A DNA stretch of 64,000 nucleotides from Gammaproteobacteria bacterium (GTDB taxonomy: Bacteria; Pseudomonadota; Gammaproteobacteria; Pseudomonadales; Azotimanducaceae): contig JAPOYI010000114.1 in NCBI GenBank assembly GCA_026706665.1, positions 7,268-71,267 of the forward strand. Direction: 5' to 3'. A program made the translations under genes and the position numbers. This document shows positions 1 to 64,000 of the stretch, one piece after another. Position 1 is the stretch's first letter. The number at the start of each line of letters is the position of its first letter. A model generated the notes under the pieces. The model worked only from the letters and a program-made list of their open reading frames with translations, searched no databases and had not been told where the DNA came from.

Positions 1-6
1 GATTTC

Positions 7-1284
7 CTACAGAATGTCCAGAGCGGCACCGATGGCCGACGTCAGGCGAGTCAGATCCTCGGCGCAGGTGACGTATGGCGGCATCAGGTAGATGAGATCG
101 TTGAAGGGGCGGATCCACACGCCCCGCTCCACGAAGGCGCCCTGCATCTCCGCCACTGGAACGGGCTGGTGCGTCTGCACCACGCCGATGGCGCCGAAGA
201 CCCGGATGTCGCTTACTGCCGGGTGCTCCCGCAAGCCGCCGAGTTCCCGCCGAAGCTGACCCTCGATGGCGCCAACCCATGACGTCCAGGGACATTCCTG
301 CAGCAATTCAATGCTCCTCCGCGCTACCGCGCACGCCAGCGGATTGGCCATGAACGTGGGCCCGTGCATCAGCACGCCGCCGTCGGCGGATATGCCATTG
401 GCCACCCGGGCGTTGGTGAGTGTCGCCGCGAGGCCCATGTAACCCCCGGTCAGTGCCTTGCCGAGACACATGATGTCGGGGCCGACCTGGGCGTGCTCGC
501 ATGCGAAGAGGCGTCCGGTCCGGCCGAATCCGGTGGCGATTTCGTCCGCGATGAGCAGCACGTCCAGTTCGGCGCATAGCTCCGCTACCCGAGCCAGGTA
601 TTCCGGGGAGTAGAACCACATCCCGCCGGCGCCCTGCACGACCGGTTCCAGGATCATGGCCGCCAGTTCGTGGCGGTGGTCGGTCAGGGCCGTTTCGATC
701 CGTCGCGCATCCTCGCTCGATAGCGCCTCGCCAACCCTTGAGACCGGCCGCTCGACGAAGATGTGCTGCGGCAGCACACGGCGAAACCGATCATGCATCC
801 CGGTGACCGGGTCGCAGACGCTCATGGCGCCGAAGGTGTCGCCGTGGTAGCCGCCCCGGATGGTGAGCAGGCGGTGTTTTTCGGGGTGGCCCGTCGCGCC
901 CCAGTACTGGATGGCCATCTTGATGGCGACTTCGACCGACACCGAGCCGGAGTCGGAGAAGAAGACGTGTCGCAGGCCGTCCGGCGTGATGTCGATCAGC
1001 GTGCGCGCAAGTTCGATCGCCGGTTCGTGGGTCAGGCCCCCGAACATGACGTGGGCGGTCTTTTCCAGCTGTGCCCGGGCAGCCTCGTTCAGTTCCGGAT
1101 GGTTGTAGCCGTGGATGGCGCACCACCAGGACGACATGCCGTCGATCAGTTCGCGCCCGTCGGCGAGACGGATTCGGACACCGTCTGCCGACTCCACCGG
1201 ATACGCGGGCAGCGGGTCCGTCATCGACGTGTAGGGGTGCCAGATATACCGGCGATCGAAGTCGAGGGACGCGCTCAGTCCCAC
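7..1284 (-). CDS. bioA: adenosylmethionine-8-amino-7-oxononanoate aminotransferase (BioA)
   Basis: ORF 7..1353. Class III aminotransferase with a BioA-typical N-terminus (DFDRRYIWHPYTSM), SSWWCAIHGYNHP and the PLP-lysine context CLGKALTGGY. The maximal ORF starts at GTG 1353, but GTG 1284 (MGLSASLDFD) overlaps the bioD stop (GTGGGACTGA) and gives the expected length. Confidence 0.9.
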   Translation of the reverse strand: MGLSASLDFDRRYIWHPYTSMTDPLPAYPVESADGVRIRLADGRELIDGMSSWWCAIHGYNHPELNEAARAQLEKTAHVMFGGLTHEPAIELARTLIDITPDGLRHVFFSDSGSVSVEVAIKMAIQYWGATGHPEKHRLLTIRGGYHGDTFGAMSVCDPVTGMHDRFRRVLPQHIFVERPVSRVGEALSSEDARRIETALTDHRHELAAMILEPVVQGAGGMWFYSPEYLARVAELCAELDVLLIADEIATGFGRTGRLFACEHAQVGPDIMCLGKALTGGYMGLAATLTNARVANGISADGGVLMHGPTFMANPLACAVARRSIELLQECPWTSWVGAIEGQLRRELGGLREHPAVSDIRVFGAIGVVQTHQPVPVAEMQGAFVERGVWIRPFNDLIYLMPPYVTCAEDLTRLTSAIGAALDIL

Positions 1285-1946
1285 AGGAACTCCAGGTCGA
1301 GGTAGGTCACTGCATCTTCCGGACGGTCCAGGCGTGGCACGACGCCAAGGCACGGCCCGGCCAGCCGTTGGCGCAGCGTGTCGATGTTCTCTGCGAGGAA
1401 GGGCATGGGATCCCCGGGGGAGTTTGCTACCCAGCCCGCCAGTTTCAGTCCCGCGCTCTCGATCGCGTCGGCGGTCAGCAGCGCATGGTTCAGGCAGCCG
1501 AGCTTCATGGCGACCACAAGAATAACCTTCGCGCTCAAGGCAGCGCAGACATCCGCGAGCGTCTCCCGTTCATTCAGCGGGACGAGCCAGCCGCCCGCGC
1601 CTTCGACCAGGGTGAATGCCGCGCCCTTGGGACATGCTTCGGCGAGTTCCCTGGCAGTCACAAGACGATCGACCTGTCCCAGGGCGATGTGCGGCGCGAT
1701 CGCCGGACGCAGTACCACCGGATTGATGTCCGCGTAGTCCCGTTCGGTCCCGGCGGCCTCGATGAGTTCCAGAGCGTCTTCGTTGACGAGCGCGCCATCG
1801 CGCGGGGTCGCGCCCGCGGCGATGGGCTTGTAACCGACACATGTGAGGCCATGCGTCCGGGCTGCCCGCAATATCGCCCCCGCGATGAAGGTCTTGCCGA
1901 CACCGGTGTCGGTCCCGGTAACGAAATACACGTTGTCCTGGCCCAT
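1275..1946 (-). CDS. bioD: dethiobiotin synthetase (BioD)
   Basis: C-terminal 224 codons of ORF 1275..2315. An ATG at 1946 gives MGQDNVYFVTGTDTGVGKT (BioD P-loop) followed by VEGAGGWLVP. It lies directly upstream of bioA on the same strand. Confidence 0.85.
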   Translation of the reverse strand: MGQDNVYFVTGTDTGVGKTFIAGAILRAARTHGLTCVGYKPIAAGATPRDGALVNEDALELIEAAGTERDYADINPVVLRPAIAPHIALGQVDRLVTARELAEACPKGAAFTLVEGAGGWLVPLNERETLADVCAALSAKVILVVAMKLGCLNHALLTADAIESAGLKLAGWVANSPGDPMPFLAENIDTLRQRLAGPCLGVVPRLDRPEDAVTYLDLEFLWD

Positions 1947-2039
1947 CGGCGCTCCGGTGGAGGATCTGATGAAGACGAGTGTCTCGATCATACCGCCCGC
2001 CATCACGGATCGGGCAGTCTGTCCGGACACGTTGCTACA

Positions 2040-2822
2040 ATGTTCCCCGAGGGTTCGCCGAAGCCAGAACCGCGCCTTCAAGAGCCGATACCAATGCGAA
2101 GCGTCGAAACAGCAGTCCAGGAAATCAGGGATGTCGGCTACACGGTTATCCCGAATCTCATCGACGGCCGGCGACTGAGGCAGGCGCAGGCCGACGCGGA
2201 TGCGCTTCTCGGGCCGACGCCGATCGAGATGCCGGGCATCGACGGCAAGGTGATCGGGCGAATGTGCAAGGGCCTGTTCCGCAAGTCCCGGGCATTCGAC
2301 GATCTCTACGCCCATCCAACCGTCCTCGCCGTGGTTCGCGGAGTCCTGGTCGATCCGGAACGAAAGCGAGGTTACCTGTCTTTCGGCAGCGGCGTTCAGC
2401 TATCGACGGTCATGATCAAGGACGTGCAGCCGAGGGAGAACATCCGCCACATGCATCGCGACGACGGGTGGTATCCGATTGCCCGCCCGCGCCCGCCCGT
2501 CGTGGTGAACACCCTGCTGGCGCTCGATCCCTTCACCAGGGAGACCGGCGGCACGCTCGTCGTCCCGGGAAGCCACAAGTGGAAGGGGCCGGTGGAGCAG
2601 GATCACGAACACGTCGTGGTGGAAATGGATGCCGGCTCGATCCTCATGTTCGACGGTTCCCTCTGGCACAACAACGGCGCCAACCAGACCGCCGACCGGA
2701 CCCGCCGCGCGCTCAACATGTATTACAGCCAGTCCTGGCTGCGCCAGGTGGAAGGTCCTTACCTGGGTTTGACCACCGATGAGGTGGAGGAACTGCCGGG
2801 AGCGTTGCGGGCCATCGTCTGA
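2040..2822 (+). CDS. phytanoyl-CoA dioxygenase (PhyH) family Fe(II)/2-oxoglutarate oxygenase
   Basis: Only the 3' part of ORF 1071..2822 looks coding; the 5' part is antisense to bioD. PhyH-like features are HRDD (HxD), GGTLVVPGSHKW and LWHNNGAN. The start is ATG 2040 or ATG 2094. Confidence 0.7.
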   Translation: MFPEGSPKPEPRLQEPIPMRSVETAVQEIRDVGYTVIPNLIDGRRLRQAQADADALLGPTPIEMPGIDGKVIGRMCKGLFRKSRAFDDLYAHPTVLAVVRGVLVDPERKRGYLSFGSGVQLSTVMIKDVQPRENIRHMHRDDGWYPIARPRPPVVVNTLLALDPFTRETGGTLVVPGSHKWKGPVEQDHEHVVVEMDAGSILMFDGSLWHNNGANQTADRTRRALNMYYSQSWLRQVEGPYLGLTTDEVEELPGALRAIV

Positions 2823-2840
2823 ACGGCGCGTTGACCTGAC

Positions 2841-3986
2841 TTGAACACGCCCACGACCGCAAGTGGACAGGGGGAACGCCCTCGCAAGCTGTTCATCACG
2901 TCCGACGACCGCACCGGCGCGTTGGAGATTGCCGGCACGGTCGCCAACACGCGCTTCTGGGTGCCCTGCGGCACATCCGCCGACAGCAATGCCTGCTGCG
3001 TCGTCGATATCGGATCGCGGCACCTGGACCCCGAGGCCGCGCAGCGACAGGCGGCGACCGCACACGCGAGGAATGCCCGTTTTCGGTGCCACAAGATCGA
3101 CTCCGGTCTACGGGGCAACTGGCCGTTCGAGGTAAGGGGCCTGTTGCAACTTGGGCATCGGGTAGCCGTGGTGCCGAGCTTCCCCGACGCGGGCCGCCGC
3201 TGCGTTGGCGGCGTCGTGTACGTGGACGATGTTCCGGTGTTGGAGTCCCCGTTTGGCAAGGATCCGCTGACGGCGCCGCGAAGCAGCCGGCCCACGGAGA
3301 TTCTGGAATCCACCGGTTGCGCGGAGGGCGACGTCGTCGTCTGGGATGCCAACGACAACGCCGAACTCGAAGCGGCCGCGCAGCGATGCCGTGAAGAAGG
3401 GCGCGCGATCGTGGGCCCGAGCGGCGCCGTTGCGGCGTACGCCGCCACCGTGTTCCCGGATCTTGTCCCGCGGGAGGTCCCGATCGAGCCCCCGGTCCTG
3501 GTCCTTTGCGGCAGCCTCAACGCCATGAGCCGCGAACAGATTGCGAGACTCGGAGTCCCTGTCGCGACCCTGTCCGACGACACTCAACTGCCGCGAGCTG
3601 GAACTGCGCCCGGCGCGATCACGGTTGTGGCAACGCCAGTCCCGTCTGGTGGCATTTCCAACCGCGAGGCGGAGCGGATGGCCATGGCGATGGCCGGGTG
3701 TGCACACCGCGCCCTGGAGAGTGGCTACGGGCGCGGGACGTTGTTCGTGCTGGGCGGCGACACCGCCGCCGCGATCATTGGCGACGAAACGCTGAACGTG
3801 CTCGGCACCGTAGACACGGCGGTTCCCATATCGCGATTTCGGGATGGGTACCTGGTCACGAAGGGCGGGGGCATCGGCAGGCCTGACACGCTGGCGAAAC
3901 TGCTGGACGGTCTGCTCCGATATGACGCGCGCATCCCCGCCAGGGCGGTGGAAGGCGAGCCCCCGTCCGGGCCCGCAAGACCGTAA
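2841..3986 (+). CDS. four-carbon acid sugar kinase family protein (DUF1537/YgbK-like)
   Basis: N-terminal ITSDDRTGALE (family ADDxTGA-type motif), HKIDSGLRGN, and C-terminal LGGDTAAAI with KGGGIG. The start codon is TTG. Confidence 0.65.
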   Translation: MNTPTTASGQGERPRKLFITSDDRTGALEIAGTVANTRFWVPCGTSADSNACCVVDIGSRHLDPEAAQRQAATAHARNARFRCHKIDSGLRGNWPFEVRGLLQLGHRVAVVPSFPDAGRRCVGGVVYVDDVPVLESPFGKDPLTAPRSSRPTEILESTGCAEGDVVVWDANDNAELEAAAQRCREEGRAIVGPSGAVAAYAATVFPDLVPREVPIEPPVLVLCGSLNAMSREQIARLGVPVATLSDDTQLPRAGTAPGAITVVATPVPSGGISNREAERMAMAMAGCAHRALESGYGRGTLFVLGGDTAAAIIGDETLNVLGTVDTAVPISRFRDGYLVTKGGGIGRPDTLAKLLDGLLRYDARIPARAVEGEPPSGPARP

Positions 3987-3989
3987 CGT

Positions 3990-4907
3990 TCAGGCCATCA
4001 ATCCCTCGATATGCGCAGCCGCGCTGCGCGAAAGCGCTCCGAGGTGGTAGCCGCCCTCCAGCATCGAGACGATGCGCCCGTCCGCGTGGCGGTTCGCGGC
4101 ATCCGTGATCAGGCCCGTCACCCAGGCGTAGTCCTCCTCGGTCAAGAGGAGTCCCGCGAGAGGATCGTCCGCGTGGCCGTCGAATCCGGCGGAAACAAGG
4201 ATGAGTTCGGGCTTGAAATCGTCGAGGGCGGGCAACCAGTCGCTTTCCAGGGCTTTTCGGAAATCGGCGCCGAGCGTGCCGGCGGGCAGCGGCGTGTTGA
4301 CGATATTGGGTCGGTCGAGGTCCTGTAGCCGGTAGGGATAGAACGGGAACTGGAAGCTGGAGCAGACCAGGACGTCGGGGTTGTCCATGAAGGCCGCCAC
4401 GGTGCCGTTGCCGTGATGTACATCGAAATCGAGGATGGCGACCCGGTCGACGGCAGGATGACTCAGTGCCCGAGCAGCGGCCACCGCGATGCTGTTGAAG
4501 AAGCAGAATCCCATCGCCCGGGACACCTCGGCGTGATGTCCCGGCGGCCGTACGGCGCAGAATACGCGCTTGTCCGCATCGCTCAAGACCAGTTCGACGC
4601 CCGCCACAGCAGCGCCCGTCGCCGTGCGTGCGGCGCGGAGCGAACCGGGGCTCATCGCGGTGTCCGGATCGACGCGCACGAGACCCTCCTCCGGGGAGAG
4701 TTCCTCGAGCCCGTCGAGGAAGGCTTCGCCGTGCACGCGCGCCAGGTCGGTTCGCCGCGCTTCCGGTGCTTCGTGCACGTCGAGATCGGAATAGAGCCCC
4801 GTTTCGTCGAGGTGCGTCAGCACGGCGGCGAGCCGTGCCGGACGCTCCGGGTGGCGTTCGCCCATGTCGTGTTCGAGACAATTCAAGTGGGTAAGAAGCG
4901 CCGTCAT
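3990..4907 (-). CDS. histone deacetylase family protein (acetoin utilisation / acetylpolyamine amidohydrolase-like)
   Basis: RPPGHHA, DFDVHHGNGT, SAGFDGHADDP and EGGY motifs of the zinc deacetylase superfamily. Confidence 0.85.
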   Translation of the reverse strand: MTALLTHLNCLEHDMGERHPERPARLAAVLTHLDETGLYSDLDVHEAPEARRTDLARVHGEAFLDGLEELSPEEGLVRVDPDTAMSPGSLRAARTATGAAVAGVELVLSDADKRVFCAVRPPGHHAEVSRAMGFCFFNSIAVAAARALSHPAVDRVAILDFDVHHGNGTVAAFMDNPDVLVCSSFQFPFYPYRLQDLDRPNIVNTPLPAGTLGADFRKALESDWLPALDDFKPELILVSAGFDGHADDPLAGLLLTEEDYAWVTGLITDAANRHADGRIVSMLEGGYHLGALSRSAAAHIEGLMA

Positions 4908-5032
4908 GCGAGTGCTAATGGAAGTCTACGGATATTCACCGTCATTCTACCGGCCCGGATTCGGATTCATGCGGAAAGTCCTCTCCCGACCGGGTACAGT
5001 GTGCGCCCGGCCCGTGACGTCGAGGAAGGACC

Positions 5033-6436
5033 ATGACCGCGCCGTATCCCGCCCACCCCCAACTGGTCGGAAACTACGCGCCGATTCGCATGGAGTGCGA
5101 CATCGACGACGTGATCGTTCGCGGCGAACTGCCCGGCGATCTCGACATCACCTACTACCGCAACGGTCCCGACCCGCAGTTTCCGCCCCGCGGAGGCCAC
5201 CACTGGTTTGCCGGCGACGGAATGCTCCACATGTTTCACATCCGGGACGGCCGGGTGCGGTACCGGAACCGTTGGGCGCGCACGGTGAAATGGACCCTGG
5301 AGAGGCGCGAGGGGCGCAGCCTCTACAACGCCTTCAACCCGCTGGAAAACGATCCGGTCACGCAGGGGGTGACGGAGGATGGCCTCGCCAACACCAATGT
5401 CGTCTGGCATGGCGGCAGGCTGCTGGCGCTCGAGGAGGGACATGCGCCCTTCGAGATCGATCCGCTGACGCTCGACTCCATCGGTACCTGGCGCTTCGAC
5501 GATCGGCTGAAAGGGCCGATGACCGCCCACCCCAAGATCGACCCGAAGACCGGCGAGATGCTGTTTTTCGGTTACATGGCAGCGGGCATCTTCACACCCG
5601 ACATGAGCTACCAGGCAGTTGACGCCACCGGTGAACTCACGCGTTCGGAATGCTTCGCCGCGCCGTTTGCCAGCATGGTGCACGACTTCATCGTGACCGA
5701 CGAGCATGTCGTCTTTCCGATTTTCCCGGTCACGGGCAGCCTTGAGCGCGCCATGCGCGGCGAGCCGCCCTTTGCCTGGGACCCTGACAAGGGCACCCAC
5801 ATCGGCGTCATGCGGCGCGACGGTTCGGTCGAGAGCATGCGCTGGTACGAGACGGACCCCTGCTACGTGTTCCATCCCATGAACGCCTACAGCGACGGCA
5901 GCCGCATCGTGGCGCACGTCATGCAGTTCGAGGAGGTGCCCCTGTTCCCCCGTGTCGACGGCAGTCCGACGGCGCCGGGAAAAGCGCGTCTTGCGGAGTG
6001 GACCATCGACCTTGCCGACAACGCGAACGGCGTGCACCGCCGCTATCTCGACGATGTGGGTGGCGAGTTCCCGCGCCTGGACGAACGCTTCGCCTGCGGC
6101 CGCTATCGGCACGGCTTCTATGCAGCGTCGATAAACGGCGCGAGGGAGGTCGCAGACTTCAATGCCATCGTCCACCACGATTTCTCGCTGGACCGGCGCG
6201 ACGAGTACATGCTCCCCGACGGCGACGTCACGGGCGAACCCGTGTTCGTGCCGAAGTCGGGGGATGCGGAGGAGGGCGACGGCTACGTGTTGAGCGTGGT
6301 GTACCGCGCCGCCGAGAACCGCAGCGACCTGGTCGTTCTCGATGCGGGCAACGTCGCGGATGGACCTGTCGCCTGCGCGGAACTGCCCCATCGCGTGCCC
6401 TACGGGTTCCACGGCAACTGGAAGTACAACGCGTAG
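5033..6436 (+). CDS. carotenoid oxygenase family protein (carotenoid/apocarotenoid or stilbene cleavage dioxygenase)
   Basis: Full-length CCD-like sequence with the four-His pattern (HHWFAGDGMLH, MVHDF, FHPMNAY, GFHGNW). Confidence 0.85.
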   Translation: MTAPYPAHPQLVGNYAPIRMECDIDDVIVRGELPGDLDITYYRNGPDPQFPPRGGHHWFAGDGMLHMFHIRDGRVRYRNRWARTVKWTLERREGRSLYNAFNPLENDPVTQGVTEDGLANTNVVWHGGRLLALEEGHAPFEIDPLTLDSIGTWRFDDRLKGPMTAHPKIDPKTGEMLFFGYMAAGIFTPDMSYQAVDATGELTRSECFAAPFASMVHDFIVTDEHVVFPIFPVTGSLERAMRGEPPFAWDPDKGTHIGVMRRDGSVESMRWYETDPCYVFHPMNAYSDGSRIVAHVMQFEEVPLFPRVDGSPTAPGKARLAEWTIDLADNANGVHRRYLDDVGGEFPRLDERFACGRYRHGFYAASINGAREVADFNAIVHHDFSLDRRDEYMLPDGDVTGEPVFVPKSGDAEEGDGYVLSVVYRAAENRSDLVVLDAGNVADGPVACAELPHRVPYGFHGNWKYNA

Positions 6437-6502
6437 AAAGGGAACGCGCGGGCGCCATTGACCATTGACGCCGGCCCGATTCACGGCCCGCGTCGTCGTT
6501 GG

Positions 6503-7117
6503 CTACTCGAAATGCGCCAGCGGCAGGAACTCCTCGAAAGTCAGCCGAAGGCCTTCAACTGCGGTGGAGACGATCTCCTCCGCCCAGGCCACGGTCCGGG
6601 AATGGCCATAGCGGCCGGAAGACGGTGCCCTGTAGATCGTGACCTGCTTCTTTCCCACATCGACCAGCCACACTTCGGCGACGCCGGCGGCAGCGTAGCG
6701 CGGGACCTTTTGCTCGCGGTCAAAGTCGAGCGACGAGTCGGCTACTTCGATCGCTAACAGGGTGTCGGCCGGCCTCGGGTGGCGCAGCAGGTAGTGGCGA
6801 GGATCAGGCTTCACGACCGCCAGATCGGGTTCCGGCTGGGTGTGATTCGATAGCCGCACGGATGACTGGACACGCAGCTTCGCCGCATCGCCCAGGCGCA
6901 AGAACAGGATCTCGGCCAGCCGGTTCACGATGCCCGTGTGCGCGGGGCCCATTGGCGGCATTTCGATGAGCTCCCCATCGATGAGCTCCACGCGGTCGTC
7001 GGCTGTCAGGATTCCCGCCGAACACATTTGATCGAAATCATCGGCGGTCAGGCGACGGCGAACTGGTTTGGCGACCAATGGCGTTTCCTGGAGAGTTGGC
7101 CGAGGCGTCGCGATCAT
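6503..7117 (-). CDS. Uma2 family (DUF820) putative endonuclease
   Basis: ELIDGELIEMPPMGPAHT, PEPDLAVV and LAIEVADSS..D...K...YAAAGVAEVWLVD match the Uma2 PD-(D/E)xK pattern. ATG 7117 (MIATPRP) is preferred over the maximal ORF start at 7240. Confidence 0.75.
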   Translation of the reverse strand: MIATPRPTLQETPLVAKPVRRRLTADDFDQMCSAGILTADDRVELIDGELIEMPPMGPAHTGIVNRLAEILFLRLGDAAKLRVQSSVRLSNHTQPEPDLAVVKPDPRHYLLRHPRPADTLLAIEVADSSLDFDREQKVPRYAAAGVAEVWLVDVGKKQVTIYRAPSSGRYGHSRTVAWAEEIVSTAVEGLRLTFEEFLPLAHFE

Positions 7118-7268
7118 AGCAAATCCGCCGTGCTTTCCTCGTGCGTCTGCCGCACGACCGGGCGCAGTACCTGTACATCGTGGGCCGTCGATGCGATGTA
7201 GCACATCGACGGCAATTCGCGTGGGAGATCGTCCGATCATGACGGTGGTCGCCCGAACCGGATGCGAA

Positions 7269-8366
7269 TCAGCTCTTCGGCTGGAGCGGTCCGGCGGCCG
7301 GGTCCCTGCGCGGGTCGAAAGCGTCGCGCACCGCCTCTCCGGTGAAGATCAGGAGCGTCAGCATGGTCGCGAGCGTGAAGAACGTGGTCATGACCAGCCA
7401 GGGCGCGTGGATGTTGGCCCGGCCCTGCGCCAGCAGGCGGCCGAGCGACGGCGAGTCCGACGGCAGGCCGAAGCCCAGGAAATCGAGCGACGTGAGCACG
7501 GTGATCGACCCGGTCAGGATGAAGGGCAGGAAGGTGATGGTCGCCACCATGGCGTTCGGGAGCACGTGCCGGACCATGATCCTGGGGTCGCTGACGCCAA
7601 GCGCCCGGGCGGCATCGATGTACTGGAAGTTCCGCGCGCGGAGGAACTCCGCCCGCACGACCGCCACGAGGGCCATCCAGCTGAAGGCGACGAGAATCCC
7701 CAGCAGCCAGAACACGTTGGACTCGACGATACTCGCGAGGATGATGAGTATGAACAGCACTGGAAGCCCCGCCCAGATCTCGACGAACCGCTGGGCGAAG
7801 AGGTCGATCTTGCCCCCGAAATAACCCTGGACGCCGCCGGCGCACACGCCGATGATCGAGCTCAGGAACGTCAGGACCAGGCCGAACAGGAACGACAGCC
7901 GGGCGCCGTAGATGAGGGAAGCGAGTACGTCCTTGCCGACGTTGTCGGTCCCCAGATAGTGCTCCTTCGATGGCGGATAGGGGGCGGTGCCGGGCAGGTA
8001 GTAGTCGATGGTGTCATAGCTGAATTCAATCGGCGGCCAGAGCCACCAGCCGCCCTTGTCGTAGATGAGATCCTTGACGAAGTCCTCCTTGTAGTCTGCC
8101 TCGACCTTGAACACACCACCGAACTCCGTCTCGGCGTACTTCTTGAAGATCGGGAAGTAGAAGCGGTCCTCGTAGTAGATCACCAGCGGCTTGTCGTTGG
8201 CGATGAACTCCGCGAAGAGCGTAAAGATGAACAGCGCGAGGAATATGCGAAGCGACCAGTACCCGCGCTTGTTGGCGCGGAAATTCGCCCACCTGCGCCT
8301 GGTGAGGGGACTGGCTTGCCAGCGTTGGGGGGCATCGGCGCCCGCCGCGATAGTTGCTTCACCCAC
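7269..8366 (-). CDS. yejE: ABC transporter permease, YejE-like (peptide/microcin C type)
   Basis: N-terminal RRWANFRANKRGYWSL, a long periplasmic loop, HYLGTDNVGKDV and the BPD permease core. Confidence 0.8.
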   Translation of the reverse strand: MGEATIAAGADAPQRWQASPLTRRRWANFRANKRGYWSLRIFLALFIFTLFAEFIANDKPLVIYYEDRFYFPIFKKYAETEFGGVFKVEADYKEDFVKDLIYDKGGWWLWPPIEFSYDTIDYYLPGTAPYPPSKEHYLGTDNVGKDVLASLIYGARLSFLFGLVLTFLSSIIGVCAGGVQGYFGGKIDLFAQRFVEIWAGLPVLFILIILASIVESNVFWLLGILVAFSWMALVAVVRAEFLRARNFQYIDAARALGVSDPRIMVRHVLPNAMVATITFLPFILTGSITVLTSLDFLGFGLPSDSPSLGRLLAQGRANIHAPWLVMTTFFTLATMLTLLIFTGEAVRDAFDPRRDPAAGPLQPKS

Positions 8367-8368
8367 GG

Positions 8369-9490
8369 CTACGTTCCCCTCGTCTCGAAGTCTATTCGGG
8401 GATCCACGAACGTGTAGACGAGGTCGGCGATAAGCTGCGTCACGAGGCCGAGCAGGGTGAACACGAAGAGCGTGCCGAACACGATCGGGTAGTCCCGCGA
8501 CATGATGGCCTCGAATCCAAGCAGGCCTATGCCCCGGAGCGAGAAGATGACCTCGATCAGGATGCCGCCGGTAAAGAGTATGCCGAGCAATGCCGCCGGG
8601 AAACCGGCGATGACGATGAGCATGGCGTTACGGAATACGTGGCCGTAAAGCACGCGTGCCGGTGTCATGCCCTTCGACCTGGCGGTGAGAACATACTGCT
8701 TGTTGATCTCGTCCAGGAAAGAGTTCTTGGTCAGCATGGTTAGCGTTGCGAAACTCCCGAAGGTGAGGGCGGCGACGGGCATGGCGAGGTGATGGAGCCG
8801 GTCCTTGACCTGATCCCAGAACGTGAGCTCCGAGTAGTTGTCCGATATCAGTCCGCGTAATGGGAACCAGTCGAAGTATTCGCCGCCGCAGAACAGGATG
8901 ATGAGCAGCATTGCCAGGATGAACGCCGGGATCGCGTAGCCGACGAGGATCACGACGCTGGTCCAGACATCGAACGGCGTGCCGTCGGAGACCGCCTTGC
9001 GTATGCCGAGCGGCAGCGAAATCGTGTAGGTGATGAGCAGCGCCGAGATACCCAGCGACAGCGACACGGGCAACCGCTCTATCACGAGGTCGACCACCGG
9101 AACGTCCTGGTAGAAGCTGTCGCCGAAGTCGAACGAGAAGTAGTCCCGCAGCATGTTGAAGAAGCGGACGTGCGCCGGCTTGTCGAAGCCGAACTGTTTT
9201 TCCAGTTCCTTGATGAGTTCCGGGTCGATCCCCCGCGCGAACTCGTAGCTGCTCGGGTTGCCCGCTTCCATGCCGCCGGGAGCGCCGCCTCCGCCGCCGA
9301 TCATGGCGGTTGCGGCCACGCCCTCGCCCTGCAGCCGGGCGATGGCCTGGTCGACCGGGCCTCCGGGCGCCGCCTGGATGATGACGAAGTTCACCAGCAT
9401 GATGCCGATCAGGGTCGGCAGCATCAGCGCGAGCCTGCGGGTGATGTAGGACGAGGCGATCCTGATCGCGAATTGCCGGACTTTCTGCAT
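8369..9490 (-). CDS. yejB: ABC transporter permease, YejB-like
   Basis: SYITRRLALMLPTLIGIMLVNFVIIQAAPGGPV and the permease core. There is a 2-nt gap to the downstream permease gene. Confidence 0.8.
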   Translation of the reverse strand: MQKVRQFAIRIASSYITRRLALMLPTLIGIMLVNFVIIQAAPGGPVDQAIARLQGEGVAATAMIGGGGGAPGGMEAGNPSSYEFARGIDPELIKELEKQFGFDKPAHVRFFNMLRDYFSFDFGDSFYQDVPVVDLVIERLPVSLSLGISALLITYTISLPLGIRKAVSDGTPFDVWTSVVILVGYAIPAFILAMLLIILFCGGEYFDWFPLRGLISDNYSELTFWDQVKDRLHHLAMPVAALTFGSFATLTMLTKNSFLDEINKQYVLTARSKGMTPARVLYGHVFRNAMLIVIAGFPAALLGILFTGGILIEVIFSLRGIGLLGFEAIMSRDYPIVFGTLFVFTLLGLVTQLIADLVYTFVDPRIDFETRGT

Positions 9491-9508
9491 GCCTGGAAAC
9501 GATCCTCG

Positions 9509-11389
9509 CTAGTTGTCCTGCTGGTTGCCCTTTATGCCGGCGAGCCCGGCATCCACCCGGGCGCTCTTCTCCTCGTCCAGCCACCACAATATGGGGAAGC
9601 CGGTCCAGTTCATGTGCTCCGCTCCGAGGGGTGGATGGCCGAACCGGTCCCAGTATACGAGATGGCGCCCGACCGGATGCCCTTCCGGTATGACATGGAA
9701 GTTCCAGAGCAACACGCGATCCAGTGCCCGTCCGGCGGCGTTCATGTCCGCTTCCGTCGTGGCCTGGATGATTTTCTCCACCAGGAAGTCCACCACCGGG
9801 TCCTTGATTCCCGCGTAGTTGGTCATGTTCGGCTGGTCGGCGTTTCGCGAAATGAACTGGCTGCGAAGCCGCGCCGGAATGGGAACCCGGAACGTATAGA
9901 ACTTTCGCATGGTCGCGTCGTAGTCATAGTTTCGCAGCCGATTCACCATCAGGTTGCTTTCGATTCGGCGCAGGACCGCATCTATCCCCAGGCGCTCGAG
10001 GTTGTCGACGAACGGCGTCAGCATGCGTTCGTATTCCTCCGTGGAGATGATGAATTCGAAGCGAAAGGGTTCTCCCGTCTTTTCGTTGACGCGTTTGAGG
10101 TCCCGGACTATCCAGCCTGCTTCGACGAGCAGCGCGTCGGCCTTGAGCAGCGTGTCGCGGTTGCGTCCGAAAAGGCCGTTCCTGGGCAGCGGCACGGGAT
10201 GCGTGAAGACCCGCTCGGGCACCTGGTCCCGAAACGGTTCCAGGAGCGCGAGTTCCGCCGCTAACGGCAAGCCCCGCGCCTGCAGTCCGGATCGCATGAA
10301 GTAGCTGTTGTTGCGGTCCATGCCCTCATGCCAATAGACGCGGTTCGCCCACTCGAAGTTGTAGGCCAGTGTCAGGGCTTCCCGAACCCGGATGTCCTTG
10401 AAGAGGTCCCGGCGATTGTTGAGAACGACGCACTGGTGCATGCCGTATGCCGTCCCCATGACATGGGTCTCCCTCTTGAACAGCCCCTTGTGATAGCCGG
10501 TGAAGTCGTAGGCCGTCGCGAAGGTGCTTTCGTTCTGGTCGCGGTAGTAGTCGATGACGCCTGCCCTGAGTGCCTGCAGCATGACGTTCTGGTCGAAAAA
10601 GTAGGTGATCACCACGCGGTCGAAGTTGTAGTGACCGACGCTCACGTTGAGGTCCCTGCCCCAATAGTCCTCGATGCGTTTGAAGACCAGCTTGTGTCCG
10701 GGGTCCACCTCGGCGAGGCGATAGGGCCCGTTGCCGAGGGGAGGCTCCAGCGTCGTGGCGCCGAACTTCCGGTCTTCCCAGTAGTGCCGGGGCAGCGGCG
10801 TGAACCCGGCCGTGAGGATTACCAGTTGCGGGTTCTTTTCGGCGGCCTCGCTGAAACGAAACGTGAAGGACCTCGGTCCGGTCCGCTCCAGGTCGGCGAC
10901 GTCGCGGTAAAGCTCTCTCCAACCGACTGACGCTTCGGCCCTGATCATTTCGAACGTCCACAGGACGTCGTCCACGGTCACCGGTTGGCCGTCGTGCCAG
11001 TAGGCGCCTTCCCGCAGCGTGTAGGCCACCCAACTGTAGTCGTCGGCGACGTCCACGGATTCGGCGAGCTTGCCGTAGTAGGAGGCGAGTTCGTCTTCCG
11101 CCTTCAGCATGAGTGGTTCGTAGATCGGTGTCCCCAGCCTCGGGTCGAGGTAGGCCGCGACCACGCCCTTGTCGACATAGGCGTGCACGTTGTTGAACGT
11201 GCCGACGATGGGCATCGTGACGGATCCGCCTTTCGGTGCATCCGGGTTCGCGTAGTCGAAGCGCGGCATGTCGCTCGGGTACTTCGGGTCGCCGAAATAG
11301 GCGAAGCCGTGGCTCGGCTCCGCCGCGACTCCGGGGGCGGGAACGAGCATCAGGAAACACGCAAGAAAACGCAGTGCCAGTGACGCCAC
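9509..11389 (-). CDS. yejA: extracellular solute-binding protein family 5, YejA-like (paralogue 1)
   Basis: Signal peptide, then EPSHGFAYFGDPKYP and YANPDAPKGG. The roughly 620-aa size is typical of YejA. Confidence 0.8.
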   Translation of the reverse strand: MASLALRFLACFLMLVPAPGVAAEPSHGFAYFGDPKYPSDMPRFDYANPDAPKGGSVTMPIVGTFNNVHAYVDKGVVAAYLDPRLGTPIYEPLMLKAEDELASYYGKLAESVDVADDYSWVAYTLREGAYWHDGQPVTVDDVLWTFEMIRAEASVGWRELYRDVADLERTGPRSFTFRFSEAAEKNPQLVILTAGFTPLPRHYWEDRKFGATTLEPPLGNGPYRLAEVDPGHKLVFKRIEDYWGRDLNVSVGHYNFDRVVITYFFDQNVMLQALRAGVIDYYRDQNESTFATAYDFTGYHKGLFKRETHVMGTAYGMHQCVVLNNRRDLFKDIRVREALTLAYNFEWANRVYWHEGMDRNNSYFMRSGLQARGLPLAAELALLEPFRDQVPERVFTHPVPLPRNGLFGRNRDTLLKADALLVEAGWIVRDLKRVNEKTGEPFRFEFIISTEEYERMLTPFVDNLERLGIDAVLRRIESNLMVNRLRNYDYDATMRKFYTFRVPIPARLRSQFISRNADQPNMTNYAGIKDPVVDFLVEKIIQATTEADMNAAGRALDRVLLWNFHVIPEGHPVGRHLVYWDRFGHPPLGAEHMNWTGFPILWWLDEEKSARVDAGLAGIKGNQQDN

Positions 11390-11400
11390 TTCGTCGATTC

Positions 11401-13266
11401 CTAGTCTCCCCGCATCCCGGCCAGGTAGTTCTCCACGCGGGCGTTTTTTTCATCGTCGAGCCACCACAGCTGCGGGAAACCGGTCCAGTTCATGTTCTCC
11501 CGGCCCATGGGGGGGTGGCCGAAGCGGTCCCAGTACACGGGGTGGCGGCCGAGCGGACATCCCTCGGGAATCACGTAGAAGTTCCAGAGCAACACGCGGT
11601 CGAGCGCGCGTCCGGCGGTGTTCATTTCCGCCTCCGTCTTGGCGCCCAGCACCATTTCCACCAGCATGTCCACCACGGGATTCTTGATGCCGGGCAGGTT
11701 GGTCTGGTTCGGTGTATCGGCCCATTGTGACGTGTATGTTCTCCGCATGCGGTCCGGGATCGGGACCATGAACGTATAGAGTTTGCGGATCGTCGAATCG
11801 AAGTCGTAGTTCCGCAACCGGTTGGTCATGACATTGCTTTCGAGCTTGCGCAGCACCGCGTCAATCCCCAAGCGCTTGAGGTTGTCGACGAAGGGCACCA
11901 GCATGCGCTCATGAAGGGTGATCCTGACGATGAACTCCAGCGCGAGCGGCTCTCCCGTCTTCGCGTTGACGCGCTCGAAATCCCTGACGACCCAGCCCGC
12001 ATCGCTGAGTAGCGCGTCGGCCCGGAGGAGCGTATCGCGGTTGCGCCCCCATGATTCGTTCTGGGGCAGCTCCACGGGGTGCGTGAATACCCGTTCCGGT
12101 ACCTGGCCGCGAAACGGTTCCAGGATCTCGAGCTCCTCCTCTGACGGCAGTCCCCGTGCCTGCATCCCCGAACGCATGAAATAGCTGTCGTTGCGTTCGA
12201 GGCCGTTGAACCAGTAGACGCGGTTCGCCCAATCGAAGTTGTAGGCCAGCGTCAGGGCCTCCCTGATCCGAGGGTCCTTGAACAGGTCGCGGCGGGTATT
12301 GAAGACGACGCTCTCGTGCATGCCGTAGGAATAGCCCATTCGGTAGGTCTCCCTCTTGAAGACCCCCTTGTGATAGGCGTCGAAGTCGTAGGCCGTGTGA
12401 AAGTGGCTTTCGTCTTCTTCGAAAAAGAAGTCCACGAAACCCGCTCTCATCGCCTGGAGCATCACGTTCCGGTCAAAGTAATACGTGTACACGATGCGTT
12501 CGAAATTGTGGTGGCCCACATTGACATTGAGATCCTTGCCCCAGTAGTCCTCGACGCGTTCAAAGACCACCTTGTGTCCGGCCTCCACCTCCGCAAGGCG
12601 GTACGGCCCGTTGCCGAGGGGCGGCTCGAGGGTTGTGGCGGTGAAGTCCCGCTCCTCCCAGTAGTGTTGGGGCAGCGTGGTGAACCGGGCGGTGAGAACG
12701 ACAAGGGGCGGGCCCCATTCCACGTTCTCGTCTTCGACGAAATGGATCCTGAACGACCGCGGACCGGTCCGCTCTATCCTGTCGAAGGGTTGGTAGCGCG
12801 CCTTCCAGCTGTGCCCCGCCTCGGTCTTCACCATCTTGAAGGTCCACAGAACGTCGTCGACTGTCACCGGCTCGCCGTCATGCCAGTAAGCGTTGTCGCG
12901 CAGCGTGTACTCGACCCAACCGTAGTCGTCGGCGACCTCTACGCTTTCGGCAAGCAGGCCGTAGTAGGAAGCCAGTTCGTCCTCGGACCACCGCATGAGC
13001 TGGTCGTAGACCCTTGAGCCCAGCCTGGTGTCCATGAAGGGCGTAAGGTTCCCCTTGTCGACGTAGGCATGCACGTTGTTGAAGTTCCCGACGATGGACA
13101 GGTGGAGGTCGCCGCCTTTCGGGGCGCCCGGATTCGCATAGTCGAAGTGGAGCATGTCCTTCGGGTACTTCAGTTCGCCGAAATACGCGAAGCCGTGGCT
13201 CGGCTCTCCCGACGCAAGGGTCGCGGCGAGTACAAGGAGCAGTGTGGCAATGAAGCGCGCGCGCAT
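11401..13266 (-). CDS. yejA: extracellular solute-binding protein family 5, YejA-like (paralogue 2)
   Basis: Collinear with the neighbouring paralogue over its whole length (EPSHGFAYFGELKYP, YANPGAPKGG, GFPQLWWLDDEK versus GFPILWWLDEEK). Confidence 0.8.
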   Translation of the reverse strand: MRARFIATLLLVLAATLASGEPSHGFAYFGELKYPKDMLHFDYANPGAPKGGDLHLSIVGNFNNVHAYVDKGNLTPFMDTRLGSRVYDQLMRWSEDELASYYGLLAESVEVADDYGWVEYTLRDNAYWHDGEPVTVDDVLWTFKMVKTEAGHSWKARYQPFDRIERTGPRSFRIHFVEDENVEWGPPLVVLTARFTTLPQHYWEERDFTATTLEPPLGNGPYRLAEVEAGHKVVFERVEDYWGKDLNVNVGHHNFERIVYTYYFDRNVMLQAMRAGFVDFFFEEDESHFHTAYDFDAYHKGVFKRETYRMGYSYGMHESVVFNTRRDLFKDPRIREALTLAYNFDWANRVYWFNGLERNDSYFMRSGMQARGLPSEEELEILEPFRGQVPERVFTHPVELPQNESWGRNRDTLLRADALLSDAGWVVRDFERVNAKTGEPLALEFIVRITLHERMLVPFVDNLKRLGIDAVLRKLESNVMTNRLRNYDFDSTIRKLYTFMVPIPDRMRRTYTSQWADTPNQTNLPGIKNPVVDMLVEMVLGAKTEAEMNTAGRALDRVLLWNFYVIPEGCPLGRHPVYWDRFGHPPMGRENMNWTGFPQLWWLDDEKNARVENYLAGMRGD

Positions 13267-13469
13267 TACCGGTCGGCTGGCGATACTTCTGCAGGTATTG
13301 GCGCACGCCCCGTCATGACGTTACCGCCCCGTCTCCTTGGGACGGCCAATACTATCCCAAGGCATGACGGGGAGGGCATGGGTCAGGCGTGCTGTCGAAG
13401 ACTGCGCTGACATGGAATCTCACGCCATTTGCACCTATGGTGCGAATCCACGCGAAACGACTACGCCAC

Positions 13470-14465
13470 ATGCAGATCGAAACGCCGTATCTCCTCTTCC
13501 TCGGCGACGCCAGGGACGCGTTGGCGGCCAAGACCGGTCAGGGCATCGTCGACTGGCGTCCGGATGCTGTCGCCGGACAGATGCGGCTTCCCGGCTCTGG
13601 CGCGGATCTCGGTGTTCGCGAACTAACGATTGCCAAAGCGGCGCGCGCAGGTGCCAGAACCTTCGTCATCGGGGCCGTCAATCCCGGAGGCGTGCTTCCC
13701 CAGGCGTGGCGTAGCCACGTCATTGAAGCCCTGGAAGCGGGGCTGGATGTCGCGAGCGGCATGCATGTGCGTCTTGCCGGCATACCCGGGATCGCAGAGA
13801 ACGCGCGTCGCCTGGGCCGGCGGCTGTTCGACGTGCGTCATCCCACCGATACGTTCCATACCGCGAGCGGCCGCAAGCGCACGGGCAAACGGCTGCTGAC
13901 GGTTGGCACCGACTGCTCCGTGGGGAAGAAATACACCGCCCTTGCCATCGAGCGGGAACTGTTGCGGCGCGGCATGGACGCCGACTACCGGGCGACGGGC
14001 CAGACGGGCATCCTGATATCGGGCTCCGGGATCGCCATCGATGCCGTCGTCTCCGACTTCGCGGCGGGCGCTGCCGAGGCCCTGTCGCCGGATGCCGGCG
14101 CAGACCACTGGGACGTGGTGGAGGGGCAGGGCTCGCTGTTCCATCCATCCTTCGCCGGCGTCAGCCTGGCGTTGCTGCACGGCACCCAGCCGGACACCTT
14201 CGTCGTCTGCCACGAGCCGACCCGCAGGACCATGCGCAACGTCGAAACCCCCATCGCGCGCATCGAAGACGTGATCAGCGAGACCACCGCGCTGGGTCGC
14301 CTGACGAATCCGGATGTCCGTTGCGCGGGTATCGCCCTGGACACTTCTGCGCTGTCCGAAAACGATGCGAAACGGGTCATAGACGAGACCGCATCGCAAT
14401 TCGAGGTGCCGGCCTGCGACCCGGTACGGCAGGGCGTCGGCGTCATCGTCGACGGGCTGCCTTGA
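13470..14465 (+). CDS. dgcN: DUF1611 family protein, DgcN-like N-acetyltransferase
   Basis: ATG 13470 (MQIETPYLLFLGD), then VGTDCSVGKKYTA and VEGQGSLFHPSFAGVSL, which are typical of DUF1611. It is followed by an enolase-superfamily epimerase, the hallmark gene pairing. Confidence 0.7.
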   Translation: MQIETPYLLFLGDARDALAAKTGQGIVDWRPDAVAGQMRLPGSGADLGVRELTIAKAARAGARTFVIGAVNPGGVLPQAWRSHVIEALEAGLDVASGMHVRLAGIPGIAENARRLGRRLFDVRHPTDTFHTASGRKRTGKRLLTVGTDCSVGKKYTALAIERELLRRGMDADYRATGQTGILISGSGIAIDAVVSDFAAGAAEALSPDAGADHWDVVEGQGSLFHPSFAGVSLALLHGTQPDTFVVCHEPTRRTMRNVETPIARIEDVISETTALGRLTNPDVRCAGIALDTSALSENDAKRVIDETASQFEVPACDPVRQGVGVIVDGLP

Positions 14466-14553
14466 TACGTACTGGTGATCGGAATCCCCAAACGTGGACA
14501 TTTCCCATGTGGGTCGATGGATGGGTAGGCGGACATCGCAGGGACGCGGTTGA

Positions 14554-15525
14554 ATGAACGTATGCGCCGAGACGCAGGAATGGCCCATTGCGCGCCCCTT
14601 CACCATATCCCGGGGAACAAAACACACGGCCGATGTCGTGATGGCGACGGTGACCGACGACGCGTACCGGGGTCGGGGTGAATGTGTCCCCTATGCACGC
14701 TACGGCGAGACGACGGAAGACGTCGTTCGCACCATCGAGGGATTTCGTGGACCCTTCGACCGCGCTGCCCTGGCGGACGTTCTTCCGGCTGGCGCTGCGC
14801 GGAACGCGCTGGACTGCGCGTTGTGGGACCTGGCGGCGAAACGCGGCGGTCAGGCGGCGTGGAAGCTGGCGGGAGTTCCGCGGCCGGTCGATGTCGTTAC
14901 CGCGCGCACCGTGAGCCTGGATTCGCCCGGGTCGATGGGCCGACGGGCGCGGGCCGCACGCGACCGCGCCCTGCTCAAGGTGAAGCTGGGCAGGGATTCC
15001 GTCCGTCTCGACATCGAACGGCTGCGGGCCGTGCGGACACACGCGCCTCGCGCGCGTCTTGTCGTGGACGTCAACGAAGGCTGGTCCCTTTCGGACCTGG
15101 AAACTTTCGTTCCGGCGGCGCTGGAAGCCGGGGTCGAGATGATCGAGCAGCCGCTGGCGGAAGGTGCGGATGCGAGACTTGCGGGGTTCCGTTCCCCGGT
15201 GCCCCTGTGCGCCGACGAGAGCATCCGCGACGGTGCGAATCTCGCCGCCATCGCCGGCTGTTACCAGGCGGTGAACATCAAGCTGGACAAGACCGGCGGG
15301 TTGACGCGCGCGCTCGCCCTGGCGCGGCAAGCGCGCGAGAGAGACATGGCTGTCGTGGTCGGTTGCATGGTTTCCACGTCGCTCTCCATGGCGCCGGCAC
15401 TCCTGCTTTCCGGATTCGCGAGCTTCGTCGATCTTGATGGTCCCCAACTCCTCGCGAGGGACCGCGACCCGGGCCTCGAATACAATGGGAGCCGTCTCTC
15501 TTTCTCCGAGCGTGTCTGGGGATGA
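14554..15525 (+). CDS. dgcA: enolase-superfamily dipeptide epimerase-like protein (DgcA-type N-acetyl-D-Glu racemase candidate)
   Basis: WPIARPFTISRG, KVKLG, VDVNEGW, IEQPL and CADES metal and catalytic motifs of the muconate-lactonising/dipeptide epimerase subgroup. Confidence 0.7.
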   Translation: MNVCAETQEWPIARPFTISRGTKHTADVVMATVTDDAYRGRGECVPYARYGETTEDVVRTIEGFRGPFDRAALADVLPAGAARNALDCALWDLAAKRGGQAAWKLAGVPRPVDVVTARTVSLDSPGSMGRRARAARDRALLKVKLGRDSVRLDIERLRAVRTHAPRARLVVDVNEGWSLSDLETFVPAALEAGVEMIEQPLAEGADARLAGFRSPVPLCADESIRDGANLAAIAGCYQAVNIKLDKTGGLTRALALARQARERDMAVVVGCMVSTSLSMAPALLLSGFASFVDLDGPQLLARDRDPGLEYNGSRLSFSERVWG

Positions 15526-16448
15526 CGGCGCGAACCATCTGGCGCGACAGCGAGTTCATCGCGTGGGATGACGCGACGGTGCACGTATTGTCCCAAAGCC
15601 TGCAACGGGGCTCGCTGGCGTTCGACTATCTGAGCGTGCATGCGACCGGGCGCGGCGTTGCGATGTTCCGGCTACGTGATCACGTTGAACGCCTGGCAGT
15701 TACTTGTGAGATCGTCGGCCTGCCCCTGGACTATGCCGTGGACGAACTGGTCGACGCCTGCGCAGAAACGGTTCGCCGAAACCCGGGCGCAAAATCCGTC
15801 AAGATCAGCGCGCTGATTCCGTCGATCGAGGCCGAGCTTGTCCCCCAGGATCCCCGCGTATCCGTGTTCATCGCCGCGTATGACGGGGACCGCGACATCA
15901 TCGGCAGGAACCTGGGCCGTTCGCATCGCCGCACGGAGCTGTCGCTCAAGATAGAACGCGAAAAGCGCAACCGGCGCGACGACATCATCCCGCCCCACGC
16001 GAAGGTTGCCGCCAACTACACGGCAGCGATGACCGCCAAGTGGCGGGCGCGGCAGGAGGGCTTCGACGATATCGTGCTACTGGACGAGGACGGCTGGGTC
16101 ACGGAAGCGCCCACGGCAAACCTGTTCGTAGTCGACGCCTCGGGGGGTCTTGCGACGCCGCCCGCGAGCAAGGTGCTGCTCGGGATAACGCGTGCTTCCG
16201 TCATCGAGCTGGCATCCACGATCGGCAGCACGTGCGAAGAACGCGACATTTCCGTGGATGAACTCAGGCGCGCCCCGGAAGCGTTCCTGACCGGTACGTC
16301 GGAAGGCGTGTGGCCCGCCCTCAGAATCGACCGAGAACTCGTCGGCGACGGAAACGTCGGTCCGGTCACGGCGCGGCTGCGGGAGACGTATCGGGCCGTC
16401 GTGCGAGGCGAAGAACCGGCTTTCGAGCACTGGCTGCACTACGTGTAG
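15522..16448 (+). CDS. class IV aminotransferase (branched-chain / D-amino-acid aminotransferase family)
   Basis: ATGA overlap with the upstream gene. Fold-type IV pattern: AKVAANY, TEAPTANLFVV, LLGITR and LTGTSEGVWP. Confidence 0.8.
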   Translation: MTARTIWRDSEFIAWDDATVHVLSQSLQRGSLAFDYLSVHATGRGVAMFRLRDHVERLAVTCEIVGLPLDYAVDELVDACAETVRRNPGAKSVKISALIPSIEAELVPQDPRVSVFIAAYDGDRDIIGRNLGRSHRRTELSLKIEREKRNRRDDIIPPHAKVAANYTAAMTAKWRARQEGFDDIVLLDEDGWVTEAPTANLFVVDASGGLATPPASKVLLGITRASVIELASTIGSTCEERDISVDELRRAPEAFLTGTSEGVWPALRIDRELVGDGNVGPVTARLRETYRAVVRGEEPAFEHWLHYV

Positions 16449-16725
16449 CGGACCTCGTGACCGCGATTGTCGACTGCGCCTGGTTCGTGATCCAGGCGGG
16501 GATCATGTTCTCGCTTTCCGCACCCAATCGGCCCACTCCGGATCGGTGATCCGCCAGCCACCGTTCTGCCGGTCGACGAGATCGAGTCGCTGCAGTCGCG
16601 CATGGGTGATGGTCGCCCTCGATGCCACGGCCGGGGACCAGCTTCGCCTGATCCAGTGCGACAAGGGGGCATCCACGCTCGGGGGCAACATGAATGGCGA
16701 GCGCTTTGGGTTGGGAAGCGCCCAT
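16366..16725 (-). pseudogene. MOSC-domain-like N-terminal fragment (probably decayed)
   Basis: MGASQPKALAIHVAPERGCPLVALDQAKLVPGRGIEGDHH resembles a MOSC N-terminus. The rest of the frame is not MOSC-like and runs 82 nt into the convergent aminotransferase gene. The ATG overlaps the upstream stop (TAATG). Confidence 0.3.
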
Positions 16726-17153
16726 TAGCGGGGTTTCCGAAGCCTGCGCCACAATCCGTATCCGATCGCAGCCGCCGCTACCGGGTGACGTATCGCGACC
16801 AGCACGGCGGCGCCCGCAACCACGCCCGCTGCGACCGCCACGAGCTGGGGGCTCCTGGGCTTTCCCGTGATTGCGCGGCTCACCGTATGTTCGCAGTTGT
16901 TTCGGAACAGGTTGTAGCGCCGCGCTTCGCCTTTCGCCGCGCCCTGCGCGTGGTATAGCGCCCGCGCTCGTTGTGTCTCGCCGAGCTGCCGTGAACGCAC
17001 GGACTTGCCGCGTCCGAATTCCTCCAGGGACGAGACGTGCTCACCGCGTAAAGGGGTATTGTGCAGGACGCGGTCGTCGCCAAGGGCGATGCCCTGGTGG
17101 AACACCGGCCCCTTGCGGCGAAGGACGACATCTCCGGGAAGAACTTCCATCAT
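16725..17153 (-). CDS. LRAT/NlpC-P60 superfamily (H-Rev107-like) protein with C-terminal TM helix
   Basis: Early His (VFHQGIAL), the NCEH catalytic-Cys motif, and a hydrophobic C-terminal segment (VAVAAGVVAGAAVLVAI). Confidence 0.55.
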   Translation of the reverse strand: MMEVLPGDVVLRRKGPVFHQGIALGDDRVLHNTPLRGEHVSSLEEFGRGKSVRSRQLGETQRARALYHAQGAAKGEARRYNLFRNNCEHTVSRAITGKPRSPQLVAVAAGVVAGAAVLVAIRHPVAAAAIGYGLWRRLRKPR

Positions 17154-17195
17154 GAATCTTGGCCCGCCGCCACAGATCGCACGATGGACGATAAC

Positions 17196-17621
17196 CTATT
17201 CGCTGGTCGTGATCGACTCGATCATGTAGTCGATGGACTCGAGAAGTTGTTCGTCCGTGCAGGCGCTGCACAGTCCCATGGGGGGCATGCCCGGCGGCAT
17301 GCCCCGGACTACGGACTGGAGCAGCGCGTCCCTGCCCCGGTCGAGGCGCGGCTCCCAGGCTTCCCCGTCGTCGAGTGACGGCGCTCCGGCCACGCCGCTC
17401 GCGTGGCAGGTGAAACAGTAGCGTTCATATGTCTTCTTGCCCGGGTGTTCGGCCTTTTGGCCCTGGTCGCACGCCGCGAGCAGGCCAGCGAGCACGACGG
17501 CGATGCACTGGACAGCCAGAGCCTTCAGCCGGGGGCGCTTCCCTGATCGCCGAGGCGTAAGGAAGCGCCGGCGTTCTCCCCGTCGCCGGAGGCGCACTTC
17601 CATGGGTGCCTGCGCGCGCAT
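17196..17621 (-). CDS. lipoprotein cytochrome c (c5-like, class I)
   Basis: ATG 17621 is preceded by GGGAGGAG. Lipobox LLAAC, haem motif CFTCH, distal MPPMG, and a second Cys pair (CSAC) as in cytochrome c5. Confidence 0.7.
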   Translation of the reverse strand: MRAQAPMEVRLRRRGERRRFLTPRRSGKRPRLKALAVQCIAVVLAGLLAACDQGQKAEHPGKKTYERYCFTCHASGVAGAPSLDDGEAWEPRLDRGRDALLQSVVRGMPPGMPPMGLCSACTDEQLLESIDYMIESITTSE

Positions 17622-17802
17622 GGCTCTCCTCCCGGGTCTGAGAAAGCGCGGAACATAGCGGCTTGCCACCGGCGCGTCCAACTCCGACGGATCGAGCGGC
17701 AGCGCTGCGGGGGGCTGGAACAGGCAAGCCTGCGGCAAGGCAAGCAAGGCAAGGCTACGCCTTTCGACCACGGTCCCGTCCGGATAGACTTGTGCCCCAT
17801 CC

Positions 17803-27525: not shown

Positions 27526-28653
27526 TCAGGAGGGGGCCGCGAACTCTTCGCGGATCGCGGCTCCCTGCGCGTCGAGTTCGGCGACGTGGAGTGTCCCGGG
27601 CGTTTCGAGCGCCGCATTCGGATGCGCCGGCATTGAAATGTCACCGGTAGCGCTGGCCATGGTCCAGCGTCTTAGCGCGGGATGGGTCGAGAGATCCGCC
27701 AGCGAGTTGACATTGCCATAGGCGATGCGGGCGCTGCGCAACCTCGTTTCGAGGTCGAGTTTCGAATGCGCCGCGAAGAATGCGCCGACGATGCCGTCCA
27801 CCTCTTCGCGCCGCGCGACGCGTTCCTTGTTGGTCGCGAACCGCGGGTCCCGCGCCAGTTCGGTTCGGCCCATGACCTGTTCCGCCAGGTCGCGCCATTC
27901 CCGGTCATTCTGAACGCAGATGACCAGGGTCGTACCGTCGCGCGTCTCGAAACCGCCGTAGGGCGCGATGGATGGATGCGCCAGTCCCACGCGGCGCGGC
28001 CCGGAGCCCGTGTAGTCGTGCTGCAAAAGCGGGACCGCCATCCAGTCCGCGATAACGTCGAACAGCGACAGCTTCACTCCCCTGGCGATGCCGGTGCGCT
28101 CGCGTTCGAGGAGCGCTTCCGTCACGGCGAGGGCCGCGGACACGCCGGTTGCGATATCGCAGATCGATACGCCGACGCGGCCGTAATCGCCGGGAGCCCC
28201 CGACACGGACACGAGCCCGGATTCGGCTTGTACCAGCAGGTCGTAGGCCTTCATGCCGGAGTACGTCCCATGTTCCCCGTACCCGGAGATGTCGCAGGTG
28301 ACCAACCTCGGATAGCGTTCCGGCAGCGCGTCGGACCCCAGACCCGATCTGGCGGCGGCGCCGACGGCCAGGTTCTGTATGAACACGTCGGCCTTGGCGA
28401 GGATGCGGTGGATGAGAGCCCGGTCCGTCTCGCTCTTGATGTCCACGACGAGGGATTCCTTGCCGCGGTTCAACCAGGCGAAATAGGCGGACTGCCCGTT
28501 GGCATTGTCATCGTACTTGCGGGCGAAGTCTCCTTCGGCCCGTTCCAGCTTGATGACACGTGCCCCCGCGTCGGCCAGGCGACACGACGCCATGGGTCCG
28601 GCGACGGCCTGCTCCAGCGCGACGACAAGAAAGCCTGAGAGGGGTTGCGACAT
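27526..28653 (-). CDS. family III CoA-transferase (CaiB/BaiF)
   Basis: MSQPLSGFLVVALEQAVAGPMASCRLADAGARVIKLE, the typical N-terminus, and a full-length family III fold. ATG 28653 is preferred over 28686. Confidence 0.85.
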   Translation of the reverse strand: MSQPLSGFLVVALEQAVAGPMASCRLADAGARVIKLERAEGDFARKYDDNANGQSAYFAWLNRGKESLVVDIKSETDRALIHRILAKADVFIQNLAVGAAARSGLGSDALPERYPRLVTCDISGYGEHGTYSGMKAYDLLVQAESGLVSVSGAPGDYGRVGVSICDIATGVSAALAVTEALLERERTGIARGVKLSLFDVIADWMAVPLLQHDYTGSGPRRVGLAHPSIAPYGGFETRDGTTLVICVQNDREWRDLAEQVMGRTELARDPRFATNKERVARREEVDGIVGAFFAAHSKLDLETRLRSARIAYGNVNSLADLSTHPALRRWTMASATGDISMPAHPNAALETPGTLHVAELDAQGAAIREEFAAPS

Positions 28654-28707
28654 GAGTGTCCCTGGTCGTTGCGTCGCCGGATTCAACCCAACGCGGCAGG
28701 TGTCAGG

Positions 28708-28995
28708 TCATTCGCCCTCGGCGGTCACGGGGTCGATCATGCGCTTGACCAGTGTGACCTCGCTGGCCGGGAAGCCGCTCCTTTCGGCGTGCTCCTCGAT
28801 AAGCGATTCGCCGTCGGCGATATAGATGCAGAAGGTCTTGTCGCCGGCGACGTAGGAGTGCTCCCATTGGATGTTCTTGTTTTCGGCCTTCATGGCCGCC
28901 AGCACGCTGTTGGATTTCTGCGACGCTTCACGCAGGGCATCCCGTTCGGCGGACCCGATCTCGGGAATATCTCTCTCGATCACGTATCTCGGCAT
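28708..28995 (-). CDS. DUF4242 domain protein
   Basis: ATG 28995 gives MPRYVIERDIPEIGS....W..SYV..DKTFCIY, the typical DUF4242 pattern. The upstream part of the maximal ORF is not conserved-looking. Confidence 0.6.
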   Translation of the reverse strand: MPRYVIERDIPEIGSAERDALREASQKSNSVLAAMKAENKNIQWEHSYVAGDKTFCIYIADGESLIEEHAERSGFPASEVTLVKRMIDPVTAEGE

Positions 28996-29160
28996 TTTCG
29001 ATCTCTCATTCGACACGGACCTCAATCTTCCATCAGCGCTCGATGCCGCGCAATTCCACCGCACATCTCGGCCCGAGGTTCTTCGACAGCGACCTGAGGC
29101 ATGGGTTTCGGGTGCAATAATAGATAATTGTCGTTGCTGCGAATTCTCCAATAGATTATT

Positions 29161-29421
29161 TTGAGCGTGTTCGAGATCATCTTCAGCAAGGATGCGAGGC
29201 AACAGCTTCGCCGGATGCGGACCAACGATGCGAAGCGCATCGTCGAGAAGATCGACCTCCTTGCGGTCGATCCCTTTGCATCCAGTCCAAATGCATCGGC
29301 GCTCAAGGGAGGTGGATTTCGCCTGCGCGTTGGCGACTGGCGCATCCTGTGCGAGATCGACGGGAGAGCCAACTTGTTGCGAGTCGCCGCGGTACTGCCG
29401 CGCGGGAGGGCATACCGATGA
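29161..29421 (+). CDS. type II toxin, RelE/ParE superfamily
   Basis: FEIIFSKDARQQLRRM ... FRLRVGDWRILCEIDGRANLLRVAAVLPRGRAY matches the RelE/ParE pattern. The start is TTG 29161 or GTG 29167. Confidence 0.7.
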   Translation: MSVFEIIFSKDARQQLRRMRTNDAKRIVEKIDLLAVDPFASSPNASALKGGGFRLRVGDWRILCEIDGRANLLRVAAVLPRGRAYR

Positions 29422-29783
29422 CGGAGATTCAGACCATTACGCTTGCTGGCGAACGGTACGCTGTCATTCCGTTGGCCGAATACCATGCGCTGCGGACCGC
29501 CGCTGACGAAGACGCGCTGGATGCTGCCGTCCTGCGGCGGATTCTCGACGACACCAGTCAGGAGTGGACGCCAGCGGAATTTGTCAAGCGCCTCATTGAC
29601 GGCGAGCACCCGGTGCGTGTCTGGCGGGAACACCGCCGCATGAGTGGAAAGGAACTCGCTGCCGCGGCTGGCATCGCGAGTTCCTACCTCTCGGCGATCG
29701 AGACCGGCAAGAAACCGGGGTCGGTTAACGCGCTGAAGCGAATCGCGACCGCGCTCGGCGTGACACTCGACGAACTGGTTTGA
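29418..29783 (+). CDS. XRE-family HTH antitoxin
   Basis: ATGA overlap with the toxin stop. The C-terminal HTH_3 is VRVWREHRRMSGKELAAAAGIASSYLSAIETGKKPGSVNALKRIATALGVTLDELV. Confidence 0.75.
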   Translation: MTEIQTITLAGERYAVIPLAEYHALRTAADEDALDAAVLRRILDDTSQEWTPAEFVKRLIDGEHPVRVWREHRRMSGKELAAAAGIASSYLSAIETGKKPGSVNALKRIATALGVTLDELV

Positions 29784-29821
29784 CCGTTTCGTCGCGTGGG
29801 CAGCCTACGGAACCAGATATT

Positions 29822-29893
29822 GTCGAGTCTATTGGACACTATGTATATTGTCGACTAAGATCGACAATATACATAGTGTAGAGTCAACTCGAC
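29822..29893. repeat. AT-rich perfect palindrome (19-bp arms, 6-nt spacer) nested in an outer 7-bp inverted repeat
   Basis: ACACTATGTATATTGTCGA at 29836..29854 and TCGACAATATACATAGTGT at 29861..29879 are exact reverse complements. Outer GTCGAGT 29822..29828 pairs with ACTCGAC 29887..29893. The element ends 3 nt before ATG 29896. Confidence 0.9.
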
Positions 29894-29895
29894 AC

Positions 29896-31080
29896 ATGGA
29901 CGACGATGACCTGGTGGACGTCGCGGCCACCTGGAGCTTCTGGGATCGGCCTCCGCCACCGTCGATACGCCGCACCGTCAAATTGCCCCGATCTTTGTCG
30001 GATCGCACCGCGCTCGTGATCCAGGGCGTCCGCCGCTGCGGAAAATCGACCCTGCTCGCACAGTTGATCAGGCGGTATCGGCTGAAAAGAAGGGACTGCC
30101 TGTTCGTCAACTTCGAAGATCCCCGGCTCGCCGGTTCGCTCAGCTTTGAAACGCTCGAGCGGTTGACGCGGGCGTTCGGGGAGTTGCGCGGGGAAGCGGA
30201 GACGCTCACGGTCTTTCTCGACGAGATTCAATGGGTGGACGGCTGGGAGCGATGGCTCCGATCAAGGCTCGACAGGCCGGACCGATATCGATTCGTGGTG
30301 AGCGGTTCGAACGCACATCTCCTGTCCGGCGAACTGTCTTCCGTGCTGACGGGAAGGCACATCACCGTCGAACTGTTCCCCTTTGAGTTCCCGGAGTTCC
30401 GGAGCATGCACCCGGACGGTACTGTCGCCGAGTATCTGCATCGCGGTGGCTTTCCCGAGCCTAACGCCAGCGACTCGGCGGACCTTCTCCTGCGTCAGTA
30501 CTTCATCGACATTCTGCAACGCGACGTGCGGGAGCGGGTCGGCGCAAGATCGTCGATGGCCCTCCGGCAGATCGTGCAGATGGTCTTCGAGTCCGCCGGT
30601 TCCGAACTGAGTCTGCGCCGGATCGCGGCCGCCAGCGGGGTCGCGGTCGAGACCGTATCGGCATACCTTGAAGCCTGCGAACAGGCCTATCTCCTGTTCC
30701 AGTGTCCATGGTTTGCGTTCTCGGAGCGCAAGCGGTCGCAGAGAAACCGCAAGTATTATCCGGTCGATACCGCGCTGCGGCGTGTTGCGGTCACCCGCAC
30801 CGGTGCCGATGCGGGCAAGGCGCTCGAATGCGCCACGTTCATCGAACTCAAGAAACGTTACCGGGACGTCTTCTACTGGCGGGGCGCAGGGGAAGTGGAC
30901 TTCGTGATCAGTACCGGTGAAAGGCCCATACCCGTCCAAGTCACCGTCGAGGGACCGGAGGAACGTCACCTGCGTGCATTGGATGACTTCTACGAGGCAT
31001 TTCCCCATGCCACGGAAGCCGTGATCGTGACGATGGGAGAATTCCCTGCGATCCTCTCCAGCCTGGACCCCGACGATTGA
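29896..31080 (+). CDS. AAA+ ATPase, AAA_14 + DUF4143 architecture
   Basis: Walker A GVRRCGKSTLL, Walker B FLDEIQ, VVSGSNAHLL, and a DUF4143-like C-terminal half. Confidence 0.75.
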   Translation: MDDDDLVDVAATWSFWDRPPPPSIRRTVKLPRSLSDRTALVIQGVRRCGKSTLLAQLIRRYRLKRRDCLFVNFEDPRLAGSLSFETLERLTRAFGELRGEAETLTVFLDEIQWVDGWERWLRSRLDRPDRYRFVVSGSNAHLLSGELSSVLTGRHITVELFPFEFPEFRSMHPDGTVAEYLHRGGFPEPNASDSADLLLRQYFIDILQRDVRERVGARSSMALRQIVQMVFESAGSELSLRRIAAASGVAVETVSAYLEACEQAYLLFQCPWFAFSERKRSQRNRKYYPVDTALRRVAVTRTGADAGKALECATFIELKKRYRDVFYWRGAGEVDFVISTGERPIPVQVTVEGPEERHLRALDDFYEAFPHATEAVIVTMGEFPAILSSLDPDD

Positions 31081-32132
31081 GCGGGTCCATGGTAAGCGGG
31101 ACGCGCTTGCCGATCGTGTTGCCGAAACCGGGCGCATCTGTCAATCTCGCGAGTTTCCCGGCGACCCAGGGGCACCGCGTGGCGGAATCAGCGGTAAACA
31201 TCGAGCGCGTCACGGAGTCCGTGGAGGCGTTGAAAGCCGAATTCGAGGCGCACCGCTATATCTGCAGCGACCAGATCGCGACCGCCGTCTATCTCGCCTA
31301 CCACCTGCGCAAGCCTGTCCTGATCGAAGGTCCTCCGGGCGTCGGCAAGACCGAGCTCGGAAAGACCGCTGCGACGATCTTCGGGTTGCCGCTCATCCGC
31401 CTGCAGTGCTACGAGGGACTCGATGAGGCCAAGGCCATCTACGAGTGGAAGTACGGCAAGCAGCTTCTCTATACGCAGGTCCTGAAGGAGACCCTGGAGG
31501 AGGTGCTGCAGGGCGCCCGGGGCTTCGCCGAATCGGTGTCGCGCCTGCACGAGTTCGGCGACATCTTTTTCTCCGAAGCGTTCCTGGAGCCGAGACCCCT
31601 GCTCAAGGCGCTGCGCGAGGAGCAGGGCTGCGTACTGCTGATCGACGAGGTGGACAAGTCGGATCACGAATTCGAGTCGCTGCTGCTCGAACTCCTGTCG
31701 GACTTCCAGGTGTCTATCCCGGAGATCGGCACCGTGAAGGCGAGGCGCGAGCCGCCGATGGTGTTTCTCACCAGCAACAACACCCGCGAGATATCGGACG
31801 CGCTCAAGAGGCGCTGCATTCACCTCTACATTCCGTTTCCGGACACAGACCTCGAACAGCGCATCATCCATGCGCGCGTGCCGGAGATTCCGCCGAGGCT
31901 GCGCCGGCAGCTCGTGACCTTCATCCAGGAGCTGCGGGACCTCGACCTGAAGAAGGTCCCGGCCATCAGCGAGACCATCGACTGGGCGCGTACGCTGCTC
32001 CTCCTGCACACCGAGAACCTCGACCCGCAGCTTGTCCGGGATACCTTGAATGTCATCCTCAAGTTCCAGGAGGACATCGACAACGTGGACGTCGAAGTTC
32101 CCGTGCTCACGAACAAGGCCGTCAAGAGTTGA
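31077..32132 (+). CDS. MoxR/CoxD-like AAA+ ATPase
   Basis: LIEGPPGVGKTEL, VLLIDEVDK and SNNTREISDALKRRC. Possible starts are TTG 31077 (TTGA overlap with the upstream stop) or ATG 31089. Confidence 0.8.
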   Translation: MSGSMVSGTRLPIVLPKPGASVNLASFPATQGHRVAESAVNIERVTESVEALKAEFEAHRYICSDQIATAVYLAYHLRKPVLIEGPPGVGKTELGKTAATIFGLPLIRLQCYEGLDEAKAIYEWKYGKQLLYTQVLKETLEEVLQGARGFAESVSRLHEFGDIFFSEAFLEPRPLLKALREEQGCVLLIDEVDKSDHEFESLLLELLSDFQVSIPEIGTVKARREPPMVFLTSNNTREISDALKRRCIHLYIPFPDTDLEQRIIHARVPEIPPRLRRQLVTFIQELRDLDLKKVPAISETIDWARTLLLLHTENLDPQLVRDTLNVILKFQEDIDNVDVEVPVLTNKAVKS

Positions 32133-32210
32133 TCTGATGGGTGAGGGCGCCCACCAGGGAGGGAACGGGGTGGCGCCATTGCCGGCAAGCGGCCACGCGT
32201 CGGCAGACTG

Positions 32211-33683
32211 ATGGACGGCACGCTCACCAGCTTCATCGCGGCGCTTCGCAATGCCGAGGTTCGCGTCTCCACCGCGGAGACGCTTGACGCGCTGAGCGCC
32301 GTGGGACTGGTCGGTTACGACGACCGCGAGCTCCTCAAAAACACGCTCTCGCTGATGCTCCCGAAGACCGTCGACGAGAAGGAAACCTTCGCAGATACGT
32401 TTGATCGGTTCTTCGCTTTCGAGGATGTCGACGGAGCGCTGGATGCGGGCGATCCCGGGGGCGATGGCCAGGGCGACGGCGACGCGGGAACCGGTGCGGG
32501 AGGCGGCGAGGATGCTCCCGGTGCCGGCGCCGGCAACAGGAAGTCGAAGAACGCCTTCCTGGCGGCAGCAACCAAAGAGGAAGGAGAGGAGGAACTGGGA
32601 CACGGCGAAATGCCGCCGCCGCGCTCGGCACTCGGGGAACTCCTGATGCTGGATGGCCGCGTCGCGCTGACCGTGCGGATGGTCGAGGTGGCCAAGGCCG
32701 TGAATCTGGAACAGATCCAGGTGTTCACCCAGAAGGGCCTCTACACGCGCAGGATCATGGACGAAATGGGACTTCCCCATCTGCAGCGCGAGATCAACGA
32801 ACTCAGAATGCGCGGCGGGTTGCCGGAGCGTCGCCTGTCGCAGGAACTCTCGAAGCGGCGCGAGCGGTTGCGCGAGCAGGTGCGTGACTATGTCGAGCGG
32901 CAGTTCCTGCTGCATGCGGACGCCACCGGCCGGCGGCTGCGGGAGGAACTCCTGCGCAAGGTGAAGCTCAGCAACGTGGAACACCGCAATTTCCGGCTGA
33001 TCCAGGAAATCGTCTTCAAGATGGCCAAGAAGCTGGTGGCCCTGTATTCCAGGCGCAAGAAGGTGTTCAGGCGCGGCCACCTGGACCTGCCGCGCACGCT
33101 GCGCGGGAACATGGGCTATGACGGCAATATCTTCGACCTCAAGTGGAAGTCGGTGAAGGTCGACCGGCCCAAGGTGTTCGCCATCTGCGACGTCAGCGGG
33201 TCGGTGGCGAACTATGCGCGCTTCATGCTGATGTTCCTCTACAGTCTCGAGGAGGTCATGCCGAAGGTGCGGTCATTCGCCTTCTCTTCCGACCTGGCCG
33301 AGGTGACCGAGCTTTTCGAGCGCAACGGCATCGAGGACGCCATCGCAAAGACCCTGCGGGACTACGGCGGGGGATCGACGGACTACGGGCAGGCATTCGA
33401 AGACTTCAGGCACAAGTGTCTCGACGACGTGGACAACCGCACCACGATCATCATCCTGGGCGATGCGCGCAACAACTACGGAGATCCCCGCACGGAGATC
33501 CTGAAGGAAATGTATGATCGGGCGAAACGGGTCCTGTGGCTGAATCCGGAGCCGAGGGCGACGTGGAACGTCGGGGATGCGGAAATGCGCCGGTACGTCG
33601 CCCATGTCCACCAGGCCGAGGAATGCAATTCACTGTTGCATCTCGAACGCTTTGTGGGGAATCTGCTCAGGACCGTGCAGTAG
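32211..33683 (+). CDS. VWA domain-containing CoxE-like protein
   Basis: CoxE-type N-terminus (FIAALRNAEVRVSTAETLDAL), a G/D-rich linker, VWA MIDAS CDVSGSV...GGSTDYG, and LNPEPR..W at the C-terminus. Confidence 0.8.
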   Translation: MDGTLTSFIAALRNAEVRVSTAETLDALSAVGLVGYDDRELLKNTLSLMLPKTVDEKETFADTFDRFFAFEDVDGALDAGDPGGDGQGDGDAGTGAGGGEDAPGAGAGNRKSKNAFLAAATKEEGEEELGHGEMPPPRSALGELLMLDGRVALTVRMVEVAKAVNLEQIQVFTQKGLYTRRIMDEMGLPHLQREINELRMRGGLPERRLSQELSKRRERLREQVRDYVERQFLLHADATGRRLREELLRKVKLSNVEHRNFRLIQEIVFKMAKKLVALYSRRKKVFRRGHLDLPRTLRGNMGYDGNIFDLKWKSVKVDRPKVFAICDVSGSVANYARFMLMFLYSLEEVMPKVRSFAFSSDLAEVTELFERNGIEDAIAKTLRDYGGGSTDYGQAFEDFRHKCLDDVDNRTTIIILGDARNNYGDPRTEILKEMYDRAKRVLWLNPEPRATWNVGDAEMRRYVAHVHQAEECNSLLHLERFVGNLLRTVQ

Positions 33684-33711
33684 CGGACGGGATCGCCAGG
33701 GGGAGGTGGCC

Positions 33712-35478
33712 ATGACGACCTCGAGTTCGGACAACCCAGGCGCGAGGGGACGGGCCGTTGCCGGCGCCGCGAGCGTCGCCGGCGTGCCGACGGGCCAGGG
33801 CTCCCGCAGCGGCATTGCCTGGCTGGGGGAGGGCAGCCAACTGTTCATCCTCTCGGTGCTCGGCATCGGCGCCTTTGTCCTGCTCATGATGCTGCTCTCC
33901 TTTGTGTCTGAACTGTTCGGCGGTGGCGGTGCCGGAGAAGCTGTCGATCCCGGTACGGGGACCATCACGCTCGCGTTGAGCACGGAACCGCCGCAGCTCG
34001 ACAGCACCCGCGCCACGGACATGGTGAGCGGCCAGATACTCGGCCACGTCATGGAAGGACTGGTGCGCTACGACGAGTTCGACCGGATCGTCCCCGGTGT
34101 CGCCGAGCGTTGGGAAGTCGGCGGGTCCGAGGCGGTCTTCCACTTGCGTGACGACAGCCGCTGGAGCGACGGCACGCCGGTCACGGCCCACGATTTCGTG
34201 TTCGCGTGGCGCAAAGCGGTGGAACCGGCGACGGCATCCCAATATGCCTTCATCCTCTACCCGATAAAGAATGCCCGGGCCGTCAACAACGGCGAACTGC
34301 CGGTGACGGCCCTTGGCGCGACGGCCGTTGACGAGCTGACTCTCGAAGTGCGGCTCGAGCGTCCAATCGGCTACTTCGACAAGCTCGTCGCATTCCCCAC
34401 CTACTATCCGATCAAGCAGGCGTTCTACGAGGGTCGCGACGGACGCTACGGGGCGGACGCCGTAGATCTTCTCTACAACGGCCCGTTCGTCATCGAAAGA
34501 TGGGTGCACGGCGCGCAACTCAGGATGTCGCGCAACGACGAGTATTGGGACCACGAGCGCATTCGCCTCAACACCATCGACTACGCGTATATCACGTCCG
34601 ACGTCAATGCGACGCTGAACCTGTACAAGGATGGCAAGGTCGCCGTCGCCGGCCTCGATGCGGAAACATTGCACGATGCGCTGGAACAGCGCTGGAAGCT
34701 GGAGCGATTCAACGACGGTTCGGTGTTTTTCATCGAGTTCAACCACCGCCCCTCCCGGCTGACGAGCAACCGGAATCTCCGCAAGGCGATCCAGTTCGTC
34801 CTCGATCCGGCGGAACTCGTGTACAAGGTCATCAAGCTCCCCGGCAACACGCCCGGCGAATCGTTGTTCCCCGTGTGGCTCAAGGGCGTCAACGGGTACT
34901 TCCGGCAGGAATACCCGGCGCCCGAACATCGCGTCGACCTTGCCCGCGCACATGATTACCTCGAACGCGCCAAGCAGGAACTCGGCCTCGACCCATTGCC
35001 GCCCCTCATCTTTCTCTCAGGCGACAACCCGGCGGCGAACAAGCAGTCGGAGTACTTCCAGGAGGTATTCGCGTCGAGGCTCGGGATCGAGGTCAAGATC
35101 GACCGGCAGATCTTCAAGCAGCGCCTGGCCAAGATGACGTCGGGAGATTTCGACATGGTGCTGGCTGGCTGGGGCCCGGATTACGCCGACCCGCTCACCT
35201 TTGGTGACCTGTTCGCGTCCTGGAACAAGAACAATCGCGGCGAGTACGCGAATTCGGTGCTGGACGGCTGGGTAGAGGTCGCCCAGAGTTCGCTCGTCCC
35301 CGAGGAGCGCATGCGGGCTTTCGATGAGATCCAGAAGATCATCTACGACGACGCGGTCATCCTGCCGAACTACGAACGCGGCTCCGTCTTCGTCCGCAAT
35401 CCGCGTCTCGAGGGCGTGGTGCGGCGCGCGGTGGGCACGGACCCCGATTACACCAACGCCTACATCGTCGATGGCTGA
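33712..35478 (+). CDS. ABC transporter substrate-binding protein, family 5 (Opp/Dpp-like)
   Basis: GGGAGG lies before ATG 33712. There is an N-terminal TM/signal anchor followed by a full-length SBP_bac_5-like sequence. Confidence 0.85.
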   Translation: MTTSSSDNPGARGRAVAGAASVAGVPTGQGSRSGIAWLGEGSQLFILSVLGIGAFVLLMMLLSFVSELFGGGGAGEAVDPGTGTITLALSTEPPQLDSTRATDMVSGQILGHVMEGLVRYDEFDRIVPGVAERWEVGGSEAVFHLRDDSRWSDGTPVTAHDFVFAWRKAVEPATASQYAFILYPIKNARAVNNGELPVTALGATAVDELTLEVRLERPIGYFDKLVAFPTYYPIKQAFYEGRDGRYGADAVDLLYNGPFVIERWVHGAQLRMSRNDEYWDHERIRLNTIDYAYITSDVNATLNLYKDGKVAVAGLDAETLHDALEQRWKLERFNDGSVFFIEFNHRPSRLTSNRNLRKAIQFVLDPAELVYKVIKLPGNTPGESLFPVWLKGVNGYFRQEYPAPEHRVDLARAHDYLERAKQELGLDPLPPLIFLSGDNPAANKQSEYFQEVFASRLGIEVKIDRQIFKQRLAKMTSGDFDMVLAGWGPDYADPLTFGDLFASWNKNNRGEYANSVLDGWVEVAQSSLVPEERMRAFDEIQKIIYDDAVILPNYERGSVFVRNPRLEGVVRRAVGTDPDYTNAYIVDG

Positions 35479-35487
35479 GTCGGGCGC

Positions 35488-36420
35488 GTGATTCTGTATA
35501 CGATCAAACGGCTGATTCAGGGCGTCATCACGGTCTGGTTCATCGCCACCGCGACGTTCTTCGCCATGCACGGCGTACCTGGCGATCCCCTCATGACCGA
35601 CAAGGCCATGTCCGAGGAGGTCCGAAAAAACCTCGATGCGCATTACGGTTTCGACCAGCCGAAGTGGAAGCAGTACGGTATCTACATAGGTCACATGGTG
35701 CAGGGAGATTTCGGCATCTCTTTCGCGCAGGAGAACCGCCGGGTCAACGACATCCTCTGGGAACACTTTCCGGTTTCCGCTTTTCTCGGCATCCTCGCCA
35801 TCACCTTCGCTGGCCTTGGCGGCATCCTGTTCGGCGCGCTCACGGCGCGCTACCGGAACCGGATGCCGGACATCGTGATCATGTTCCTGGTCATCCTCGG
35901 CATCTCCGTGCCGAGTTTCGTCTTCGCCGCCCTGGGCCAGCTCGCGCTGGTCAAGCTGAACGCGTTCTTCGGCACTTCGATATTGCCGGTCGCCGGATGG
36001 GGCACGCTCTCGCACATGATCGCGCCGTCTCTGGTGCTGGGCCTGGGCACCATGGCGTTCCTGACCCGGCTCATGCGCTCCTCCATGCTTGAGATCGTCA
36101 GTTCGGATTACGTGAGGACGGCCAGGTCCAAGGGCTTGCCAACCACCCGGATATTCCTGCGTCATGAACTGAGGAACGCCATTCTTCCAGTGGTTACCGT
36201 GCTTGGGCCGTCCATCGCGGCGATCACGACGGGGGGGTTCGTGGTCGAACTGGTGTTCGCGATACCGGGCCTCGGGCGCTACTTCGTACAAGCGGTGCAA
36301 CAGCTCGACTACACGGTGATCATGGGGACAACGGTCTTCTACGGCGCCTTTCTCGTCTTCATGGTGATCGTTGTCGACCTGCTCTACGGACTGATCGACC
36401 CGAGGGTGAGGCTCGAATGA
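35488..36420 (+). CDS. ABC transporter permease (OppB/DppB-like)
   Basis: MILYTIKRLIQGVITVWFIATATFF and the EAA-type loop SDYVRTARSKGL. Confidence 0.9.
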   Translation: MILYTIKRLIQGVITVWFIATATFFAMHGVPGDPLMTDKAMSEEVRKNLDAHYGFDQPKWKQYGIYIGHMVQGDFGISFAQENRRVNDILWEHFPVSAFLGILAITFAGLGGILFGALTARYRNRMPDIVIMFLVILGISVPSFVFAALGQLALVKLNAFFGTSILPVAGWGTLSHMIAPSLVLGLGTMAFLTRLMRSSMLEIVSSDYVRTARSKGLPTTRIFLRHELRNAILPVVTVLGPSIAAITTGGFVVELVFAIPGLGRYFVQAVQQLDYTVIMGTTVFYGAFLVFMVIVVDLLYGLIDPRVRLE

Positions 36421-37805
36421 ACGCGGCGCTCTCCTTCAGGCCCATCGTCGCCGAACGCGATGTCGAGGTCATTTCGCGGCCCTCGCTGTCGTATTGGCGC
36501 GATGCCTGGATCCGCCTCAAGGCCAACCGGCGCGCGCTGGTATCGCTCTACATCGTCATCGCGCTTGGCCTCTTCACTGTTGTGGGTCCTTGGCTCCCGT
36601 TCGTGCCCAATCATTCGGCGCAGGACCTGGACCAGATCTCGTCACCGCCCGGCGCCGACCGGACGGCGACTATCGTCGAGCCGTACGTCCCGTGGTCCGG
36701 CGTCACGGTCAATGCGCCGGGCGGCCAGGCCCCCCTTGAGGCCCCGGCATCGGTGTCCCTTGCCGGGGAGGCGACAACGCAGGCCGTGCGCATCTTCTGG
36801 GATCCGGTGCGAGGCGCGCATGGCTATCGGATATATCGCAACATCGCGCACCCGGCGCCCGACGACGCCCTGGGAATGCCGCTTGCCGATGTCCTTGTGC
36901 CGTCGCGCGTCAGTTTCGAGGATCGTCTGGACATCAAGCCGCAGGAGTATTTCTACTCTGTCGTGCCGCTCGACAGGAACGGTCGGGAGGCGCCGGTATA
37001 CGCGACCCTCGACGTGAGCGCCATACGCGTCATTACGGCCGAAGAGGCGGTGAAGCGCGGACTCGCGGGCTCAACCGCGGATCTCGCCATCGGCGACCAG
37101 GTCGAGCTGAAGCTGCACGTCCTGGGTACGGACTATCTCGGCCGCGACATGCTGGCGCGCCTGATGCACGGTGCGAGGGTGTCCCTCTTCATCGGCATCG
37201 TCGCGCCGTTCCTGTTCATCCTGGTCGGCATCCTCTATGGCAGCGCTGCGGGCTTCGTCGGCGGCCGCGTCGACCAGGTCCTGATGCGTTTCGCCGACTT
37301 TGTCGTGGCGCTACCGTTCCTGCTGTTCATGATCCTGTTCCGCATCCTGTTCAAGATCGAAGGCGGCGACAGCGGTATCGCGCCCATGCTGATCGCCATG
37401 GTGATCCTGAGCTGGCCGGCGGCGGCGCGGCTGGTGCGAGGACAGATCCTGCAGATCCGGGAGGAGGGGTACATCAGCGCGTCTCGCCTCCTGGGTGCGA
37501 AGACGCCCTACCTGGTGCTGCGGCACATGATTCCCAACACCATGGGAGTGATCCTGGTCACCATCACCTTCGCGGTGCCGAGCGCGATCTTCACCGAGGC
37601 GTTCCTGTCGTTTATCGGCATGGGGGTCGCGCCGCCCACGCCGTCGTGGGGCAGCATGTGCAACGAGGGGATCAAGACCATGCTGACCTATCCGCACGAA
37701 CTGATCTTCCCGGCGCTTTTCATCAGCATCACGGTGCTGGCGTTCAACCTGTTGGGAGACGGATTGCGCGATGCCCTCGATGCCCGCATGAGGTCCCAGG
37801 AATGA
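36417..37805 (+). CDS. ABC transporter permease (OppC/DppC-like) with enlarged periplasmic loop
   Basis: ATGA overlap with the upstream gene. TM1 is followed by about 170 aa before the conserved LGTDYLGRD. The insert contains an FN3-like signature (AVRIFWDPVRGAHGYRIYRN ... YFYSVVPLDRNGREAP). Confidence 0.9.
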   Translation: MNAALSFRPIVAERDVEVISRPSLSYWRDAWIRLKANRRALVSLYIVIALGLFTVVGPWLPFVPNHSAQDLDQISSPPGADRTATIVEPYVPWSGVTVNAPGGQAPLEAPASVSLAGEATTQAVRIFWDPVRGAHGYRIYRNIAHPAPDDALGMPLADVLVPSRVSFEDRLDIKPQEYFYSVVPLDRNGREAPVYATLDVSAIRVITAEEAVKRGLAGSTADLAIGDQVELKLHVLGTDYLGRDMLARLMHGARVSLFIGIVAPFLFILVGILYGSAAGFVGGRVDQVLMRFADFVVALPFLLFMILFRILFKIEGGDSGIAPMLIAMVILSWPAAARLVRGQILQIREEGYISASRLLGAKTPYLVLRHMIPNTMGVILVTITFAVPSAIFTEAFLSFIGMGVAPPTPSWGSMCNEGIKTMLTYPHELIFPALFISITVLAFNLLGDGLRDALDARMRSQE

Positions 37806-38863
37806 CTGCAGTCATCGACCAGGTAACCTCGGCCCTTCTCGAGGTGCGCGACCTCGAGGTCGAGTTCGATACCTATGGCGGGACCGTGCGCGCCGTGCGC
37901 GGGGTCTCCTTCGAAGTGCATGCGGGCAAGACCCTCGCCATCGTCGGCGAGTCCGGCTGCGGCAAGTCGGTGACCGTGCAGAGCATCATGGGGCTGATTC
38001 CGTCGCCGCCGGGACGCATCGTCGGCGGCACGGCGAAGCTCCGGGGCAAAGAGATCGTCGATGGCGTGACCGCGGACGGAGAAATCGTGCGGGGTTCCCG
38101 GATCGGCATGATCTTCCAGGACCCGATGACCTCCCTCAATCCCACCATGACCATCGGCGACCAGATTGCAGAGACGCTGCAAGTGCACCGCGGGTTCAGC
38201 CACTCGCAGGCCTTGAGGCTTGCGGTGGAACTGCTGGAGATGACCCGCATCAACGAGCCGAGTCGACGGGCCCGGCAGTACCCGTTCGAGTTCTCCGGCG
38301 GCATGCTGCAACGGTCCATGATCGCGATGGCGATCGCCTGCCGCCCTTCGATACTCATCGCCGACGAGCCGACCACGGCCCTCGACGTCACCATACAGTC
38401 GCAGATTCTCGACCTGCTGCGCGATCTCCAGCAAGAGAACAACATGGCGATCGTTCTCATCACCCATGATCTCGGCGTGGTGGCGCGCATGGCGGACGAA
38501 GTGGCGGTCATGTACGCGGGGGAGTTCCTGGAAACCGGCACGGCGGACGATATCTTCTACAACTCCGCGCATCCCTACACGGTGGGTTTGAGGGCCGCGA
38601 TGCCGACCAACCGAGATGAATCGGAGCAGGACCTGATGCCGATCGACGGCTCACCGCCGGACCTGTTCGCCCCACCCCCGGGATGCGCCTATTTCGCCCG
38701 CTGCCCGCACGCGATGGAAGCGTGCCGGAACGATCCCCCGCCCGGGTTTGCGGTGGGATCGGGACACATGACCCGCTGCTGGCTGCATCACGCCGACTGC
38801 TCGCGGCGGATCGAGGACCTGCACTATGCCGCGGCCGCGCCACTTGAAGGCAGGGACGCATGA
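37802..38863 (+). CDS. ABC transporter ATP-binding protein (OppD/DppD-like)
   Basis: ATGA overlap with the upstream gene. Walker A GESGCGKS, signature FSGGMLQR, Walker B LIADEPTTALD, and the C-terminal oligopeptide-type Cys cluster. Confidence 0.9.
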   Translation: MTAVIDQVTSALLEVRDLEVEFDTYGGTVRAVRGVSFEVHAGKTLAIVGESGCGKSVTVQSIMGLIPSPPGRIVGGTAKLRGKEIVDGVTADGEIVRGSRIGMIFQDPMTSLNPTMTIGDQIAETLQVHRGFSHSQALRLAVELLEMTRINEPSRRARQYPFEFSGGMLQRSMIAMAIACRPSILIADEPTTALDVTIQSQILDLLRDLQQENNMAIVLITHDLGVVARMADEVAVMYAGEFLETGTADDIFYNSAHPYTVGLRAAMPTNRDESEQDLMPIDGSPPDLFAPPPGCAYFARCPHAMEACRNDPPPGFAVGSGHMTRCWLHHADCSRRIEDLHYAAAAPLEGRDA

Positions 38864-39831
38864 CGCCGCTGATAGAAGCCGAAGGCCTGACCAGGCACTT
38901 TGACCTGGGCCGCAACCAGACGGTGCACGCGGTGGACGATGTCAGCCTGCACATCGACCAGCGCGAGATCGTCGGGCTGGTCGGCGAGAGCGGCTCGGGG
39001 AAGTCCACGTTCGGGAAGACCCTGCTCGGCCTGCTCGACAAGACGGCGGGACAGGTGAAATTCCAGGGTGAGACGCTGCCGCAACGCTACGCGCCGGGGG
39101 ATTTCCAGCGTCACGCCCAGACGATGCAGATGATCTTCCAGGATCCGTATTCGTCCCTGAACCCACGCATGACAGTGGGCGAGATCGTCGGCGAAGGCTT
39201 GAGATTGCATACCAGCCTCTCCGGCAGGGAAGTGCGCGAACGCGTCGGCGACTGGCTCGAACGCGTCGGACTCAATGCGGCGCACATGGCGCGCTATCCG
39301 CACGAGTTCTCGGGCGGACAGCGCCAGCGTATCGGCATCGCGCGGGCGCTGATCATGGGCCCTGAATTCGTGGTCTGCGACGAACCGATCTCGGCGCTGG
39401 ACGTGTCGGTGCAGGCGCAGGTCGTCAACCTGCTCGGAGAACTGAAGGAGTCGATGGGGCTCACGATGCTCTTCATCGCCCACGACCTTTCCATGGTGCG
39501 TTACGTGTCGGACAGGATGGCCGTGATGTACCTCGGCTCCCTGATCGAACTTGGGGTATCGAACAACGTCTTCTTCCATCCGAAGCATCCGTATACGCAG
39601 ATGCTTGTCGGTTCGAATCCCGAGCCGGACCCCGCCACGGAGCGCGGGCGGGGTCGCACGGCGATCCGGGGCGAGATCCCTTCGCCGGTCAACATCCGGC
39701 CCGGCTGCCGTTTCGCCAACCGCTGTCCCAAGGTGATGGACGTGTGCCGGGGAACCACCCCGGAACTGAAAAGCGTCGCGGACCCCGAGGGGAAAGAGCC
39801 GGACCGCCTGATCGCGTGCCACCTGTATTGA
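38860..39831 (+). CDS. ABC transporter ATP-binding protein (OppF/DppF-like)
   Basis: ATGA overlap with the upstream gene. GESGSGKST, FSGGQRQR and VVCDEPISALD. Confidence 0.9.
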   Translation: MTPLIEAEGLTRHFDLGRNQTVHAVDDVSLHIDQREIVGLVGESGSGKSTFGKTLLGLLDKTAGQVKFQGETLPQRYAPGDFQRHAQTMQMIFQDPYSSLNPRMTVGEIVGEGLRLHTSLSGREVRERVGDWLERVGLNAAHMARYPHEFSGGQRQRIGIARALIMGPEFVVCDEPISALDVSVQAQVVNLLGELKESMGLTMLFIAHDLSMVRYVSDRMAVMYLGSLIELGVSNNVFFHPKHPYTQMLVGSNPEPDPATERGRGRTAIRGEIPSPVNIRPGCRFANRCPKVMDVCRGTTPELKSVADPEGKEPDRLIACHLY

Positions 39832-39848
39832 AGCGTTAGCGGGGCGGC

Positions 39849-40248
39849 ATGTCGAACGCGTACATTCGCCCCGGTTTTTGGGGCCGTCCGACCGTACCTG
39901 TACGGCGACTACGAGTTGCCCGGTTACCTCGAATCGGTCTTTGGCGCGGAGGAAGTCGAACGACACGAAGTTCCGGGCAAGCGGCAAGCGCATGTCGAAG
40001 TGCGAGTAGGGGACTCGGTGATCATCGTCGAAGCAGGCGCCGCGCCCGTGTACGGTGGATCGCCCGCCGCATCCGTTTGCGTCTACGTCGATGATGTGGA
40101 CGCTGCCTATGCGCGTGCACTGGATGCTGGCGCGGTTTCCGTCGAGCCGCCATCCGACAAGCCTTACGGCGAGCGCAGTTGCGGCGTCCGGGTTCCCAAC
40201 AGGGACCCATCGGGCAACACCTGGTGGATGTCGCGACTACTTCCATAG
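39849..40248 (+). pseudogene. VOC (glyoxalase/PhnB-like) family gene interrupted by a +1 frameshift in a T5 run
   Basis: Frame 1 reads MSNAYIRPGF up to the T run at 39875..39879. Removing one T joins it to GAVRPYLYGDYELPGYLESVFGAEEV..., the frame of ORF 39916..40248, and yields a complete VOC-like protein. Confidence 0.55.
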
Positions 40249-40307
40249 GACCCTGGCCTTCCCTTTCGTCACGTCATTCGTGAGCTGGCGTCACGGACAG
40301 TTGCCAA

Positions 40308-41558
40308 CTACGGACCCAGTGCGGTGATCGGCATCACTGCGATGCCGTCGTCTCGCGTGTATCCGTACCCCGAACTGACGATGACGCCGAGGACCTTCGG
40401 TTCGCCAGCAGCCTTCAAGTCCATGCGTTCCCGGAACTTCAATAGCGATTCGGCGGCGGAGTCCACTTGTCCGACACCGAGTTTCACCTCAAAGGCGCAC
40501 CAGTCGCCGCGACGGTTCTCTACGACCGCGTCAATCTCAAGGTTGGTGTTGTCGCGATAGTGATAGACGTCAGCGTCACACGTGCGGGAGTAGATGGTCA
40601 GATCCCTGTACACGAGGGACTCGAACAGGAATCCCAGGTATTCCAGATCCTCCAGCAGTCTTTCTGGCGTCGCGCCGAGCGCGGCCACCGCGAGAGACGG
40701 ATCGACGAAATGGCGTTTCGGTGACTGCCGCAGGCGTGATCGAGAGCGGAGTTTCGGAGACCAGGCAGGCTGTTCTTCGCAGATCATCAGTCGGCGTAAC
40801 GCATCCAGGTAGCTGCGTACGGTATCGGGATCCAGGGGACCGGAGTCACCGCCCGCGTCTGCGGCGATGGTCCGGGCACTGACTGGCGTTGACAGGTTGC
40901 GCGCAAGGGAGCGGAGCACCCGACCTACGTTGTCCGCATCGCGTCGAACGCCGTCGGCACGTGAGATGTCGACGCGCCGGATCTCTTCCAGGTAGTCGAT
41001 GCGCGACCTCAGGCAGGCGCGGTCCGCGAGATCCAGATCGCCGGGCCAACCGCCACGGCAAAGCTGGACTGTCAGATCGGAGAGTTTGGAAGGCGGTGCC
41101 CCGCATCCCTCGAAGCAGCCCTGCAACAGAGAAGCAATCGATACTTCCCTGGTCGAGTGGCCTGTTTCGGCGAGACTCATCGTTCGTAACCGCAAGCGTG
41201 AAATACGGCCCGCACCCGTGTGCCTTGTCACGTCGTCGGCTGGTGCAGCCGACCCTGTCAATACGAACTGCCCTCGGTCGTTTCGTTCGTCCACCGTTCG
41301 TCGAATGTGATTCCAGATCGCGGGTTCCACCTGCCACTCGTCGATCAGCCGGGGTGTTTCCCCCGCCAGCACCAACGCCGGCTCGATAGCGGTCGCGCGT
41401 CGCGCGTTTTCGTCGATATCAAGCAGAACTTCGCTGGCGGCGACCTGACGGGCCAATTCTGTCTTGCCGCACGCCTTCGGCCCCTCGATGAGCACAGCGC
41501 CGGCGGACTCCAGTCTGGCCGATAGTTCCATGTCGGCAATTCTTGGTCGATACAACAA
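40308..41558 (-). CDS. AAA+ ATPase, AAA_14 + DUF4143 architecture (second copy, different subfamily)
   Basis: YRPRIADMELSARLESAGAVLIEGPKACGKTELA, LIDEWQ and FVLTGSA. The start is uncertain: TTG 41558/41555, ATG 41606 or TTG 41621. The longer versions would translate the iteron DNA. Confidence 0.7.
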   Translation of the reverse strand: MLYRPRIADMELSARLESAGAVLIEGPKACGKTELARQVAASEVLLDIDENARRATAIEPALVLAGETPRLIDEWQVEPAIWNHIRRTVDERNDRGQFVLTGSAAPADDVTRHTGAGRISRLRLRTMSLAETGHSTREVSIASLLQGCFEGCGAPPSKLSDLTVQLCRGGWPGDLDLADRACLRSRIDYLEEIRRVDISRADGVRRDADNVGRVLRSLARNLSTPVSARTIAADAGGDSGPLDPDTVRSYLDALRRLMICEEQPAWSPKLRSRSRLRQSPKRHFVDPSLAVAALGATPERLLEDLEYLGFLFESLVYRDLTIYSRTCDADVYHYRDNTNLEIDAVVENRRGDWCAFEVKLGVGQVDSAAESLLKFRERMDLKAAGEPKVLGVIVSSGYGYTRDDGIAVMPITALGP

Positions 41559-41579
41559 GGGGAGGATTTGGAAGACCTG

Positions 41580-41658
41580 CCATTTGCAATATATTTGACC
41601 ATCCATTTGCAATTCATTCAACCATATTTTTGCAACGTCTATGACCAGCCATTTGCAA
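41580..41658. promoter_or_regulatory. four phased CCAT(N)TTGCAA iterons in a divergent intergenic region
   Basis: CCATTTGCAA at 41580, 41603 and 41649, and CCATATTTTTGCAA at 41622. The TTGCAA ends fall at 41589, 41612, 41635 and 41658, exactly 23 bp apart. Confidence 0.6.
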
Positions 41659-41796
41659 CCAATCTTATCCAGGAAGAAAAACGGTGCTGGTGGCCGTTTA
41701 CATGACGCTGGCCTTCCGGCATTGTCATTTGAATCGCGTCGAGGGATTCATTCGTTGATCGTGACCGGCGCGGCACGCATGCGGGAGGCGAAGAAG

Positions 41797-43443
41797 ATGG
41801 CACATGACATCGTGATACGCGGCGGCAATATCGTGGATGGAACCGGGGCGGAGCCGGTTCCGGGCGATGTGGCCATCGACGACGGAATGATCACGGCGGT
41901 GGGCGCCGTGGAGGGCAGGGGCAGGCAGGAGATAAACGCCGAGGGGCATGTCGTAAGCCCCGGTTTCGTCGACCTGCATACGCACCTCGACGCGCAGATC
42001 GGCTGGGAGCCCGCGCTGACGCCGGTCAGTTGGCACGGCGTCACCACCGCGCTGATGGGTAACTGCGGCGTCACTTTCGCGCCCTGCAAGCCGACGGACC
42101 AGGAACTCCTCGCGGGCATGATGGAAACCGTCGAGGACATTCCGAAGCACGCGATCCTGACCGGTCTCCCCTGGACCTGGGAAGACTACGGCGGCTATCT
42201 CGACGCCCTCGATGCGCTCGAACCGGGCATCAACGTCGCCGGCATGGTCGGCCACTGCGCCTTGCGCTTCTATGTCATGGGCGAGCGCGCCGTGGAGGAA
42301 CAGGCGACGGACGCGGAACGCAGGCTAATGGCGGACATCGTGGGCGCGTCCATCGATGGGGGAGCGGTCGGCTTCTCCACCAACCGCTACGCGCCGCACA
42401 GATTGCCCGACGGTCGCTCGATTCCTGGCACCTTCGCTGATCCCGATGAACTCGTTCAGATCGCCAAGGCGGTCGGACCGCGCAATGCGCTGATGCAGGC
42501 GGTCGGCGCGGACGGCGAAGTGCTGCAGTCGTTGGCGGATACCACCGGGGGCCGAATCCTGTTCAGCTATGGCGGCGCGAACGAACCCGGCGCGGGCAAG
42601 CGGCAGTCCGACAATCTCGACCGGTTGTGCGAAGGCCGCGACATCACGGCCATCACGCACGTCCGGGGCTCCGGGTTCATATGGAGCCTCCAGTCCCATT
42701 TCCCGTTCCGCGGCGAGACCTGGGACGCCCTGCGCGAGAAAGACCTTGCCGGGCGCATCGAGGCCATCAACGACCCCGAAACGGCCGCCAGGCTCGTCGC
42801 CGAGGTCAAACCGCCGGCAGGAAAGCCGGGCGGCCTCGACAACGTGTTCTACATGGGGTCCGGGGCAACGCCGGAATACACGGCGTCCCGCGACCGGAGC
42901 GCCGGGGCGATGTGCGAGGCCACGGGCGAGAGCTTTGTCGAGGCGTTCATTCGACTCTCCCGCGAGAGCAACGGCAGGGGCCTCTTCACCGTCCGGATCT
43001 TCAACACGGACCTTGAGGAGCTGGGTGAACTGATCAGGAACAGGCATTGCTTTCCATGTCTCGGCGACGCAGGTGCGCACGTGTCCCAGATCATGGATGC
43101 CGGCTGGCCGAGCTTCGTGATTTCGTACTGGATACGGGAACGCGGCCTCTACAGCCTGGGCGAAGGCATCCGGCGCCTGACGTCGGGTCCCGCACGGGTG
43201 ATCGGCCTCACTGATCGCGGCATGCTCGTCGAGGGCATGCGCGCCGACGTGAACGTGTTCGACCTGGACTCGGTCAGCGAGCTGCAGCCGGAACTGGTAC
43301 ATGATTTCCCGGGCGGAGCCCCGCGTTTCATCCAGAGGGCGAGGGGCTACAAGGCAACAATTGTCAACGGCCGGATCAACGTGGTCGATGGAGAACACAC
43401 CGGCATCTGCGCGGGCAAGGTCCTGCGCCACGGCGTCCGGTAA
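41797..43443 (+). CDS. N-acyl-D-amino-acid deacylase (D-aminoacylase) family amidohydrolase
   Basis: GGGAGG lies 8 nt before ATG 41797. DIVIRGGNIVDGTG, GFVDLHTHLD, and a C-terminal DRGMLVEGMRADVNVFD. Confidence 0.85.
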   Translation: MAHDIVIRGGNIVDGTGAEPVPGDVAIDDGMITAVGAVEGRGRQEINAEGHVVSPGFVDLHTHLDAQIGWEPALTPVSWHGVTTALMGNCGVTFAPCKPTDQELLAGMMETVEDIPKHAILTGLPWTWEDYGGYLDALDALEPGINVAGMVGHCALRFYVMGERAVEEQATDAERRLMADIVGASIDGGAVGFSTNRYAPHRLPDGRSIPGTFADPDELVQIAKAVGPRNALMQAVGADGEVLQSLADTTGGRILFSYGGANEPGAGKRQSDNLDRLCEGRDITAITHVRGSGFIWSLQSHFPFRGETWDALREKDLAGRIEAINDPETAARLVAEVKPPAGKPGGLDNVFYMGSGATPEYTASRDRSAGAMCEATGESFVEAFIRLSRESNGRGLFTVRIFNTDLEELGELIRNRHCFPCLGDAGAHVSQIMDAGWPSFVISYWIRERGLYSLGEGIRRLTSGPARVIGLTDRGMLVEGMRADVNVFDLDSVSELQPELVHDFPGGAPRFIQRARGYKATIVNGRINVVDGEHTGICAGKVLRHGVR

Positions 43444-43469
43444 CCGTTATTCCCCACACGGCGGCATGA

Positions 43470-43781
43470 GGTCTGGCCGTCGGTACATGCGCTTTGCCCC
43501 GGTGCCATCGCTTCCGGGATAGCGCGGGAAGCGCCTGCGATCCTGGAGCGGATCGTCGGCCCGGTCATGAGGCTGCTGTTCCAGAATCCGATAAGGCGGC
43601 GGAACCCGTGATCTACCTCTGCTGCGCGGAGGAGGCGGGCGCGAGGACAGGCATCTACCTGCACATGATGGTGGAGAAACCCATGTCGGCTCTGGCGTCG
43701 GACGAGGCCAACGGTGCGAAGCCCTGGGAAGCGAGCGCCGTGCTGGTCGCGAAGCATGCGCAGACGGTCGAGGGCGGCTGA
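43470..43781 (+). pseudogene. 3' remnant of a retinol-dehydrogenase-like SDR gene (5'-truncated, frameshifted)
   Basis: One frame reads SVHALCPGAIASGIAREAPAILERIVGPVMRLLFQNP (the HPG.v.T.l.r region of SDRs). After a 1-nt shift near 43590 it continues DKAAEPVIYLCCAEEAGARTGIYLH...ANGAKPWEASAVLV. No Rossmann N-terminus is present. Confidence 0.45.
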
Positions 43782-43808
43782 GGCACAACCGTTCGCCCAT
43801 ACCAATCC

Positions 43809-44723
43809 CTACACATACGGCGATGGAACGCCTTCCGGGCGCGTTTTGAAACGCCGGTGCAGCCACAGGTACTGCTCCGGGTGTTTTCGAATCTCCGCCT
43901 CGATCAGGCTGTTGAGGTGCTCGGCGTCCGCTTCGTGGTCACCGGTCGGGTAGTTATCGATGCGTTGCAGGTAGAGAGACCAGGTGCCTTTTTCGGGGTC
44001 ACGGAAGTGGCTGAAGAGGATCGGGCGTGCGCCGGTCAGTCGGACCAGCCGGGAGGTGGCAATGGTTGCCGCTGTCTGGCCAAAGAACGACGCGAACACG
44101 GAGTGCCTGATCCCGTAATCCTGGTCCGGCGCGTACCACAGGAGCCGGCAATCGCGCAGACTCCGGATCGCGCGGCGAATGTCGTTGCGTTCGATCACGC
44201 GGCCACAGAACCGCTTGCGGCCCTTGAGCATCAGGTGTTCGACGGCGGGATTCTTGTTGAGGCGGTACACGGCATCGAGATCCACCTGCGTCGACAACAG
44301 CGCCGCCCCGAGATCCAGGGTGAGATAGTGTCCGCCAACCAGCAGGATGCCGCGTCCCTCGGCCCGGGCTTCCCGCAGGACATCCAGTCCATGTATCTCC
44401 ATGCGCGGCGCCAGGATTTCGATGGGGCGGGACCAGCAATAGGCCATTTCCATCGCCAGCATCCCGACGGACAGAAACGTCTGGCGCACCAGGTCCGCGC
44501 GCTCGTGCTCGTCGAGTTCGGGGAAGCATAGACGGATGTTGATCGCGGCGATTCGCCGCCTCCGCTTGGCAAGCCGGTAGCCGACATGGCCGATACCCCG
44601 CCCAAGTCCGAGCCAACAGCGAACGGGTAGCAGGCAAACCAGGCGGGCAACGCCAATCAGGGCCAGGTACGGCCAGTGCTTGGGGGATCCGTGGAGCTTG
44701 CCCATTCGGCGAACTCTATCCAA
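43809..44723 (-). CDS. lpxL: lipid A biosynthesis (lauroyl/myristoyl) acyltransferase, LpxL/HtrB family
   Basis: N-terminal TM, INIRLCFPE, the HxxxxD-type region GGHYLTLDLG, and C-terminal EQYLWLHRRFKTRP. Confidence 0.8.
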   Translation of the reverse strand: MDRVRRMGKLHGSPKHWPYLALIGVARLVCLLPVRCWLGLGRGIGHVGYRLAKRRRRIAAINIRLCFPELDEHERADLVRQTFLSVGMLAMEMAYCWSRPIEILAPRMEIHGLDVLREARAEGRGILLVGGHYLTLDLGAALLSTQVDLDAVYRLNKNPAVEHLMLKGRKRFCGRVIERNDIRRAIRSLRDCRLLWYAPDQDYGIRHSVFASFFGQTAATIATSRLVRLTGARPILFSHFRDPEKGTWSLYLQRIDNYPTGDHEADAEHLNSLIEAEIRKHPEQYLWLHRRFKTRPEGVPSPYV

Positions 44724-44819
44724 CTTCGTCGGGATGAGTAGGGGTTTTTGGTTCCTGCTCGCCGCAGGTCACCGAGGCGGGCATGGATTTTGGCGGGAGG
44801 GGGCACTAGCATCCGGCGC

Positions 44820-46244
44820 ATGACTCGGGAGCTTCCCCTCGCCACATCGTCCCGCATCGTCGTGGTGGGCGATGTCATGGTGGACCGGTACTGGTATGGC
44901 GATGCGCACCGCATCTCCCAGGAGGCGCCTGTACCCGTGGTCGATGTCTCGGTCGTGGAGGACCGTCCGGGAGGTGCCGCCAACGTTGCATTGAACGTCG
45001 TGGCCATGGGTGCGGAGTGTACGCTCGTTTCGGCGGTCGGAACCGACGAAGCTGCCGAGTCGATGCGCGACAAACTCGATGGTGCGGGAGTCGTCTGCGA
45101 CTTCGTCGAGGTGGCGGACTGGGAGACCACCCTGAAACTGCGCGTTCTCGGCCAGCGCCAGCAACTCATTCGCCTCGATTTCGAGCGGCCACCGCCCGAG
45201 CCGGTTGCAGATCGCGTGCTCGGCGCGGTGGAGAGGCACTTGGCGACCGCAGACACGCTCATCATCGAGGACTACGACAAGGGTGTCGTCGACGCCCCGG
45301 AAGGGATCGTTGCGGCTGCGAAGAAAGCTGGCGTGGCCGTGGTGGCCGACCCCAAGTTCAAGGACCTGGACCGCTACGCGGGTGCCGACATCGTCAAACC
45401 GAATCGGACCGAATTCGAACATGTGGCCGGCGCCTGGACGGATGAAGCCGATCTCGCGAGACGGGGCGGGGAACTGCTGGACCGCATCGACGGTGGCACC
45501 CTCGTCGTCACACTGGGCGGCGACGGGCTTGAGGTCATCTATCGGGACGGAACAAGCCAGCGCGTGCAGGCGAGCAACGTCGAGATATACGACGTGACAG
45601 GCGCGGGCGACACCGTCGCGGCTGGCCTGGGCGTCGCCTCGAGCCTGGGCTGGAGTGTGCTGGACGGCGCGCGCATGGCCAATCTCGCTGCCGGACTCGT
45701 GTGCACGCGGATAGGAACTGCGGCGGTGACCGCCGCGGAGATCAATCGCGCCATCGCCAGGCAGCCGGCGGCGGAACATGGAGTATTGGAGCGCGACGCG
45801 CTCATCGCCGCTGTCGCCACCGCGCGCGCCCGGGGCGGCAAGATCGTCTTTACCAACGGCTGCTTCGACATCCTGCACGCGGGTCACGTGGGCTACCTGG
45901 CGCAGGCGCGCGGCCTCGGCGACCGGCTTGTCGTTGCGGTCAATGACGACGCGTCCGCTGCGCGGCTCAAGGGCAATGGGCGCCCGGTCAACAACCTGGA
46001 AAGCCGCATGCGCGTGCTCGATGGGCTGGCGTCGGTGGATTGGGTGACCCCGTTCTCCGAGGACACGCCAGAGGCCTTGCTGTCCGCGTTGCGACCAGAC
46101 GTGCTTGCAAAGGGTGGCGACTACGCCGAAAGCGAGGTCGTCGGTGCCGACTTTGTCCGCAGCTACGGCGGGGCTGTCAAGGTCCTGGGTCTCTTCGAGG
46201 ACTCTTCCACGACCTCCATTATCGATCGGATCAAGTCGGATTGA
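44820..46244 (+). CDS. hldE: bifunctional D-glycero-beta-D-manno-heptose-7-phosphate kinase / heptose-1-phosphate adenylyltransferase
   Basis: N-terminal ribokinase-like VVVGDVMVDRYWYGD and DVTGAGDTV. The C-terminal cytidylyltransferase domain has FTNGCFDILHAGHV. Confidence 0.9.
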   Translation: MTRELPLATSSRIVVVGDVMVDRYWYGDAHRISQEAPVPVVDVSVVEDRPGGAANVALNVVAMGAECTLVSAVGTDEAAESMRDKLDGAGVVCDFVEVADWETTLKLRVLGQRQQLIRLDFERPPPEPVADRVLGAVERHLATADTLIIEDYDKGVVDAPEGIVAAAKKAGVAVVADPKFKDLDRYAGADIVKPNRTEFEHVAGAWTDEADLARRGGELLDRIDGGTLVVTLGGDGLEVIYRDGTSQRVQASNVEIYDVTGAGDTVAAGLGVASSLGWSVLDGARMANLAAGLVCTRIGTAAVTAAEINRAIARQPAAEHGVLERDALIAAVATARARGGKIVFTNGCFDILHAGHVGYLAQARGLGDRLVVAVNDDASAARLKGNGRPVNNLESRMRVLDGLASVDWVTPFSEDTPEALLSALRPDVLAKGGDYAESEVVGADFVRSYGGAVKVLGLFEDSSTTSIIDRIKSD

Positions 46245-46288
46245 AGTCTTCTCGCCGCAGCTTCCTTCGACGCGTCGGATCTGAGAGA

Positions 46289-46735
46289 TCAGGTCCGTCG
46301 TAGTGCTTGTAGATCAATCAGGTCCTGGGGCCGTCCTGCCGCCTGCTTGGCGCTGATCAGATCCTCGCGGGAAATGAAGGACACCACGAGGCCATCGAAG
46401 TCTACTTCGAGGCGTCGCTTCCAGGCCGCTTGGAATTCCACGCCGGGGATGCCCATGAGGATGTCCACCCGATTAGGTGGCATTCCCATCTGGTAGAACG
46501 AGCCTTCTTCCTTGAAGTCCGAAGGTGTCAGCCCGGCTAGCGGCGGACCGAAGTCGCGCAGCGCACTGTAGACAGCGTCGGCGTTAGTCGTTTCGGTACC
46601 GATCCAAAGATCCAGGTCGTTGGTGAAGCGTGGTTCCGCGTGCTGGACGACGGCATATCCGCCGATCACCAGGTACTTAACGTGCCTGGCGCTGAAAAGA
46701 CTCAACAGATCGCTGAAGTCGGAGTTGACGAACAT
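46289..46735 (-). CDS. nucleotidyltransferase-fold protein (DUF6036-like)
   Basis: FSDLLSLFSARHVKYLVIGGYAVVQHAEPRFTNDLDLWI carries the GG...DxD minimal NTase signature. It has a small upstream partner gene. Confidence 0.6.
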   Translation of the reverse strand: MFVNSDFSDLLSLFSARHVKYLVIGGYAVVQHAEPRFTNDLDLWIGTETTNADAVYSALRDFGPPLAGLTPSDFKEEGSFYQMGMPPNRVDILMGIPGVEFQAAWKRRLEVDFDGLVVSFISREDLISAKQAAGRPQDLIDLQALRRT

Positions 46736-46883
46736 CGATCCCTTTGACCCTGGCGTAGTGGACGATCAGATCCCAGGTCGCGTCGAACCTCGCTTTCGGC
46801 GTCTGGGACTGCCAGAACTCCAGATCGAACGTGCGATCCAGTTCTTCAAGTTCTCCGTGGCGTTCAACGATGCGCCGGCGCAT
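46677..46883 (-). CDS. small partner protein of the NTase-fold gene (antitoxin-like, unknown family)
   Basis: 68 aa. The pattern ...DRTFDLEFWQSQTPKARFDATWDLI...LRLQRSVESF resembles small proteins usually encoded upstream of such NTases. Its last 59 nt overlap the NTase gene out of frame. Confidence 0.45.
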   Translation of the reverse strand: MRRRIVERHGELEELDRTFDLEFWQSQTPKARFDATWDLIVHYARVKGIDVRQLRLQRSVESFQRQAR

Positions 46884-47120
46884 CCGAAGAGGATACCAGA
46901 CGGGCAGGCATCATCGTCCTGGTCAAATCGGCCCTCTTCCGACGTGACCGCGCCAGCCACCCGCGACAATCAGGCGGCGTCGCTATGGGCCGCTGTTGTC
47001 CGCTTGCTCGGCATCTCCCTCCGCTTCGCCTGCTTCCTGTTCCGCCAGGATGCCCATGAGCCACGATCGACAATCCTCGCATTGTCGACGTTGCCGTGAC
47101 CCTGAAAGCCCCCGGTCCGC

Positions 47121-47340
47121 CTAACCCATCCAGCTCCTTGCTTCCCGGACGGCGTCCTCGATGTCGTCCGATAGGTCCGTCCCGTGCTCCGGCCGCTGGG
47201 TGCGCCAGGCGAGATGCACGAGCAGAAACATCGGCAACATGGCGACAGCGGAATCCGCCAGGGGACGCACCTCGCGATAGCCGTCGACCAGGGCTGCCTG
47301 AAGTTGTAACGTTGGGTGGATCGCGGCCAGAGTACCGTCA
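47121..47340 (-). pseudogene. C-terminal fragment of a phosphotransferase (APH/kinase-like) gene
   Basis: An open frame without a start codon reads GATDGTLAAIHPTLQLQAALVDGYREVRPLADSAVAMLPMFLLVHLAWRTQRP...REARSWMG. It resembles the C-terminal helices of APH-type kinases. Confidence 0.3.
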
Positions 47341-47363
47341 GTAGCGCCGCGTCACGAACGCGA

Positions 47364-47912
47364 CTACTCGTTGTACAGCGGTTCGAACCCGAACAGCCAG
47401 GGAGTGACGGTGTCAACGGACACCTGCACGGCGCGGACCTCCGCCGCCCCGAACACCTCCAGCCGCGTGATGTTCGCGTACCGCGGCAGCTCGAGCTCGC
47501 CCTGTGACTCGATGAACGGGCGGTCAACGACGAACTCGTGAGAGTCGCCGTGAACCAGCAGTACCGGCCCGCCATAACGCTCCGATGCAGTTCGGATCTC
47601 ACGCAGGACGATGCCGTGCGGTCCACGGAACGCCTGGTTGGAAGACTCCCCCCAGAACATCTCCGCGTGCACGGCGATCACGACGCCCTTGTAGGCGTTC
47701 TCGCGCGCAATTCGAAAGCTGTCCCGCAGCCACGCGACATTTGCCGCGTTGCGTTCCTGCGCTTCCAGGAGTGCGTTCCTGTCGTCGTACCGATAGCCGT
47801 TCCCGGAACCCGTCACGTTCATGGATGAGACATCCTGGAACTCGGCCAATGGATCGTTGGCGGCGATCGATTGCGCCAATGCCAGTGTCCCGAGACACAG
47901 CAGAATTTTCAT
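47364..47912 (-). CDS. secreted protein with partial calcineurin-like phosphoesterase domain
   Basis: GGAGAGGGAAAG lies before ATG 47912. Signal peptide MKILLCLGTLALAQSIAA. Only the distal phosphoesterase motifs are present (VIAVHAEMFWG, LLVHGDSHEF). Confidence 0.5.
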   Translation of the reverse strand: MKILLCLGTLALAQSIAANDPLAEFQDVSSMNVTGSGNGYRYDDRNALLEAQERNAANVAWLRDSFRIARENAYKGVVIAVHAEMFWGESSNQAFRGPHGIVLREIRTASERYGGPVLLVHGDSHEFVVDRPFIESQGELELPRYANITRLEVFGAAEVRAVQVSVDTVTPWLFGFEPLYNE

Positions 47913-48070
47913 CTTTCCCTCTCCAGCGGAAGGCGCGGAATGATGGAGATCGGTCCAGGGGATGTCAAAGGAACTCCGAGCCCACAGCGTTGGCTTCAGA
48001 GCCATGCCCTTGACGCCGTCCACGCATAAATCGGAGCATGGAACCCCGATCCACCCACCGAGGCGTGCGC

Positions 48071-49120
48071 ATGGTCAGTGTTGCAGACGACAACATCCGC
48101 GAAGTTCCCGACGACCCATTGGCGGCCATCGACTACTGCTACGAGCAAGGCTGGACGGATGGCCTGCCGGTCGTGCCGCCGGAAGCGAGCCGGGTCGAGG
48201 CCATGATGGCCATGGAAGGCAGACCTCCCGAGACCGTACTCGCGCATCACCCCGCGACGGGACTGGAACTGACCATTCAGGCTGCGGCGGTCAATGCGGT
48301 CATGGCCGGCTGCCTGCCCGAGTACTTTCCTGTCATCGTGGCGGCGTTCGAGGCGATGGACCGCGAACCGTTCAACTTTCACGCGAGCTCGGTGAGCACG
48401 GGCGGCTCGGGCCACCTGCTCATCGTCAGCGGACCCATAGTGGAAGAGATCGGGATGAACGCGGACGCGAACCTCTTCGGCCCGGGAAATCGCGCCAATG
48501 CCACCATCGGCCGCACCGTGCGGCTGACGCTCCTCAATGTGTTCCGCACGGTACCGGGTCTGGCCGACAAGTCCACGCAGGGACATCCCGGCAAGTACAG
48601 CTTCTGCATCGCCGAGCGGACGGACAGGAACCCGTGGCCCCCGCTATGCGAAGAGCTTGGCTATCCCGAAGGCGTGAGCTCGGTGACTGTGTTCGCGGGA
48701 GCCGGCTTCCTGAACGTGGAGAACCACGGCGGCAACACGCCGGAAGCCATCCTGGAGACGATGGCCGACGCCATGGCGAACTACGGCTGCGTCACCACGG
48801 GCCAGAGCGTGGTGGTGATCTGTCCGGAACATGTCGAGATCATCGCCCGTGCCGGCTGGACGAAAGTGATGGTGCGCGAGTACCTCTTCGAGTATGCGCG
48901 GCGGCCGCGGGGCGGCATGGAGCGGATCGGAAAGTTCGTTCTTCGAGAATACGCGCGGCAGGGGAGACAGGACTTTCACCGTGGACTCTCGCCCGACGAC
49001 ATCCTGGTCACCGTGGGTGGCGGTGACGGGGGTGGCCATTCGGCGTTCATCCCCTCCTGGAGCCGGGGCAGGGGCTCCGTCATGCAAAGTCAGCCCATCG
49101 GGGTGTGCATCGACTGCTGA
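48071..49120 (+). CDS. conserved hypothetical protein
   Basis: Coding-looking 349-aa ORF with a GWTDGLPVVPPE motif and SVSTGGSGHLLIVSGP. I cannot name the family. Confidence 0.6.
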   Translation: MVSVADDNIREVPDDPLAAIDYCYEQGWTDGLPVVPPEASRVEAMMAMEGRPPETVLAHHPATGLELTIQAAAVNAVMAGCLPEYFPVIVAAFEAMDREPFNFHASSVSTGGSGHLLIVSGPIVEEIGMNADANLFGPGNRANATIGRTVRLTLLNVFRTVPGLADKSTQGHPGKYSFCIAERTDRNPWPPLCEELGYPEGVSSVTVFAGAGFLNVENHGGNTPEAILETMADAMANYGCVTTGQSVVVICPEHVEIIARAGWTKVMVREYLFEYARRPRGGMERIGKFVLREYARQGRQDFHRGLSPDDILVTVGGGDGGGHSAFIPSWSRGRGSVMQSQPIGVCIDC

Positions 49121-49163
49121 CAATCCAGTGTCGAGTCCCGCAGGGGTCGGTTTCGCCGTCACG

Positions 49164-49682
49164 TCATTCCGTGAGGATGCTGATCGCCCGCTCCGACGCC
49201 GAAGCGGCTCGTTGCCTGATCTCGCTCACAGTACAACTGCCCAGCGGATGATCGACGATCACGAAGGGATAGTCGGGAAGGCCCAGCATCCGGGCCATGT
49301 TCTTGGCGGTAACCTCGAACGGTGTCGTACAGAGAACGACTGCCCGCTTGCCGGTCTGCTCAAAGGTGATGCCGTCATGCAAACTGCACGTCGAGCAACT
49401 GCCTCAGTCACCGGACGCGGTGATCAGGTAGTCGCACGCCTCTGAGAGATTCTTCAGCGTATCCGCCGGGGCAGGTGCACCGGCGCTGCCTTTCGCCACG
49501 ATGGGCAGGATCTCACCCCCGAAACGGGTCCGCAGCATCGCGGCGGTTTCCTCGAGCAGGGCATCCGCGTTGAGCTTGGTGTTGGACAGCAGGCCAATCG
49601 TCAGCCCGTCCAGGCTGGCGAGCGCTGGCGCCCGCCGGGATTCCCGCGCGGGGGCGGCAACGGTGGGGTCGACCAGCTTCAT
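49164..49682 (-). CDS. UGSC-motif selenoprotein with in-frame UGA (Sec)
   Basis: ORF 49404..49682 (ending ...DYLITASGD then TGA at 49404..49406) and ORF 49164..49382 are in the same frame. Read through, the junction is GD-U-GSCSTCSLHDGITFEQ. This gives a 172-codon protein with a U-G-S-C motif. A hairpin at 49376..49390 lies 13 nt 3' of the UGA. Confidence 0.7.
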
Positions 49683-49869
49683 CTCTTCTCCTTGCGTGTT
49701 CCTGCACGGCTCAGGCCCATGTTACAGCCGGATTTGGACCGGTGGTATGCTGATTCCGAATCGTCGATAAGGATGGCAACCGTCCCGCCATGCTGGCCTC
49801 GCAGACGGGCAAGCCGACGATCAGCGTCGATCATGACGTGTATCCCGCTTCGCTGCTTCAAGGACTTGG

Positions 49870-51090
49870 ATGAAGACGCAGGCTGATTCAGTGACCAATG
49901 CAACGCCACCTCTGGACGGCGTGAAGATCCTCGATTTCTCCCGCATCATCGCGGGTCCGCTCGCAACCCAGCAACTCGCCGACCTGGGGGCCACGATCAT
50001 CAAGATCGAGAATCCCGCGACCGGCGATGACGTGCGCGGACTCGACGAGGACGGGCAGCCGGCGCGCAGCCCCTTCTTCATGGGGTTCAACCGCAACAAG
50101 AAGAGCGTCGCCATCGACCTCAAGAACCCGACCGGCCAGCGGATGGCGCTCGACCTTGCGCGCCAGTGCGATGTCCTGGTGCAGAACTTCCGCCCGGGCG
50201 TGATGGATCGGTTCGGACTCGACCACGAACGCGTCATGTCCATCTGTCCGAAGCTCATCTACGTCTCGATTTCGGCGTACGGCGAGCACGGCTCGATGAG
50301 TGACCGGCCCGGGTACGACCCCGTGCTGCAGGCGGAGTCCGGCATGATGGCGATGACCGGCGAACCTGATGGGCGGCCGATGCGGACCGCGCTGTCGCTC
50401 ATCGACACGCTGACCGCGGGACACGCGACGAGCGCCGTCTGCGCTGCTTTGATCGCGCGCGAAAAGACCGGTCGGGGCGACTACCTGGATCTCGCGTTGA
50501 TGGACACGGCGATCGCCGCGCTCGGCAACATGGCCATGGCGTGGCTCGGCATGGGCGTCGTTCCGGAGCGCGTGGGGAACAGGCACATCTATGCCACGCC
50601 GAACGGGCTCTTCCGCACGGCGACGGACCCGATCTACATGGCCATCGCCTCCAACCGGCTGTTTACCCGTTTTTGCGAGAACGTCATCGAGCGGCCGGAC
50701 CTCCCGCGCGACGAGCGGTTCGCCAAGCCGCCCGACCGGCTGAAGAACCGGGAGCTGCTCTGGGAGATTCTCGAAGGCGAACTGATGAAACAGCCGGCGG
50801 AACACTGGATTCCACGCATGCGGGACCTGCCCGCCGGCCAGGTGCGCACCGTGGACAAGGCGCTGGCCTCGCCCGAGGTCGCCGAACGCGGCATGGTCCG
50901 GACACTCGAAGAAGCCGACGGGAACACCATTTCGCTACTGGCGCCGCCTTTCCGCTACCAGAACACCCCGCTCGCGGCGCCGGAGTCACCACCGTACATC
51001 GGCGAGCACACCGACGAGGTCTTGCGCGAGTGGTTGGGTATTGACGAAGCGAAGCTCAAGGATTTGCACGAGCGTCGCGTGATTCGCTAG
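49870..51090 (+). CDS. family III CoA-transferase (CaiB/BaiF)
   Basis: LDGVKILDFSRIIAGPLATQQLADLGATIIKIE and a full-length family III pattern. Confidence 0.85.
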   Translation: MKTQADSVTNATPPLDGVKILDFSRIIAGPLATQQLADLGATIIKIENPATGDDVRGLDEDGQPARSPFFMGFNRNKKSVAIDLKNPTGQRMALDLARQCDVLVQNFRPGVMDRFGLDHERVMSICPKLIYVSISAYGEHGSMSDRPGYDPVLQAESGMMAMTGEPDGRPMRTALSLIDTLTAGHATSAVCAALIAREKTGRGDYLDLALMDTAIAALGNMAMAWLGMGVVPERVGNRHIYATPNGLFRTATDPIYMAIASNRLFTRFCENVIERPDLPRDERFAKPPDRLKNRELLWEILEGELMKQPAEHWIPRMRDLPAGQVRTVDKALASPEVAERGMVRTLEEADGNTISLLAPPFRYQNTPLAAPESPPYIGEHTDEVLREWLGIDEAKLKDLHERRVIR

Positions 51091-51148
51091 CGAACTTGCC
51101 ACGTTGCTGACCCTTGCGGGGGAATCAGCATTGGTCGGATCTCGTGTT

Positions 51149-51897
51149 CTATTCCTGTGACCACCGGACGCGCTCTGCGACAAACCGCGCAAAGGCTTCA
51201 ATTTCCTGATCGACGCTTGCTGCCTCAAGCGCGGAAAGATAGGCGTTCCGGTCTTCGAGGCGGATGACCGTCCGCGGATAGCCCCCGGAGGCCAGCGTTG
51301 CATTCATGACAAAACGCGCCATGCGTCCGTTGCCGCCGGGATAGGGATGGACGTAGCCGAACAGCCAATGCCCGAGCACGGCGCGTACCGCCGGTTCGGT
51401 TTCCTGTTCCAGCAGTTCGAACAGCGCAGGCATGGCATCGCGTATGGCTTGCCAGCGCGGCGGAACATGACGCGAGCCGCGAAGATAGACGGCGTCGTTG
51501 CGATAGCCTGCGAGTGCGAAGGCGGGGATCATGCCGACCGCCACGGAGGGTTGGAACAGCTCGCGATACCAGTCGGAGTGCGCGGCCCGGACGCTGTATT
51601 GAAAGGGTCGCTCTCGCGCACATCGTAGCCGGCGACTTTCATGGTGCGGACTATCTCGTCGGCGACATCCCCCCGTCCGACTCGCCGAAAGGCCCCGGCG
51701 AGTCGGCCAGCGATGGCGGAATGGCCTCCGTCAAGGAGACGGGCGAGCAGGTTGGAGGCATCCCGAATCTCGGACAGGACAACCTGCGCTTCCACCGGGC
51801 ACCGGGCGAAGAAGGATTCAGGGACCCTTGTCAGCGCGGCTTCGGGGGCGAACAGCCGTAGCCCCTCGTGTTCGGTGATATCGGCTGCAGGTGGCAT
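51149..51897 (-). pseudogene. Fic family gene with internal deletion and frameshift
   Basis: The C-terminal frame reads HSDWYRELFQPSVAVGMIPAFALAGYRNDAVYLRGSRHVPP...HPYPGGNGRMARFVMN (Fic motif HPFxxGNGR). The N-terminal frame (...LAGAFRRVGRGDVADEIVRTMKVAGYDVRESDPF) joins it near 51600 in a different frame, and about 125 aa of the expected central region are absent. Confidence 0.6.
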
Positions 51898-52019
51898 CCG
51901 CTTTTGTGTGAGGTCATAAAGGGAGGTGGCGAACAGCAAGTCTTTTATGACGTGTAAATACACGTCAATTATGATGTGCCGTTGCGCGTGAATTCTGACT
52001 TGATATCGATGCGCGTGTA

Positions 52020-52775
52020 TCAACCGAGAACCGATGCGACATTCCTTTCGAGATGCGCGGGATTGGTTGTGCCCACGACGATGCTGGAGACGCCCGGTTG
52101 GTCGGCTACGTTGCGCAATGTCTCCGGCGCGGACCGTCCGCTGTCCAGGGGTTTCTTGATCAGGACGCCGCATCCGCTTTTGCCAGCCTCGCGGACCACG
52201 TCGCGCTGGCTGCGGTCTGTGTGGCTCAGCGCCGTCATGATCACGTCGCATTGCGCGAGTGCAGTTCTACCGCCGGCGCTGGTCTTGTGCGAGAAGCCCA
52301 CGGCGCGGACCGCGCCGGCCTGCTTGAGGTCATTCAATGTGGCGAGGGCCTCGGCGTCCGAGAGGATCGCCATGTCACGGCCGTCGGAGTGCACCAGCAC
52401 GATATCGAGATAGTCCGTGCGCAGGCGGCGCAGCGAAGTCTCGACGCTCCGTCGGATCGCCTGCGCGCTGAAGTCGTAGCGGGATTCGCCGTCCTCGTGG
52501 ATCTCGCCCGCCTTCGTGCAGAGCACCCATCGCTGTCGATTGCCCGCCAGCAAAGCACCGAGTCGGGCTTCGCTTTCGCCGTAGGCGGCCGCGGTGTCCA
52601 GCAGGTTGATGCCCAGGTCCCAGGCACAGCCAATCAATCTTCGCGCATCGCTCAAGCTGGGCAATTCGAACGGGGCCACGTCGAGCCCGGTATTGCGGCC
52701 GAGCTTGACGGTGCCGAGACCGATGAGGGAGACCTCGATGCCGGTCGTGCCCAATGGTCTGCGTGGAAGCGTCAT
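52020..52775 (-). CDS. aldo/keto reductase
   Basis: LGTTGIEVSLIGLGT, DTAAAYGESE and LDIVLVHS. ATGA overlap with the upstream gene. Confidence 0.8.
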   Translation of the reverse strand: MTLPRRPLGTTGIEVSLIGLGTVKLGRNTGLDVAPFELPSLSDARRLIGCAWDLGINLLDTAAAYGESEARLGALLAGNRQRWVLCTKAGEIHEDGESRYDFSAQAIRRSVETSLRRLRTDYLDIVLVHSDGRDMAILSDAEALATLNDLKQAGAVRAVGFSHKTSAGGRTALAQCDVIMTALSHTDRSQRDVVREAGKSGCGVLIKKPLDSGRSAPETLRNVADQPGVSSIVVGTTNPAHLERNVASVLG

Positions 52776-53827
52776 GCGAGGGCACGCAGCACGCGATCAC
52801 CGAGATCGGGCGCGAGCGTCAGCTTGCCGGGCCACGTGACGAGAACGTTTTCGTGGCTTTCGACGAACGCTCCTTCGAGGCGCGGCCCGTCAGGTTCGGC
52901 GCGATCGATCGACAGCGTCTCGAAGGTCCGGTTCGACCAGTCGATCCATGGCAGTGAGCGTTGGAGTTCCATCCTGGCAGCTTCAACCTGCTCCGCGTCG
53001 CTGCGGTTTGCGCCGTCCGACGCGAGGGCGCCACCCAGGTAGTGATACCCCGGCAGGGTCGTGACGGTCAGCGCCGGTTCCGTGCGCAGGTCAGAAATGC
53101 AGTGGGCGAAGATCGGTTCCGGGTCCGTACTGCGGATCAGCACCTGCTTCAAGGGGCGTCTCTGCATCCGTGTTGGAGCACCGGCGGCGGCGGCGAGGGG
53201 TTCGTTGCCCGCCCCGGCGGCGAATATGAACCGCTGCGCTTCGACGCGGATGTTCGCGTTCTCGAATGCCGCCACCGTTCCCTGCTCCATGACGAATCCC
53301 TCGGGTTCGACTGCCACGGGCAGAATCCGGTCCGTGAGCGGTGCCGCAAGCCTTCGCACCAGCCCGGCAACATCGATCACGAAGTCGTCGAGGCGATACA
53401 TGGTGCCCGTCTGGCCCGCGAACGTGCCGGGATATTCAGTGGGCGCGAGCCTTGCGACACGGCCGCGCAGGAGTCTGCTGGCGAGAAATCCCGCGAGGCG
53501 CGCGCGGAGCTCATCGTGCGACCACAGGTAGTAGCAGTCGGAAGTCACTCCGACGCCTTGGAGGTCAATCTCCCCCTTGCCTTCAAGGCAGGCCCGCCAA
53601 CGATTCGGCATACCCGACACCGCATCGAAGGCACCAGTCGCGATCCCGCCGAGGGCATATTTGACGCCACCGTGTATCAGCCCCTGAGACGCCATGGTCT
53701 GGATGCCGCCGACTTTGCCGGATTCGCAGACAGCCACATCGAATCCGCGGTTCACGAGGAGGTTGGCCAGCCACAGGCCGGCGATGCCCGCGCCGGCTAT
53801 CGCGATGTCAGCCTTCACGGTGCGCAT
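52772..53827 (-). CDS. FAD-dependent oxidoreductase
   Basis: N-terminal dinucleotide fold DIAIAGAGIAGLWLANLLVNRGFDVAVCE. Confidence 0.7.
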   Translation of the reverse strand: MRTVKADIAIAGAGIAGLWLANLLVNRGFDVAVCESGKVGGIQTMASQGLIHGGVKYALGGIATGAFDAVSGMPNRWRACLEGKGEIDLQGVGVTSDCYYLWSHDELRARLAGFLASRLLRGRVARLAPTEYPGTFAGQTGTMYRLDDFVIDVAGLVRRLAAPLTDRILPVAVEPEGFVMEQGTVAAFENANIRVEAQRFIFAAGAGNEPLAAAAGAPTRMQRRPLKQVLIRSTDPEPIFAHCISDLRTEPALTVTTLPGYHYLGGALASDGANRSDAEQVEAARMELQRSLPWIDWSNRTFETLSIDRAEPDGPRLEGAFVESHENVLVTWPGKLTLAPDLGDRVLRALA

Positions 53828-53850
53828 GGGCGGCTATCCCGACGCGCGGG

Positions 53851-55041
53851 TCATGCGGGCTCGAGTTGAAGCAGCGGGCGGTTCAGTCCGCGCCGGTGGG
53901 CGTTGTGGTAGTGGTGCAGCCCCGGCTCGTTGCGGCCAAAGAGAATGTGTGTCTGCACGCCGGAGGCGGCGTTCGCCTGAACGGAGGCCGCCACCCAATA
54001 GTCTTCGTTTTCGACCACGTGGTTGAAGGCGGCGAAGCGCTCCGCGTAGCTGTCCGGATTTTCTTCATGGTATTCCCGGGCATGCGGCGCGACGTAGAAG
54101 CTGTGTGCGGTCCGGGATCTCCCGGGATCGTCGCCATCGGGGAACATGCGCAGCACGTCGACGGCGGACGGGTCGACCAGCAGGATGACGTTCGGGTAGA
54201 CGAAGTAAACGCTCAGCGTCATCCGCCGGAAGGGCCAGTCATCCGACTCAATCACCTCGTCGAGGATTTCCATGAATCGGCGCCGTGCGAACACCATGCG
54301 GTAGTTCAGACCGAATACGTCGTGGGTTTGCAGGTTGCCGTGAAACTCGGACGTCAGCGAGTTCCGGTGCAGCACGTCAAAGTGATAGTTCTCGCCGAAC
54401 GTGTCGATGGCGAGCTTCCAGTTGATGTTCGCGCGGATCAGTTGCGACGCCCCATAGGGGTGTTGCCGCAGGTCCCATTGCTCCATGTCGTGAGCGAGCC
54501 CGCCGAGCTGTCCGGCGACGTCAATTTCCCCGCCGGGAGTCGGCTTGACCCAAAGCATGCCGGCAAATTCCGCGCTCGGAAGTTCGACGAGTCCGCGACT
54601 GGCCTTGTCGACCGTCCCGAAGGACGACTCGCGGTTGACGGCCACAAGTTCGCCGGTGTTGCCGTATGTCCACGCGTGGTAGGGGCAGGAAAACCGTGCC
54701 TGGTCCCCCCGGCCGTCGGCGACAACCTGCATGCCCCGGTGGCGGCAGACGTTCGCGAAAGCTCGGAAATCCCCATCCTCAGCGCGCGTCATGAGGATGG
54801 GCAGGCCCGTCTCGGTGTCGGACCAGTAGCTGCCGCGCCCGGGCAGGTCTGACGACAGGCCCATGAATAGCGGCGTATCCCGGAAGAAGACCTGCTGTTC
54901 CTGCGCCAGCAGGTCGGGGCAGGTGAAGTCGGCGACGGGACTCCTGACGATACCCCCGGCGTCTACGGTCTCACCGGTCTCGATGCCGTGCTTGAGGAAG
55001 CGAAGCAGCCGCTGTTGTTCCTGGTTGGGCATGACGTCCAC
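53851..55041 (-). CDS. Rieske (2Fe-2S) aromatic ring-hydroxylating oxygenase alpha subunit
   Basis: Rieske motif CRHRGMQV...CPYHAWTY and a C-terminal catalytic domain with His ligands (NYHFDVLH). Confidence 0.85.
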   Translation of the reverse strand: MDVMPNQEQQRLLRFLKHGIETGETVDAGGIVRSPVADFTCPDLLAQEQQVFFRDTPLFMGLSSDLPGRGSYWSDTETGLPILMTRAEDGDFRAFANVCRHRGMQVVADGRGDQARFSCPYHAWTYGNTGELVAVNRESSFGTVDKASRGLVELPSAEFAGMLWVKPTPGGEIDVAGQLGGLAHDMEQWDLRQHPYGASQLIRANINWKLAIDTFGENYHFDVLHRNSLTSEFHGNLQTHDVFGLNYRMVFARRRFMEILDEVIESDDWPFRRMTLSVYFVYPNVILLVDPSAVDVLRMFPDGDDPGRSRTAHSFYVAPHAREYHEENPDSYAERFAAFNHVVENEDYWVAASVQANAASGVQTHILFGRNEPGLHHYHNAHRRGLNRPLLQLEPA

Positions 55042-55136
55042 GGTCCGCCTTGACTGCCGCTATCTACCATGCCACTAATTTTCCAACAACCTTTCGGGAG
55101 GACTGGGGCGCTGCGTTCCGGCGCCAGCGCTGACCT

Positions 55137-55433
55137 ATGGACAGATATCCCTTTTCCGGCCTCAAGGTCCTGGACGTGGCGACGGTCGTTGCCGGCCCCG
55201 CCGCAGCCGTGATGCTGGCCGACTTCGGCGCCGATATCATCAAGGTCGAGAAGCCGGGAACCGGCGACATCATGCGGCAGGTCGGACGCACCACCATGCC
55301 CGGGGCCGACTCCGACTACATGTGGAACCTTGAGGGGCGTAACAAGCGCGGCATCGTCCTCGACCTGAAGCAGGAGGCGGGCATGGGCGATCACCCTACG
55401 GGCATCGAGCTGTACGCGAGTATCGCGATCTGA
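55137..55433 (+). pseudogene. truncated family III CoA-transferase (N-terminal about 85 aa only)
   Basis: FSGLKVLDVATVVAGPAAAVMLADFGADIIKVEKPGTGD...NKRGIVLDLK matches the family N-terminus, then diverges and stops after 98 codons, against about 400 expected. Confidence 0.6.
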
Positions 55434-55455
55434 CCGGTTGCGACAAGGGAGCGCC

Positions 55456-56838
55456 ATGACCCAGCCAAACATCCTGTTCTTCATGACCGACCAGCAGCGC
55501 GCCGACGCCATGGGCTGCAGCGGCGGCTGGCTCAAGACACCGAACCTCGACCGCATCGCCGGCGAGGGTGTGCGTTTCAGCCGTTGCGTCACTACCACGC
55601 CGATCTGCGTTCCCGCCCGGGTGACGCTCGCAACGGGCCGGTATCCGCACAACAACGCGGTCTGGAACAACCTCCAGTACACCCTGCCGGAGGACGCATC
55701 GACGTGGATGCAGGTGATCCGCGATCTCGGATACCGAACGAGCCTGTTCGGCAAGACCCATCTGCATCCTCACGGGGACGTCGACCTGCGCGAGCGCGAA
55801 TACCTGCTGCACGCCTACGGCCTCGACGATGTGAACGAGATCGGCGGCCCCCGGGCGAGTGCGAAGACAGGCAGTCACATGACGGCGATGTGGGAGGAGA
55901 AGGGGCTTCTCGAAGCCTATCGCGCAGACTTCAAGGAGCGTTTCGACAACAAGCCGCACGTGGTCCGGCCGTCCGTGCTGCCGCTGGAACTCTACTACGA
56001 CGTCTATGTCGGGCAGTGCGCCAAGCGCTATATCGAGGAATACGACCGCGAGGAACCGTGGTTCTGCTGGGTGAGTTTCGGCGGACCCCACGAACCGTGG
56101 GACACGCCGGAACCGTACGCCAGCATGTACGATCCGGACGCGATGCCGGCGCCGGTCCCGCGCGCGCCGGACGATAACGACCGTCCCCGGGGCTGGCTCG
56201 ACGAGTTCATGGAACGTCGCTCTCCGAAACTCGATCCGGGCGACGAAGCGGCGATGCGGGCCAACTACGCTGGCAACGTGACGCTCATCGATCACCAGAT
56301 TGGCGAAGTCCTGGAGGTGGTGGAAAAGCGCGGTGAACTGGATCGCACAGTGATCGCGTTCACGTCGGACCACGGCGAGATGAACGGCGACTGGGGCCTG
56401 ATCTACAAGCAGAACTTCCTGGGCGGCGCCGTCAGCGTCCCGCTGATCGTGCGCACGCCGGAATCGGCCTCAAACGGTGGACGAGTGAGCGACTCGCCGG
56501 CGGAGAACTGCGATGTCGGTCCCACCCTGGTGAAACTTGCCGGCGGGGAAATCGGGTATCAGCAGTTCGCGAAGTCGCTGCTGCCCGCCATGAACGGATC
56601 GACTGCCCCGTATCGTGAAGACGCGATCTCCGAGATCCAAGGGGAGATCATGCTGGCCAATGCGAAGTGGAAGGCCGCCATCAACGAGGAGGGGCGCGTC
56701 TACCTGCTTTTCGACCTGGAGAACGATCCCGACGAGACGCGCAACCTTGCCGGGCTGGACGACTATCGTGAGGTGGAGGACGGCTTGCGGTTACGAATGC
56801 TGGAACGGATTGCGCAGAGTCAGCTCAAGGTGCCCTGA
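55456..56838 (+). CDS. sulfatase (formylglycine-dependent arylsulfatase family)
   Basis: NILFFMTDQQRAD and the C-x-P-x-R motif (CVPARVTLATGRYPHNN). AAGGGAG lies before ATG 55456. Confidence 0.85.
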   Translation: MTQPNILFFMTDQQRADAMGCSGGWLKTPNLDRIAGEGVRFSRCVTTTPICVPARVTLATGRYPHNNAVWNNLQYTLPEDASTWMQVIRDLGYRTSLFGKTHLHPHGDVDLREREYLLHAYGLDDVNEIGGPRASAKTGSHMTAMWEEKGLLEAYRADFKERFDNKPHVVRPSVLPLELYYDVYVGQCAKRYIEEYDREEPWFCWVSFGGPHEPWDTPEPYASMYDPDAMPAPVPRAPDDNDRPRGWLDEFMERRSPKLDPGDEAAMRANYAGNVTLIDHQIGEVLEVVEKRGELDRTVIAFTSDHGEMNGDWGLIYKQNFLGGAVSVPLIVRTPESASNGGRVSDSPAENCDVGPTLVKLAGGEIGYQQFAKSLLPAMNGSTAPYREDAISEIQGEIMLANAKWKAAINEEGRVYLLFDLENDPDETRNLAGLDDYREVEDGLRLRMLERIAQSQLKVP

Positions 56839-56952
56839 AGTCGCAGGCTGCGCAGTGACACTGGTTGGTATCGACGCTGAACGCGTCAAGCCCCATCGGC
56901 CTGGGCGGCGGTGAAATGCGGCGCAGGCGAAGGGTCTGCGGATGTCATGGCG

Positions 56953-57702
56953 CTAGGTGAAGAGGACGTCGAACGCCTTCGATAGCCCGACAAACGCACC
57001 CACGACTACGACGACGTACCTGATGTGCTTGATGCCCTGTTTCTCGATCTCATCCCTCAGACGCACCACTGCATTGTCTATTTTGGTGTCGAGCCTCTCG
57101 ACGGCGTTGTCCAGTTTGGTATCGAGTCTGTCCAGTTTGTTGTCCATGTCGGCGACATCCCGTCGCAGTTCTTCCCTGGTTGCGAACTTCTCGATGTCGG
57201 TCTTGGTGGCGAACTGTTCGAGGTCCGTCTTGGAGGCGAGGTTGGCGATCGCATCCCCTAGTTCTTCCCTGGTTGCGAACTTCTCGATGTCGGTCTTGGT
57301 GGCGAACTGTTCGAGGTCCGTCTTGGAGGCGAGGTTGGCGATCGCATCCCCTAGTTCTTCCCTGGTTGCGAACTTCTCGATGTCGGTCTTGGTGGCGAAC
57401 TGTTCGAGGTCCGTCTTGGAGGCGAGGTTGGCGATCGCATCCCCTAGTTCTTCCCTGGTTGCGAACTTCTCGATGTCGGTCTTGGTGGCGAACTGTTCGA
57501 GGTCCGTCTTGGAGGCGAGGTTGGCGATCGCATCCCCTAGTTCTTCCGTGGTCGCGAGCTTCTCGATGTCGGTCTTGGTGGCGACGTTCTCGTTGACAGC
57601 ACCATGGATCTGATCGACGACGGCTTCGGCCTGGGCGTCGTCGAAACCCGCGCTGCACAACTCTTTGACGGCTTTGTGTGTATCGAAAGCGGGCATTGCC
57701 AT
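56953..57702 (-). CDS. DUF1640-like coiled-coil membrane-anchored protein with expanded 31-aa repeats
   Basis: MAMPAFDTHKAVKELCSAGFDDAQAEAVV, a DUF1640-like N-terminus, then four copies of KTDIEKFATREELGDAIANLASKTDLEQFAT, and a C-terminal TM (YVVVVVGAFVGL). Confidence 0.65.
   Translation of the reverse strand: MAMPAFDTHKAVKELCSAGFDDAQAEAVVDQIHGAVNENVATKTDIEKLATTEELGDAIANLASKTDLEQFATKTDIEKFATREELGDAIANLASKTDLEQFATKTDIEKFATREELGDAIANLASKTDLEQFATKTDIEKFATREELGDAIANLASKTDLEQFATKTDIEKFATREELRRDVADMDNKLDRLDTKLDNAVERLDTKIDNAVVRLRDEIEKQGIKHIRYVVVVVGAFVGLSKAFDVLFT
57181..57552. repeat. tandem repeat, 93-bp unit, 4 copies (3 identical plus 1 with a single mismatch), with degenerate partial copies on both flanks
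   Basis: The unit tgcgaacttctcgatgtcggtcttggtggcgaactgttcgaggtccgtcttggaggcgaggttggcgatcgcatcccctagttcttccctggt starts at 57181, 57274, 57367 and 57460. Confidence 0.95.
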
Positions 57703-57848
57703 TGTTCCTGCCGAAGCGGCCCTTCGAGCGTTGATCTCGACCGGGATTCTAAGGAATTCCCAAGCATGCGTCATGGGGAGAAAACCCTCGAAACACGTAA
57801 GCCTCGGGCGACGTACCTAAGCGGAGATTCGACATCATCGACGCGACC

Positions 57849-58790
57849 TCAGCCGTACGCCTGGATCAGCGCCCGGATGTACCCGAATATGAAGGCTTCC
57901 TCGACCTGTCCGCGCCCGCGGCCCGGGACGTGGTCGGGCACGACGATGCCGTCGAAGCCCACCTCGGCCAGCGCACGCACGATTGCCGGTAGATCGAGAT
58001 AGCCGTTGTCCGGAAACGTCTCGTGAAACCGTGGCAGGGGCCCGGAGGTGTTGCGAAGGTGGACCTGGTGGATGTGGCCGGTGGGGCCGAATTCGCGGAT
58101 GGCCGCGATGATGTCCTCGCCTTCGCCGGTGGGTCCCGGCATTTCGGACCAGGTGCCGACGCAGAACAGGATGCCCGCGTGGTTATCGCCGCCGGTGCGC
58201 TTGATGGAGTCGCGATAAGCGTCCGTGCTCCGGAAGATTCGCGCCACTCCCTGGTGGGTCAGTGGCGGGTCGTTCGGATGCAACTGCAGCTTTACGCCTG
58301 CCTCCCTCGCGACTGGCAGCACGCGCTCCATGAAGTAGTCGAAGTTGGCCCACATCGTGTCGTCGTCGTATTGCGTGTCGTAGGCGTCGGGTAAGGCCAG
58401 CGCCTCGCTGGCGACGAGTTCGCGGGTCTGGACGCCGCGGGTCGTTGTCATGCCCGACATGTAAGCGCCGCCGGTGTGCCACGCGTAGGTCGTGTATTGG
58501 ATGCCCAGCCGCCCGAGGTCATGAAGGAACTCGTTGAACCGATCGATCGTGTCGTCGCGGCCCGGAAGCCCGAGGGTGAACTCCTTCGACGAGTAGAGAT
58601 CGTCGAGCATGATCTCGTGCAGCTCGAATCCGGCGTCCGTCACCTTGTCCCGGATGTCCCGCAATGTGTCGAACGTCGCATCGCTGGTCGGAAGACGCGC
58701 CTCCATGGTTTCCACCCCCATCTTGCGAAGGTAGGCGAAGTGGTCGTCGTTGAGGTCTTGCGGACGCTGATGGCTAATGCCGAGTTTCAT
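57849..58790 (-). CDS. mannonate dehydratase (UxuA) family, xylose-isomerase-like TIM barrel
   Basis: ATG 58790 (MKLGISHQ). LHPNDPP, HQVHLRNT, FHETFPDNGYLD and VVPDHVP match short-form UxuA. Confidence 0.65.
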   Translation of the reverse strand: MKLGISHQRPQDLNDDHFAYLRKMGVETMEARLPTSDATFDTLRDIRDKVTDAGFELHEIMLDDLYSSKEFTLGLPGRDDTIDRFNEFLHDLGRLGIQYTTYAWHTGGAYMSGMTTTRGVQTRELVASEALALPDAYDTQYDDDTMWANFDYFMERVLPVAREAGVKLQLHPNDPPLTHQGVARIFRSTDAYRDSIKRTGGDNHAGILFCVGTWSEMPGPTGEGEDIIAAIREFGPTGHIHQVHLRNTSGPLPRFHETFPDNGYLDLPAIVRALAEVGFDGIVVPDHVPGRGRGQVEEAFIFGYIRALIQAYG

Positions 58791-58946
58791 GGGACATGCC
58801 TCGTTCGTTGCATCATTTGCGTTCAAGCATCCCAGATTCCCTGAATCGATGCACTCGGCTAAACCGGGTCGCCGGTTGCCGGTCTTCCTCACCTATTGGC
58901 CCATTGCCCGGTATGCTGTGCCTTCGTCTGCATGGAGGACTCCCGA

Positions 58947-59354
58947 ATGATTGCGCAGGGACTGACGCCCATACTCAACGTTTCCGACATTCGTGCCAGC
59001 TTCGAGTGGTTCGAGAAGCTCGGATGGACCAAGGGCTGGGAATGGGGCGATCCGCCCGGGTTCGGTGGCGTCTGCTCGGGGAACTGCGAGATCTTCCTTT
59101 GCCAGGACGCGCAAGGCGGCCGAGGACGCGGCCCGTCACCGCGCACATTCGGTCCCGACGGCGACGAGAACGGGGACCAGGGGGTCTGGATGTCGATCTG
59201 GGTCGACGATGTCGACGCCATCCACCAACACTGCCTCAAGCAGGGTCTGGAGGTAACCTGGCCTCCGGAGGACATGCCGTGGGGCGTTCGCGAGATGCAC
59301 GTGCGTCATCCCGACGGCCACGTGTTCAGGGTCGGTCGGGGCCTGGAGGAGTAG
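58947..59354 (+). CDS. VOC family protein (glyoxalase/bleomycin-resistance fold)
   Basis: MIAQGLTPILNVSDIRASFEWFEKLGW ... WGVREMHVRHPDGHVFRV. Confidence 0.7.
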   Translation: MIAQGLTPILNVSDIRASFEWFEKLGWTKGWEWGDPPGFGGVCSGNCEIFLCQDAQGGRGRGPSPRTFGPDGDENGDQGVWMSIWVDDVDAIHQHCLKQGLEVTWPPEDMPWGVREMHVRHPDGHVFRVGRGLEE

Positions 59355-60348
59355 CCGATTCTCCGTAGGCGTCCGCGATGAGTTCGTAGGACTTCACGCG
59401 GTCGTCGAACGACGGCGTGATCGTCAGCACGACCACTTCGTCGGCCTGGGTCTCTTCGACGAGGGCGTCGATCTCCGCCTTCACCTCTGCGCCGCTGCCG
59501 ATGATCTGCCGGGAACGCCTGCTGCGCAGTTGTTCCATATCTTCGTCGCTGAACGGCGCGGCGGCGGCTTCTTCCAGCGTCGGTGGTGGCCCGCGGATAC
59601 CCCTGTCGCGGCGGATGCGCTGGATCTCGCGCATGCGGCGGAACAGGTCGGCGCGTTCGGGGTCTTCCGTAGCGATGGCGAATACGCCGATCGAGGAGTA
59701 CGGAGCCGCGAGGTGCTCGCCCTTGAATTCGTCGCGATAGCGGCGCATCGCGGCGACGGCCGGCTGTGGCGCGATGAAGTGGGCGAAGGAGAACGCGAGG
59801 CCGAACCGGCCTGCGTAAACGGCACTGTCGAGGCTCGAGCCCAGCATCCATATGTCCGGCGTGGTCTGTGCGTTCGGCGTCGCGCGAAGGCGCTCGAACG
59901 CCTCCGTGAACGGCTTGTCGCCCGAGACGAATGCAACGAGGTCCTTCACTTTCGCGGGGTAGTACTCGATGCCGAGAGGATTGCCGTACGCGAGTGCGGC
60001 GGCGGTGAGGCCATCGCTCCCAGGCGCCCGGCCCACGCCGAGATCTATCCGTCCCGGGTACATGAGCTCCAGCATGCGGAAGTTCTCGGCGACCTTGAAC
60101 GGAGAGTAGTGCGGCAGCATCACGCCGCCGGAGCCGATCCGAATGCGATCGGTCTCCCGCGCCACGCGGGTGATGAGAATCTCCGGGGTCGAACTCGCCA
60201 GCGTACTGGAAGCGTGGTGCTCCGCGATCCAGTAACGGTGGTAGCCGAAGGCTTCGCAGTGCTGGGCGAGCCTGATGGTGTTGTCGACCGCCGCGCGCGC
60301 ATCCTCGCCGCGGGCGATCGGCGATTGATCCAACACTCCCAACTTCAT
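59326..60348 (-). CDS. LLM class flavin-dependent oxidoreductase (luciferase-like)
   Basis: ATG 60348 gives MKLGVLDQSP...GYHRYWIAEHH...GSGGVMLPHYSP, the YhbW-like group pattern. Confidence 0.85.
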   Translation of the reverse strand: MKLGVLDQSPIARGEDARAAVDNTIRLAQHCEAFGYHRYWIAEHHASSTLASSTPEILITRVARETDRIRIGSGGVMLPHYSPFKVAENFRMLELMYPGRIDLGVGRAPGSDGLTAAALAYGNPLGIEYYPAKVKDLVAFVSGDKPFTEAFERLRATPNAQTTPDIWMLGSSLDSAVYAGRFGLAFSFAHFIAPQPAVAAMRRYRDEFKGEHLAAPYSSIGVFAIATEDPERADLFRRMREIQRIRRDRGIRGPPPTLEEAAAAPFSDEDMEQLRSRRSRQIIGSGAEVKAEIDALVEETQADEVVVLTITPSFDDRVKSYELIADAYGESATPPGPDRP

Positions 60349-60400
60349 GCGGCGACAGTGTACATTCGTACCACAGCGCAGGTTGCGCGGGAGGACCCGA

Positions 60401-61732
60401 ATGCTGTCGTCTGAAGATAACGCGCGTTTGACCCGGACCGGGCCGGACACCCCCATGGGCAACGTGTTCCGCGCGTATTGGATGCCCGCACTCCTGTCCA
60501 GCGAGTTGCCGGAACCCGACTGTCCGCCCAAGCGCGTGAGGCTTCTGGGCGAGGACTTCGTCGCCTTTCGCGACACGCGTGGCCGCGTCGGCATCGTCGA
60601 GCCGGTCTGCCCGCATCGCGGCGCGAACCTCTTCTTCGGGCGCGTGGCGGATTGCGGCATCCGCTGCAGCTATCACGGCTGGAAGTTCGACCACCGGGGC
60701 AACTGCCTCGAAATACCCACGCTCGCTCCGGAAGCGGAGGAGCGTGTCAGGCCGAGAGCGGCGATCCGGGCGCTTGAGGCGCGGGAATCTGGGGACGTCA
60801 TCTGGGCGTACATGGGAGACGGTCCCGCGCCCGAACTGCCGCGGTTCGAGTTCGCGGAGGTCCCGCCGGAACACCGGTTCGTGTCGAAAAAGCTGCAGCA
60901 ATGCAATTGGGCGCAGGCGTGCGAGGGTGGGCTCGACACTGCGCACTTCTCGTACCTGCATGCCGGCATCCGGGATGGCGAAAGAGTGGGTTTGCATGAA
61001 GTCTCCGGGCCCCGGTCTGGCGCTACGGGGGACAACGAACCACCGTCCATGGCCCGCTTCCGCTGGCTGATCGAGGACGGACGCCCGCAGTTCACCGTGC
61101 TTGAACACGACGCCGGGCTGCTGCTTTGCGCGTCCCGCCAGGCAGACGGCGACCAACTCTACTGGCGCATGACCCAGTTCCTCATGCCCAACCACTCGCT
61201 CGCACCCGGCAACTTCCCGGACGAGAACAACCTCGGCAACACCTGGGTGCCGATCGACGACGTATCGTGCTGGATCTTCTGCTATTGCTGGAACCCCGAC
61301 CGGCCGCTGACGGAGAAAGAGACCGAGCGATTGAGTCGCGGCTGGGGTGTCTTCCCCGAGATGGAGGCGGACTACGTGCCCCTACGGCGTCGGGAGAACG
61401 ACTATCTCATCGACCGCACGTTACAGCGAGAATCGAGCTTCACCGGAATCCGGGGCATCTCGGAGCAGGACCAGGCGATCGCCGACAGCCAGGGGCTGAT
61501 CGCGGACCGCACCCGGGAACTGCTCGGCCAGACGGATCTCGGGGTGGTGAGGTTCCGGAACATGGTCCTTGCCGCGGCATCCGGCGTGGAGGAGGGCAAG
61601 ACACCGAAGGGAGCGGATTGTCCGGACGCCTACCTCGTGCGTTCCGGCGACTTCGTCGCCCCGGCGGATGCGCCGGTCAGCGACGTCGTCAAGTCGCGGT
61701 TTGGGACGATGTCGGGGGTTGGCGTTTCGTAG
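60401..61732 (+). CDS. Rieske (2Fe-2S) oxygenase alpha subunit (phthalate-family type)
   Basis: GGGAGGA lies before ATG 60401. The Rieske motif is CPHRGANLFFG...CSYHGWKF. Confidence 0.85.
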   Translation: MLSSEDNARLTRTGPDTPMGNVFRAYWMPALLSSELPEPDCPPKRVRLLGEDFVAFRDTRGRVGIVEPVCPHRGANLFFGRVADCGIRCSYHGWKFDHRGNCLEIPTLAPEAEERVRPRAAIRALEARESGDVIWAYMGDGPAPELPRFEFAEVPPEHRFVSKKLQQCNWAQACEGGLDTAHFSYLHAGIRDGERVGLHEVSGPRSGATGDNEPPSMARFRWLIEDGRPQFTVLEHDAGLLLCASRQADGDQLYWRMTQFLMPNHSLAPGNFPDENNLGNTWVPIDDVSCWIFCYCWNPDRPLTEKETERLSRGWGVFPEMEADYVPLRRRENDYLIDRTLQRESSFTGIRGISEQDQAIADSQGLIADRTRELLGQTDLGVVRFRNMVLAAASGVEEGKTPKGADCPDAYLVRSGDFVAPADAPVSDVVKSRFGTMSGVGVS

Positions 61733-61890
61733 TCCAACGCCGTGGCCGGAGGGGTTCGCGTCTTCCGGAAGAACAACCATTTTCGCAGGGATATAGCATA
61801 ATCGGTGTCAAACATATGCGGTACTCTGCTGTTGAACCTGTTCACCCTTGGAGGATTCCGTTGGGGTGCCCGCAGAGAGAGAATGACGAA

Positions 61891-62103
61891 ATGACGAAAC
61901 AACGGACGGATGAGCATGCAGGCTCACAGCGCGAGAAAGACCACGCCGAGATGCTTGAAGCCGCGTTAGCGCGGCCGGGGATCCGCGAGGTCATGAAGGT
62001 CTATGGGAACTGGCAAGACAAGGACAAAGCACTCGATGCACACCGTTCGGCAACGAAACAAGCCGAACGGATCGTGACGACAAACTCATCGAGCGCCTCC
62101 TGA
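61891..62103 (+). CDS. hypothetical small protein (70 aa)
   Basis: Purine-rich stretch before ATG 61891, with an alternative ATG at 61816. Charged sequence with no recognisable family. It lies 25 nt upstream of the protease gene in a more AT-rich stretch. Confidence 0.4.
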   Translation: MTKQRTDEHAGSQREKDHAEMLEAALARPGIREVMKVYGNWQDKDKALDAHRSATKQAERIVTTNSSSAS

Positions 62104-62128
62104 CCGGACTAGGCGTGGAGCTGGCTGA

Positions 62129-63115
62129 GTGCCGATCTGGAGCGAGATTCTAGCCGAGCTTGCAAGCACACAGGAGCAGGGGCGCCCACCCGACTTCGAC
62201 GCTGTTCGCCGGAAATACATTGCTGCACTCCATAGCCATTCGGCGCGCAACATCATCCTGTACGCTTCCGGGTGGTTGCAGAGGAATGACGTACCGCCTG
62301 CACTCGTTTCTATTGGCGACGAAGACATGCAGGCGTTCATGGAAGTCAGCCACGGACTTGAGGGTGATGGGTTAGACCTAATCCTCCACAGCCCAGGCGG
62401 GTCTCCGGAGGCGGCCGAAGCCGTGGTCTCCTATCTGCGGTCTCGCTTCTCCGATATCCGGGTGGTTGTACCGCAGCTCGCGATGTCGGCGGCCACCATG
62501 ATCGCATGCGCGGCAGACAAGATCGTTCTCGGCAAACACTCGTTTCTCGGCCCAACAGATCCGCAACTTCTGCTACCGACATCCTTGGGCGTGAGGGCGG
62601 TTCCTGCTCAGGCGATCTTGGACCAGTTTGATCGGGCAAAACAGGAATGCGCTGATCCCGCGAAACTTTCCGCTTGGTTGCCAATGCTCAGTCAATATGG
62701 ACCTGATCTTCTCGTGCAATGCGAGTCTGCATTAGAGATGTCGAGAGATTTGGTCAGGACGTGGCTGGAGACCTACATGTTCCGATCGAGAGATGACCGT
62801 CGGGAAAAGGCGAAGGAGATTTCCGACTGGCTCTCTGATCATGAACACTTCAAGAGCCATTCAAGGCACATTCCTCGGATGGAGATTGAGAAACGTGATC
62901 TACGGGTGTCGCGGCTCGAAGACGATCAAGATCTTCAAGATCTGGCGCTGTCAGTGTTCCATGCGACGACGCACACCTTTGCCAGCACTCCTGCGGTAAA
63001 GATCGTGGAAAACCATACTGGCCGAGCCTTCATTAAGCAGCATGTCGTTCAACCCATGCCAGCTGTACAACTCGGTATTGCTCCAGCAGCCCCGGAGGGA
63101 TCGGTCCCGGCGTAA
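62129..63115 (+). CDS. SDH-family (SDH_sah-like) Clp-fold serine proteinase
   Basis: LDLILHSPGGSPEAAEAVVSYLR and VVVPQLAMSAATMIACAADKIVLG match the ClpP/SppA-like Ser context (AMSAAT) of the serine dehydrogenase proteinase family. The start codon is GTG. Confidence 0.65.
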   Translation: MPIWSEILAELASTQEQGRPPDFDAVRRKYIAALHSHSARNIILYASGWLQRNDVPPALVSIGDEDMQAFMEVSHGLEGDGLDLILHSPGGSPEAAEAVVSYLRSRFSDIRVVVPQLAMSAATMIACAADKIVLGKHSFLGPTDPQLLLPTSLGVRAVPAQAILDQFDRAKQECADPAKLSAWLPMLSQYGPDLLVQCESALEMSRDLVRTWLETYMFRSRDDRREKAKEISDWLSDHEHFKSHSRHIPRMEIEKRDLRVSRLEDDQDLQDLALSVFHATTHTFASTPAVKIVENHTGRAFIKQHVVQPMPAVQLGIAPAAPEGSVPA

Positions 63116-63306
63116 AGGCTGGATTTGGTTCGTTGGTCGCGTCCGAGAGGCGCAACGGGCTCGTTTTGTGGCGTGTCTGCGACAACTTGCGCAAGGACGC
63201 AACAACCCATGCCGTTCAGATTGGCCGAGGAGATCGTCGCGCGGGACGCTTGGTTGCGCTGACTTTGTGAACACGATCTCGTGAGCGCGGGTCCTTGGAG
63301 GAGCGT

Positions 63307-63948
63307 TTAGCCAGGGGCTGGCACCGAAGCCGCCACAGATTTGAACCCCTTTTCTGTCTTCTCCAACAGAATGCGTCGGTACGCCACTTGAGTTGGAGTC
63401 ACTAAGGTGTGTCGGTAGAGTTCATCAACCCAGCCGGCGAGTTCACCACTTGCCTTACATGCACCTGGACTCATTCGAAGGTGGTCCGATAGTTTCACGG
63501 CGACTCCGCGCCTTGTCGTTGCGAGCACATGGAAGGCGATGGAGGAGGCACTATCCTTGGTTAGGGTGAGGCTCCACGTCTGCTCACCTCGTCGGCGTAC
63601 GCGCAACTTGGCGTTGCAGTCTGGCACACCGATTCGATGGTCGATCGAATAGAACGCAAAAAGCCAGGCTCGGCGCCGAATTTTGGTTGTGATTCTCACA
63701 CAGGAATCTCGGGACTTTGCGCAGCGCGACACGCGCAGGTCAGAGATGATGTTCGGGCCATTGGGAATGTCTAGGCGTTCAAGCACCAGCACCGGTTCTA
63801 GTGGTGCGGATGGACTATCCCTTTCGACGTGACTGGCCTCTTTTGTCGAGGTCTGGATGTCCGTATTGGACACTTGTAGGTCCCCCGGGTCAGAGAAGCG
63901 CTCGGGTTCGCCAGAAGAGGGCTCTAGAGTTACGGTACTCTCTTCCAC
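63307..63948 (-). CDS. hypothetical protein (possibly 5'-incomplete; frame stays open to the window edge)
   Basis: 213-codon ORF from GTG 63948. The same frame has no stop up to 64000. The N-terminus is acidic and Ser-rich. No recognisable domain. Confidence 0.35.
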   Translation of the reverse strand: MEESTVTLEPSSGEPERFSDPGDLQVSNTDIQTSTKEASHVERDSPSAPLEPVLVLERLDIPNGPNIISDLRVSRCAKSRDSCVRITTKIRRRAWLFAFYSIDHRIGVPDCNAKLRVRRRGEQTWSLTLTKDSASSIAFHVLATTRRGVAVKLSDHLRMSPGACKASGELAGWVDELYRHTLVTPTQVAYRRILLEKTEKGFKSVAASVPAPG

Positions 63949-64000
63949 GGAGTCAGGAATGTCTTCTGACGCAATGCTGTCGGAGGCTCGTGGCTTCTCA

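Follow-up and report, generated by a model that had tools for sequence, protein, structure and literature searches.

A UGSC-family selenoprotein gene and its constant partner gene: evidence for UGA recoding and a proposed two-component reductase

On the minus strand of the DNA analyzed here (64,000 nucleotides in all, referred to as the window), two open reading frames, 49404..49682 and 49164..49382, lie in one frame and are separated solely by a TGA at 49404-49406. The locus raises the question of whether this codon ends a small gene or is read as selenocysteine (Sec) and, in the latter case, which of the adjacent genes belongs with the selenoprotein and what the two might do together.

An in-frame UGA in a UGSC-family gene

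The initial annotation of this DNA had described a single gene split only by the TGA, and the ORF coordinates and translation agree: read-through yields a 172-aa product (...DYLITASGD-U-GSCSTCSLHDGITF...) with a Sec-Gly-Ser-Cys motif, from a gene at 49164..49682 (minus strand) of 172 codons plus stop in which Sec is codon 93. Its assignment to the UGSC family was borne out by a full-length match to PF24696 (Pfam UGSC; E 7.5e-52, 176.4 bits for a cut-off of 25, residues 3-171) and by NF041046 (NCBIfam "UGSC family (seleno)protein"; 126.4 bits, cut-off 125), both above the curated cut-offs. That the family was first seen in marine metagenomes and remains functionally uncharacterized, as had been stated earlier, is in accord with the literature (PMC2398784, PMC1976440, PMC13188914).

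Loci of relatives, collected by genome scan with a single-protein query, were found in Pseudomonadales, Reyranella, Hyphomicrobiaceae, Dehalococcoidia and Actinomycetota. TGA occupies the Sec codon in all 81 fetched close relatives, which span several phyla, and in 68 of 68 metagenome copies located through the partner gene discussed below, while an actinobacterial-type locus (L001) has TGC at the aligned position. Alignment with Cys-type homologues, proposed earlier as a check, places the window UGA on a Cys within a [U/C]-G-S-C motif at a conserved position, and both halves of the window gene align within what are single, continuous proteins in those homologues. The longer form of the motif, UGSCSTC (UxxCxxC), in which the UGA at 49404..49406 supplies the U, is found in the window protein and in all 81 close relatives, and the conservation across the UGA on which the recoding claim had been made to depend is present in every one of the 81. 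Because TGA recurs at the same codon throughout these relatives, the halves align to Cys proteins, and the codons of a downstream hairpin are frozen (see below), the pattern exceeds what chance would produce. With coding conservation on both sides of the UGA, comparison shows the gene running from 49682 to 49164 to be a real and intact member of the UGSC family, and by the same comparative evidence it is genuinely Sec-encoding and an ordinary member of an already described family. Gene callers report the window pair as separate products of 92 aa and 72 aa, and standard callers break nearly all natural UGSC copies in two; since all 68 partner-anchored metagenome copies carry the UGA, protein databases under-represent the family.

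The hairpin after the UGA and Sec decoding in the window

A 6-bp hairpin had been noted 13 nt past the UGA (CGUGCA-GUU-UGCAUG), and both its position and its conservation at the RNA level, across 117 sequences, were confirmed. The core lies at 49376..49390 (minus strand), or +16..+30, with a CGUGCA/UGCAUG stem and a GUU apical loop that begins 19 nt after the UGA. In bacteria, a SECIS hairpin is spaced 16-37 nt from the UGA and requires G or U in its apical loop. In 63 distinct close sequences the stem is 100% paired, one of its pairs being GC in 38, GU in 24 and AU in 1, and RNAalifold gives the same helix. When the comparison covers 117 distinct sequences, pairing is 99%, versus 9-66% when the hairpin is slid; compensatory pair types occur at four of the six pairs, the apical loop is GUN in 117 of 117, and a lower stem beneath the core is 39-82% paired and not conserved. 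Among 75 conserved degenerate codons, zero synonymous variation and entropy was observed only at T98, C99 and S100, the codons from which the hairpin's 5' arm and loop are formed. The thermodynamic stability of the hairpin is unremarkable (z +0.61 and -0.89, not significant), so that support for a SECIS is evolutionary and comes from comparative data, and an Rfam scan of the window gave no family match. Given the frozen synonymous sites, the compensatory changes and the invariant GUN loop, the hairpin is, on comparative grounds, a bacterial SECIS. Like elements of the E. coli fdhF type (the bSECISearch model), it lies inside the ORF just 3' of the UGA and has an invariant loop G-U; unlike them, it has a stem of only the 6-bp core, a 3-nt loop and no evident conserved bulged U.

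Independent evidence that UGA is decoded as Sec in this organism comes, by its sequence, from a SelW-like selenoprotein gene (..ITYCTS-U-GYKPK.., CxxU) at 26865..27086 on the minus strand, with its UGA at 27054-27056, which is again followed by a hairpin whose apical loop, as read from the sequence, is GUU. Inspection of short ORFs revealed this gene; a crude GC3-based scan of the window for genes with in-frame UGA returned only UGSC. The earlier statement that two Sec genes lie within 23 kb holds, the two TGA codons being 22.3 kb apart, but the accompanying suggestion of a selenoprotein-rich genome does not, as two genes show Sec decoding and do not establish richness. Within the 64-kb window, neither selA, selB, selC or selD nor any tRNA, including tRNA-Sec (ARAGORN), was found.

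The adjacent genes

As had been described, the UGSC gene is convergent with a gene for a 349-aa protein with a GWTDGLPVVPP motif (48071..49120, plus strand) and divergent from a family III CoA-transferase gene (49870..51090, plus strand; PF02515, E 7.1e-117, profile positions 1-366 of 366, and below every NCBIfam equivalog cut-off). Conservation of this three-gene neighborhood had been suggested as a further check, and it held for the first of these pairings and failed for the CoA-transferase. The 349-aa partner adjoins UGSC in 83 of 83 UGSC-anchored loci (82 fetched plus the window) and in 6 of 6 further Cys-type loci. In the reverse direction, UGSC was adjacent in 71 of 80 partner-anchored metagenome loci, which is 71 of the 72 that could be evaluated, since in 8 of the 9 exceptions the sequence ends within 350 nt of the end of the partner. 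The two genes thus form a conserved two-gene unit across Pseudomonadota, Chloroflexota, Actinomycetota and others. The ancestral order, partner followed by UGSC, is seen in 71 loci, and in the window clade the partner is inverted. Around the pair, no third gene was conserved in more than 15 of the 83 loci, and a promoter and terminator scan of the window intergenic regions gave nothing informative. Adjacency of the CoA-transferase is limited to the window and ten loci (L002-L011) whose UGSC is at least 80% identical, and the gene is a clade-specific neighbor outside the conserved module. Beyond the pair the loci are heterogeneous, and sit among catabolic genes (for organic acids, aromatics, CoA esters and amines) and IclR-type regulators.

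Fusions bind the two proteins further to each other and to redox domains. UGSC-partner fusions, which occur in several lineages, make up 10 of the best 150 family representatives, and a NifU-like CxxC domain is fused to, or encoded beside, UGSC or the partner in other lineages: one UGSC protein (P0337) is fused to a NifU-like domain (E 2e-8), another protein (P0301) has UGSC and partner domains preceded by an N-terminal stretch that matches NifU weakly and below threshold (E 0.008), and one partner (L086) has a C-terminal CPDC extension that, judged by eye, resembles NifU-like domains. UGSC is also found fused to a thioredoxin reductase (TrxR)-like Pyr_redox_2 domain (P0281), and genes for thioredoxin and thioredoxin reductase lie beside one UGSC operon (L090).

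The partner belongs to a large family, with more than 7,267 homologues found. Its invariant polar residues are D30, T110, R141, N143, R148, D166, E182, E253, H254 and S324; no Cys is invariant. Within the Sec-type clade, C357 and C360 show almost no variation, and in the window the protein ends in a Cys-Ile-Asp-Cys (CxDC) tail (49106..49117, plus strand) that could possibly serve as a redox-relay CxxC. Pfam and NCBIfam gave nothing for the partner at E 0.1, with scattered weak matches only in scans to E 10 of 42 and 17 diverse members, and PDB sequence profiles gave no credible relative. Neither GrdE/PrdA nor the N-terminal region of PrdB showed similarity to the partner in profile scans (E <= 10, 17-42 members) or by hhalign. 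The AF2 model of the partner is poor (pLDDT 66) and has no significant Foldseek neighbor (best E 0.24); its SelD, HypE and Toblerone-fold matches (E > 0.2, with TM about 0.14 for SelD and HypE) were set aside as noise. The idea that GrdB is a combination of a partner-like and a UGSC-like domain was likewise rejected (hhalign of the partner with PrdB-like proteins and with UGSC, P 0.25-0.39).

Predicted fold, proposed function and known systems

The AF2 model of a Cys homologue (P0004, 42% identical to the window protein; pLDDT 89.9) has the order b-a-b-a-b-a-b-a-b-a, and lumazine synthase, RpiB, PTS-IIB and FMN reductases head its Foldseek matches, the top 50 of which include no thioredoxin fold (b-a-b-a-b-b-a); UGSC profiles searched against the PDB gave no match. 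From this model we infer a flavodoxin/Rossmann-like (doubly wound a/b) fold for UGSC and not a thioredoxin-like one, a prediction that would correct the published guess. Comparison of 113 UGSC sequences with PrdB-like selenoproteins from the GOS metagenomes by hhalign, scored without secondary structure, gave a similarity spanning about 70-120 residues (probability 79.7%, P 1.5e-5; reversed controls, P 0.44) in which Sec falls on Sec, Cys on Cys, and the ExxG(I/V)PxV and PLG segments line up. Five of nine diverse UGSC domains weakly matched positions of about 327-424 of 431 in curated GrdB/GrdF models (E 2e-4 to 0.12). The matches, which come from UGSC domains of fusion proteins and fall on the C-terminal 70-100 positions of TIGR01917, TIGR01918 and NF040794, were sub-threshold at 11-20 bits (cut-offs 65-800). 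PF07355, the N-terminal GRDB domain, did not match the UGSC protein. These alignments make UGSC a candidate distant relative of the Sec-bearing C-terminal segment of the "B" selenoproteins of glycine, sarcosine and betaine reductase (GrdB/F/H) and of D-proline reductase (PrdB), which would provide an evolutionary link.

Because the partner always accompanies UGSC, the pair probably makes up a redox enzyme of two parts, with the partner likely to serve as its substrate-binding or catalytic subunit. Fusion to, or adjacency with, thioredoxin, TrxR and NifU-like CxxC domains suggests that UGSC, as a small flavodoxin/Rossmann-like module with its U-x-x-C at the N-terminus of helix 3, may provide a two-component reductase with its dedicated (seleno)thiol subunit. 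The UGSC selenolate would attack or reduce a substrate held by the partner, and the resolving Cys of UxxC would then form a selenenylsulfide, to be re-reduced by a thiol relay (the CxDC tail of the partner here, the NifU-like CxxC domain elsewhere) for which the ultimate reductant may be a thioredoxin/thioredoxin-reductase-type system. The data are matched equally well by a nucleophilic catalytic role and by a purely electron-donating one, in which UGSC would function much as a thioredoxin does. A UGSC selenoprotein with its SECIS and partner, acting as a two-component reductase with a thiol relay, is the best explanation overall, and is held here with moderate confidence.

Other readings of the locus fare less well. 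A true stop or sequence error, leaving two small genes or a pseudogene, would account for the split products of the gene callers and for the lack of visible Sec machinery in the window, but not for TGA at the exact codon in every genome relative and metagenome copy with coding conservation on either side, for continuous Cys homologues and a conserved SECIS-like hairpin, or for a second TGA-containing gene of SelW type in the same window; this reading is effectively refuted, with a residual likelihood that is close to negligible. The initial annotation had also taken the divergent gene as a hint of an acyl-CoA-linked redox step carried out by UGSC with the CoA-transferase. Other, unrelated CoA-transferase paralogues do occur near the pair in two loci (L060 and L077), and AMP-binding CoA ligases and acyl-CoA dehydrogenases near Cys-type pairs in two more (L001 and L085). 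Nevertheless, with adjacency confined to the window's own clade and those two unrelated loci, the hint is weak: no CoA-transferase lies within 6 kb in 69 of the 71 loci with the ancestral order, the 83 UGSC loci share no conserved third gene family, and family III paralogues are common in the window in any case (two more, at 27526-28686 and about 55149-55382). An acyl-CoA role of this kind seems quite improbable.

The two remaining alternatives accept the selenoprotein and differ over its work. In a 2008 GOS paper it was guessed to be a thioredoxin-like fold, in effect a free-standing general thiol-disulfide oxidoreductase for which the neighboring gene would be irrelevant; the UxxC redox motif and the TrxR fusion are consistent with this, but the predicted fold is of another kind, and a partner that is constant in all fetched UGSC loci and repeatedly fused would be unexpected for a general redox carrier, which leaves the idea improbable. 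Alternatively, UGSC, the partner and the NifU-like domain might constitute a system for trafficking of sulfur, selenium or Fe-S clusters instead of a small-molecule reductase, as could be suggested by the NifU-like domains fused to either protein or encoded next door, and by selenophosphate synthetases and HypE as the best, though non-significant, matches of the low-confidence partner model. The NifU-like domain is missing from most loci, including the window, where only the CxDC tail remains; the partner has no invariant Cys; and the loci lie amid catabolic genes under IclR-type regulators, not genes of Fe-S or selenium metabolism. Trafficking thus appears unlikely, and the two-component reductase remains the preferred reading.

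The UGSC family has been catalogued since 2005-2008 and the window gene is a routine member, so that what is added here is gene context. An orphan family becomes a testable system, with an obligate partner (itself a large family that has no Pfam model) and a proposed redox relay through a CxxC tail or NifU-like domain and Trx/TrxR. More tentatively, UGSC and the GWTDGLPVVPP protein might be a widespread, previously unrecognized two-subunit selenoenzyme of marine and soil organisms that do not ferment amino acids, its Sec module sharing ancestry with the Sec segment of the glycine, betaine and proline reductases and its reaction being one in which a small organic substrate is reductively cleaved at the expense of thioredoxin. 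If so, one of the most abundant "orphan" selenoprotein families of the ocean would gain a mechanism and a catalytic partner.

Among known systems, the window protein is closest to the UGSC family itself (PF24696, NF041046; the "UGSC-containing protein" of Zhang and Gladyshev), with which it shares a full-length match, U-G-S-C, Sec/Cys interchange and abundance in aquatic metagenomes; the window clade has as its own traits a partner that is inverted instead of directly upstream and the extended UGSCSTC motif. Thioredoxin-fold UxxC/CxxU selenoproteins (Trx-, Prx- and SelW-like) resemble UGSC in having a two-residue-spaced Sec/Cys motif at a helix N-terminus and an occasional TrxR-like fusion, but UGSC is predicted to be flavodoxin/Rossmann-like and has an obligate, dedicated partner. 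The comparison with GrdB/F/H and PrdB goes further. The UxxCxxC motif has been reported for GrdB/F/H (PMC6778437, PMC13188914), and in these proteins, as in UGSC, Sec follows a beta-strand in U-x-x-C(-x-x-C) and is succeeded by a helix, ExxG(I/V)PxV and HPLG/PLG; they too are subunits of multi-subunit enzymes and are tied to the thioredoxin system, thioredoxin reducing GrdA in glycine reductase (PMC13188914), just as Trx/TrxR genes or fusions occur with UGSC. In contrast, UGSC is only about 170 aa long and is without the N-terminal PF07355 domain of roughly 330 aa, its partner has no detectable kinship to the pyruvoyl proproteins GrdE/PrdA, and the relatives found here are from Pseudomonadales, Reyranella, Hyphomicrobiaceae, Dehalococcoidia and Actinomycetota and not from clostridia, the amino-acid-fermenting members of which are the organisms where Grd and Prd have been characterized (PMC13188914).

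Recoding of the UGSC gene and its putative SECIS

On the minus strand, a 92-aa ORF (49404..49682) and a second ORF (49164..49382; 72 aa plus upstream codons) share one frame and are interrupted solely by TGA 49404-49406, as the initial annotation had described and as the sequence, the ORF list and translation through the stop all confirm. Read-through gives a product of 172 residues, ...EACDYLITASGD-U-GSCSTCSLHDGITFEQTGKRAVV..., with Sec at codon 93. Its earlier assignment to the UGSC family was also right: with Cys substituted for Sec, Pfam PF24696 ('UGSC family') matched over the full length (E 7.5e-52, 176 bits vs. a cut-off of 25) and NCBIfam NF041046 ('UGSC family (seleno)protein') scored 126.4 bits vs. 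a cut-off of 125. The literature describes UGSC as 'likely' Trx-like, at times fused to an 'Unknown_1' domain, and, as was stated initially, with its function still unknown (PMC2398784; PMC1976440; PMC9312934; PMC13188914). The family is thus already known; the gene in the window is an ordinary member of it, and novelty is therefore low.

Database homologues are of three kinds: full-length with Cys, cut off exactly at ..ASGD, or with W at the Sec position, the last taken to be TGA called as Trp by the gene caller. Alignment with Cys-type homologues, as initially suggested, showed the full-length forms to read ..GDCGSCS... Scanning a single genome per species recovered 80 UGSC loci (Pseudomonadales/Ca. 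Azotimanducaceae, Reyranella, Hyphomicrobiaceae, Dehalococcoidia, Ca. Entotheonella and others); TGA occupies the aligned codon in all 80 and in a related ENA contig, and TGC was found only in an actinobacterial-type locus, L001. The window's own sequence corresponds to scaffold_404 of ENA ERZ23496111. Sec-type genes are systematically miscalled in public annotation, being split into 92-aa and 72-aa ORFs, ended at ..ASGD, or given Trp at the Sec codon (e.g., proteins P0001, P0002 and P0009; locus L002, 11560-12078; locus L083, 11334-11612).

The 6-bp hairpin noted initially (CGUGCA-GUU-UGCAUG, 49390..49376, minus strand) is present 13 nt 3' of the UGA. Its folding energy is unremarkable (z +0.61 over 86 nt, -0.89 over 43 nt), and the thermodynamics of the hairpin alone are unconvincing. 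Comparison among homologues argues strongly for it. All six pairs are formed in 100% of 63 distinct close sequences, in which one pair varies (GC38/GU24/AU1), and RNAalifold independently predicts the identical helix. Across 75 conserved degenerate codons in 79 distinct genes, zero synonymous variation occurs only at Thr98 (ACG), Cys99 (TGC) and the six-fold degenerate Ser100 (AGT), which form the hairpin 5' arm and loop; Leu101 is limited to TTG or CTG, and flanking synonymous sites are all polymorphic. In distant metagenome subfamilies the post-Sec peptide differs (SSGSVLD, TSWSVHD, SAASVAD and others) and the hairpin is re-formed by other bases with its register unchanged. When 117 distinct sequences, drawn from 116 loci, are taken together, pairing in the stem reaches 99% vs. 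9-66% with the 3' arm slid, several pair types occur at four of six stem positions (GC/GU/AU/CG; UA/GU/AU/GC; GC/CG; CG/GC/UG/UA), and the apical loop is G-U-N in 117/117. Judged from these alignments, the hairpin has the anatomy expected of a bacterial SECIS.

Another Sec gene had been placed within 23 kb, and a SelW-like CxxU selenoprotein gene (26865..27086, minus strand) indeed lies 22.3 kb from UGSC, with an in-frame UGA at 27054-27056 through which it reads ..ITYCTS-U-GYKPKAVSL.. (N-terminal reading M/L-DISITYCTS-U-GYKPKAVSLAAKIKEAFG...). It appears in gene calls only as a 54-aa ORF. As read from the sequence, a 7-bp hairpin lies 15 nt beyond this UGA, and its GUU apical loop resembles that of the UGSC SECIS. 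Neither sel genes nor tRNA-Sec were found within the 64-kb window.

The conserved pair of UGSC and its partner

Convergent with UGSC is a plus-strand gene, here called the partner (48071..49120; 349 aa if translated from the ATG at which its homologues start), and divergent from UGSC is a family III CoA-transferase (49870..51090, plus strand), an arrangement described correctly at the outset. The partner has zero matches in Pfam and NCBIfam at E <= 0.1, and scans of diverse members to E 10 gave scattered weak matches only; its homologues number more than 7,267. By tblastn, a partner homologue adjoins UGSC in the window as well as in 82/82 UGSC loci that were fetched. It lies upstream of UGSC on the same strand, mostly immediately, in loci L012-L082; it is inverted, and hence convergent, with the CoA-transferase divergent, in the window's clade (L002-L011, UGSC identity >= 80%); and it follows UGSC, overlapping or near-adjacent, in Cys-type actinobacterial loci (L001, L085-L087, L089-L091). 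A small gene separates the two in some close relatives; it is annotated only in L002 (11092-11502, DUF1330, 136 aa), and the gap is ~500-600 nt in L005 and L006 vs. 43-170 nt, so insertions can be accommodated in the convergent arrangement.

Reciprocally, in 80 partner-anchored metagenome loci (partner identity 39-82%), UGSC was adjacent on the same strand in 71, and eight of the nine others end <350 nt from the partner 3' end, leaving one real exception. This locus, L141 (SDBU01062541.1), contains the sole evaluable partner with UGSC undetected (<=787 nt upstream, <=1,663 nt downstream); the partner may occur there on its own, or the locus may have been rearranged. The active-site codon is TGA in 68/68 copies of this sample, so the Sec form is strongly under-represented in protein databases. 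In one locus, L132 (Ga0075421_100013252), two distinct Sec-type UGSC copies, of UGSCTSWS and UGSCSSGS subtypes, are grouped around a single partner gene.

The full three-gene neighbourhood, which the initial annotation had proposed to test for conservation, did not prove conserved, with no third family common to >15/83 loci; the conserved unit is the UGSC-partner gene pair. A profile search of the full database gave 4,193 cluster representatives at E <= 1e-3; UGSC and partner are joined in one protein in 10 of the best 150, and this very likely corresponds to the 'Unknown_1' fusion described in 2008.

Catabolic context and redox associations

The initial annotation took the CoA-transferase as a hint of an acyl-CoA-linked redox role, and its divergent position throughout the window's clade favors this. 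Two further CoA-transferase III paralogues or fragments occur in the same 64 kb, at 27526..28686 (minus strand, next to the SelW-like gene) and about 55149..55382 (plus strand), with 34% and 42% identity to the 49870..51090 protein; being so common in the window, they weaken a functional reading of the adjacency. The clade's context also includes a Rieske oxygenase, DAO and aldo-keto reductase, and that of Actinomycetota includes IclR regulators, an IlvD/Edd-family dehydratase, FAD oxidoreductase, NMT1-type ABC transporter, LigAB, CoA ligase, Amidohydro_2 and acyl-CoA dehydrogenase. These contexts are catabolic and differ by lineage, and support for the acyl-CoA idea is consequently weak and lineage-specific. 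Just downstream of the CoA-transferase, a Fic-domain gene preceded by a small ORF, the two perhaps forming a toxin-antitoxin-like pair, is found in the window (~51149..51544, minus strand) and in L083 (13079-13893); the same region of L002 instead has DUF2779, WYL/WCX and AAA-ATPase genes, marking a variable island beside the conserved genes.

Apart from the UGSC-partner fusions, the following fusions and neighbors all point to thiol-redox chemistry. UGSC is fused with a NifU-like CxxC domain in protein P0337 (PF01106, E 2e-8) and more weakly in several others, and P0301 joins UGSC and partner domains behind an N-terminal segment with a weak NifU match (E 0.008). NifU-like by eye are a C-terminal CPDC extension of the L086 and L089 partners and a separate 81-84-aa CA(E/D)CL(A/V)PK protein after the pair in L001 and L090 (CADC in the latter), which has no significant Pfam match. 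In P0281 (502 aa), a Pyr_redox_2 flavoprotein domain that is thioredoxin-reductase-like and bears a CGTC motif is joined to UGSC, and in L090 (Pimelobacter simplex, 6884-8800) the genes directly upstream of the pair encode thioredoxin (WCGPC) and thioredoxin reductase. The window's partner ends in a C-x-D-C tail (49106-49117, plus strand) that is nearly invariant in its clade. Among 18 diverse partners, D30, G31, P33, T110, G121, P122, G139, R141, N143, R148, D166, E182, W189, P252-E253-H254 and S324 are invariant and no Cys is; redox chemistry would therefore come from UGSC and its relay. The partner, for its part, resembles a subunit that binds an anionic substrate or catalyzes its conversion.

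Predicted fold, proposed mechanism and probable kinship with GrdB/PrdB

The predicted model of a Cys homologue, P0004 (42% identical to the window's UGSC; pLDDT 89.9), is built of five b-a units, and its CGSC motif lies where helix 3 begins, at the N-terminal end. Its Foldseek matches are lumazine synthase, RpiB, PTS-IIB and FMN reductases (TM 0.3-0.5, E ~5e-4), with no thioredoxin fold among them, and the published 'Trx-like fold' guess is thus unsupported.

UGSC was compared with GrdB/F/H and PrdB (selenoprotein B of glycine/sarcosine/betaine and D-proline reductases), using PrdB-like sequences from GOS Dataset S1, whose N-terminal parts match Pfam GRDB above cut-off. That model (PF07355, 347 positions) stops just upstream of Sec, leaving the Sec-bearing C-terminal segment uncovered, which is why UGSC never cross-matches it; we suspect that its seed sequences were cut at UGA. 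By hhalign, a 113-sequence UGSC alignment matched the PrdB-like set (probability 79.7%, P 1.5e-5), placing Sec on Sec and resolving Cys on Cys and aligning the ExxG(I/V)PxV and PLG segments; controls gave P 0.44 (reversed sequences) and 0.077 (partner). In an independent comparison, five of nine diverse UGSC domains weakly match (E 2e-4 to 0.12) the same C-terminal region (~327-424 of 431) of curated GrdB, 'various selenoprotein B' and GrdF models. These signals are mutually consistent and every one is sub-threshold. The partner resembled neither the N-terminal regions of PrdB-like proteins nor any of the Grd/Prd models.

In the mechanism that we infer, a two-component reductase has UGSC as its dedicated (seleno)thiol subunit. 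Substrate would be bound on the partner and attacked or reduced by the UGSC selenolate, the UxxC Cys would resolve the intermediate to a selenenylsulfide, and this would be re-reduced by a CxxC relay and ultimately a Trx/TrxR-type system; Sec could act as a covalent nucleophile, as in PrdB, or as electron donor only. In summary, the original observation is confirmed and its interpretation supported, and what is of interest emerged alongside: a partner family that is obligate but lacks annotation, a minimal SECIS under conservation, a correction of the fold and, for an orphan selenoprotein of high abundance, a two-component model after the manner of GrdB/PrdB that can be tested. UGSC probably shares ancestry with the GrdB/PrdB Sec module, and is treated here as working like that module, not as a member of the GrdB/PrdB family; GrdB/F/H carry UxxCxxC, and UGSCSTC is present in the window protein and in every one of its close relatives.
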